Shown in pieces: positions 1 through 64,000 of a stretch of DNA of 64,000 bases. Source of the DNA: Eledone cirrhosa (taxonomy: Eukaryota). The translations under genes and the position numbers were made by a program. Numbering within the stretch: position 1 is the first letter of the stretch; each line of letters begins with the position of its first letter. The DNA is taken from contig OZ024742.1 of NCBI GenBank assembly GCA_964016885.1, forward strand, positions 187,984,001 to 188,048,000. Direction: 5' to 3'. The notes beneath the pieces were generated by a model that had not been told where the DNA came from, did not search any database, and worked only from the letters and a program-made list of their open reading frames with translations.

Positions 1-910
1 AATTAAACATACATATACAATGCATAAGTATTTAAAGAGTTTATTTTATATATAACTGGGACATTTATTATTATCCATCCATAGGTAGTTATTTCAATGT
101 ACTTTTGGAGTGGCTGAAAGAAGTAATACATTTTTCCTTTACTTTACTATTTATTTTAGTATCGCACATTAGAGAATATATATGACAAATTCAATTAAAA
201 TTCAGATACATAACCACAACTTATATTTAATGGAAGAAGACACTTTCCATCTTCTACCGACATTGCATATTGATTTCAGTCTCAAATATTAACAATAGTC
301 CTATAAGAGACCCCATTAAACCACATATTACAAGGGAAATTATATTTATTTTCTACAATATTTATTTTGACGGTCAGTAACACGCCAGAATGAATTTTTA
401 CTTTATTTTCTCTTCTCGTCTGACATCATTTGACAGATGTATTTCCAAACCAGAATTTAATTTGTATTAACACACATTTTAGCTTACAGTTCAATAATGC
501 ATTACTATTAAATACGATAACATATGTTAACACTTTACTGTTGTTGACTTCATAAAGAATACTGCATGTGGATTTTGAGGTACAATTGTAGAAGCCCATG
601 ATAAAAGAATAAAAACGTTCAAAGTTAAAAGAGAGGGGCAAGTAATATCTATCAGGACATTGTGCATGACCACGTTAAAAACCACCATTATAATTGTAAA
701 TGTGGGAACCAGTGGTACGAACGGAGAAAGTGTGGGGGTCCATTAAGACACGAATATTGAGAATCTCCATCAGAATACTTTCCTTGAATCCATGTAGGTA
801 TTGAAGGGGAGATGTGAATATACTTTCAACACATACACACACAATGTGTATATGTATATATATATATTTGAATGTATGTATACATATACATATATGTGTA
901 TATATATATA

Positions 911-968
<58 letters not shown>

Positions 969-1178
969 TATATATATATATACAGATCAGAGCAAACAGC
1001 ACGGACACTCTATCTCAAAATTATTTTTGAAAAGCATTTAGAAATACGCAACCAGTAAAAACTTAAAAACTTAAAACCACAACTGAATACTAACCCATAC
1101 AATCACTAATACTCTTTTATTCCTAATTAAACCATTTTTCAACTGTGAACAATTTGTCAGCATTTTCTATTCCGTTTA

Positions 1179-1223
<45 letters not shown>

Positions 1224-1227
<4 letters not shown>

Positions 1228-3336
1228 ATAATAACAAATGTGAAGACTAAAATACAAAGAGGGTTCGATAAGGATAAATATATATTAAATATATAAGAAC
1301 GGTAGAGCAAATATTTATTAAAATAACAGATTAAAGTTTAAGCAAAGAATCGCTGCTTTCGCCCTTAACGGGATCTTCCGAAACTTAAAAAGTCAATCTG
1401 TGAACGCAGAAATAAATATTTCAAAAAAGTTGCAACCGAAGGAAGACAGGAAGACGATACTTTGGTTCGTGTAAACGTTCCCTGGCAAAAAAGAGAAAAA
1501 AACGAAGATAATACCTCATTATTTGGTGCGGTGAAAACAATTACACGCAAAGACAAAACTACGTTTATGGTATGAATAAAGTCGTAGACTAATATTCTAT
1601 TAGGTGGTTCATGGAGACGTTCTGTGGCAATGAACGGAAAAAACGAAGATAATACGTCATTATGTGGAACAGTGAGAACAATTACACGCAAAGACAAAAC
1701 CACGTAAATGGTATAACTGAAGTCGTAGACTAAAATTCTAATAAGGAAACCGAATGATTCTCGCTTCAGAGTTAAGAATAAAGTAAATAAAATACAGAGG
1801 TAATTGAAAATAAATATATACATATACGTATGTACACAAGCATACACAAAACACTCGCCATGGGTATGCAAATACGAGCACGTACACAAAAGGAATAACA
1901 AACACGCACGCACATACAGAACACACGCAACGCCTGTAGCCGCTACATAGAATCGTATACACCAAATACACATAAAAATACATATAAAAAAAAATATATA
2001 TATATGTGTCCGTGTGCGCGTGTAACATAATATATATAAATATACACACATAAATTTGTAAATAACTATAACGCTCACACATACCTATATGTAAACACAC
2101 ATATGTTCGCGGACGACGTCAACCAAAACACAAAGTACACATATACACACACCCCACATACGTACGAACCCGCATACTCACACAGACCCAAAACTCACGT
2201 ATACAGATAACCAAAAGCAACGTGTACCAGTATATATAAAATATACGCCATAACATATACAAGCAAATATACGTACCAGAAAGTATACGTACCCTTACAA
2301 AACATACAGGTAATATATACTTACCTATACAAATAAAGTAATGGTATAAACATAACATATACTGAGCTACCACATGAAGACGTAAAACATCCGCGTATAG
2401 TTCGTACTATCTGTTACGGTATAATGTGGGGCTATAATAAAGGAAACTTCTGTGCAATTTATGTTTACAAGCCGAAATTGCCTCAGATTTTTTTTTTAAG
2501 ATGTGGTCTTTGGCGTAGAGTATTTCCAGGGCCTCAGCGGCGCAGATGTCACACAGTCTTTTATTTCCGTTATACGATCTAGCCCTAGCTAGGATCTCCC
2601 AGTGTAACTTATATTGGGTATGGTTGTCTTTTAGACTCCAGATATAAGCTGAAAGTGACGTCATATTTCTTCTTAGAGGGTAACGAAAAGAATGGGTATG
2701 CATGTAAAGACGCTGCTTGAATCTATTGGCGGTTAACTCTATGTAGGCCTTACGGGACGTGGATGTTTCAACCTTACATTTGTAGACAATGTTACTAGAG
2801 AGGCATTTCCCAGATAGGGGCAATCAACCCGATTCCTACAATTACAGTTAGTACTAATTACAGGGTTGCACGTGTTCCTACGGCTAGGTAGTTTAGGTAA
2901 ATTTGAAGCTGTGATGTTATGTGCAAGGTTAGCTGCCGTAGAGTAAGAACTTTTAATGGTATTTCTATTAAAAAAATTACTATACGTATGTGCTGGAGGG
3001 AAATGCACCATAATAAGGGAGAGAAATATCTTAGCTAATGGTGTGGCAACCTCCATATTATATGATGGGTTCTACCATATAATGAGTCGGGATCTTTTGC
3101 GTGTAATTGTTTTCACCGCACCAAATACTGACGTATTAACTTCGTTTTTTTTCGTTCTTTGCTAGGGAACGTTTCCACGAACCGAAGTATCGTCTTCCTG
3201 TGTTCCTTCGGTTGCAACGTTTTTTTAAATATTTACCTCTGCGTTCACAGATTGACTTTTTAGTTTCAGAAGATCCCTTTAAGGGTTAAAGCACCGATTC
3301 TTTGCTTAAAATGTAATCTGTTATTTTAATAAATAT
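1224..3336 (-). mobile_element. 5'-truncated Penelope-like retroelement with inverted terminal (pseudo-LTR) repeat, inserted in (TA)n
   Basis: GIY-YIG remnant at 2407-3090(-). Inverted arms of about 245 bp at 1311-1553 and 3093-3336. Internal 141-bp-period duplication at 1497-1604/1638-1746. (TA)n on both flanks. Confidence 0.85.
2407..3090 (-). pseudogene. PLE linker plus GIY-YIG endonuclease remnant (stops and frameshift)
   Basis: RLIIW*NPSYN..FLSLIMVHFP..FNRNTIKSSYS..CNCR..CPLSGKCL..IVYKCKV..YIELT..FKQR..H..TSLSAYIWSLK..WEIL..CDIC..SE..CKH, a typical PLE C-terminus. Confidence 0.88.
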
Positions 3337-3467
3337 ATATATATATATATATTTGACTCCAGTTCCTCAGTGAATTAACAACCCAACAAGGAACTGGGCA
3401 TATCAGAATATTGACAATATTATACACCTAAACAACATATGTACTTTTCTATACCATACTAATTCAA

Positions 3468-3522
3468 ACTTCCTGAAGAGGTCACAGCCAAAGATGGCTG
3501 TCACTGAAATATATATAGCAGT
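3468..3522 (+). ncRNA. Minimal type I hammerhead ribozyme in a short (TA)n-flanked element (about 3352-3572)
   Basis: ACTTC-CTGAAGA-GGTCACAGCCA-AAGA-TGGCTGTCACT-GAAA-TATATA-TA-GCAGT, then AATAAA. Core intact, long stem II with one mismatch, palindromic stem III. Confidence 0.75.
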
Positions 3523-3590
3523 AATAAACGAAGCTAAATTTTAATCATTTGACTTTTATTTAACTTTATTTTATATATATATATATATAT

Positions 3591-3830
3591 AAATCATGTC
3601 CTTAGAATCAGCAGATAATAAAATATATACTATTTCTTCTTCTAATTAGCATAACTAACCATATAAAAAATCAATCAGAACAAGCTATAAGAATAAATGC
3701 TCTTATGGGAAATCTCCGACAAATAACCGAACGTAGCCTCTTCGCGGCGGCCTGAATCGAGTATTTATCCAATCAAGTATTTATCCAATAGTATATATTT
3801 TATTATCTGATGATTCTAAAGACATGATTT
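3591..3830. repeat. Short element with about 44-bp inverted arms
   Basis: aaatcatgtccttagaatcagcagataataaaatatatactatt (3591-3634) matches the reverse complement at 3787-3830. Confidence 0.7.
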
Positions 3831-3929
3831 ATGATATAATGCTCTGATTTTTTAATTTATTAATTCTTCATAGAGCTTAAAAGTGACCAGTTGCAACATG
3901 TATATATCTATAACTTTATGTATATGTTA

Positions 3930-4012
<83 letters not shown>

Positions 4013-4116
4013 CAAAGGTATATCAAATTAAGAAACTTATGAGCCAGAATTGGCATTCCTACTCACAATTAATATTGCGAAACAGCAGTACCAAATGCTG
4101 TCTGGGTGATTGGCAG

Positions 4117-4280
4117 TTACCACAATTCCAGTTTGCATTTATTTTCTGAATTTATTCTTAAATTGAATCAGGCAAACCCTATTGTCTATATTTAGTATTC
4201 TTTTCACTTTAGCGAATCTGGTCCCTTACGTTTTAAACACATATATGTATATATCTGTGTTCGTCTTTCTTTTATATCCA
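4117..4280 (+). repeat. Dispersed repeat, same family as 42476-42760
   Basis: Shared agttaccacaatt...ttgtctatatttagtattcttttcac.ttagcgaatc.ggtcccttacg. Both copies give near-identical spurious ORFs (MSIFSILFTLAN...). Confidence 0.8.
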
Positions 4281-4307
4281 TTTATAATTATATATATATA
4301 TATATAT

Positions 4308-4572
4308 ACGATATTAATAAATGGAAACTATATTTATAAAACCATATTTATTTCATTATACATATTTCAGGGATACCAAATTAAATTATGGTATGCCTTC
4401 ATCAGACTAAATACAATATATAACAGTTTTACAAATAAGCTTTGACGAACCCTTTTAAAATGCGACTATTATTTTTGGAGGTCAACTGGATAGTGAATTG
4501 TATATATTATTTTAATAAGTCTTAGTGTTAAGGACAATACTTGTTGTATCTCAACAATTTAAATAGAACTTT

Positions 4573-4578
<6 letters not shown>
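4308..4578 (-). mobile_element. Short HHR-bearing non-autonomous element, family B copy 1 (HHR 4349-4413)
   Basis: Minus strand reads tatttagt-CTGATGA-AGGCATACCA..TGGTATCCCT-GAAA-TATGTA-TA-ATGAAATA. Homologous to 55149-55268 and 62004-62216. Confidence 0.8.
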
Positions 4579-4629
<51 letters not shown>

Positions 4630-4860
4630 TTATATAATTATGTATATATATATGTATATTTATATATATGTATATGTATATATTTATTTTGGTTTGTTGT
4701 TTCACCACTGGATACCACTGGTCATTCCGTAGGGTCAACCACGATGTAATATTATGGAGAGCACTCGACGTAAAGCAACTCCTCCGGCTTCGTTTGTGTA
4801 GTTGGTGGTGCCAGTACGGAGTTAATTATTATATATGTATATATGTATATATATATATGT

Positions 4861-4892
<32 letters not shown>

Positions 4893-4908
4893 TATTATAT
4901 ATATATAT

Positions 4909-4942
<34 letters not shown>

Positions 4943-4970
4943 ATATTATATATATATATAATATATATAT

Positions 4971-5063
<93 letters not shown>

Positions 5064-5431
5064 TATGTATGTATGTATCCACCAGCCCCTCTGATCCCTC
5101 GCCATCCACACGCACACACAAACTGACTTACACCCCATGTACCCAATGGTTTTCGTATTACCCGAAAATAGAATCTCGTTGCTCTCCAAACTCTCACACT
5201 CACCTACACACATACACACACACCACCTTCCACCCTCCCCGCTTGGAACCCCAGTCTCCTTCTCCTCCCCTCCATATACACCTACCTACCACCACCCCAC
5301 ACGCCTCACATACTTTCACCACTTGTTTAATTTTATTCTTTTTACCCTCACTTTAATTTTATCCTCCCCTCCATTTAATGTCTTTCCACCAGTCCCCTTC
5401 GTGCCCGCGGAACTCTTTTACCTCCGAATTT

Positions 5432-5470
5432 TCTCCTGAGGACGGGATTATGCCCGAATCGTCGTCCCCC
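5432..5470 (+). ncRNA. Degenerate hammerhead motif in element about 5078-5545
   Basis: CTGAGGA-CGGG-attatg-CCC-GAAT-cgtcgtc. GAAA is mutated to GAAT and stem I is unclear. Confidence 0.45.
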
Positions 5471-5660
5471 GCGCCGCACTCTCAAGCGTGAAGCTAATAC
5501 TAACACTTTGTCCTGCACTCTTCGTTATTGTTTTTCTTTTCTGTTTTAACTATAATATATATGTATATGTATATATCTATACATGTATACATGTATACAT
5601 ATATATATATATATATATATGTATATACACACAGACACACACACACACACACACACAAAC

Positions 5661-5749
<89 letters not shown>

Positions 5750-5789
5750 TATATATGTATAATTATATATATGTATATAGGAAAAGATT

Positions 5790-5842
5790 CAGGACCCTGA
5801 CGGCTGAGCTCCGTCAGTTTCGACAGCGAGATCCGAACTCAT
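5790..5842 (-). repeat. Fragment of the GAGCTC-loop family (related copy at 8207-8260 +)
   Basis: gttcggatc..gctgtcGAAActgacgGAGCTCagccgt shared by both copies and homologous to the 16808-16865 and 54190-54242 segments. Confidence 0.65.
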
Positions 5843-5968
5843 ATATATATACACACACACGCACACACATAAACATACACACACACACACACCCATATAT
5901 ATATATATATATATAAATATATAGATATATACACACGCATGAATGTACTTATATATATATATAAATAC

Positions 5969-6026
<58 letters not shown>

Positions 6027-6050
6027 TGTCTTCAATTTTATTATTATTAC

Positions 6051-6183
<133 letters not shown>

Positions 6184-6238
6184 CGTTTCTGAATTTGTTT
6201 AGCAGGATTCTTTTTTCTGAAAACGTGTGTTGAAAACG

Positions 6239-6414
6239 ATATTATTATGCTTTGGGATTGTCATGTTGCCAATAAGAAGCACACGCACCAGTTGTTTTCA
6301 CTTCAATTTATTATAAATGAAATTTATAAATTTAATTTATAATAAATTGAATTAAAAAGCAATTGGTAGCGTGTTTCTTATTGGCAACATGACCCTCCCA
6401 AAGTATAACAATAT
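6239..6414. repeat. Fold-back (hairpin) element with about 80-bp arms; single-arm copy at 55946-56018
   Basis: ctttggga..tcatgttgccaataagaa..ttcaatttattataaat is followed by its reverse complement at 6335-6414. Confidence 0.8.
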
Positions 6415-6773
6415 ATATATATATAGAGAGAGAGAGCGAGAGATATATATAGATAGATAGATATATATAGAGATATATATAGATACGTACGTATTTACGT
6501 ACAGAGTGCGTTGGACATTTCTATTGTATTTCGTAGTTGTTCTGTTTAGATTATTTCCTCGTGCTATCTCTTTCCCTATTATCACTATCGTGACTTTGTG
6601 AACGACAGACTTAGAATATATTTCCTTTTCAGGATGGGAGACAGACATTTATGCAAATATTTCATGTCGAAATCGTTGACATTAAATTCGTTAATATTCC
6701 AGATGTTCTTGTACACTTTAACATTTCGAAATCTATAATGGTATATAACTGGCGCCTACACGTGTTATGTAAG

Positions 6774-7080
<307 letters not shown>

Positions 7081-7137
7081 ATATATGTATATATATTTGT
7101 TTTGTGTGAATATATGTATATATATATGTGTATATAC

Positions 7138-8140
7138 ATAAATGGAAAAGAATGAAACGAAATGTCATTTCTTTCTCTTAGTACGGCTGATACTTAAATA
7201 CAAGTATGCACACGTACATACATAAATGTATACAGACATTCAGTAGTATGTATATATATACATACATGCACACATAAATTATATGTACGTATGGGTTTAA
7301 CGTATATTTATTATAATGTTCGGTTTGTTTGTAAACAAACAGACCGAATTACGCCGTACAGTGTTCGGCACCCATCGTTGCCTTTTTATTCAACACTGAC
7401 AAAGGAACGATGAACTTGTTTCAAGCTTATTAGCTATCGTTAGCATCGTATACCTTCCTGTCAGATGATTGAACGTGGGAAAGTATATACTTTCCTTATG
7501 CATATTAACGGCTGAGCAGCCTAATTCGCATATCGAGTGAGTTAGTCGGTCGGCGTACCGAAATTGATAAATGGAAAAGAATGAAACGAAATTTCCTTTC
7601 TCATTCTTAGTACGGCTGATACTTAAATACAAGTATGTACACGTACATACATATATGTATACAGACGTACAGTAGTATGTATATACATACATGCACACAT
7701 ATATAAATGTACGTATGGGTTTACCGAACATTTATTATAATGTTCGGTTTGTTTCATTCTTTTCCATTTATCGTTTTCGGTACGCCCGGCCGACTAACTT
7801 ACTCGATATGCAAATTAGGCTGCCCAGCCGTTAATATGCATGAGGAAAGTATATACTTTCAAACGTTCAATAATCTGACAGGAAGGTATACGATGCTGAC
7901 GATAGCTAATAACTTGAAACTAGTGCATCGTTTCTTTGTCAGTGTTGAACAAAAGGGAAACGATGGGTGCCGAACACTGTACGGTGTTATTCGGCTGTTT
8001 GTTTACAAACAAACCGAACATTATAATAAATATTCGGTAAACCCATACATAAATATATATGTGTGGATGTATGTATATATATATATATACATACTACTGT
8101 ACGTCTGTATACATATATGTATGTACGTGTACATTCTTGT
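7138..8140. mobile_element. Retrozyme-like 429-bp unit: 1.4 tandem copies (7138-7566, 7567-7752) plus an inverted copy (7753-8140)
   Basis: ataaatggaaaagaatgaaacg recurs at 7138 and 7567. One HHR per unit: 7408-7448(-) and 7891-7930(+). Confidence 0.8.
7891..7930 (+). ncRNA. Minimal type I hammerhead ribozyme (family A)
   Basis: CGATG-CTGACGA-TAGCT-AATA-ACTT-GAAA-CTAG-TG-CATCG. Stem I is perfect and stem III is the palindrome CTAG. Sister copies restore AGCTT and a GTT or GTA cleavage triplet. Confidence 0.8.
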
Positions 8141-8143
8141 ATA

Positions 8144-8214
<71 letters not shown>

Positions 8215-8282
8215 TCGGATCCAGCTGTCGAAACTGACGGAGCTCAGCCGTAGGGCTTCTAAATCTTTTGTGCATATATGTG

Positions 8283-8366
<84 letters not shown>

Positions 8367-8727
8367 TATATATATATGTGTGTGTGTGTGTATGTGTGTG
8401 TGTGTATATATACATGTGTACGTGTGTGTATGTGTTCAGGCAGTCCATGTAGAAGGAAACTCTTACGCCAAACCTCTGCTGCTGTACGGCGATACCCTAT
8501 CATGGGAAGCTTCAGAAGTATACATCGAGCTGAAATGTGGAGTGGGATCCCTTCATGACAGCCAAGCATGGTAACGTTATCATGAACGTTCTCAACACAT
8601 GCACTCTCCATATAATATATATGCATCTATGCGTATATTTATATGTATGTGTATATTGATATGCATGCGTGTATTTGTATATATTTGTACGTATATGTAT
8701 GTGTATGTAAATATTTCTCTCTCTCTC

Positions 8728-8898
<171 letters not shown>

Positions 8899-9954
8899 GT
8901 ATATAAATATATATATATATATACTTAAGTATATATGTATTTATTTATATATGTATATATATTTCAACAAAATCTCCATACGCTTTAAATACACAGAAGG
9001 TTTCCTATATTCGAATGGCTAAATGTCCGTATATGTGCACTCAGGACCCACAACCTGGGTGCGGCTTGGCTCTTTTGGAATATAGGAAGCTAAGGGCCGA
9101 AAAACTCACTTGAGGTGGATTTCTTCTCTGAAGACATTCTGCTGTCCAGTTCTCCTGATCCTGATAATTTTTACCACTAAAGGACCACACATATATATTG
9201 TGTATTATTCTGTATCAAACGTCGTCACCCATTTTTCTACAATTCATTTTAATGAAACGAAATATTCAATCATATTACGATCAGATTTATTCATTTCTAT
9301 GTTAAACATTTTTTTATTGTACATAACGCAGTATTTTTCGGCACTCCGTAGTATATAAATATGTGCAGAATGAAACGTAGAGAAATAATGACAAATGAAA
9401 GAAAACGAAAGAAAGTAATGTTATACCCTGTGTATTTTAGCATGGTATTTCAGGGCCAATACCTTCTTTTCATGTGGGAGGCTCAAACAGCCCGAGATAA
9501 ACTAAACGAGCAATCAGAGTGTTCAGTCTTCTACTGTAACTGGTATTTGTGTTTGCAAAACAAATGCGCATGCACGGTGTTGCTATAGTAAGCATTCTGC
9601 TTCGTGCAGATCTACAACATTATTTATATCTGATTTTATTCGGCTATATGAAAATGGGTTCCTTAATCATTAAATATCCCGTATTCCTTTCAGTCGTCTC
9701 TATGTGACCTAAATGTCTTGGTTGTGTCATTATTCAAGGTGGTTTTAAATAGAAGACGCTCTCATTGTCACTTTTTTTTTATCCGTATGTGTCGGCAACT
9801 TATTTTATATCCGAAGTATGAGGAGATATATTTTTTGCACGTGATTTTATTCACCACATATTCTTTCATTGAAAACAAGTCCGTAGTCCATTTTCATTAT
9901 TCATATTATGGAGATTCTCTCTATATATATATTGTATATATATATATATATTAG

Positions 9955-10107
9955 AAAGTGTCGAAGCCCGACAGCTGAACTCTTGCCGTTTCAACAGCTA
10001 GTTCAAAACAACAACTAGGTGTTGAAACTGGCTCCGGCTTTTTCTAATATAGTTACAATCTACTATCCCAAGTATCGAATACTCTGTTCAATAATGGTCT
10101 AACTAGG
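9955..10107. repeat. Diverged member of the GAGCTC-loop fold-back family
   Basis: cccgacagctgaactcttgccgtttcaacagctag..ctaggtgttgaaac..ctactatcccaagtatcgaatactctg..atggtc resembles 16741-16947. Confidence 0.55.
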
Positions 10108-10168
10108 TTAATACTGTTTTAAAACGTATATGTATATATATATATGTATGTGTGTATATATATATGTA

Positions 10169-10245
<77 letters not shown>

Positions 10246-10297
10246 GTATATATATATATAAATGTATATATATATATAAATGTATATATATATATAA

Positions 10298-10390
<93 letters not shown>

Positions 10391-12717
10391 GGCAGCCGAT
10401 AGTAAATGACTTCCTTTTGGGAATATATCGTAATCTCTGAATAACAACTATCATTTTCTTTTGCTCTAGACCTAACTGTAAACCGTTAAATTTATTCTAC
10501 ACGAGTAGACGGAAAGTTTTATCTCTATCTTGTTTTTTAGTTTCAAATATATATTCTCTCCTGAAATATTTAATGCCAAAATATTTAATGCCACAAACTT
10601 ATAAATCTTTAGCTACTATACATTCGTTACATAGACACAGTCATTTTCATTCATTTTTGTGGACATATATAGAATTTAATTTATATCTTCAGCACAGAAT
10701 GTAGAATGTCTTCTTTGTCTTGATGTAATGATGAAAAAATTATATGAATCTAAAAACATGAGAATTTATTATTGAGAGTAAGATGCCACTGGACATTGGA
10801 ACACTTCTGCGTATCTAAGGCAGTAATTTATTGAAATATAATCTCGTGTAACATATGATAAATTCGCGTCCATAAATGGATTAAGAAATGGATAAATACT
10901 GAGAGAAGATAGAGCTATGCTTTATAATTCATTGTTACTGTTTATATGAATAGATGTATTCATTTTTTGCCATTTGAAAATATTTTATTTTCATAAATCA
11001 TAAAATCAAAACAGATATATAACCTGCAATAAATTAATATGTATTTTCATATCTATGCATAAACATTTACGTTCTTCTTGCACGATTGTTTCCTATTTTC
11101 ATATTGCAATTTTTTTTACGATTGATATATATTTCCACGTAAGCGACTCGTGATTTGAGAATTGAGAGCTTCAGATTAAATGCATCGGTATTTCTTCACT
11201 TTGTATTATAAATTCGTATATCACCGAAGTCAACATTGTCTTATATTTGGTAGGCGGAGAGGAGGTCGAGAAATGAATACCAATCGAGCTTCGGTTGACT
11301 GATGTAATTATTTAAAGAATCAGACGAGATGCTTTGCGGTATCTGTTCAAGTTTTTTGTTTCTTGAGTTCAAATCCCGCCTCGTGTCATTGTTCTAATTT
11401 CACAATCATATTAGAAAAGAAAATAGAAGAGATATGCAGATTTGAGTGAAATATATCATAAAATATTGTTTCGGTATTCCGAGAAATATTTACTGAGATT
11501 CACCCAAATTACTATTAAGGTTGCAACCCTTGGAAGTATGCAGAGCTTATGGTTTGAAGCTTAACCCAAACAAATAGGAATTTATTTCATACAGTTATTG
11601 AAACAAAGCTGGTGGAGCCATTAGAATGAACGTAGATGTGTCTAATATAATTCATTAATTTGTTGTAAATTTGTTACCACTACACTGTCTATGAAGTAAA
11701 CGAAATAAAGTGTATGGTGGACGTATGTTTTGGCCATATGTCATCATTTGACACATTAAACCAATAGGCTCAGCACTCAAATCTTCCCATAAAAATAGAA
11801 GCAAAGCACACATATATTACTTAGAATTACATCTATAGATTGTGTATATAGACAGAGAAATATAATATTACGTCAATGTATTGTGTATAGAGGCAGATGA
11901 ATCGAAATACGTTAAAACATCAAATAACAAAAAAAAGCATAAATCATAATCACTGCCATCATTTTTTAGCTTTCACCTGTCAATGATTTATGCCTACATT
12001 CTTTTATACTAATATTTAAATTGATCTCATTAATTCTGATTATATATATTGTCTTACTTTATAATGTCATGAATATTAAATAGCTTTTATCAAATCTTAG
12101 CTATAAACAGAGAATAAGTAATTTCCTGTCAAATTTTGGGGAAAATTATTGTGCAATCCATAGTATTGAAATGTCATTATGTTAAAATGAAATGGGACAA
12201 CACGTCTAACCCATGCCAGAGAAGAAAGCGGACATAAAACGATGACGATTATTAAAATATATATTGCAGGTAGAGCAGTAAGGGTGTGAGAAGTAAAATA
12301 CTAGGGTTTCATGACCGCTAAACCATCACCACCATCACTTGTTGCTGAGCTATAGATTACGATGTTTACTATATATAGATTTTACAAATACACGCTTGAT
12401 GATGACTGTGTTAATTAATACTAGACCATCACACTGGCACTATATCGAAATAAGATATCATCAAAATTGATTATATACATATAAGAATCCCCAGCTTTTA
12501 TACGTCAGTACCAAGTGACTAAGACTCACTGGTGACAGTTTATAAAGCCTGAAATACTAGCATTCTGCGTTCTCGTATGGTTATTGGGGTAACTGTAATA
12601 TAATCACTACTTAACATACTCATCGTATAACTTTAAAACTTTTAATGATTATATATCTTGTATCTCGTTCCATATATCATTCTATGCTAGCGCTACTGGT
12701 CATATATATATAAATAC

Positions 12718-12805
12718 ACAGGTGAGCACTCGATGTTTAGGTTCACGTCTACAGCAAGGTGTGGAGTTAAACAGAGTGTAATACAATAATATAATAATAA
12801 GGGTT
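12718..12805 (+). repeat. Dispersed repeat homologous to 61835-61922 (opposite strand)
   Basis: ggtgagcactcgatgtttagg.tcac...aggtgt.gagtta.acagagtgta is shared. Confidence 0.7.
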
Positions 12806-12894
12806 CATTCTGTCATTATAACAGCAGACGTCCGACGAGCCTTTGATTCCAGAGTCTGGCCAGGTCGATACAGATCGTATTATTATATATATAA

Positions 12895-13032
12895 TAAGAA
12901 CGCCCCTTTATGGTCTGAGTTCAAATGAGCGTCGAGGTTAACTTTGCCTTTCATCTTTACGGGGTCGATAAAATAAAGTACCAGTAATGCAAAGGGTATT
13001 TGCTGGCCTTGTGCCAAAAGTAGAAACAATTT
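12895..13032 (+). mobile_element. tRNA-derived SINE, family 1 (5'-truncated)
   Basis: B-box-like GAGTTCAAAT, core gaggttaactttgcctttcatc.ttacggggtcgataaaataaagtaccag, 3' end gctggccttgtgcc..agtagaaacaatt. Confidence 0.85.
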
Positions 13033-13130
13033 TTATTATCAGTATTAGTACTTAATTCCAATCTCCGTTAATTGTTGGCCTTGTGCCTAAAGGGGAAACC
13101 ATTATTCCTTTTAGTATTAGTAGCCTTATT

Positions 13131-13310
13131 AGGGCAATGGATTAGCAGTATCGGTAGAGAATCAGACACCATGCTTTGCAGCATAGAGTTACGGCCCTTT
13201 GCCGTCTTAGTTTAAATTCCACTGAGGTTAACGTTGCCTTTCATCTTTACGGTGTCGATAAAATAAAGCAACAGTAACGTACTGGGGTCAATTTAATCGA
13301 CGTTCCCCTC
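13131..13310 (+). mobile_element. tRNA-derived SINE, family 1
   Basis: A-box-like ttagcagtatcgg, decayed B box, same core. Confidence 0.85.
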
Positions 13311-14203
13311 CCTCTAGTCGCCTTAGCAGTAGTAGTATCATCATCATGATCAACACATTTAATATACCGAGTTTATTCCGTCCAATATCATGTTATTGTC
13401 GAATTTACTATTTAAAAAAAAAATATTTCATCATCTCCACTCATCCACCTCACCTACCCCACCACAGCCATTCAAACCATCGCCATTTACCCCACCCACT
13501 TAATCTATCTCCGCCATTCTCTGTCTGGAAGGCATATGATTAATTGTCTGATTTCAAAATGAGATCGCCGCAGCAGTAGTCACTCCATGTAATATATATA
13601 AATGATGAGCTATAGTAACAATTGTATGTTTTCCTATGGTCAATAATCATTGAAATAAACTGGTTACACCTGTGGTTTAATAAGTGATTTGCTCAATCGA
13701 AATACCCAACACAATTTTTTACACAATCACATTGAATTTAAACAATCGTCGACATTTTGTCGCACATTTTAATCATCACAAACACGAAGGTTATTTTTCG
13801 TCATCTGTGACTCTCAGTTGCTCTACAGGAAATATCGAACCCTCCTCACCCTCCCTACATTGGTATATTTAGCACCTTACTGATAATGGTATATTGGCAT
13901 GATATGTTGCCCTTTATAAACACCTACATCGACAAACGTTAACATTGAAAATAGTTTATTCATTATTGGAAAATACATTTTAACATGACTTCAGGCTGCT
14001 GTTTACTTACGTTTACTTTCCACCCTTTCTCTGTCTCCTCTTTCTACTTCGTTCTCACTTTGCAAATCTCTCTATCACTCGCTCACTCTGCGTCTCTTAC
14101 TCTATCAATCTCTCTCTATTTCACTCTCTCTTTCATTCGCTCTCTCTCATTCACACTTTCTCTTTCTCTCGTCCCCCTCTTTCACACACTCGCACACACA
14201 CAC

Positions 14204-14239
<36 letters not shown>

Positions 14240-15153
14240 TACGAGAAAGAAAGAGAGTGTATGTAAATGTTATATCTCTATACATATATAGTCTGTGATA
14301 TTTCTATAAAGTTTTAAGGCGCAGGAGTGTTATTTGCGGAGTCATTTGTTGCTATTTTGTAACAGATGTAGGGACTACATAGAGGTGGAATTGGGGATGA
14401 AGATATGCATACAGAATTGTTTCTATGAGTTTGTAAGTGTGTTTGTTTCTCATATGATTTGTAAATCTCGTACACATTGGTTGTTTTCTTTATTTTACAA
14501 GGGAGATAAATCGGGATGAACCATCTATTTTCGAATTAAAAAAGAAGCACCATATTAGCTTTTACTTAGCATATATTCAAAATCCTGTTCGACGTTAAGG
14601 TCCTTCCCTGTCTGAATCCTACACACATTTACTCTCTCTGTTGCAACTCTTTGTGTTTACATGTACCGTGAGTGCAAACAGGAAGACTTATTTCCAAGTC
14701 AGCCATTGTAGCTGATTTTACGTTCGAGGATGGCATCATTAATCGATTCAATCAGGTAATCCTCGTATCAACCGGAACCACAACTGGCCGCCTTGCCCCG
14801 CAGCATTTAAAAACTGAAGCAGAAACTGTCAAACTCAATATTCTGCACACCGTATCTCAGTTTGATCAGAGTTCTCTCGATTTGTATGCAATTGTATCCA
14901 CATAACTGGTCGTCAACTCTTTATTAGCTAGTACTTCTCACTTTATCATGTAGGTCAAGCTGGATATGCCAGTTTCGTGGATTTTCTTCATTTTATGGAG
15001 TCCTAGCTTGCAAGTAACTTCTAACTTGCAAGTAACTCTTAACACGAACATCTATGTTTAAGGAAAGAATCACTGCACAGGCCGTATGGGCAAAGCAACC
15101 GGCATATCATTAAAGCAGTTGCTAGTCCGATTATATACTGAGGCATGTACAAT

Positions 15154-15214
<61 letters not shown>

Positions 15215-15276
15215 ATGATCAGCAGACAAGGCTCATGGCATAGCTATTATTAAATAATGCCCCACGTCCATTAGTA

Positions 15277-15392
<116 letters not shown>

Positions 15393-15792
15393 TTATAACA
15401 ATATGTTCGTAGAGTTGTATGAATAAATAGTAATGTATTACCGGTGGTTTTCTAAAAATTTGAAGCATATATATATATAAATATATACACAGCTAGTAGT
15501 AAATTTCAATAATCCGGATTAAGTATTACTATCAAGCATGAGAAGATGTAAACAGAATATGCATATGTCAATCAAAGAAAATGTCTGCAGCATGCCGGGC
15601 GCTCGCGTTTAACCACTAAGTCAAATCGTGTCTGTTATATAGATAAAAGCGTTAGAGGATTTAAGAATTCTTCATATATATATATATATATTCATTTTAT
15701 TTAGGCTAAATAGCTAGTCTTGTTGCTCTAGCGTTTAGTCTGTCTGTCACAGAGTTATTAGACAAGAAGTAACGTTTCACTAGCAGACACAG

Positions 15793-15869
<77 letters not shown>

Positions 15870-15875
15870 GAGAGA

Positions 15876-15947
<72 letters not shown>

Positions 15948-16100
15948 CTAAATTACGAGGTGATACAAGGTTTGTATTGAATGTAAGGCATTTGTATCGA
16001 ATGTAGGTTTTGTCAGACTATCGAAGAAAGTCATACTCTATGTGTAAACAAAAATGATACTCACACGCACACATACGCACACACACACATACATACACAG

Positions 16101-16154
<54 letters not shown>

Positions 16155-16511
16155 GAAGAATCAAGGCATCTCTAGCGAACATTTTGACAAAATATAAATG
16201 GACAGATGGACACACACAAACACAAATATATAGAGACAAGTTGACATGTTAGGATAATACAGAAAATGGACGCCCGAGAAAGTACATACATATATATTCT
16301 TAGTTATATGTTCAAATATATATCAACAAAAACATAAGTAGATTGGAACAGGTGAATGCCGATCAATAGAATGTAATCAACGTTTTTCAATTAAATTTTT
16401 TTTCTCGAAAAGATTCATTCGAAAATTTAATGGAAAAATGTAATTACGCAAACGCTCTATCAATGTTTGTCTGCGTATATATACGCACACAAATTCATAT
16501 ATATATATATA

Positions 16512-16565
<54 letters not shown>

Positions 16566-16580
16566 ATTATACGCGTACAG

Positions 16581-17791
<1,211 letters not shown>

Positions 17792-17967
17792 GGTGTGTAT
17801 ATATATACGTGTGTAATGTATTTATTTTATTGATATTTTGTATTTAGTTCTGCAATGCGCATGTCCTGTATTATATAGCTGAATACAGGTCAATTTTGCT
17901 TTTAACTCCAGTTTTGTTCCTTCATTCAACCATATGTATATATATATTATTTATATATATATAGGTG

Positions 17968-18003
<36 letters not shown>

Positions 18004-18039
18004 GCTCACGCATTTATTGATAGGTTATATATATATATG

Positions 18040-20715
18040 AAAACAAGGAGAAAGAGACGATTATTAGGAAGAAACATTTTTTATCCCCCTTTTTTATTTC
18101 TCTCTCTCGTTTTTCTGGGTTAGAAAATGATTAAAACGAAATGTTTTACTTTGTGTGAAGTGTTAAGGTATTAGTTGATTTATTTATTATTTAACAATGG
18201 CATTTATTTATATATTTATATATTTAATAATTGTCTATTACCGGTTTCAGTATTTTTATGCATTTTCAAATGATAGCGATATGTATTAGTGTGGTGTCGC
18301 ACATGTGAAAGAGAAGGTGCAGAAAGAATAATGTTATTTACAAACAAGGTTTATGAACTGAAAAGAAAAAAAAGAAAAAAGAAAAATAACTGACGTGATG
18401 TAGAGCATAAAAGTCAACGTGAAAGAAAAAATAATGTGATTTACAGGCATAGTTCTTGAAGTTAAGCAGATCAAAATGTGTTAAAATAGCAAGAATGCTT
18501 AGTTGATCCATGATTCCATGATGGAGGCAAATGGTGGACTGTGGTTTGATATGATTTCCCTTTTTAGAGAGTTAATATGCAGGGGGAGGCAATTCTTGCT
18601 GGATGATATTTAAATTTTTAAGAAAAAGGATTAGTTACGATGTGAGGGAGGTAACTCTTGTAAATGTTTGATTGTTTGTTGCAGTTATTAGTTTGGTCCG
18701 ATTTTTAGTGCATTAAGAAGAGGGTGGAATTTGTTAAGTAGAGGTTGGAATTTGTTAATGAAATATGTCTCCTTATTGGTACGATGGATGAAGGTAGCGT
18801 TGTCTATGAATTTGTAAATGGGGAAAATTTGAAAGTTTGGATGTTGGTTCTGTGCACAATTGGCGATATGTTCACTAAATGCAATCTTTCTGTATTCCTG
18901 TATTTTAATTTGTGATTTATGGACGGTCACACGTTGACGGAGGCTGTTTTTTGTCTGTCCTATTTAGTGGTCTTGACAACCTGAGCAGGTCAAAACATAG
19001 TTTTTCAGATGCACATGTAAAGTTGTGTTTAACTGTGAAATGTTGTCCTTGTTTAAAATGGAATGTTGAACCTTCTATTAGATTTATGCATATGACACAC
19101 TTGGGCCTTCCGCATTCTTCTACTGTAGGGTTTATTGTGAGGGTTTGTTGGATTTTGGCTTGTGTGAGGATGTTTTTTTATGGAGTTAGGTTGTCTTTTG
19201 CTCTTTATGATGTTGTGTGTTTGGAGGATTTTGTTCATTCTTGGGTCTCTTTTTACTAGAGGAATGTTCTGAAGGATGGTGCCGAATGCCTCATTGTTGA
19301 GGGGCTTGTGTGTGGAGATGTATGGTAGAGATTTTTGTTGCTGTTCATTCCTGGGTTTGGGGTGTCTGAGTTCCTGGATGTCTAGTTTTAGGGCACGTTG
19401 GAATCCATTGTTGTTTAGGGATGGTGGGTAGTTTCTGCTGATAAGTGTGTTTTTTAATTCTTCTAGTCGTGTGTTTGCATGTGTCTTTATCTGAAACTAT
19501 TGTGCAGATCCTTCTGGCTAGGTTATAAGGAATTGCCCTTTTGGTGTGTCTAGGGTGGCACGAGTTGAATGGGAGGTATTGTTTGGAGTCTGTGGGTTTG
19601 TAAATAGAATCAGACATATATGTCTGATTCTATTTTGTTGCTTGTTTTCTTGATGAGGATGTCGAGGAAAGGGAGTTGTTCATGGCTGTAATCCATTGTG
19701 AATTGTAAGTTTGTGTTGAGTCCATTCAGAAGGGTTTTAAACTCAAACAGTCTATCTATACTTTCATGCCAGAGGATAAAGCAGTTGTCCAGATATCTCT
19801 TCCAGTCCTTTTCATTGTGTTGGTAGAAGTGGTTGCCGTATTTATCTAGAACTTTGCGGTAGAGAGTCGTTTCCAAATATTCCATGACAAGGTTGGCGTA
19901 TGAGGAGGCTACTTTCGTGCCCATGGAAGTCCCAGATTTCTGTCTGTCGTATTTGGCATTGAATTTGAAGAAATTGTTTTCCAAGATGAATTTGAGTCCC
20001 TCCAACACAATTTTTTTAGGGATGCGCTGTGGGAGTTCACTAGAGAAATGTTCAAGCCAGAATTGTATTGCCTCTATACCTAGGTTCTGTGGGATATTGG
20101 AATATAAATTGATTACATCAAAGGTTACTAGTAGGGTATGTTCATTATTGAGTGTTGTTGGGAGGTGGTTGAACATGTCAAGGTCGTCCCATATGAAGCT
20201 TTTTATGTGTTTTAGGAAAGGTTTAAGCAGAATATCTAAGAAGTTGCTTAGGCGGTGGGTTTCACATGTGGTGCCTGCTATTATTGGTCTTATTTTAAGG
20301 TCATCAGGAGGGGCTATATGGATGTAAACGTCTGTGGCTTTCTTGCAGGCCCTACCTATTACTTCGCTTTTGTGTGTCTTTGGTAGAAGAGGCTGGTTCT
20401 TCTTTTGAAAATGGTGATGTAGTTGTATTCCTTGTCTGTAAGGCCTTCTTTGTAAAGGGTTGTTAGGGATTTTAGGTTTCTCATTATTTTCTGTTGTGTG
20501 TAGTGTTGGGCCTTTTCATATATTTGGTTTTCTAGAGTTGAGAGTACTAGAGTTGTGTAATAATCTGTCTCCATAAGGACTATTGCACTCCCTTTAACTG
20601 CCTCTTTAATTGTTAGGGTTTTGTCGTTTTTTAGACTGTTAAGACCATTCCATTCTCTTTTACTTAGGTTTGGTTTTTGTTTATGTCTGTGTAGGTGGTA
20701 GTATGGGTAATTAGT
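18040..20715 (-). mobile_element. Penelope-like retroelement (RT plus C-terminal GIY-YIG), 5'-truncated and decayed
   Basis: Coding remnant at 18688-20700, AT-rich 3' region, degenerate HHR-like motif at about 18235-18277(-) (TTGAAAA..GAAACCGGTA). Confidence 0.9.
18688..20700 (-). pseudogene. PLE reverse transcriptase and GIY-YIG endonuclease, frameshifted
   Basis: NLSKRE..IKEAVKGSAIV, RPIIAG, LVTFDVINLYSNIP, QKSGTSMGTKVASSYANL, WKRYLDNCF, LPFLDILI, YKPTDSKQYL..SCHP, YVLTCSGC..IGQT, ETYFINKFQPLLN. Confidence 0.93.
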
Positions 20716-20754
20716 AATGTGTTCGCAGAATTGTAACACACAATAAATTGAGTT

Positions 20755-20823
<69 letters not shown>

Positions 20824-21825
20824 GTTCAATATTTTTAAAGGAGTTTTCATAGTTCCTTATTACTCCTTTATATGGAGTTAACAAGTTAGCAACAATATAT
20901 TCCTGGAATGCCTTAGTAAATGCAAGTTTCCTGACCTTGGTATCATAATCAGAAGGGAATGATGGTATTACTATTAACCTGTTCACGCTTTTTATAATTG
21001 GCTGCAAGAGATCTTGAGACTTAGCAATCAATGTGTTAAACAGAAATACATTCTTGAAGACTATGCTACACCAGAGCCACAAACCATTTATTAGAACCAG
21101 TAAAAGCAAAATAAAAAAGCATGCATAGACTCATAAACAGATATAATTATATACATATACTTAAATACAATATTTAAAATAAATACAACCAGGAAATATA
21201 TTACATAGGAAACTATAACATAGCATTTATTTCAAGATATATTTAGTTAAATGGAAATTTCAAAGCCAAGTCTTGTGTTTTTAATAGCATAAATATTCAG
21301 GTGCTTTGGAAATTTATAATCATTTTATTCCACGAAACAATCATATTTTGGAAAGTGTAGATGCGAAGGAAATTGCTTTTTTCAAATCAAGGAAATTAAG
21401 AACTAGTTATAGTACAACAGTGAGCACTTAATTTTATTGCGTGCGTTTATGTGTCTTTCTCAATCAGAAATATAATTAGTTTTATATGTGATTAGATAAC
21501 CTAGTAAATGCTAAAACAGAATAAAAAATATCACTCAAATCTATATGATTAATGAACATGAAATATTATCGAAGTCCTTCCGATGATTAGATTTGCCTTA
21601 TTTCTTTCAGGGTAAACTAAGATGTTAAAATAAACATTCGTTGATAATATATGTTATCGATACCGGAAGGCTCAATTATATTAAAACTAAAATTACTTAC
21701 CACGAAATAGTTTATCCAACGTTTTAATGACTCCTCCAATTCACCAGCCTGTAAGTAACTTGTTATAGAATAGGAAAGTTTGAACGCTTCAGAATGTAAA
21801 TGAGATATACATTTGGTGTTTTAGA

Positions 21826-21864
<39 letters not shown>

Positions 21865-22049
21865 TTTAACTTTTATTAAATTAGTTAGACCACTATTCCA
21901 TTATTCCTGAGTACTCTAACACGGCAAGAGCTCTCCCATCGGGCCCCAACGTTAATATATATATTAAACAGGTCCCATAACTAAAAAGCCCTGTTGCTCT
22001 TTTCTTTTACCTTTCCTACGGAAATACTTTATTTATATATATATATATA

Positions 22050-23250
22050 TAAACGTTTGAATATGTATAATAAAGCCAAAACAATGCAGGTATGGACATA
22101 GAAAAAAGAATGCAATTGCAACAGATGTTGTTGACAATTCGTCTTTTACCTTAGATTTATTTTCAGCGTCCTTAATTTTCGAGATAATATTTCTTCTTCA
22201 GGGGGAAATAAAGGTCTCAAACCAGCGTTCTAAATATCTTGCCAAGCCATGTTGCCAGGAAAGAGTATAGAGTATCTGTTCTATCTCTAATGTCAAAGAG
22301 TTAAAATCAGGTGGATAAAGAGTAGTCTCCCTTTAAAAGGGGTTTGTTTAGGGTTTTTTTAAATATTTTTTTTATATACATGCCTGTTTAAGTGTGTGGG
22401 AGAATGCATGAAGGTGTAAGTATGTGAGTCTGTGTGTGTGCGTGTGAGAAGATAAGTCTATTCGTAAATGTGGGGGATAGGTGTTATCTGGTGTTAGAAC
22501 TGGTTTTGTGTGTGTATGTGTGAGAGAGAATAAGTGGAGGTGTAAGTGTGTGTGCGTGTGCGTGCGTGTGTGTGTATGGGGTGTGTAAATATGGGGCTAG
22601 AAGCCCTATCAGGTTATAAATTGGGTGTTGAGTTCTAGTCTATTATTGATAGGTCGTTGTGTTTTATCTATAATTAGTGCTTCCTTAATTCTAAGATTGC
22701 CGAGGTTTCTTTCCTTAGTTTCTATCCTAACTGTTATGGTTTTGTCGGTGTTTTTGCATTTAACTAGGTGTTTCTTAAATGAGGAAGCGTTAGTATTGAG
22801 GTGTACTTTTATTCTTATGTGGAGTGGTCTGGTGGTGCTACCTACGTAGAAGTTGTTGCATTTGTCACACTCTAGTCTGTATACGACGTAAGCCTGGTGG
22901 CATAGGTCTGTGTCGTTTATGGGGCAGTTGGCTAGTCTGCATCAGTTGTCATGCCTGGTGGAGTGTCTTCTGGCTAGCTGTCCGCGCAGAGAAGGACCTG
23001 AGTGGGCCAGTTGGATATCCAGTCCTTCTCGTCTGATGGCTCTGCGGATGGCTGTTGTTGTTTCTTCACTGAAGTGTGGGAGCTTCAGGAAGCAAGTGTT
23101 TGTGCCTCGGGTGTGGTGTCCTCTGTTCTTTCTGGCACGGTTTGTGGTGGATGTCGTGTATCCGTTCAGTTTGAGTACTTCCAGGAAATGTGTGGTGTGT
23201 GTGTCTCGGTTTCTAGCGTCGGTGCATTTGTTCCGGATGCCAATAAGATT
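22050..23250 (-). mobile_element. Penelope-like element 3' fragment (thumb plus GIY-YIG, 3' region with HHR-like motif)
   Basis: Manual translation of 23245-22609(-): LKLNGY..FLKLPHFSE..CRLANCP..LCHQAYVVYRLECDKCNNFYVGSTTRPLHIRIKVHL..RIKEALII..INNRLEL. CTGAAGA..GAAAATTA at about 22165-22207(-). Confidence 0.88.
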
Positions 23251-23814
23251 TCATGACCAAGGTGAGTGTTAATTGTATTTTTATTATTATTCATTTAATT
23301 AGTCTATTTTCTGTTTGGTTTAGCAAACAAATGCTTATTTAAATATCAATGATCTTTCACCACACATTTGGTTGGGGATGAGGTGGGCCAGTTTCACCTT
23401 CATGTCTCCATTTCGGTCCAGTTGCTACCAAACCGACAGTAACAGACCGTGAATGATACAGAACTGTTCATTCTAAAGGAGTTATATTATGTAACATAAT
23501 ATCCTCCATCATAACTTAACTTCAGATGCGTTATTCAGTTGAGTTTCAAATACGTGTGCAGATCTTTTTGTATACACATACACATAATACATAAGAAAAC
23601 AGAAAGATAAATACAAAATCAAAACATAAACAAACATTTATCTCGTTAACTTACGCAGCATATTTATTTGTTTACATGCGTAGATACTTTTTTACACACA
23701 CAATATTTAAGAAAACTGAAACAAAAATACACACAAAAAAACCCCCAAAACAAACATTTTATTTCTATGGTAATCAAGTATGCTAAACCAATATTGTTTA
23801 CATTCTGTGTTTTT

Positions 23815-25060
23815 CTATGGATGGGCAGAAATAACAATATGTCCATGGTGATATTCATGAATGAAGTATGCGACAAAACTGGTCGATGTTCCAGAATAGA
23901 ATATTGCCCAGAAAATCACACCTGCCATATTTGTACGGAACCCGAAAACTCGTTCCGTAATTGCTGGGTCGAATGTGGAACCTGTCGCATCTCTGTCTAC
24001 CTTCAATGCGCCACAGGCTTCCGGAGGATCCCAGGCCAAAAATGAGACATCATATTGCTATGATGGATGGACTCTGGGAGATGGTCCAGCTAAAACCCTG
24101 GTCCTTTCAGTGCCCGGCCTGTATGCCTGCCTCCACCAATGTTATTGAAAAACAACAACACCAACAAAAAAAAAAACGATGACTGTATCTTCCTCTACCA
24201 TTGTTACTGAACAACGGTAGAAACCTAATGACACTGGCTTCTGCTGCTATTCCTGTGGAAGAACATCAGAAACAACAACAACCCGTGTCTTCCGCTCCCA
24301 GTACATCTCGACACCAACAACCGACGATTGTGTCTTCCCCTACCATTCACCTGGAGGAACATCATCCACATCATCATCATCAACAACAACAGCGGCAGCA
24401 ACAGCAACAACAGCAGCAACAACAACAACAATATCAGCAGCAAGAGCAACAACAACAATCGACCAGTATAGATTTTGCAGAATTGCAACAAATGATTTCT
24501 GCTTTCAGAAGGAAAGTAACAGGAATAAAAGCAAGCATTCGGGTAGGACCCCACAATCAGGGGTCTGATCGGAATGCCTTGCTAAAGAATCTCCCTGTAC
24601 CTCTTGCCGTATCTAAGCACACTGAGAAGACTGCGGAATCTGCTACTCATGAGGTAATTTCCTTTGGGTACCAGATGACTAGGCTGATCTTCAGGCATTT
24701 GCTGCCAGCTCAGCCAGAGACCTAGGCTGTGTTCCCCCAGAGGGTGCTCTCCGCCTTGGTCGACCTGGTCCAAAACACAGACTCATCAGGCTGTCTTTTT
24801 CGGACCCCGCTGAGGCAATTTCATATCATCTGGCCTCTGTTAAAGCTGGGCGTGAAAATCGGATTACCTTCCGAACACGCCCAGGTCTACCACCCAATGT
24901 ACGTCCAAAGCTACGTGCTGCAGCTTCCTTGAAGCGGAACTAAGTACAGCATGAACGCTTTAGTCTGCGTGATGATGGGCAGATTTGGAGGTTTGTTAAG
25001 GCAGGTGAAACGTGGTAGAGAGATACCAGCTCGGCTGAGTGTGCTCTACCCACAATAACT
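23815..25060 (+). pseudogene. CR1 ORF1 remnant: PHD-type zinc finger and poly-Q/H tract
   Basis: CHIC..WVECGTC..YLQC..(frameshift)..FQCPAC, and a CAA/CAG tract at about 24360-24460. Confidence 0.6.
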
Positions 25061-25064
25061 GGCA

Positions 25065-27840
25065 ATGAAAAAACTGCAACAACTCTGGGAAACTAACCAG
25101 AACAACCTGCCATCCTCTACACACCAGCATATACTGCAAGCACGGTACAAATTGCTGTCCTTAAATGCTCGCAGTTTATGCAACAAGATACATCTATTTA
25201 ACTCCTACGTCAGAAGCATCGACCCTGACTTCATCAGTCACGGAAACATGGGCACATTCCTTACTCTGTGATGGTGTTTTCAGCATTACTGGGTACAACC
25301 TTTTCCGCAAGGACTGCATTAATCGCCGTGGTGGTGGTGATGGTCTACGTTCGTTCAAACTTTTCTGTAATTCCTTGGGTTGATTTGAACAAATCACAAG
25401 AAGTTTTTTTTTGTGACATACGTATGACCATGTCAACACTTCTGCTTTGTGTTGTTTATCGCCACCCAAACTACCACCAGGACACACAACTTTGCGATAT
25501 CCTCAGAGCTGCTGCCAGGAAAACAGCCACTTATGTGTTTATTGCAGGTGACTTCAATCATCCTGAGATCGATTGGGAAACCATTCGTTGGCCACAAACT
25601 GTAAACGATTTCCTTGAGCTAGTGCTGGACTCAAACTGGTCACAAGTAGTCACCTCTCCAACAAGAGGTGACAACACTTTGGACCTGATCTTCACCACTA
25701 ATCCTGAAGTGGTTATCAGTTGTACTACTGAGGAACCTCTAGGCGACTTTGATCATGCTATGATCATTGCCAATATAGCTCTTGCGGGCAGCAACAAAAA
25801 CCAGAACCATCTCCAATCTGCTTGCTTTGATTGGAAGAAAGCAGATTGGAACTTGTACTGTACTGAGCTAAAGCGCCCAAACTGGCATGAGTTCTATAAC
25901 TCTTGAGATGTGAACACTATACTCCAGAGCATCCTGGACTCAATATGGTTAGCGTGTGCAGCATCGGTGCCACGTAGGCAGAAAAAACCCCACCCCAACA
26001 GTGCAATTTGGGAAACTTTAGCGGTCCGACTTGCCAGGATAGAACGTCGGAACGCTGAACGGGAATATAAACTGCATAAATCAGATGCTAACAGAAAAAA
26101 GCGGAATAAATCTTCCAACCATCTCAAGCAAGTGACAAAAAAGGCAGTGCTTGAATTTAAACAGTGCATAGCAACCAATGCTGACAGTAAGGTGTTCTGG
26201 AAATATGTTCATTCAAAGCAGAGACATTACTCTCCAGTTGGTCCTCTTCGCAATCCACACACAAGCCAGATCACTGACGATCCCGAAGAATGAGCAGAAC
26301 TCATTGCTGAGTGCTATGCAAGCATTTTTACTGTTGAAAACCAGAATGTACCATATCCACCATCTCTAACATCAAATTCCATAACAACTATGGAATTTAC
26401 ACCTGCAATGTTGCGACGTCACCTTAAGAATAAGCGCAACTATGCCTCCCCTGGTCTTGATGGTGTTACATACCTGCTTCTCAAACGTGGCGGGTACTTC
26501 CTTTTGCACCAGATTTCTTTCTTCTTTCAATACTGTTTCAACAATGGTGCTACTCCGGAGCATTGGAAAACTGCCAGTGTCATTCCCCTGTTCAAAAAGA
26601 GCGACCGCACGTCACCTGTCAACTATCGTCCAGTCAGTCTTACTAGCTGTATTGCCAAACTGAGGGAATCCTAAGTCAGAGAAACACTGTGGAACTTCTG
26701 GAGCTATCACAGCCTCATCCGGCCCTCGCAGTTTGGATTTATCCCTAACTCCAGCTGCTATGATCAGCTTATCGAGTTCCTTGAAGAGATTACCCGGATC
26801 ACTGACAGTGGCTCATAGGTGGATGTTGTTTACCTTGACTTCGCTAAGGCTTTTAATTCTGTGCCACACAAAAGTCTTATGGCGAAACTCTCTTCAATGG
26901 GTGTTATGGATGATCTTTTTAACTGGTTGAAATCCTTCATTCTCAACCGAAAAGAGGTAGTCACGGTTCTAGGACAGCATTCTTCACCATATGAGATGTC
27001 ATCTGGTGTACCACAGGGATCTGTTCTTGGTCCTCTTTTGTTTGTGGCATATATTAATGACATAGATGCCAACTTAAAGAATTCCACGGTACTGAAATAT
27101 GCAGATGACATCAAGCTGTACCTTGAAATCAAAAGGACTGATCCTGAAATCTACAACTCTTTCCTACAATCGGACCTGGACACAATGCAGCACTAGATGA
27201 CAGACTGGCAACTGAAGCTGGCTGTGGACAAGTGTACCGCCATGCATTTTGGGAGGAAAAATCCAGCGTCCACATACACCCTCCACAACACTGATATCAA
27301 GAAGTCCTCTTGTGAACGTGACCTAGGCATTACTGTCAGCAGCGATTTGCGTTGGACAAAGCATGTCTCTAAGATTGTCAAGAAGGCCGAGGGTGTCTTG
27401 GCATCACTCAGCAAGACCTTTTTTAGCCGCTCTCCAGCCATCTATTTAAAGCTGTATACAGCTATGGTACGACCACACTTGGAATTCGAATCATCAGTCT
27501 GGAACCCCTATGTTGCTCAGAACATTGAACTCCTGGAAACTGTTCAGAGACGTGCAACCAAGCGCATAGCCTCCATCAGACACCTACCATACTCTGAACG
27601 CCTTGCTTCCCTGGGCATGGATTCATTGAAGCTCCGAAGTCTGGCAATGGACTTGGTAAACACCCACAAAGTTATTAACCATCTCGCCAACAATAACCCT
27701 GAGCACTTTATTGATCTTCATGTGTCTAACACACGTTGACATGCCTACAAAATCAAAAATCAGCACAGCTCCATGAATTTTGGAAACATTTTTTCACGCT
27801 TAGAGTTGCTGAAGCATGGAACAAACTGCCTGCGTCAGTT
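25065..27840 (+). pseudogene. CR1 ORF2 (AP endonuclease plus reverse transcriptase), multiple stops and frameshifts
   Basis: NARSL, VTETW, RGGG, VYRHP, GDFN, PTRGDNTLDL, DH; SPGLDG, NYRPVSLTS, QFGF, YLDFAKAF, GVPQGSVLGPLLF, YADD, ERDLGI, VRPHLE..VWNPY, VQRRATK. Confidence 0.95.
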
Positions 27841-28579
27841 GTTAGCTGCTGAGACACTGCAACCTTTAACACCCTCATGCTTCCCGAAATTCGCCAAAAC
27901 TACACCTGATGTACCCCTTCCATACACATGCACACATGTGTATATCATGACTCATGCACTGTTCATTTTCCTGACGTTTGTACATTACCCTATGTACTAT
28001 ACATACACTTTTTGATGAGTTGTAGTGCACCTGAGCACTGTACACAATATTTTCATTATTATTATTATACCAGCTTTATAAGGACGAAGTTAGTCCTATG
28101 ACTAGATTCCTCTGAAATTGTAATTATTTTCAAGGTTATTTGAAAATCATATGGCAGTGTGTTTTATTGGAAATATAATAACAAAAGGGTTAAAACAACA
28201 TGACCCGATTTCGTCTTCCAACCATAGTTATTCACTTTCCGCAAACATTATTTAATTCTAATATATATTCTGCATCTTTTCATCAGATCAATAAGTAACT
28301 TCAAAACATGAACATCTTCACGACGCTATTATCAATCTCTATGGTAATCAAACATTTTAAAGTCTAGCATTATCAATATGTCATTGACTCAGAATCATTA
28401 CACATCACAAGGGTCTAGGTACTACAAATTATCTCAACACTTGCCTGTGATTAATTTAGTGTATTTATAAAATAGAAAGTCAGTGAACATAGTTATTACT
28501 TCTTTGTAATGCAAATCAAATTTTTATTGTATTTAGAATTTGTAATGTTCAATATTTTCCCTCCTATTAAAGAAGTCTA

Positions 28580-28790
28580 TTAAGGTTGGTGAGTTGGAAG
28601 AATCATTACAGCGTTGAACATAATATCTTGCGGTATTTAATTACGCTCTTCACGTTCGGAGTTGAAATAGTACCCAGATATGTTTTGTATTTCATCATTC
28701 CAGTTAAAAATTGGGGTCAGAGTAGCTGACCTTCGATTCTCTCACAAACTGCTGACATTCTACAATAATTAGAAAAAAATATTATAAAGT
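28580..28790 (+). mobile_element. Highly decayed SINE family 1 copy
   Basis: ggtgagttggaagaatcatta..cttgcggtattt..cgttcggagttgaaat resembles the family head. A similar decayed copy lies at about 11140-11385. Confidence 0.45.
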
Positions 28791-29296
28791 TTGTCGATTA
28801 TTATGTTAAAAACCGATACTATTTTAAATAAAAGTCAGTGCAAATGAGGAAACGCGAGAGGAGAGCATTCTAGAATAGCTGAGGAAGGAGCGATTTAACA
28901 CTTACTAGACATGTTACAAATAGCCGGCAACCTTCCATGCTGCTACACTTTAAGAGAAATTTCTCGTTACACTTGTTTTTCTATGCACACATGGGCAGGA
29001 CGAACCCCGAAATTGTTCGGTTTGCATAGACGTTAAACATCTGAGGATAGAAGACAATCTTCCCTCAGCGGTTTGCTAATGGGCCCCAAATGTCACTGAT
29101 ATTCTCAACTGAATGAGATGAAGCATTGTTAAATGAACTTCCTCGCTCAACGTTACAATGATTCACCGCGTGTGTGAATCTAGCCTTCGAACTTATGACC
29201 GTGATCCAACAACTTTATTTCGAGGTCACACACTTCCACTCACCGCCAAAATACAAAAGTTCTGTTAGTAACCATTTGAACGTTTTAGTAAATAAT

Positions 29297-29485
29297 TGTT
29301 TCTACTTTAGGCACAAGACCAGCAAATACCAAGTACATTACTGGTACTTTATTTTATCGACACCGTAAGGATGAAAGGCAAAGTTAACCTAGGCGGGATT
29401 TGAACTCAGACTGTAGAGGGACGTAACTATACTAGAAAGCATGGTGTCTGACGCTCTACCGATTCTGCCAATCTACCACCCTACC
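29297..29485 (-). mobile_element. tRNA-derived SINE, family 1, full length with 18-bp target-site duplication
   Basis: Complete head, core and 3' end. aacgttttagtaaataat occurs at 29279-29296 and 29486-29503. Confidence 0.92.
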
Positions 29486-30434
29486 AACGTTTTAGTAAAT
29501 AATGCCTTGTTTAAATTGAAGTGCTTCTTGGATTGTTATTATTTCACTTGTGGATGCAGGCCTGGTTGATTGCTTTACAAGTACACTTCAGAATACCGTG
29601 TACTATCCCACTGCGTAAAAACATCTTAAACAAGTGCTTTTACCATGGACTCGGGTTCAGCAAATACGTCTCATATTGTACTGTGTTGATTCTACGCAAA
29701 TATTACGCTAATAATACACATTTTCTTTTTAAATAAACAATCGCATGTTAATTTACGGAACGGACGTTTAGTTGATCTAACGACTGAATGTTCATCGTCG
29801 AAACCGATGAAGGATCACTCTCGTTCACTAACACTACTCCAGCATCACTATCCGATCATCATCAGTAGTCAATTAAGAAATGCGTCACTAAATAACAAAC
29901 CCTATATTTATCTCGTCATATCTACTCAATAGTTGCCACTGATCGAAACATTCGCGTTGGTCCTGTACTATTTGTTACTATATACAGAGATCTATACTCT
30001 AAAATAAAAACATGTATTAATCATGTTTAACTATGGTGTACAGCACAGAAGGAAAACAACTTCGGTTTCCATGCTGTGGTTTTGTGTAGGAAAAAAATAT
30101 ATTGACTTATTGCCCGCTTCAGGTTTCATGGGGTTTTTGGTGTAAATACACTTTTTAACAGTCACTTAACTGTCTCTAAATGTTGTTTACCTAGAAGGGA
30201 GGTAAGCAGTATTTTCAATATAGCACTCAGTTGCTTTCTTTCAATAAACCGATGATATTTACAAGAAACAGAAGAAAGGTAAACATCCAGATACTCTTAT
30301 TTCCTTTCTTATGTAGCTTTGCTGTTGATAATTAAAAGTACAGAAAAGAAATCTGTAATTCCTTCTTTAATCAATAAATGGGGCAACGTTAACTGAGACA
30401 CATACATTGTTTCCTTGGCAATAATTTCATTCTC

Positions 30435-30492
<58 letters not shown>

Positions 30493-30610
30493 CCCTTCCC
30501 CCACACACATATATATAAATATATATACACACATATACATAAACATATATATAAATATATATATATATATATACATACATATATATATAAATATATATAT
30601 ATCTACATAC

Positions 30611-30691
<81 letters not shown>

Positions 30692-31045
30692 CAAATGGAT
30701 ATATGAGGGATGAACACCGATACACGTATACATGTAGTCGAATTGCAAATAACCAAGTTAGCTAGCTGTTCATCCCTTATATATTCAATTGTATGACACG
30801 GCTCGGAAATATTCCCTTCTTTGAGCTATTTAATTGTAAAAGATTATTTCGAGCTTGTAACTCAATATATGATATATATATATATATATATATATAAGAA
30901 TTAAAATACTAGAGTGTGTTGGAGTTAAACACCCTCTTCGTATTATAGAAATGACAGTAAAAGTATAGCTCAATGTAATTAAACAGAGCCGAAGAATTAT
31001 GAAAATAAACCAAAGAAGCCTTCAATACATCAAAAGTCTTTATTA

Positions 31046-31083
31046 GCCAAGAATGTTTCGTCCTATTAAGGACTCATCAGGGC
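31046..31083 (-). ncRNA. Minimal type I hammerhead ribozyme (left arm)
   Basis: GCC-CTGATGA-GTCCT-TAAT-AGGAC-GAAA-CATTCTT-GGC, then AATAAA. Confidence 0.85.
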
Positions 31084-32460
31084 AATTAAAGCTATAAGAA
31101 GCACTATCGGCCAATACAAGCCAAAAACGCAGAAGAATATGGAGTGTATATACATTAAAGCATCGGAAAATATCAAGTAAAAATTGCTAAGGAAGTGAAT
31201 AACATGTTGAACCATATTACAAATATAGTCCAATGCAAAAACTAAAGCTAAACAAAGGTGGTGATATAGAGCGGGAATTATTGTACTATATATAATATAA
31301 TATAATATAATATAATTGATATTAATAATAATAATATTAAAATGCGCAATATACATATATATATATATATACATATGTACACATATATACATATATATCA
31401 ATACACATTTCCATCAATACAAGCACAAACTAACCCTTATTAAGAGTGTATATATAAATAAGAATAATAAGAATAATAAGAATAAAAATAAAGAAAAAAA
31501 TAAAAATAAAAATATAATACATATATTATTTACAGTATAACATGAAGAATAAATGATTAAAAGTAAACATATAATATATAATAAACTATATAATTATATA
31601 ATAGATAATCTCCGGTTAATTTGCACCAACAATATAAATGTTACAATAACACTATAATAACAATATTATAATATAATGGCATATAACTTAACAGATCATA
31701 TAGAGTTAGAGAACGGGTGAGAAAAAAATATTGTACAGAACTAAATTATGTTGGAAAAATTATGTTGGAAAAATATCAAAACCATTGCAAGAAAACAGAT
31801 GGAGGTCAAATTTCTATACAATTGGTGTAAATAAATATTATCCAATCATTACAAAAATTATAAAAATATAAACATATTACAGAATTTACAAAATTTAACA
31901 TAACATAATGGTAAATTTAATAATCGGTAAATAATAAAGATCAGTAGTACGTTTACAAAGAGTGGAATGATATAAAACTTCAATATAAAATATTGAACAT
32001 AGTATAATATACATAATTTCGTGGTTGGTGGACAGACATTTGTGAATAAGTGAATGAGAACCAGACAGAAAACTACGCACGGTAGTATAAATATATAAAT
32101 AAAATCAACCGGAAATCGAAAAACAAAAACAAAAGTATTTACTTCGGTGTCACATGCAGTTAAGTAAAAAATTTAGGAAACAAACCCGGATAAATTACTA
32201 GAAAACCGTTTTAAATTAATTAATATTGAAAGTATTTAAAATACATAATAAGTCAATACAAAATTAGCTATGGTTTAAGTAATAAAAATCTCCAAATTTT
32301 AAGATATTACTATAAAAATATTTGGAAAAGAATGAAATATTCTACTATCAGTTGAATAACGTTATCTAATAAACGGACTTTAAATAGAATTATGGTAGGC
32401 CAATGGGGACAGAAAAAAGAAATGTATGAAGGATACGAAGGAGCATAACATCATAATCAA

Positions 32461-32730
32461 TCTACCTCTTTAGCACACCATATCTGGGATCTTAAGTGGG
32501 CTAATATACCATATAGCCTTAATTGGCGAATAGTAGCACGCTCTAATAACCTTTCAACACATACTAAATTTTGTAATCTCTGTATCCTTGAGACCCACTC
32601 TATAATTTTCTCTAGGAAAACCTTACTTAATAGAAACTCTGAGATATTCTCTTCTTGCCCCCACGCAATTTCAAATTCTTACTTTTATTATAAACCTAAA
32701 GGTTCTAGTAGTGTAAATTGTATCCATTAG
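32461..32730 (+). pseudogene. C-terminal half of a PLE GIY-YIG endonuclease (open frame, no start)
   Basis: Manual translation STSLAHHIWDLKWANIPYSLNWRIVARS..FCNLCILETHSII..LLNRNSEIFSSCPH..* is collinear with the 2407-2823 protein. Confidence 0.88.
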
Positions 32731-33054
32731 CTGCTATATTCCCTTATCTTTTTAGTTTAGGTACATTTTGTTTACCACCAACATTATCATCATTATTATT
32801 ATTGGTTTTTAAAAACTTTTCATTCCAGCTTTCATAGTCTTTTGGCTACCATAATATATCTATCTTCTTAAATATTATATTTTCACTATTAACACCTTAT
32901 GAGTTTATATCTGATTATATATTTTATTTTATATTATTTTATTTTATTTCATTTGGATTCTTCTTTGGATAACTAACCTCCTCCCCCACCCCCACCCCCC
33001 ACACACACTTCTCATTCGCCCCTTCAAATATACTATAATTATATTCAATTCCCT

Positions 33055-33155
33055 TTTATGCTCCTTTCTATTGTATAATACAGTACATTGATTATGATTT
33101 TATGCTCCTTTCTATTGTATGACACAGTATATTGATTATGATTTCATGCTCCTTC
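33055..33155 (+). repeat. About 44-bp tandem repeat (2.3 copies) at the inversion breakpoint
   Basis: ttttatgctcctttctattgtat.a.acagta.attgattatga twice plus a partial copy. Confidence 0.85.
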
Positions 33156-34531
33156 GTATCCCTCATACATTTCTTTTTTCTGTCCCCATTGGCCTACCAT
33201 AATTCTATTTAAAGTCCGTTTATTAGATAACGTTATTCAACTGATAGTAGAATATTTCATTCTTTTCCAGATATTTTTACAGTGATATCTTAAAATTTGG
33301 AGATTTTGATTGCTTAAACCATAGCTAATTTTGTATTGACTTATTATGTAATTTAAATACTTTCAATATTAATTAATTTAAAAGGGTTTTCTAGTAATTT
33401 ATCCGGGTTTGTTTCCTAAATTTTTTACTTAACTGCATGTGACACCGAAGTAAATACTTTTGTTTTTGTTTTTCGATTTCCGGTTGATTTTATTTATATA
33501 TTTATACTACCGTGCGTAGTTTTCTGTCTGGTTCTCATTCACTTATTCACAAATGTCTGTCCACCAACCACGTAATTATGTATATTATACTATGTTCAAT
33601 ATTTTATATTGAAGTTTTATATCATTCCACTCTTTGTAAACGTACTACTGATCTTTATTTACCGATTATTAAATGTACCATTATGTTATGTTAAATTTTG
33701 TAAATTCTGTAATATGTTTATATTTTTATAATTTTTGTAATGCTTGGATAATATTTATTTACACCAATTGTATAGAAATTTGACCTCCATCTGTTTTCTT
33801 GCAATGGTTTTGATATTTTTCCAACATAATTTTTCCAACATAATTTAGTTCTGTACAATATTTTTTCTCACCCGGTCTGTAACTCTATATGATTTGTTAC
33901 GTTATATGCCATTATATTATAATATTGTTATTATAGTGTTATTGTAACATTTATATTGTTGGTGCAAATTAACCGGAGATTATCTATTATATCATTATAT
34001 AGTTGATTATATATTATATGTTTACTTTTAATCATGTATTCTTCATTTTATACTGTAAATAATATATGTATTATATTTTTATTTTTATTTTTATCTTTAT
34101 TTTTATTCTTATTATTCTTATAATTCTTATTTTTATATAAACTCTTAATAAGGGTTAGTTTGTGCTTGTATTGGTGGAAATGTGTATTGATATATATGTA
34201 TATATGTGTACATATGTATATATATATATATATATGTATATTGGGCCTTTGAATATGATTATTATTATTATCAATTATATTATATTATATTATATTATAT
34301 TATATTATATTATATTATATTATATATAGTACAATAATTCCCGCTCTATATCACCACCTTTGTTTAGCTTTAGTTTTTGCATTGGACTATATTTGTAATA
34401 TGGTTCAACATGTTATTCACTTCCTTAGCAATTTTTACTTGATATTTTCCGATGCTTTAATGTATATACACTCCATATTCTTCTGAGTTTTTGGCTTGTA
34501 TTGGCCGATAGTGCTTCTTATAGCTTTAATT

Positions 34532-34569
34532 GCCCTCATGAGTCCTTAATAGGACGAAACATTGTTGGC
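34532..34569 (+). ncRNA. Minimal type I hammerhead (right arm; core G5>C)
   Basis: GCC-CTCATGA-GTCCT-TAAT-AGGAC-GAAA-CATTGTT-GGC-t-AATAAA. Confidence 0.8.
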
Positions 34570-34617
34570 TAATAAAGACTTTTGATGTATTGCAGGCTTC
34601 TTTTTTTTATTTTCATA

Positions 34618-34649
<32 letters not shown>

Positions 34650-34674
34650 GAAATAAAATAAATGAAATAAAATA

Positions 34675-34985
34675 ACAGGAGGCTGGACTGGTGTAAATCC
34701 TTGAAAGGTTTATTATACTCTGATCATTTCAATGACCCGGTTCCATATGAATCCTGTGATATCATAAGGTATTGGAATATAACGAAGGAATATGTAAAAA
34801 ACCATGGTTCCGAACAATCAGAGACAGAGAAGACGACTGACCAACTAGCTTCTCGGCCAGCTGCCCTCAAAATGTTGGCAAATGAAGCTACTAATGAATA
34901 TCTGGTGAGGGGCAGAAGGCTTAAAATGCACTACCACCACTCCGTCAAAGAAGAAGGGGAAGAAAGAAAGAAAGGGAAAAAGATG
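34675..34985 (-). mobile_element. HHR-bearing element family C, decayed copy (HHR 34715-34772, core CTTATGA)
   Basis: Homologous to 39787-39950. Confidence 0.7.
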
Positions 34986-35029
34986 TAGTGTAAGGGTCAT
35001 ACTACATTCATAATACATTATATATATAT

Positions 35030-35147
35030 AATTGTTTCTGCTTTAGGCACAAGGCCAGCAATTACCCAGTACATTACTGGTAATTTATTTTATCGACCTC
35101 GCAAGAATGAAAGGCCAAGTTAACCTCGGCTGGATTTGAACTCAGAG
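35030..35147 (-). mobile_element. SINE family 1, 5'-truncated
   Basis: ggcacaaggccagcaat..ttttatcgacc..tgaaaggc.aagttaacctcggc.ggatttgaactcaga. Confidence 0.85.
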
Positions 35148-35256
35148 GTTAATAATTAATGTAATCTGAGTTTTTCGAATATTAACAATAATATTCGATT
35201 CGTTTTTAATTATGCAAACATCCACTTTTTAAACTCATGTTAGTAGAATGACCCCT

Positions 35257-35319
<63 letters not shown>

Positions 35320-35883
35320 GGGGGTATGTGTGTGTGTGTGTGTGTGTGCGTATGTGCGTATGTGCGTGTGCGTGTGCGTGTGTGTGTGTGTGTGGTGTAT
35401 GAATGAACGTTATACGAATTTATAATTTGTACTTTTCGCATTTTGAAACACAATTTCACCCTTTCGTGGGGCACCTAAATACTTCTCAAGACAAGCCAGT
35501 GTGACAAAGCAACTTGGTTTAAGAACTATTATATCTAATATTATAGTTTTATCTATTTTCTCGACTTCATGTTTTCTATCTAGAAATTACGAGGATAATC
35601 ATATTATATGGAACATATATGGTTTCTACCAATTTTACTTCGAAATATAGTCTACGGTATGAGCGTCCCGTTTATTGATTTCCATGGTTTAGTCAGCCAG
35701 AACGTTTTCCTATGTTCCCATATGCTATGAGGCTAAATAAAGCATTACTCCCGTTCTAACTGGTTTCATAAGAAATGTTCGTTGTATTTTATTATTGTAT
35801 ACTTTATATGTGTGTATATATAAACATAAACAAGGTTCGGTGTGTGTATGTGGTACGCCTGTCGTGTAAATATACACTTACGT

Positions 35884-36190
<307 letters not shown>

Positions 36191-37419
36191 GAGAGAGAAA
36201 CATACATACAAATGCGTGTACGTATATATGTATATATATGTGTGTGTATATATTTATTTACACACATATACATGTGTGTGTGTGTATATTTATTTACACA
36301 CATATACATACAGGCAAATAATAAAGGAAATATCTTGTTCAATATTGTTACTATATTGAATTTTCTTTTGTTATGGTTTACACATAAACACAATATCTCT
36401 GCCTAAAACTCTAGTTGCTTGTTTTGTACCTGAATTTAGCGTAGCTGTTGCAGTAATTGATTGTAGAAAGAAATTTTGCCTGTTTTCATCCGGAATGAGT
36501 TTTTCTCTGACATTTCCCTTCGTGCTATAATATAAACAAAGATATCTGCTTCCATCACACACGCTATGTTATATTTGGTTATCTATCGATATTACATTTT
36601 TCAGCGTGACACTAGCAATATCTACCTCATCAGTCATTTTAATGGTTTCTGTCTTTAGACGGTGGTCACTCTGGGTCATACCCGTCAAGGGATACAGGCG
36701 ATCATATCAATACCAGTTTCATTTTTTAATGTTTAAGTCTTCTGATTTGTTATTGCGAAGATAACATCACACACATCCAGCTATGCATGTAGGAACATAA
36801 TGCTGTATGCACCGAGTCAATTTAGTGTGCTGTAGGCCAGACCTTAAATATATAACGAAGTATTTGATGCGCCATTTTTCTTACAAAATATAATGCAATA
36901 ACAGAGAATAATACAATACACAGAAGTCCCCAGTGATCCGCTGTCAATTGCCCTTCCACTACCTTATTCAAAACAGAAACGTGGAAAGTCAAATCTAATT
37001 TAAATGTGCTCATGTGAATCGATGCGTTGGAGGAAGTAGAACGTCAAATGTTTGGTGTTTAAAAACCCCCGGATAAATAGGATAGCAGTAGGGATTACGT
37101 TGCCCACTGATATTAGGTAATGCGATTTCATGTGGGACAGGACGTTACCGGTTTTACACAGCGTGCTGATGTTTTACAATACTTCAATTTTGGATTATGA
37201 CAAAACATTTCGCTGCATATCAAACTGCAACTGATGGAATCATTTAATGAAGGAGCCGATCAACAGACCGTACCAAGGGTATAATGTTCCATTAATCCTC
37301 CCCTGGCTGATACAATCTAGTGATAGGGGGCAGGATTTCAATTCTGAAATTACAACCATGGAACATATACCGCAGCGCGTCCTCTCCAGATGTTTACCAA
37401 TTTCCCGAATCCACCGGCA

Positions 37420-37550
37420 CTCAACTAGTATTTTGCCTATTTATCGACGCCGAAATGATGAAAGGTAAAGTTGAGATCTGGCATTTGAAAACACAGCAAA
37501 GAGGGTTGATAGATTTACTGAAACATTCAATCCGAAGCTCTATTAATTAT
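37420..37550 (-). mobile_element. Decayed SINE family 1 copy
   Basis: tttatcgacgccgaaatgatgaaaggtaaagttga..atttgaa. Another weak copy lies at about 38060-38190. Confidence 0.55.
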
Positions 37551-37621
37551 AGTGACCGGACCTATTCACTGGAGAAAAATGTTAAGCTTCTATATTTGTT
37601 TCCTAAATACGCTTCTTGAAG

Positions 37622-37962
37622 GGTTATTGGAGTCACTGTATGACGGTGAAATGTTTGTTGGGGCCACGATGTGTTGGTGAAAGGATTCATGAAGTCATTG
37701 TGTCGATGTGAAAGGATTGTATTGGTTACGGTTTTGTAGACACCGAATACTAGTGGGGGAAAATTGTTGGGGCCCATGATGTTGCGAGTAAAGGACTGTT
37801 ACAATCATTCTGTCGTTGGGAAATATTTGATGAGGTTACAGTGTTGTAGGGAAATAATATTGGGGCCACAGTGTGATGATGAATAGATACGTGGGAGAAT
37901 TTTCTAATGGTTAAACAATTGTGGGGGCCATGGTGTGGTAGTGAAAGTATTGTTGGCGCCGC
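37622..37962 (+). repeat. Degenerate minisatellite of about 31 bp
   Basis: Recurrent unit approximately gttggggccacagtgtgttggtgaaaggatt. Confidence 0.6.
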
Positions 37963-38854
37963 TCGTTTTCTGGCGCCTTCATATAGTCGATTCCGAGAGA
38001 GAGAGAGAGAGGGAGAGAGAAAGGGAGATAGAGAGAGGGGGGTAATTACCATGCCTGTGTGTTAATTCATCTGTCGACACCAAAAGGCCAAGTAAGCTTC
38101 AACGGGATTTGAAAGTAAAGCACAGTTCACTGCTCTTTTGAATCTATATACGACATACACTGACAGCTATCTAATCGTCTAGAATCTTCTATTAATATCG
38201 ATTTTTTTCCATAATCAAGACAATATATATGGATACTTTAACATAATTAAATTTTAGCGTTATTTACTTTGATTACAAAATACATTAAACATGATAATGT
38301 TGTTATTTCGTTTAGGAATTCTCTTTAAAGAACTCGTCTTATTTATATTTTATATGCCAGAATGTATTATGATCACTATTTGAAGTCAGAACTTTAGGCT
38401 TCAAATAGACTATAAACCTATCTGTTGGTGCACTGTTTCACGAGTAAACTTCACACGCAACTATTAGCAAAGTCATTAGCTGCAGCGAAACAAATAGATA
38501 AATATATACCATATCATTGGCTCGTGTTTGTTTATCCATGTTCTTTAAAGCAAAGAGATACGGCTCATATCGATGGCTAAAATTCAATTAAAGCATTGCA
38601 TTTCAGTTACTTTGTAGTTTAGAAATCTGAAATTGCTTGTAATTTACTTTATTCTGATTTTCAAAGGTTTTATTTGTTTATTTGCGTATAAACAGTTAGC
38701 CATTTATTTAAACTTCTTATTAAAAGCGTTAATCAATAGGCCTTTTGGCATTCATTATCTTCCTTCCATTTCTGCTTTCATTTCTATATTCTCTTTATCT
38801 TATCAACTCATAAGACAGAGACACATACGAATATACTGTATCTCTCCCCCCCCC

Positions 38855-38966
<112 letters not shown>

Positions 38967-39049
38967 GTCTTATGTTGTTTATTACATACCTAAATAGCTC
39001 TATAGCCTGCATAGAGCACTCTCCTTTCATTTACCTTTCCTACGGAAAC

Positions 39050-39780
<731 letters not shown>

Positions 39781-41204
39781 GAAATGACAGGAGGCTGGAT
39801 TTGTGTAAATCCTTGAAAGGTTTATTATACTATGATCATTTCAATGACCGGGTTCCGTATGAATCCGGTGATATCATCAGGTATTCGAAATATAATACGT
39901 GAATGTAATAGGTAAAATCCATGGGGCTGAAAATTGAGACCCGAGGGCGACCGCTATTCTGTTCCTTCAACCTCAGCCGGTTGCCCTGGAGTGACGTGGC
40001 TAAATTTTATAGTATGCTACTACCGGTCAGATAAGCGAAAACAGAAAGGGATGGGAGCATAAGTTAACGTCGATCTCATGACACAAGGTAAAAGAAAGAA
40101 AGAAAGAAAGAAAGGAAGGAGAGAGAAGAAGGGGGAAGAAAGAAGAAGAGAAGCCAGGGTTAATCTTAGCTAAAAGAAGAAAGGCAACTACTACCGGTCA
40201 GATATAGGCAAGCAAGAGGGGGAAGGAAGATAAGTCGGCGGGGGAAGACAGGAGGAGGGGAGAAGAGAAGGAAGGGAAGGGAGAAGTAGAAAAGTAAGGG
40301 TTGATGGCTACAAGAAGGAAGATAGAAAGAAAGAGGAAGAAAGGTCGATATTAATGTCAGACCACAGTCAAGCCAGGAGTGGCGCGAGAAAATGTTCACA
40401 GGGACCCGCATCTTAGCAGAGGTAAATATATTGGGAGTCAGTGTGTTACAGTGTTTAGACTTCTAGGATGAAGTTAAAAAAATTAATAATCAATATTCAA
40501 TATTAAAGAGGTTAGAAAATTTAAAGTTCAACAGTTTAACATTTAATTATATAATAGTTCCGATTTGTTCTGTAATTTAAAGGTACTATGTGGCGGTTAA
40601 AACACCGGCCGCGCCCCGGGCCCTATGGCGAATTAAGCTACGCCGAGTATTTTCATTTACTGAAAGAAGGGGAAATTTATTTTTCTTCCAAGCACTCCAG
40701 GTGAGCTCGTTCGCCAGGAAGCTGGTCGCGCCGCCATTAAAACCCACCCAACAGTCCGACAGAAAGTTGGAACTTTAAAATTTTGCTGAGAGAAGTAAAA
40801 GAGTAATGGTTGATAGCTACAAGAAGAGAGAAGTAGAAAAGTAAGGGTTGATGGCTACAAGAAGGAAGATAGAAAGAAAGAGGAAGAAATGTCGATATTA
40901 TTGTCAGACCACAGTCAAGCCAGGAGTGGCGCGAGAAAATGTTCACAGGGATCCGCATCTTAGCAGAGGTGAATAAATTTGGAGTCAGTGTGTTACAGTG
41001 TTTGGACTTCTAGGATGAAGTTAAAAAAATTCATAATCAATATTCAATATTAAAGAGGTTAGAAAATTTAAAGCTCAACAGTTTAACATTTAATTATATA
41101 ATAGTTCCGATTTGTTCTGCAATTTAAAGGTACTATGTGGCGGTGAAAACACCGGCCGCGCCCCGGGCCCCATGGCGAATTAAGCTACGCCGAGTATTTT
41201 CATT
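39781..41204 (-). mobile_element. Non-coding element (family C) with terminal HHR and internal 377-bp direct repeats at 547-bp period
   Basis: HHR at 39827-39884(-). Repeats at 40281-40657 and 40828-41204. (TA)n on both flanks. Confidence 0.75.
39827..39884 (-). ncRNA. Type I hammerhead ribozyme with intact core
   Basis: ATAC-CTGATGA-TATCACCGGATTC-ATACG-GAACCCGGTCATT-GAAA-TGATCA-TA-GTAT-AATAAA. Stem III is the palindrome TGATCA. Confidence 0.82.
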
Positions 41205-41220
41205 ATATATATATATATAT

Positions 41221-41280
<60 letters not shown>

Positions 41281-41540
41281 TTCTATATATATATATATAT
41301 TTCTAGCGGCACGTAGAACCATTATCCAGTTCGAAGGCTCCCACTGGACCAGAACCAACCGTCCTGATAACCTCGATGTCACGATGGGGTCCAGCGACTC
41401 AGCGCAAGCAACTGACCTGAGTTACCTCCCTTGACCTGCTGCAAAATCAAAACAAGATATTTTTGCGAGCAATGAATCTTGATGTAGATTTAACCCCCAA
41501 AACTCTTTCCGAACTATATATGGAACACTTGTGATTATTT

Positions 41541-41583
41541 ATGCCCTTGAGAAGCCCAACTGGGCGAAACGTACGTAGGTGAT
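41541..41583 (+). ncRNA. Hammerhead variant with U3:A8 core in element about 41303-41790
   Basis: cc-TTGAGAA-GCCCA-AC-TGGGC-GAAA-CGTACG-TA-gg, with AATAAA about 7 nt downstream. Stem I is weak. Confidence 0.7.
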
Positions 41584-41794
41584 ATTTTAAATAAACATGT
41601 TTTAACGGTCTATTCTCCGATTTTTTACTTTCCCACGTGCTTACGCTCTGCTAACTCTCTAGCCCACTAAATATTAACACTTCTAATATTGAATACTGCC
41701 GGCACTAGTATCGAGCACTTTTGGCATACGCTACTTGGCAAATAACTATATGTATCACCTATCCCTCCTTTTTCTCACTTTCTCGATACGTAAA

Positions 41795-42475
<681 letters not shown>

Positions 42476-42476
<1 letters not shown>

Positions 42477-42720
42477 TATGTTCAAATCGTAAGGGATCTG
42501 ATTCGCTAAGGTGAAAAGAATACAAATTATAGACAATGGGTTCGCTTGTCACATTTTATGAAAAAATTAAGAAAATAAATACGAACCGGATAGTTACCAC
42601 AATTCACGTTTGTATTTATTTTCTTAATTTTTTTTAAATTGAGACAAGCGAACCCAATTGTCTATATTTAGTATTCTTTTCACCTTAGCGAATCAGGTCC
42701 CTTACGATTTGACCACATAT
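42476..42720. repeat. Fold-back element with about 110-bp arms (42476-42586 and 42608-42720)
   Basis: tcaaatcgtaagggatctgattcgctaaggtgaaaagaatac.. followed by its reverse complement. Confidence 0.85.
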
Positions 42721-42903
42721 ATCTATATATCCGTGTTCGTTTTTCTTTTGTATTCTATTATAATAAACGGCTCTGCAATATCTCTTCCTTGGTGCTATTT
42801 TGTTGTAAGAGACTACTTTGAGTTCCTAACTCAATATATACCTTTAATATATATATATATGTATATACATATACATATATATACATATATATTATTATTA
42901 TTA

Positions 42904-44498
42904 TTTGTCTCCTGTCAACCTTTCATTGAAAGGTTAATAGGCGTCAAACTTAACCCGGAAAAGTCGGTGGGCTTGCAGCTCGGAACCTGGAGATGCAAGC
43001 CCATGCTGTCAAACAGCGTCGGGGGCGCTGGACGGACGGACCGATAAAGTTGCTCGAGCTTTGGTTCGGACCAGACCTCCAGGTGGAAGAGAATTGGGAC
43101 AAGGTAACGAGCAGAGTAGCCAGCCTCACCCAAAGATGGGCTGGGACGAACTATCACTGAAAGGTGGCGCGGAGGTGGCGTACGCGTATATCGCGTCCGT
43201 CATCTACTATCGCCTGACCGTCGTTCCTTGCCCCTGTCCACGCCTCATCAAGTTGGAACGACTCCTCTTCAAATTCTTGTGGAGGGCACAAGTTCCGTTG
43301 GTGAGGCGGTCCATCTGCTGCCAGCACACTCTACGCGGAGGCCTGGGCAACCGTGGCTAATGATGCACAGACATGCTTTGTGGCTGCGACATCTCCAGAT
43401 ATTCTGCCTAAACGGTGAACAGGTGTGGTCGCCGTTTATCAGACGGGCCTTTCCGCAGCACATTTCTTTGACTGAGCTGCAGTCCTGGGTGAAGAAGAGA
43501 CCGAGACTGGGTGACTGGCACCTGGAATGTTGCCAGGCACTCACAGCCCTCTACCTAGCGGGCAATGCGATCAGTGGAACTTCCACTCTCGAGTTCTATT
43601 GAGGATTAGTGGTGGGCAAGCGCGAGACGCACTCAGAGAAGCTTTGGGCCTCGACTAGTCTGTACCGGAGACGGTTTACAATTTCCAGACGATTTACAAT
43701 TTCCAGAAATCCCTCGCTTGGCAGTGCTACCGGGGGGCACTGCCGGTTCGGAATAAATTCTACAGGCACGGAAGTGCTGACATACGGACCTGCCCAAGAT
43801 GCGCACAGAACGACGAAACCGTTCTGCACGCACTTGTCCAATGTCCGTGCATTAATGACTTGTGGAGTTATGTCGAACAGCTACTGTCACATGTGGAACG
43901 AATCAGGCTATCGGCCGAGTCCATAGTGAAGATCAAACCGCCGCCTTCCTTAGGTCAGGAAGAGCAGGAAATTTTCCTGTCTGGTGGCAGTTGCGAAAGA
44001 GGTTTTATGGTGGACCAGATTAAAAGGACTGAAGACAGACACTTTTCTCTTCGGCCAATCCCTCATTACCTTCTTCAAGTTTCACCTGGAAAGGAAGGTG
44101 AGGGTGGAGAGAGAAGTGCTGCCCCCCAGTACATTTTCTAAAAGGTGGATGAATGTGGCGAGGATGGCTCGTGTGAATGGGCCTACTCTGAACATGCGCC
44201 TATAGGCTAGCTAGCTTGAGAAAAGGGGTGCTCTCCCTGGGTTCCCTAGAAGCGCAGCGTGGTTCAGTATTGGTGGTGTACCCGAGCCACCCCAGCGTCG
44301 TCCACCCCCAATCGGGGAATTTATTTTCTAGTATTTATGCATAGTTTATTTTATATTTGTATATCTTCATTGTTAAATTAGACTTGCCATTGTGCACTTT
44401 TACTCGACCTTATTGTAAACCCCCACTGTCCCTGTCTTTGTATTTCCCCTACATGTCGGCCATTGTAGCTAATAAATGAAATTATTATTATTATTATT
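42904..44498 (+). mobile_element. Tx1/L1-clade LINE, 3' fragment with AATAAA and (ATT)n tail
   Basis: GVKLNPEKS, LSLKG, LFKFLW, GGLG, zinc knuckle CPRC..ETVLHALVQC..W. ORF ends at 44205, AATAAA at 44471, (ATT)6 at 44481-44498, and (ATT)n also precedes the 5' end. Confidence 0.9.
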
Positions 44499-44499
44499 A

Positions 44500-45676
44500 C
44501 AGCTGCATTTATCTTGCTTTATGTTCCTACGAGTTATCACCAAGTCACAACCAGTGACCTCAAGAGACAACAAGGTCCGCCATGTTAAGAACATACATAC
44601 TCACACATGCATCTCTAGGTGTTTAAACTTGTAATGTACTTATATTGACAGAATCTTCCTTAGTATATGGGCAGTTCCCATTAGTACTATCTTTTGTATT
44701 TCTCCTATACGCGGGTTCCCTGGGATTTGCGATAAGTAATCATTAGACCCCTTAGGTATCATTCCTAGAGCGCCTACAACCACTGGTATTGTTTTAGTTC
44801 TCAATTTCCACATTTTTCCAATTTCTATCTCCAGGTCCTTATACTTGCTCAATTTTTCAAAGGTTTTTATAGATACATTCTTGTCTATTGGAACGGACGT
44901 ATCAATTAGCAGGCATACCCTCTTTTTAAAGTCCTTCAATATTATATCAGGTCTATTTGCATGTATTTTTCGGTCTGTTTGGATGCTAAAGTTCCACAAG
45001 ATTGTGATCTTTTTCAAGTATGGGAGGTGGTTGATGCTCCCACCAATTCTTTTGGTGGGGCAGGTCAAAATGTCTACACATTATCCAATGTATGTATTGT
45101 GCAGCTCTGTCATGCCTGTTTAGGTATTCAGTTGGAGCTATGGGACTGCACATTGAAATTATATGGTCAATGGTCTCTGGTTGTTTTTTGCATACACGGC
45201 ATAATGGGCTGCATCCATTTTTTATTATGTTGGCTTGGTAATTTTTTGTTGGCAGACACTGATCTTGTGCTGATATAATCAGTCCTTCAGTCTCCGATTT
45301 CAGTCCAGAGGATGCCAACCACTGATGGGTAAAAGTTTTGTCAACTTCAGGATTGTTAACTCGCTCTGGGTATTTTCCATACAGAGGTTTTTCTTGCCAT
45401 TTCTTAGCCAGTTTCTGTTGCAGTTCTTTCTTTGCAGTTACTTTTACCTGCTTTGCTTTTTCTGTGTTTTCCATTTCAGCAGTAAATGGGACTTCTGAAA
45501 TGTGTAGTCCATTACTGTATCTTTGTGCATCTTTTGTAATGGAATATGATCTTTTGATGCTTTCGTCTTTCAAAACGAGTTTGATCATCCAATCATGTGA
45601 TTCCCTTAGATATGTAGATAATCCAATTGCTGCAGTTTTCAACGCAATGTCTAACTGGATTAACCCACGTCCTCCT
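44500..45676 (-). mobile_element. R4/Dong-clade non-LTR retrotransposon, 3' fragment with restriction-like endonuclease
   Basis: GGRGL, ETEGLIISAQDQ, CRVC..ETIDHIISMC, RHD, ANRPDII..LLIDTSVP..EKLSKY, PVVVGALG. One frameshift near 45020. Flanked on both sides by (TAA)n on its own strand. Confidence 0.92.
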
Positions 45677-45911
45677 ATTATTATTATTATTATTGAATGC
45701 TATGGTTGACGGAGGCTCGGCTCTGTAAGGTATTGTAAATTTTGAACGCTATAACAATTGTAAATTGTTTAAAACTTTTACCAACTTGTAGACAAAAACA
45801 CCCTCCTCCTCGTGTGAGGGGTATTTCTGCCCGTTATTTGGCCCTTCGGGGTTAAATAACTGCTTATTGGGGTTTTGTGCCCAATATTTATTTTAAAAAC
45901 TCAAAAACAAC

Positions 45912-47752
45912 ATGGCTACGAAAAATAATTTTCATAAGTCACTCCCACTCATTCCGTCTTCTTCTTCCTCAATCGTCACAACGGCAGAGAGAAGATTGTC
46001 TCTCTCCCTCTCTTCTTTAAATGTGTCTCTGTCCCTCCCTTCTCTTTCGCAAGCGACGACAGAAAAGAAAAGTCTCGTGCAAAGGGTGCAAGATTTCTCC
46101 ACGACGACGACGACAACGACGACGAAACAGGTGTGCGGGAAATACGAAAACCCATTTCATTCGTCTGACGTCAGGAATAATAGCAGTAGCAGCCGAAATG
46201 ACAACAGCAATAGTGACAAGGAAAACAACAGTAGCAGCCGCAACAGCATCAGTAGCAGCATAAACAACAACAGTATTAGCTGCAGCAACAACAACAACAA
46301 CCACAGCCGTAAGGTGGAAAGAGCCACAGAGGCTCAAATACAAAAAGCCTTGGGGTCTGTGTGGCAGCGGAAAACACACATCACCCGAGGCAAGAAATAT
46401 GCCACCGTATACGTACTTTTTGCCACACCCCAGGACGCAAAGGCTTAATCCGTAGTGACCCTAAGGAGCGAGGAAATGGTGTTGGTGCCCTCCTACTGCG
46501 GGCAAAAAATTGTGAGGGTCAAACTGACCCACGTCCACCCCCCCGGGACGGCCCCTTCTTGGCTGGCCGCGTCTGTCCTCGTCGGAATCGAGGACAAAAC
46601 AACTGTACTGCAAGTACAGAAAAAAGTAAGAGAAGATTGGGTCGGCACCTCCATTGAGATGTTAATCCAAACCAACCAGGAGTGCATCGAAGCTATCCCG
46701 GATGTGATAGACTTCGATAACGGCACTCAACTGCCCATAAGTGTTGAGGGCAAACGCCCGAAATGCTTTCGCTGTGGATCGAAGACTCACCTCAGGGCCT
46801 TCTGCAACGAGAAGACCCTGAGAAAGGAGAAAACCCCCCTCCTTCCGAAACCGGCTCCACGGCTACCAGCAACAGGACAAGCGGCAACCAGGAACGATAG
46901 GTCCGTGGCACCCATACCTACGCCACGGAAATCAAATCAGCAGCAGCAGTGGAAGTATTAACAACAACAACAACAGCAATACCAAATGCAGCTGCAACAG
47001 AGACTCCAGTGCAAACATCACCAACAACAGCAAGTGAAAGAGTGGAGCTGATACCCCCTCCCCGACCTCACAGAATCAGACATGGAGTGTGAGGTGGGAG
47101 AGGGATGGCAAAAGGTCGTAAGAAGTCACAAACGCAGAAGCAGCGCATCGTCGCCTTTGAAAAGGGAGGAAGAAATGAAAAAAGGGTAAAGTCTACTGCA
47201 AAGAGACTCACAGCAGCAACACCACCAACACCATCACCACCCACACTAGCACCACCATCACCACCGGCGACAACCCCACCGCCAACAACAACAACACCTT
47301 CAACACCACCACCACAAGCACCAACATCGCAAACACAAGAAAAAAACACACACACCCAGCAAAAACGACAAGAAAATAGCAGAACCACATCCCACCCCCA
47401 GAAAAACAAATGCACGGCAATAAATACACACAACAAGAAACTAATGACTTACATAATTGAACACACAGACATTTCACAACACGAATACATAATAGCAGCA
47501 CCAATCAAAACGCCAACTAACATAAGACTGCTAAAAATACCACAGAAACAATACACAAACATTAAAACGAAATTCCCCAACGCATTTGGTGATTTCAGAG
47601 ACCTAGGAGGAACTATCAACCGAAGCGTATATTCGGACATACTCGTAGAAGAGCCGATGACCAGCCGAAGGGACGATTCAACGGTCCCTTCACCAGACGA
47701 TCAAGAGAAAAGGGATGTAAAAACCATCCCTCCTCTTCGGAAAGTACGGTAA
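45912..47752 (+). pseudogene. Tx1-type ORF1 (gag-like) with zinc knuckle, in-frame stops and frameshift
   Basis: ISVEGKRPKCFRCGSKTHLRAFC, plus low-complexity S/N, Q and P/T tracts. Confidence 0.8.
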
Positions 47753-47787
47753 GTGATCTTTCCCATCTTTTCCACTCTATTTTAAAC

Positions 47788-49644
47788 ATGACCTCACTCA
47801 GAATAGGCAGCATAAATGCACGTGGCTTGGGGTCGTTATGGAAGCAGGGTCACCTGCTCAACGACGTCAGGTCACTAAACATAGATGTAGTGGCCATCAG
47901 CGAGACCAGAATCTCCGAAGCACGGGCCTTCGCACGGATCTTCGGCGGCTACGATGTGTACGCATCTCCCAGCCGTCCTGGATCGGGGGGAGGAGTTGCT
48001 GTGCTTTTTCGGAGAGGTTTGGATCTCGCCATACGGGCCATCTTCCTGGACCCAGAGGGTAGGTTGGTGGTGCTGGACGTGACCAGCGGAGACGGGCAAG
48101 CTTTGAGGCTAGTGGCCGTCTATGCCCGATAGGAGCAAGGCGGCCTGATTTCTTCCGGCGTCTGGAGACCTTTCTTGGAACGTCCCGCTCTTTAGTGTTA
48201 GTGGGCGACTGGAACGGGATCTTAGATGCACGCTGGGACTGTGTGGGATTAGCGGATAGGAGTGGAGGGTGCAAGAGCCTCACCAACCTGCTCAGGCGTT
48301 TTGAACTGTCTGACAGGTACCGATTGGATTTCCTGAATGTGCCAATGTGGACTTGGACAAATCGCGTAGGGTCATCCAGATCATATCTAGATAGAGTATT
48401 TTGTAGGGAAATAGATAGGTCTAGCATAGGCTGTCCACAATTCAAGATAGTCAGCTACACGGACCACAAATTCGTGATCTGTGTGCTTGACTTAGATAGG
48501 CTTCATAGACGAGGATCCGGCTACTGAAAGCTAAACGCGTCCTTACCAGCGCGCAAGGCCTACAGAGACCGGATTAGCGAACTAGTTAAGAGGGCGTTGA
48601 CGGGGGCCATCGTCAACAACAAGTGGTGGTTTGCTCTGAAAAGAGCGATTAGAATAGAATCCATTAGGTTTAGTAAGGCTCTAGCAATAGAGAAAAATAG
48701 AGCAGAGGTAGAATTAGTTAGAAAATTAGACGAGGCGCTTAGTAAAGGCATCGCGACCGACGTGCTTGCGGCGAAATTGGTCCTTGACCAATTCTTCAAT
48801 GCAAAGCACGAAGGCTGCGTTGTCAGAGCAAGGGTGCGTGCTCTCAGACACGAGGGGACGAGAAGCCGTTCAATGGGCCCGAGTGGCGGAGGCGCGTCGT
48901 GGCAACAAAGCCACGATCCGGTCTTTGGTGGACCACGGCGGGCGCATGCTACTCGATCCCGGGCAAATGTGTGAAGCTTTTCAGCGGACACTTCGCTCAG
49001 CTGTTCGTGGGTCAGCGGTGGGCCGGGTCGAGGGATGGACTTTAGTGTCTACCTCGACGGACTGCCGCGGCTCTCGGCCACTGAGGCGAAGTGTTGCGAA
49101 AAGCCGATAACAGCCGCCTGGTTTGGATGGTCTGCCCTATGAACTTTACGTACAGATACCAGACTTGTTCGGAGGCCTCTTGGCGGACGTCTACAGCAAC
49201 TGGCAACAGAACGGGAGAATTCCCAGCTCTGTGAGCCAGCCGAGAAGCGGTGGCGCTGCTGAGAAAGGATCCGAACAAGGGGGATAAACTTAGATAATTT
49301 CAGGCCTATAACTCTGCTAAACACTGAGTTCAAGATTTTGGCCAATGTGTTAGCAAAGAGGTTGGCGCTTGTCGTTGGTGGTCTGGTGGGAGAGGCGCAG
49401 AGATGGGCCATTCCCGACAGATCCATCCACGACAACCTCCACCTCATGGGATACATCGTAGAGAGGGTAGATAGGGAATCTGGCACGGGTGGGTCCTTGA
49501 TCAATTTAGATCAGTCGAAAGCTTTCGATTGGGTCGACCATCGTTACCTAGCGGCAGTCCTGAAGGCGGCTGGTTTTGGGTCCTTCTTCAGAGGCTGGAT
49601 CGCTGCCATGCACAGCGACACCTGCTCTGTGGTGAGAGTGAACG
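47788..49644 (+). pseudogene. Tx1/L1-type ORF2 (APE plus partial RT)
   Basis: SINARGL, ISETR, GGGVAVL, VYA, GDWN, TW..SYLDRVF, TDH, Y*KLN, GLDGLPYE, FRPITLLNTEFKILANVLAKRL, LDQSKAFDWVDH. Confidence 0.93.
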
Positions 49645-49753
49645 CATCTCAACGTACACCCACTTACATCTCTCTCTCCACCCCTGGACCTTGTTACCCG
49701 GAGATTTACCCATTTGCCTTGTCGAGGCTTCCAAACGACTTAAAGTTATTTAT

Positions 49754-49790
<37 letters not shown>

Positions 49791-50040
49791 TATTTCCATC
49801 CAGCATGGCATAATAACACATATCAATATATACATACTCTCTGCATTTTAATTGAACCTTCGTCATTTCGATCAGCGATCACTTCGGTTCAGGGAAACTG
49901 TGTGTCTATGGGTGGGGTTAGTTTTGTGTGTATTAAGAATCTCATATACAACATATATATATATATATATTGGGTCGTCAATTACGAAATTTGTAGAAAT
50001 TTGTTTTTTTTCTATAAATTTCATACTTGATGACACAATA

Positions 50041-50467
<427 letters not shown>

Positions 50468-50709
50468 GAGAGGTGGTTACACACCAGTTAGATTCACCAT
50501 ACCCAGAACAATTATTTCACCTTAGCGGATCCTTAGCTCGTATTGGACATGGTTATATAAATATGTATATATATGGTTTACGTCTTCGGTATTCGTTGTA
50601 TTCAGCCAACTTCATTATAAGTTGCGCGAGTGATTCCATATGTAATCTCTAAAAGGAGTTAACATAACTTTCAGAACTCATGGATCAAATGTTCAAACAG
50701 ATTATTGAG

Positions 50710-51140
<431 letters not shown>

Positions 51141-51756
51141 CATAATCTACCCAGTAAAATGCGAAGGTCTCATCAAACTGTTTCCCATTGTTCATATCTT
51201 ATGTCGATCTAATCCATATCATCTCTAGAGACCTATTCATTTTTCAGTGTCCTCTTATGTTCGACTTAGTGAGCCTGTCTCTCCTGTTCTCCATTCTGTA
51301 CATAGATTTGTCCAACATTTATCATTTGTTCGTGCCTCCTGTACTTTTCCTTTTTTTTATTATGATTTATTTACACTTGTATAACAATTACAATTTACCA
51401 ATCGTAGCCTTTCCATATCTGACGTGCCCAGTCATTGGAGTGTCACACTATCCTTTCTAACAGTAAGTAATTCCCACTTATTTATGTCCTCGAAGATACT
51501 GAGATAGAACATGCTGTTAAGTCTATCTCGGCCGAAATATTGTTAAACCATAAATTGTTTTGTCTGTTTCTTCCTCTTCATCCTTCGGTTGTAAATTGGA
51601 GAATGCTGTTAGACATGGAGTCATGCCGGGACACGTGTCCGCATCCGGCAAGATTTTGTTTCTTTTTCACCGTAGCAATGTGCGTTTCCTGCCTTCCAGC
51701 ATATATATTAGATTGCTGCACTGCATGGCAAATATATTTGCCTTATACTCTCCGAA

Positions 51757-51980
51757 AATGTCATGATAAAGCTGAATCTCCTGGAGAAAAGCAATTCTAT
51801 CAGCTTTCCCACAAATCTCAATCTATATAAGTCTCTAGAGATATCCTGTCTTTTTGTCCGGATACAATAACTGGATATTTTCCAGCGACATGACACAAAT
51901 AATCCAATTGTTCCAGCACACATCCTTTATATGACAGCTTCGTATCACATAATTTATTACGCCAGGAAAAACATAATCTT
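51757..51980 (+). pseudogene. Ancient RTE-clade LINE fragment (post-RT region)
   Basis: Manual translation MIKLNLLEKSNSISFPTNLNLYKSLEIS..GYNNWIF..IQLFQHTSFI*QLRIT resembles the RTE pattern IWKS..IS..TK..LYKSLV.SILLYGCE.W..IQAFE..LRI. Confidence 0.55.
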
Positions 51981-53142
51981 CAGAAGGGAACTAATTTTAA
52001 AATATAATAGTAGGTATATTTTAATTAAATTAACAGCTAAACTTCTCAAACCAACCGTTTTGATAATAAATCGCTTGAAAGCGTCCAGCCTTTAAGATAC
52101 ATTCCTTAATACATTTATGTCGGAAACTTTAAGCTATATTCCGAAAACATTTCGGTAATTAAAAGTTATTTATTTAATAAATCGCTCACAACTCATGATC
52201 ATTTTCAAAATTATTTCAAGATCATATGTGGTATAAATAGGGTTAATATCAAAGTGTACCTTGGAAGATATGTATCAGGAAATAAATTCCCTCAAATACT
52301 CAGCGATTCCATCAGTTATATCTAATAAAAGTGAATTATTGGAATGGAATGGATTTGAATGCTTTTCCACAAAATTTGCTGGCCTTGGGTCTACATTACA
52401 AATCAGTACGAAAGATTATATATAATAACGTACCTGTTTTTGTTATTTTTTTTAGTATCAATTTACGATGTGATTAGCTAGTGAGTGAAAAACTGAGAAA
52501 TCGTTTCTTTATCATGACTGATCTGTGTAGGGAGATGGTTTTTCGAATCGGGAGGTCAGATATTTTTACCGTTATAGTTTGAAACATAAATATATGGGAG
52601 CGCGACGGGTAAGTTTTTAGTTGGTGAAATAAATGTAAAATGCTATTATAGGTTACTATGAGTAAAATTTTGTTTTAAACCTTTGTTTTATATATGAATC
52701 TATTAGAAAATTAAAAACAATTAAATTACATTAATATTATCAAAAAGTATTGGCTATCAAAGAATGACCTCCATTTGTTGAAAGTCGGTCGGTAATCAAG
52801 GGTATTAATCAGTTTGGACGTGTAAATAGTTTGTAGAACGAATGTTCTTTGAAGTAAATTGAAATAGATATTGTGATAAATATACCCATAATTAGATAAA
52901 CACACCCACAGAGATTTCAGTTTAGATATCTCAAGTACACACATACATATATATGGGTGTTATATATACGTGTATGGGCGTGGTGTATATATGTGGGTTT
53001 ATTTATGTATGCGTGTGTGTATTTCTGGATATATCCATGCGTATGAGTGTATGCATTTATATGTATAGACGTGTGTATCTGTAGGTGTTCTCTATATGTG
53101 TTATATCGTTTGTGTCTGCGTGCATGTAACTGTTTATGGATT

Positions 53143-53187
<45 letters not shown>

Positions 53188-53193
<6 letters not shown>

Positions 53194-53565
53194 GGAAAAA
53201 ATGAAATTTCATTTCACATTCTTAGTACGGCTGATACTTAAATATAAGTATGTATACGTACATACATATATGTATACAGACGTACAGTAGTATGTACATA
53301 CATGCATACATGCACACATATATATATGTACGTATGGGTTTACCTAACATTTATTATAATGTTTGGTTTGTTTGTAAACAAACATCCCGAATTAAGCCGT
53401 ACAGTATTCGGCAACCTTCGTTGACTTTTTGTTCAACACTGACTAAGGAACGATGAACTAGTTTCTAGCTTATTAGCTGTCATCACCACCGTATACCTTC
53501 CTGTCAGTCGATTGAACGTTTGAAAGTATATACTTTCCTTATGCATATTAATGGCTGAGCAGCCT
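53188..53565 (-). mobile_element. Family A retrozyme-like unit, single copy (HHR 53451-53491, decayed core)
   Basis: Collinear with 7138-7522. Minus strand reads CGGTG-GTGATGA-CAGCT-AATA-AGCTA-GAAA-CTAGTT-CATCG. Confidence 0.8.
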
Positions 53566-54135
53566 CCATAGGTAGATGTAACCCTTCTCTTTTCCTCTAT
53601 GTTTTCTTCTTCTCTTTGTCTCCTCCTATGACTTCCTTCCACCACCGATCTTCTTCCTCGTCGTATGTTTTTTCCCTTTCGCCTACCGCGAGGCAGCCCA
53701 TCGGGGCTCTGTAGCCTCAGTACCCCCACCCCGGTAACTTAAAAATAGCATTGGCCGATTACGCTATACTAACTAATTATAGTAGCTGTGTTAGACCCCA
53801 GAGATATTGTATTACTTTTTACTACCCAATTCTACAATTTCAATAATTCTTATTTAGTATATTCTATACTCAACTCATTCTATACTCAACTCATTCTACC
53901 CGTTCTTAACGTCCCTCCTCTATTTTCTCTAGAAATCTTTTTCCGCCTACCTCCTCTGGCCTACTTTTATACACAATCCTTAGAATTGAGCTGCTTTACC
54001 GGCTCCACCCACACCCGCATCATTCTATAGGCAAGTTCAGCCACCCCACCTCCACCCACTGCTATGATAGACTTATTTGTGTTTACAACAAATTTAGACC
54101 AATCCTCTTGACAACTACAATCTTCCCATATAAGG

Positions 54136-54242
54136 AAGTAAACCTGGAAAAGATCGGCTATTTATTTACCAGACTAAAAATTCTGATTTAGTTCAGAAAT
54201 AGCCGTCGAAACGGCTTGAGCTCTGCCGTCGGGCTCATACTT
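54136..54242 (+). ncRNA. Candidate extended type I hammerhead (GAGCTC-loop family)
   Basis: AAGTAaaCC-TGGAAAA-GAtCGGCTATTT..AAATAGCCGTC-GAAA-CGGC-ttGAGCTCt-GCCG-TC|GGgctcaTACTT. The core is one substitution from TTGAAAA. Confidence 0.55.
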
Positions 54243-54444
54243 TCTCCTATTACCCATGCTACTACCCTAAGTATTGAGTACTCTTGTCCGTTATGGTCCA
54301 TCTGTTTCCTTACCACAACTTCTTCGTTATATATATATATATATATACATATATATAAAAGCATAAATACACACACACACATATATATATATACGTGCCA
54401 GTGTGAATTTAAGTATATATATATGTGTCTCTCTCTCTCAGTCT

Positions 54445-54531
<87 letters not shown>

Positions 54532-54752
54532 CGAAGGAGATGTGGTAAGGAACCAGATGGACCATAACGCACAAAAGTACTCAATACTTAGGGTAGTAGA
54601 GTGGGTAATAGGAACAGGTATGATCCCGACGGCAGAGCTCAATCCGTTTCGACGGCTAAATCTGGACTGTTTAAATCTGGACTGACTGAACATGAGTCCA
54701 GATTTAGCCGTTGAAACGGCTTCAGCTCTGCCCTCGGGGTCATACTTGTTCC
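54190..54752. mobile_element. Two tail-to-tail copies of the GAGCTC-loop family around a microsatellite; right copy has a fold-back head
   Basis: 54190-54330(+) and 54528-54670(-), then a fold-back arm at 54695-54752. Confidence 0.8.
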
Positions 54753-54771
54753 TATATATATAATAAATATA

Positions 54772-54828
<57 letters not shown>

Positions 54829-55088
54829 GCAGCAAGAGAAAGCCAGATTGATATATACACTCCTACATATATCTGCTTGCTCTCTATCTGTGTGTCTTCT
54901 GTATCTGTATGTAGTTGTTAGAGATGTGATGTGGGCCATGGATGAGTTGATGGATATGTGGAGACAAAAATGTTGCAGAAAAAAGAAAATTGATCGGTAA
55001 TAATTAATAAATCAATATTTCTAAAATCGGAAAATTGTTGTATTAGTGACCGACTACATTTTTATATCTTAACATCACCTCATATATA

Positions 55089-55148
<60 letters not shown>

Positions 55149-55149
<1 letters not shown>

Positions 55150-55268
55150 TGTTATATATTGTATTTTGTCTGATGAAGGCATACCATAATTTAATATGGT
55201 ATCCCTGAAATATGTATAATGAAATAAATATGGTTTTATAAATATAGTTTCCATTTATTAATATCGTA
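55149..55268 (+). mobile_element. Family B copy 2 (HHR 55162-55226)
   Basis: CTGATGA-AGGCATACCA-taatttaata-TGGTATCCCT-GAAA-TATGTA-TA-ATGAAATAAA, nearly identical to 4308-4426(-). Confidence 0.82.
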
Positions 55269-55357
55269 TATATACATATATATATATATGCATATATCTA
55301 TATATATATATATATATATATATTTACACACACACACGCACACACACAAACACACAT

Positions 55358-55396
<39 letters not shown>

Positions 55397-55709
55397 CAGG
55401 AATAATACTTCTTTTTCTTTGTATTATAACTAAACTAATAGTTGGGAAGATAAAAAGAGTATTTAGGCATAATCTAATGTGATTTGTGAAAAGGATGAAA
55501 AAAAACAAACTTGACAAATTTATGTTAGTGTACTTAGTAAATTTCTCTCCGAACCTCTGTCTCTCTCTCTCTCTCTCTCTATATATATAATGTGTTTGTG
55601 TGTATACAATATATATATACAGCGTATGTATATATAAATAGATAGATCCCGAGTTAAATGCGGGATAACCACATTAATGGTTTTATGTCGGGGAGTTGCC
55701 TTTTCCTAG

Positions 55710-55887
55710 AAGAATGTCCTGACAAAGGCTAGGTGTCCTTCACTCCCAGATATATATACATATATATATATACGTATATATATATATGATTATGTGTGTG
55801 TATGTGTGTGTGTGTGTGTATGTGTGTGTATGTGTATGTATATATATCTTGGAGTGAAGGGCCCTTAGCCTTTGTCAGGGTATTCTT
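55710..55887. repeat. About 45-bp inverted arms flanking a microsatellite
   Basis: aagaatgtcctgacaaaggcta..ccttcactcc.agata matches the reverse complement at 55843-55887. Confidence 0.75.
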
Positions 55888-55896
55888 GTATCTATG

Positions 55897-55943
<47 letters not shown>

Positions 55944-56079
55944 TTATATTGTTATACTTTGGGAGGGTTATGTTGCCAATAAAAACACATGCGGCTATTG
56001 GTTTTCACTTCAATTTATCCTAAATTTACAGTTGGTTGGTTCGATAACGGAAGGTTATTTATATATTGTCAAAGCTATA

Positions 56080-56263
56080 CTTTTCGCACAAGGCCAGCAA
56101 TTATCCAGTACATTACTGGTACTTTATGTTATCGACCCCGTAAGGATGAAAGGCAAAGTTAACCTCGGCAGGATTTGATCTCAGAACATGAAGGGACGTA
56201 ATTCTTTTAATGCTATAAACCATGGCGTCCGACACTCTACCGATACAGCCAATTCACCGCCCT
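56080..56263 (-). mobile_element. SINE family 1, full length
   Basis: Head, core and 3' end all present. Confidence 0.9.
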
Positions 56264-56374
56264 GAATCCACCATAATAAGGCCCAAAGTTTATCGAAAGT
56301 TTAGTTTTATGGAGACACTACGTTTGTGAGAAGATGACCTATATTACTGTAGGAAATGTCTGTTTCAATATAAT

Positions 56375-56560
56375 TGTTTCTACGTTAGGCACAAGGCCAG
56401 CAATTAACCAGTGTATTACAGGTACTTTATTTTATCGACCCCGTAAGGACGACAGGGAAAGTTAACTTCGGCGGGATTTGAACTCAGAATGGCAAGGGCC
56501 GTAACTCTATGCGTCAAAGCATGGCGTCCGACCCTCTACCAATACTGCCAATCCACCGCC
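56375..56560 (-). mobile_element. SINE family 1, full length with 15-bp target-site duplication
   Basis: ctgtttcaatataat occurs at 56360-56374 and 56560-56574. Confidence 0.92.
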
Positions 56561-56726
56561 TGTTTCAATATAATGTTTAACAGTATTGCATATACAAAGG
56601 TAAAATAGATACGTAAGCGATTTCTATGTTGTTGTTATTTGACGGATTCAGCGATCACGATGGTAAATACGTTTCAATAGATGTTGGTGAGAGATACGCC
56701 GTGATACGCATGACCCCTCTGTAGAT

Positions 56727-56912
56727 ATTAGAAATAGAAGCTTTCACCGTATTTTCTATACTGATAGTGGGGTTTAGAACCCTCTAAGAAATAGAAAAAG
56801 ATGAGTATTGCGTGAATACTCAACTTTATCGATTTCTTAGAGGGTTCTAAACCCAACTATCAGGCTAACATTTATTTAGTAAGAAAATACGGCAAAAGAT
56901 TCTATTTCTAAT
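56727..56912. repeat. Fold-back element with imperfect arms of about 65-80 bp
   Basis: attagaaatagaa..ctgatagt.gggtttagaaccctctaagaaat followed by its reverse complement, with an inner hairpin gagtatt/aatactc. Confidence 0.8.
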
Positions 56913-57023
56913 TTCAAACTCACTCGCTGTTTCAAAGCATACTTACATGTATATATATATATATATATATATCAATGTATGTATAGTATATCTGGCAATA
57001 TACCGTATGTTTAATGAAAAAAG

Positions 57024-57643
57024 AGTATGTATACGTACATACATATATGTATATAGACGTACAGTAGTATGTTTATATATATACATACATGCACACATAT
57101 ATATGTACGGATGGATTCACCGAACATTTATTATGATGCTCGGTGTGTTTGTAAACAAACATCCCGTATTAAGCCGTAGTGTCTAGCAACCACCGTTGCG
57201 CGTTTGTTCAACACTGACAAAGGAACGCTGTACTAGTTTCAAGCCTATTATCTATCGTCAGCAACGTATACCTTCCTGCCAGACGATTGACGTCTGAAAG
57301 TATATACTTTCCTTATGCATATTAACGGCTGAGTAGCCTAATTTGCATATCGAGTGAGTTAATCGGCCGGGGTACCGAAAACGATAAATGGAAATAATCA
57401 AACGAAATTTCATTTTTCACTCTTAGTACGGCTGTTACTTAAATATAAGTATGTACACGTACATACATATATGTATACAGACGTACAGTAGTATGTATAT
57501 ATATATACATACATGCATACATATATACATGTACGTATGGATTCACCGAACATTTATTATAATGCTCGGTGTGTTTGTAAACAAACACCCGAATTAATTG
57601 TTTACAAACACACCGAACATTATAATAAACGTTCGGTGAATCC
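57024..57643 (-). mobile_element. Family A retrozyme-like unit, 1.35 tandem copies plus terminal fold-back (HHR 57226-57266)
   Basis: Period 424 bp (57024 and 57448). Minus strand reads CGTTG-CTGACGA-TAGAT-AATA-GGCTT-GAAA-CTAG-TA-CAGCG. Fold-back at 57539-57643. Confidence 0.82.
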
Positions 57644-58027
57644 ACATTTTTAAAGTAGTGAATATGTCACTTACTTCTTTTTTCGGCAAAAGAAGGGAGA
57701 TAAGCTAAGTGAGTCTGTTTGACGCTGTTGGCGTTGCTCGGAGCAACGTACTCCTCGCCTTTGCCGAAAATTATAGAGGCTGGATTCTTATAGAATTCCA
57801 GTAATAATCAGGAGCTGATTATACAGAGCAATTGCTGGTCCAGCAAAAATTAATTAGGTATATATACATACATACATACATATACATACATACATACATA
57901 CATATACATACACATACGCGGAGACACATATGTATGAATGTATGTATGTATGCGCGTATTAAATAAATCGTTTGACTTAAAACTCATGAGTAAATAATGA
58001 AATACGCGCAACCCAACACAAATTATC

Positions 58028-58190
58028 ATAATTGTTTCTACATTAGTCATAAGGCCAGCTGTTTCGCTTCTATTGTTTGGGGTGGGGTGGGGGTGGGGGT
58101 TCGGAGGTCGATTACATCGTTCCCAGTGCGTGGCTAGTACTTTATCTTATCGTCCCCGTAAAGGTGAAATGCAACGTTGCCCTTGCCTTT
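58028..58190 (-). mobile_element. Partial SINE family 1 variant
   Basis: attgtttcta..aaggccagc..gtcgattacatcg..gtactttatcttatcgtccccgtaaag.tgaaa.gcaa. Confidence 0.7.
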
Positions 58191-59960
58191 CACGAATACT
58201 GAAGAAAATCGGATAAAGTATACCCCGAGATAGAAAAAATAAACAGAGGTGCTTAAAATCTTCTAAAATGACAGAATTGGTGGCCAGCGACGCTTTAGAG
58301 TAGATTAGACCTCAGGGGGATACTGGGGTGGTTCTCACCTCTGCCTCTCATTTTCCTTTCTCCTGGAGTACTTAATCCTATTTTGTCCACTATTATTTGT
58401 AATTATCGACTGTTGTTATAGTCATTTCTAATTTCCTATACCTAAATGTTAGTACACATGCTCTACATATATTTCTTTCTTTCCGCGTCGTATTTCTCAA
58501 TAGAATATATTTCAGTCGTCACAACAAAAACCTTCACAGCGCTTTCATTCCACATTTTTCTTTTTTTCTTTTCAGAACAAATATGTTCCGTCACATTTTA
58601 TTTTTAGAAACACTGTTCATTAGCTTGGCCTTTCTAGGTGTTGATGGGTCGTTAATATAATTGATGGAATTGTTCCCTTTAATCGACTGTTTTCCCCTTA
58701 TATCTTTTTTTCTTTTGATATCAAAATAGAAATGAGCTATTTCGTGTTCAATACAATTTCTCCTTTCTATTTCGATATAAAATATTACATTATTTCAGCA
58801 AATTTCTTTTTAATGCCTCTTCAATTTATTTTGTCTTTGATGAGTTGAATTGTTTTTTCACCGTTGTGCTTGCAATACTTTTTTTTATAGTTATATTTGT
58901 TGCTTCAATGGAAGTTTTTCAGTATTAAATGTTAACTTGCACCTGGTCACGTTCACCATGTTTTTTGTCTTCCATTTATTTTTGTAGTGAGCAAAATAAC
59001 GAAACAACAACAAACGAAACAAACTAAAAGTATCTATTGAATGATAATCTGAACTAGTGAGATTGACACAGTTTAGGATCAGTTATAAATTATGAAGATT
59101 ATATAGAAAGATGTGTTACACGCAAATGCAGTTCTTGGAATCAAAGATTAGTCAGTTCTCGTTACTAAGGCGTGGTGAAGGGGAATCAATATATCAAAGT
59201 AGGACATTTTGTAGTTTATGTCAGATTGGTCCTACTCATGAGTATTTATGAAAAATACAGTTCAACTGTACTTCTGTAAAACAGAACACGTGGAGCATCA
59301 TGATGCAGGTTGATAATGATGTGTATATATTCGTGATGCAGGTTCATTAATTTCATGAAATTGGTCTACAAACAAAATCCATTTCGACTGCAGTGCCTAA
59401 GAATGTTCCAGAAAAATTGAAGCCATTCAGATAACAGGATTATGTTGCCCTGCTAATTTCCCAGTATCGGACTAAATATAATGGTCAAGAAATTGTGATA
59501 ATAGCCTCACTTGGGTGCTGATGTCTCCCGATCGTTATATTTAGTATGCCTGACTTATGCATGTATGTATGTTTTGGTTTTATAATTTCACAAATTGTTG
59601 TCAATAGAGAGGAGTCGGTTTCTAACATAGATACAAGACTCTTTCCTTGGAATTTACACATCAACTAGGTAGACATGTATGTATGTCTGCATGCATGTGT
59701 GTGCAGGTGTGGATATGTATGTTTTGAGTTGTATGTGTGCATATGCTTTGTATCTGTACAAGTGTATATGCAGTTATTAGATGCAGAAATTTTGGAATGT
59801 TTTACTTATTTTACTTACTGTTCCATTAAGGGATTATACTTGTAATTTCCTAACTAGTCGTGTTTGTATGTATGTGTGTATGTGTGTATGTATATATATA
59901 TATATATATATGTATATGTGTGTGTGTATGTATATATATGTGTGTGTATACACAGACACA

Positions 59961-60009
<49 letters not shown>

Positions 60010-60287
60010 ATGTATATGTGTCTATATTAAACACGCTTTTTTTAAATGCATTTTCTAGTGGTATTTATAGCATAGACATAGTGAAGAAGATGAAACCTAG
60101 TCAAAAGTTTCATCTTAAAGTAGTATAGTTTCGGCCAGACATGAGTCCTATAGAAATCCTATCTTCAAAACGAATACTTAAAGCAGAGGTCTCTTTCCTC
60201 AAGCCGACTGTTCTGTATATTTCAAGATCAGAGTGAATAACTTTTGTGTGGTATATAAATATATATAGATATATATCAGATTTGAAC

Positions 60288-60456
60288 ATAATTGTTTCTA
60301 ATTTAGGCACAATGCCAGCAATTAGCCAGTGCATTACTGGTACTTTATTTTATCAACCCCGTAAGGATGAAAGGCAAAGTCAACCTCGGAGGGATTTGAA
60401 CTCAGATCGTAAAGGGACGTAACTATGCTGGAAAGCATGCTGTCTGCCCCTCTAGC
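60288..60456 (-). mobile_element. SINE family 1
   Basis: Core and 3' end intact, 5' head clipped. Confidence 0.9.
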
Positions 60457-61700
60457 GGGAATCAAATTCGCATTGTCACTCTCGCTCTCACCATCTCTCA
60501 ATTTATAAATTAATAGATATAGAAGCTCCTTTTAAAGCTAGTAATATCAAGCTGGATGCTTTGCCTGTGTCTGTCACTCTTTTTGTCAGCCTCTCTTTCT
60601 GTCTTTCGGTGAGACTGTTTGCCTGTTTTCAATACGCGTTACTTTCAACAGTATCTTAGAAACTTGTATAAGCGCCTGGAGATTTAGGTCACAACATAGA
60701 ACCCGCTTACATATTGGAGATATGGTCAATATTGGGCTTTGAAAACTTAGGTAGTGCTTTTGTTCTGTGTATGAAATTAAATAAATAAATAACTAATGTA
60801 TACACACTCACATACATCACATACATACACGTATACATGCATCACATACATATACACACACACACACATGATGGCTGCAAACAACTCTGCTAAGAGTATT
60901 GCAATCGCTTATCAGATTACAGAAGATGGTGCACTTTTAGGCTACGGCCAACCACACAAACCTGTAACAGATTCTGAACAAGCAATGCCTGTGTTTTGAA
61001 GGTTTTTTTAAGTGGGGAAAGGCCTTGCACTCAACCAAACCCACGCTCTGAGCATCTAAAAGAGTACCCAAAAAGGAGAAGTGGTCAACATCATCGGATA
61101 TTCCGAAGCTACAGGTTTTTGTTTCAAAGTTTCACTCTGCTAGAAAGGTGTTGGGTCAACAACTGGGAGCCCTTCACTCCCAGATAAAAAACCCAGAAAA
61201 GTACTATTTGCCGGGTCTTGTATTTCATCCAAGCGTGTCCAAATATCACCCTCCTCACCAAGAAAACTTGGTGGGGTTGCCAGTTTAGTCGCCGACGACT
61301 CTACCATGAGACAGGTTGTACGGGGTTACATGTTACCAGTAGCACTCGAAAGTAACCTGTCATACACGCATACATTTATAGAGTTTTCCGAATGCCATCA
61401 TGAAGACAGATCAGTTAAACAAAGTACTTAATTCGTTAGTAGACAAGATACATATTTTAATTATATACAATTGACTTCTACTGAACTACGAATTTGTCAT
61501 GTGTTTGAAATCGTCCTGATGATTTCAAATGAAGGAAACTGCTAAACAATACATTTTTTAGGAAGTAAGTAAATAAATAGAAGACACCCACAATGTACTC
61601 ACAAATGCACAGACATACACACACACAATGTACTCATAAACGCACACACATACACACACATATGTATATATATACATGCATGCATATATATACATATATA

Positions 61701-61857
61701 TATAGTTAAATAAGATAACAAGGACGATTGGTTATTCCTTCGTTACTCTTATTGGTTGGTGACGGGCGTTTCGCCACTGACCAGCTCAAAGCCCGACACC
61801 AACCAATAATCGTAATGAAGGAGTAACCAATCGTCCTTGTTATCTTATTTAACTATA
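61701..61857. repeat. Fold-back element with 67-bp arms and 23-nt loop
   Basis: 61701-61767 matches the reverse complement of 61791-61857. Confidence 0.88.
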
Positions 61858-61954
61858 ATACACTCTGTATAACTCTACACCTCGACACTGAAGTGATCCT
61901 AAACATCGAGTGCTCACCCGGGTGGACCTACTGTAACTCCAAGTTACACTCCCT

Positions 61955-62003
<49 letters not shown>

Positions 62004-62006
<3 letters not shown>

Positions 62007-62216
62007 GCAAAAGTTATATTTACTTTGTTGGGATTCAACAAGCTTATAAGCGAACTTTCAACCCTCAACGTTGTTTTTCTACGGGTATGTCAATATTTAT
62101 AAAACATATTTTGTATTTTATCTGATGAAAGCGCACCAAAATTGCCTTGGTTGCCCTTGAAATATATATAATAAAATAATTATGGTTTTATAAATATAGT
62201 TTGCATTTATTAATAT
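62004..62216 (+). mobile_element. Family B copy 3, diverged (HHR 62114-62178)
   Basis: TATTTTAT-CTGATGA-AAGCGCACCAA..TTGGTTGCCCTT-GAAA-TATATA-TA-ATAAAATA. Shares the 5' start tatgcaaaagtt and the 3' end with 4308-4578(-). Confidence 0.82.
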
Positions 62217-63362
62217 ATTGTATTAATAGGTATGCGTGCGAGTGTTTATGTATACATACATATAATATATTTTTCTATATAAATAATATATTTTAAAGAA
62301 TGCCAGTGCATTCAAATCAAAATATCGTGTTGTCTTTATTCCACCAGTGTTAGTAGTATAATATCAATATGTTAGTGGAATAAAGACGCTGACCTATTTC
62401 TCTATCTTTGTACATCTAATATGCACAATCGTTCTGCTTTTCTTTTTATTTAGGCAATTACCCAAATGGTTCAGACTTGCCAGCATTTACAAAGCCGGCG
62501 AATATACATTAATGTTTATGATACCGCTATTGAGTTGACAACTTGATGCCTTGCAAGTATCTTCTATGCTGCACAAACGTATCGTTAGACATTCTCATTG
62601 TTATTATTGTTATTGTTATTATCATTACTGAGTTCTGGTTTGATTGATTTTTTCCCCTCTTCAACGTTCGAGTAATTTCTGCTAGCAAAATGTGATCGCT
62701 TCACGCTCTTTCACAAACTTCTGTTTGCGTATGTGTTCGTGTTGTAATTGATTTTCTTGATCGAACTGTCGACTCTAGTGATGTATATATATATGTTGTG
62801 TTGGCATCGTGGTCGTTTTTGATATCATCGTTGTTGTTGTTGCATTTTATACGTTCACGAATATAGACATCATAATGTATTGGGCCATTTCTCTTTAGTA
62901 TAAAAGAAAGCCTGATTGATGTTTGCTATGTACGATTACGATGTAATTCTATATCAAATGGACTCATTATTGTTCAGTCCGGGTCTGTGTTTCACCACCA
63001 ACATAGTCCTATAATGAGAGGCTAGGGGAAGGTTTGAATTCGATTTTTTTTTAAATGGAAACATTGTTGGCTACTTAGCTGAATAACATCATTTACTTAA
63101 ATAAATTGAAGTTATTTGCTCATATTTTTCACGAATGAATATCAATTCCACCAGAAATAAATTATTCAGCTAAGTGAGAAATTTGTAAAGGAAATGTAAA
63201 AACTACGTAACAACACATAAACCCTGAATTGTCGTATGGAAAGAGAAATAAATCTATTGACAAAAAGACATAAAGCGAAAACAAAAACATTGCAAAACCG
63301 ACACTGCGATCGTAAAAAATATAAAAAAATATTTTCGTTCGTCTTTCTTTTGTTGATACTAG

Positions 63363-63412
63363 CTCTCGGTCGAAACTCTTGGTCGAAACTCTCGGTCGAA
63401 ACTCCCGGTTCG
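63363..63412 (+). repeat. 13-bp tandem repeat (about 3.8 copies)
   Basis: ctctcggtcgaaa ctcttggtcgaaa ctctcggtcgaaa ctcccggttcg. Confidence 0.9.
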
Positions 63413-63494
63413 ATGGCGTGAATCGACTGAGAGAAGAAGCCTGCCTCCTGGACAAGACGCCAGTCAATCGTAGGGTTAAACCCCCAGCTATTGC

Positions 63495-63635
63495 TGGTAT
63501 TCATTTTCACCTGAGTATACTGGAGCAACGTGAAAGAAGAGTTTTGCTCAAGAACACTACACGCAACCCATGAATCGAATCCACAACGTTATGATCGTAA
63601 GTACAACACTCTTACCACTAAGCCACTTGCCTTCA
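63495..63635 (-). mobile_element. tRNA-derived SINE, family 2
   Basis: Minus strand has A box TGGCTTAGTGG, B box GGATTCGATTC, then gtgttcttgagcaaaac..cacgttgctccagt. A decayed relative lies at about 29105-29240. Confidence 0.8.
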
Positions 63636-63656
63636 CACACACGCACACACACACAG

Positions 63657-63708
<52 letters not shown>

Positions 63709-63956
63709 GTGTGTGTGTGTTTGTGCATGTGTGCGTGCGTGCGTGTGTTCCCAAAGAGTATCAGGTGTATATATAAGCATAAATATTTTATATAGAAATT
63801 ACTTTCACATTATTAGAACTGTTTCATTCGTATGAATTTATGAGGAATGTCCTGTTGATTTCATACGAAATCAACAGTGTTAGTCCTTTCAAATATATAT
63901 ATATATATACAGTATAGGTGATTGTATTAGAAAAAGTCGAGTCCCACCGTCAGGCC

Positions 63957-64000
63957 CCGATTTTTTTCGGATTATAAGACGCACCGAAATATAGGACCCA
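63957..64000 (+). mobile_element. Probable left terminus of a Tc1/mariner (Tc2/pogo-like) DNA transposon
   Basis: ccgatttttttcggattataagacgcaccg..tataggaccca resembles CCGTATTTTTCGG..TATAAGACGCAC-type TIRs. The partner end would lie outside the window. Confidence 0.45.

Follow-up and report, generated by a model that had tools for sequence, protein, structure and literature searches.

A 429-bp hammerhead repeat of Eledone cirrhosa with two fixed 3' ends and head-to-head arms, probably copied by PLE machinery

Introduction

Metazoan non-LTR retrozymes are non-coding, low-GC tandem units that carry one type I hammerhead ribozyme (HHR) each, occur as anything from monomers to long arrays and reside in genomes that also contain PLEs (PMC7229834; 10.64898/2026.07.22.740005; here and below, statements about published systems refer to excerpts of the sources cited). 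Their derivation from PLEs has already been argued (10.64898/2026.07.22.740005), and circular templates have been proposed (PMC4209133). Insertions of PLEs show a tail at one end, an inverted 5' copy and a bias toward TA (PMC8557442, PMC3846280). The tail consists of two ends that lie a few tens of bases apart (PMC8557442, PMC3846280) and has been traced in vitro to two internal RT start sites, in a system where both strands are extended and a protein dimer is predicted (PMC11167929). Non-coding PLE passengers that form head-to-tail multimers, e.g., MRC1, have been described from Chlamys (PMC8557442).

The repeat that we describe here shares the above features of the non-LTR retrozymes and is most similar to Rtz331 and Rtz353 of the axolotl and to satellite 2 of the newt (PMC7229834; 10.64898/2026.07.22.740005). 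Its unit of 429 bp is slightly longer than the retrozyme circles of 170-400 nt reported in those excerpts and falls inside the reported 150-450 bp repeat range. It differs from the retrozymes as described there in its fixed 3' ends, tail, head-to-head arms and TA targeting, and here it is known from sequence alone. With the EN+ PLEs (PMC8557442, PMC3846280, PMC11167929) it has in common 5' truncation, partial tandems, an inverted 5' copy, a one-end tail, AT-rich or (TA)n targets, two start sites and, at one locus, a TSD of about 9 bp. Unlike them, the unit lacks an ORF, has a longer tail (57 nt, and 69 nt in a sister family, versus 30-40 nt in the PLEs) and has no sequence in common with the coding PLEs that were examined in this genome. 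The Chlamys elements, which are likewise non-coding passengers, share 3'-end similarity with their autonomous partner and belong to a clade without canonical HHRs, whereas the 429-bp unit has a canonical HHR (PMC8557442).

Results

The window is a stretch of 64,000 nucleotides (contig OZ024742.1, positions 187,984,001 to 188,048,000, assembly GCA_964016885.1). An earlier sequence-only reading had placed the unit at three loci, and sequence comparison located it there (7138-8145, 53188-53565 and 57024-57644), with more than one unit in one arm each at 7 and 57 kb and with all four of the proposed HHR copies (Table 1). The period in the window is 429 bp (7138 to 7567), the unit length is 429-430 bp and the GC content is 36.5%. 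As had been proposed, there is no ORF; the longest stop-free frame in a tripled unit is 77 aa. The 3.0-Gb assembly holds 10,403 exact matches of the 30-mer HHR core and none of the reversed control, and the core is thus not a chance occurrence. In total, 58 of 88 elements had an arm of more than one unit, and six had at least two units. The unit length, GC content, HHR and missing ORF agree with the proposed non-coding tandem unit of non-LTR retrozyme type, and, judged by its sequence, the element is a non-LTR retrozyme and probably a non-autonomous element mobilised by PLEs.

Table 1. Features of the unit at the three window loci
Feature	Position	Strand	Remark
Long-end (L) arm, 1.45 units	7138..7754	-	92% to working consensus
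Tail of ~57 nt separating the two 3' end sites	7138..7194	-	predicted hairpin, kept in sister family
Type I HHR copy 1	7407..7449	-	core change G5A; loop-3 palindrome disrupted; predicted inactive
Candidate internal promoter region, upstream of HHR	7477..7540	-	octamer-like ATGCAAAT and palindromic TATA-like box
Short-end (S) arm, 0.92 unit	7748..8145	+	head-to-head with the L arm at 7138..7754
Type I HHR copy 2	7890..7932	+	G17 in core; helix II lacks 2 nt; predicted inactive
TA-rich microsatellite target, left flank	6774..7137		from the sequence
(TA)n target, right flank	8140..8208		from the sequence
Single L-end arm, 0.90 unit	53188..53565	-	3' end inside (TA)21 at 53149-53190
HHR copy 3	53450..53492	-	subfamily with U7 and C.A at helix II base; C3G lesion
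S-end arm, 1.38 units	57024..57597	-	from phase mapping
HHR copy 4	57225..57267	-	GUA-site subfamily; core intact; two helix II substitutions
Inverted 47-bp piece	57598..57644	+	phase 75-121, nested in S arm; at neither fixed end site

Positions within the unit are given as phases, where phase 1 is the first base 3' of the predicted cleavage site; in HHR copy 1 this site lies between 7413 and 7412. At the 7-kb locus, the RNA 3' end of the L arm is at 7138 (phase 275) and its 5' truncation at 7754 (phase 83), while the S arm ends 3' at about phase 215-218 and continues into (TA)n; the two arms overlap by a few bases where they join. The inverted piece at 57 kb may be either a true fold-back or a truncated second arm. 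The octamer-like motif differs by one change in the window copy. An octamer-containing motif is common to the related families, and both the octamer and the TATA-like box lie within predicted hairpins. A promoter role for this region is a possible reading of its sequence. Newt satellite 2 has an octamer promoter, which parallels this motif. Another short non-coding repeat occurs in the window (54190-54330, 54530-54755, 16739-16950 and 8217-8260) as inverted pairs between (TA)n runs; it contains a GCCGTCGAAACGGC hairpin and has no canonical HHR core.

The majority sequence of 50 aligned HHR copies agreed with the consensus of the earlier reading. It has a 6-bp helix I, CUGACGA, a helix II with U.U at its base, an AAUA loop, GAAA and CUAG, with U-U or U-A before the cut and GUU or GUA as the site. 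The helices are a helix I of 6-7 bp with a bulge and an extension beyond it and a helix II of 4-5 bp, with loop 2 being AAYA. The HHR had been called minimal, a label that its 6-bp extended helix I and palindromic loop 3 contradict. Under the definitions in the excerpts of PMC4209133, canonical metazoan HHRs have a helix I of such kind, and the minimal PLE-type HHRs have a short helix I and a long helix II and lack helix III or loop 1 contacts; the present HHR is thus a canonical metazoan type I ribozyme, expected to act as a dimer. It resembles two axolotl ribozymes (PMC7229834), HHR_Amex1 in its weak helix III with a palindromic tetraloop and HHR_Amex2 in the U.U at the helix II base.

Where loci were chosen without the exact-core criterion, the core was intact in 72 of 95 copies. 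Each window copy had been said to carry private lesions, and this was correct in part. Core-breaking changes were present in three of the four copies, namely G5A at 7.4 kb, G17 with the 2-nt deletion at 7.9 kb and C3G at 53 kb. Several of the other differences are subfamily variants that recur in many copies (A17 and a U.G pair in helix I at 57 kb; C.A at the helix II base and U7 at 53 kb), and G5A itself recurs in three other loci of the 50-copy alignment. The HHR of the 429-bp family has U.U or C.A where a G10.1-C11.1 pair is expected and often U at position 17. It did not match the Rfam hammerhead families at E 0.5, and a search of Rfam with the whole unit returned only microsatellite-driven miRNA matches below gathering, while the HHR of the sister family matched Hammerhead_HH9 (E 6.8e-7, below the gathering score). 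Self-cleavage of the 429-bp HHR is therefore stated here as a prediction, and only one of nine predicted retrozyme dimers cleaved in a published series (10.64898/2026.07.22.740005, excerpt).

A poly(A) signal had been reported missing after the ribozyme. The motif AATAAA is in fact present about 100 nt past the cleavage site (7312, 7736, 8025, 53355 and 57558 in the window copies), but the conclusion probably stands, since AATAAA lies in a predicted hairpin loop and is absent from the sister family; we rejected it as a functional signal. At this loop, a SINE-like repeat of about 190 bp was found in two copies (L124:1300-1487 and L076:5830-6030), with the site duplicated in L124; the same repeat occurs in the window at 12900, 29292, 35025, 56078, 56370 and 60288.

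HHR repeats abound in this genome. In 953 kb (L002-L109) we found 101 hammerhead-like motifs that belong to at least six other families; in the window, such motifs occur at 4405, 55170 and 62122. One unrelated 310-bp hammerhead repeat (L060:1700-4000) is arranged as 5 + 3 units head-to-head and ends in (TA)n.

The 3' ends were mapped in 79 loci taken in order along C1 and chosen solely by the exact HHR core. Of their 125 outer 3' ends, 53 were near phase 215 (S), 57 were at phase 275 (L) and 15 were elsewhere; the two sites, spaced by about 57 nt, thus account for 110 of the 125, and (TA)4 was found within 30 nt of 86 of these 110. The 5' ends were scattered round the unit, as ordinary truncations would be. 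The 5' ends did not accumulate at the cleavage site, as they would from a cleaved linear template, in a sample that is biased against such accumulation. A pair of ends with a spacing of some tens of bases corresponds to the PLE tail, and therefore the phases are not free permutations. The permuted ends that had been taken as a sign of a circle are accordingly no such sign, and the different phase noted for the 57-kb locus is the second of the two fixed 3' ends. In contrast, mobilisation by PLE machinery, which had also been suggested, gains support from the two fixed 3' ends, the inverted arms and the (TA)n targets. TSDs are unreadable inside (TA)n; one of about 9 bp was read at a non-microsatellite site, where a two-unit copy lies antisense in a PLE reading frame (L054:2930-5990) and was then partly carried into the inverted arm of that PLE.

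A sister family (L072, L170-L196) has a non-coding 467-bp unit that is collinear with the 429-bp unit at about 55-60% identity, as estimated from the alignment. Its S and L ends are 69 nt apart, at places matching those of the 429-bp unit, and S was paired with L in 12 of 12 and 12 of 13 pairs of arms (24/25 in total), the exception being an L/L pair in L248. Both families are predicted to fold into the same set of hairpins, with S positioned within the loop of a small hairpin and L immediately behind the tail hairpin. In a comparison that spans two or three lineages and uses a structure drawn from the same sequences, 19 of 57 pairs were altered on both sides, with 96% of cells paired versus 28-52% for slid partners. 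The compensatory changes, which affect helices I and II of the HHR as well as one long-range helix, would support selection at the RNA level. The HHR core and the dimer palindrome are invariant between these families. Third and fourth families, of 456-502 bp and 469 bp (L338-L345), have the same two ends; a motif common to the related families occurs 24,468 times, and the 429-, 466-502- and 467-469-bp families are collinear across the head-to-tail junction. The related families thus show the non-coding head-to-tail unit to be old and to have evolved as a unit. The 467-bp family itself is very young. Its head-to-head arrays reach 27+9 and 31+1 units (C1:30.83 Mb, C3:113.97 Mb, C1:5.74 Mb; L072:5360-5910), and it is probably active now, because many of its copies are 99-100% alike.

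At inverted loci the arms lie head-to-head with both 3' ends outward. Among 39 inverted elements, the window included, 10 had one off-site end each, and the remaining 29 all combined one S with one L end (29/29, P about 1e-9). The same pairing was found in 23 of 23 loci of a second sample (40 loci chosen on the tail), from which three loci with an off-site end and four complex ones were left out; one of the latter, L110, holds an L/L pair and, with L248, forms the exceptions to the rule. Overall, an S end was combined with an L end in all 52 simple classifiable head-to-head loci of both samples, and four of four pairs of a coding element with RVT_1 and GIY-YIG, also from this genome, were S+L. 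The arms of a locus were also alike in haplotype: none of 63 arm pairs differed at >30% of 41 polymorphic sites, compared with 15,289 of 22,730 between-locus pairs (67%). Rare alleles were common to the two arms at 5.6% and to successive units at 7.9%, versus 1.5% when different loci of one haplotype class were compared. The combination of an S with an L end, both on one haplotype, points to one RNA primed twice. We consider it probable that the unit is copied in trans by a PLE RT-endonuclease that primes twice on a single RNA template, probably a circle. The retrozyme class and the PLE tail are already known, and the one-of-each, same-template rule appears to be the newer part of these results; in the literature found on retrozymes with head-to-head, target-primed or tail features, in a search that lay outside most subscription journals and supplements, the rule of one end of each kind with the same haplotype was absent.

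Given PLE mobilisation, we lean toward a circular template, because locus-wide variants fill every unit of both arms. Such variants were present in every unit of L250, L251, L252 and L260, in both arms of the first three, while other differences were private; the L251 variant is also present in L259. Within the 429-bp family, rare alleles were shared within loci at four to five times the between-locus level, and arms extended across the ribozyme site over as many as 4.6 units (27-31 in the sister family). At C1:30.83 Mb, one insertion of the sister family consists of 6.9 + 13.0 units and ends at S and L in (TA)n; 18 of its full units are identical, which could be an assembly effect. We regard as unlikely that the template for the same double priming is instead a linear multimer transcript of existing arrays, with the HHR trimming the 5' end or vestigial and no circle involved. 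Such a template would suit the PLE RT, which starts internally and has uncleaved linear RNA as its main substrate in vitro (PMC11167929, excerpt), as well as the weak appearance of the HHR in the 429-bp family. Long homogeneous arrays exist as potential masters, and units identical to those at 30.83 Mb form arrays elsewhere that could be such linear masters. Haplotypes are mixed between units in L095 and L059, a 4.6-unit array (L056:3927-5863) alternates as ABABA, from either a dimer template or a dimer duplication, and periodic variants occur within arrays A375 and A5 and in the long arm at C3:113.97 Mb; these mixed-haplotype and periodic arrays are, in their present form, no products of a monomer circle; they speak for a linear template and need DNA-level expansion or multimeric templates. 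However, locus-private variants in all units and both arms need a step that multiplies a monomer, 5'-truncated daughters of a linear RNA could only get shorter, and a vestigial HHR is at odds with a core and dimer palindrome that are invariant across families only about 55-60% alike.

The inverted arm had earlier been attributed to fold-back, as already proposed for PLEs (PMC3846280, PMC8557442, excerpts): a single priming is followed by self-priming of the cDNA, and the endonuclease cuts the hairpin DNA at the tail so that one end keeps it. Fold-back directly accounts for the common haplotype of the arms, yet 13 of 41 two-arm loci, including young sister loci such as L263, have arms of which neither is contained in the other, and simple fold-back cannot yield those loci; it therefore fails as a general origin. 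The other 28 loci are nested, more than for shuffled, independent arms, for which a mean of 20 non-nested pairs (5-95%, 16-25) was expected, and fold-back or later deletion may thus act in part; deletions in the centre of palindromes could turn nested pairs into non-nested ones. Junctions where both arms start within 20 nt of the same phase were found in six of 41 loci, close to the 3.9 expected by chance, either arm may be the longer (S in 19 of 41), and in vitro both strands are extended from RNA (PMC11167929, excerpt). Taken as the main route, fold-back seems to us decidedly improbable. The junctions of the sister family had at least 2 nt of microhomology in six of 11 insert-free cases, versus 18% expected, and inserts in 13 of 24; this lends weak support to a joining step under the double priming that we prefer.

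Matches to PLE endonuclease and RT are abundant in this genome, with frames of up to 784 aa. The window contains the 3' part of a GIY-YIG PLE (30897-34619) with a canonical hammerhead (Rfam Hammerhead_1, 31042-31086, 32.1 bits), whose direct arm ends at 34619 and whose extra 97-nt tail, which occurs in L123 as well, is on the inverted arm only; decayed PLE pieces lie at 19053-20856 and 2407-2823. Another PLE (L326-L333) has RVT_1 and GIY-YIG in frames of up to 784 aa, inserts into TA targets and carries a ~40-nt tail, and a scan of these loci for HHRs found none.

The RT and GIY-YIG ORF between pseudo-LTRs that defines an autonomous EN+ PLE is absent from the unit. A sense-strand PLE protein match was not found in the 5' flank of any of 63 single-orientation elements, a sample of the genome. 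BLAST gave no sequence link of the unit to PLE 3' regions (GIY-YIG matches) or to 72 PLE loci. A coding element sharing the unit was found neither by the HHR scan of 953 kb nor by a pattern search for related HHRs, and no coding partner emerged from the L141 family (DNA or protein), the window RT or 12 long-frame loci. The L end of the unit resembles the S end of the L327 family over 16-18 nt only, and this likeness is lost in the sister family. Units beside PLEs proved to be separate insertions into the terminal (TA)n of the PLE or nested (L054), and L141 is a head-to-head contact. We infer a PLE partner in trans from the insertion footprint. The alternative named beforehand, in which a coding PLE has the unit as its pseudo-LTR and the loci are 3' stubs of that PLE, is very improbable: the loci are built like PLE stubs, many retrozymes have matches in PLE ends (10.64898/2026.07.22.740005, excerpt) and about 150 of >10,000 loci were covered, but the 63 single-orientation elements have no coding element attached, arms longer than one unit pass into the next unit, and the head-to-tail junction is collinear in all of the families compared.

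Discussion

Under the double priming of one RNA that we favour, a locus of more than one unit would be transcribed from an internal promoter, neighbouring HHRs would cleave as a dimer via the CUAG palindrome, and the cleaved monomer would be ligated. A PLE protein dimer could then bind the structured tail and nick both strands of a TA repeat, after which each 3'-OH would start synthesis on one flank of the tail, at S within the loop of the small hairpin or at L directly behind the tail hairpin. Both enzymes would travel round the template and halt at random, the two cDNA ends would be joined by short homology or a template jump, and some arrays may later have expanded by unequal exchange. The full version, in which a PLE dimer on one circular ribozyme RNA rolls two RTs from two structure-defined starts and so places kilobases of identical tandem DNA into a microsatellite per event, we put forward tentatively, as a possibility that we would not yet bet on.

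In the twin priming of L1, the second target strand primes a second, inverted cDNA, and the second primer attaches at the stopping point of the first cDNA. The 429-bp unit differs, in that both of its starts are fixed and its 5' breakpoints are unrelated to them.

Since the class of element and the circle hypothesis have both been published, the gain is mechanistic, and no new kind of element is involved. The family turns the copying of retrozymes, the one-end PLE tail and the inverted 5' copy into counts over thousands of insertions, and it provides a defined RNA signal, made up of the small hairpin and the tail hairpin, as well as a candidate substrate for the in vitro assay that already exists for PLEs. 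If double rolling on a circle is true, it would offer a general explanation of the PLE tail and the inverted pLTR, it would prove from genomic sequence that an animal circular RNA undergoes rolling-circle retrotransposition, and it would show that satellite arrays can be born at full length.
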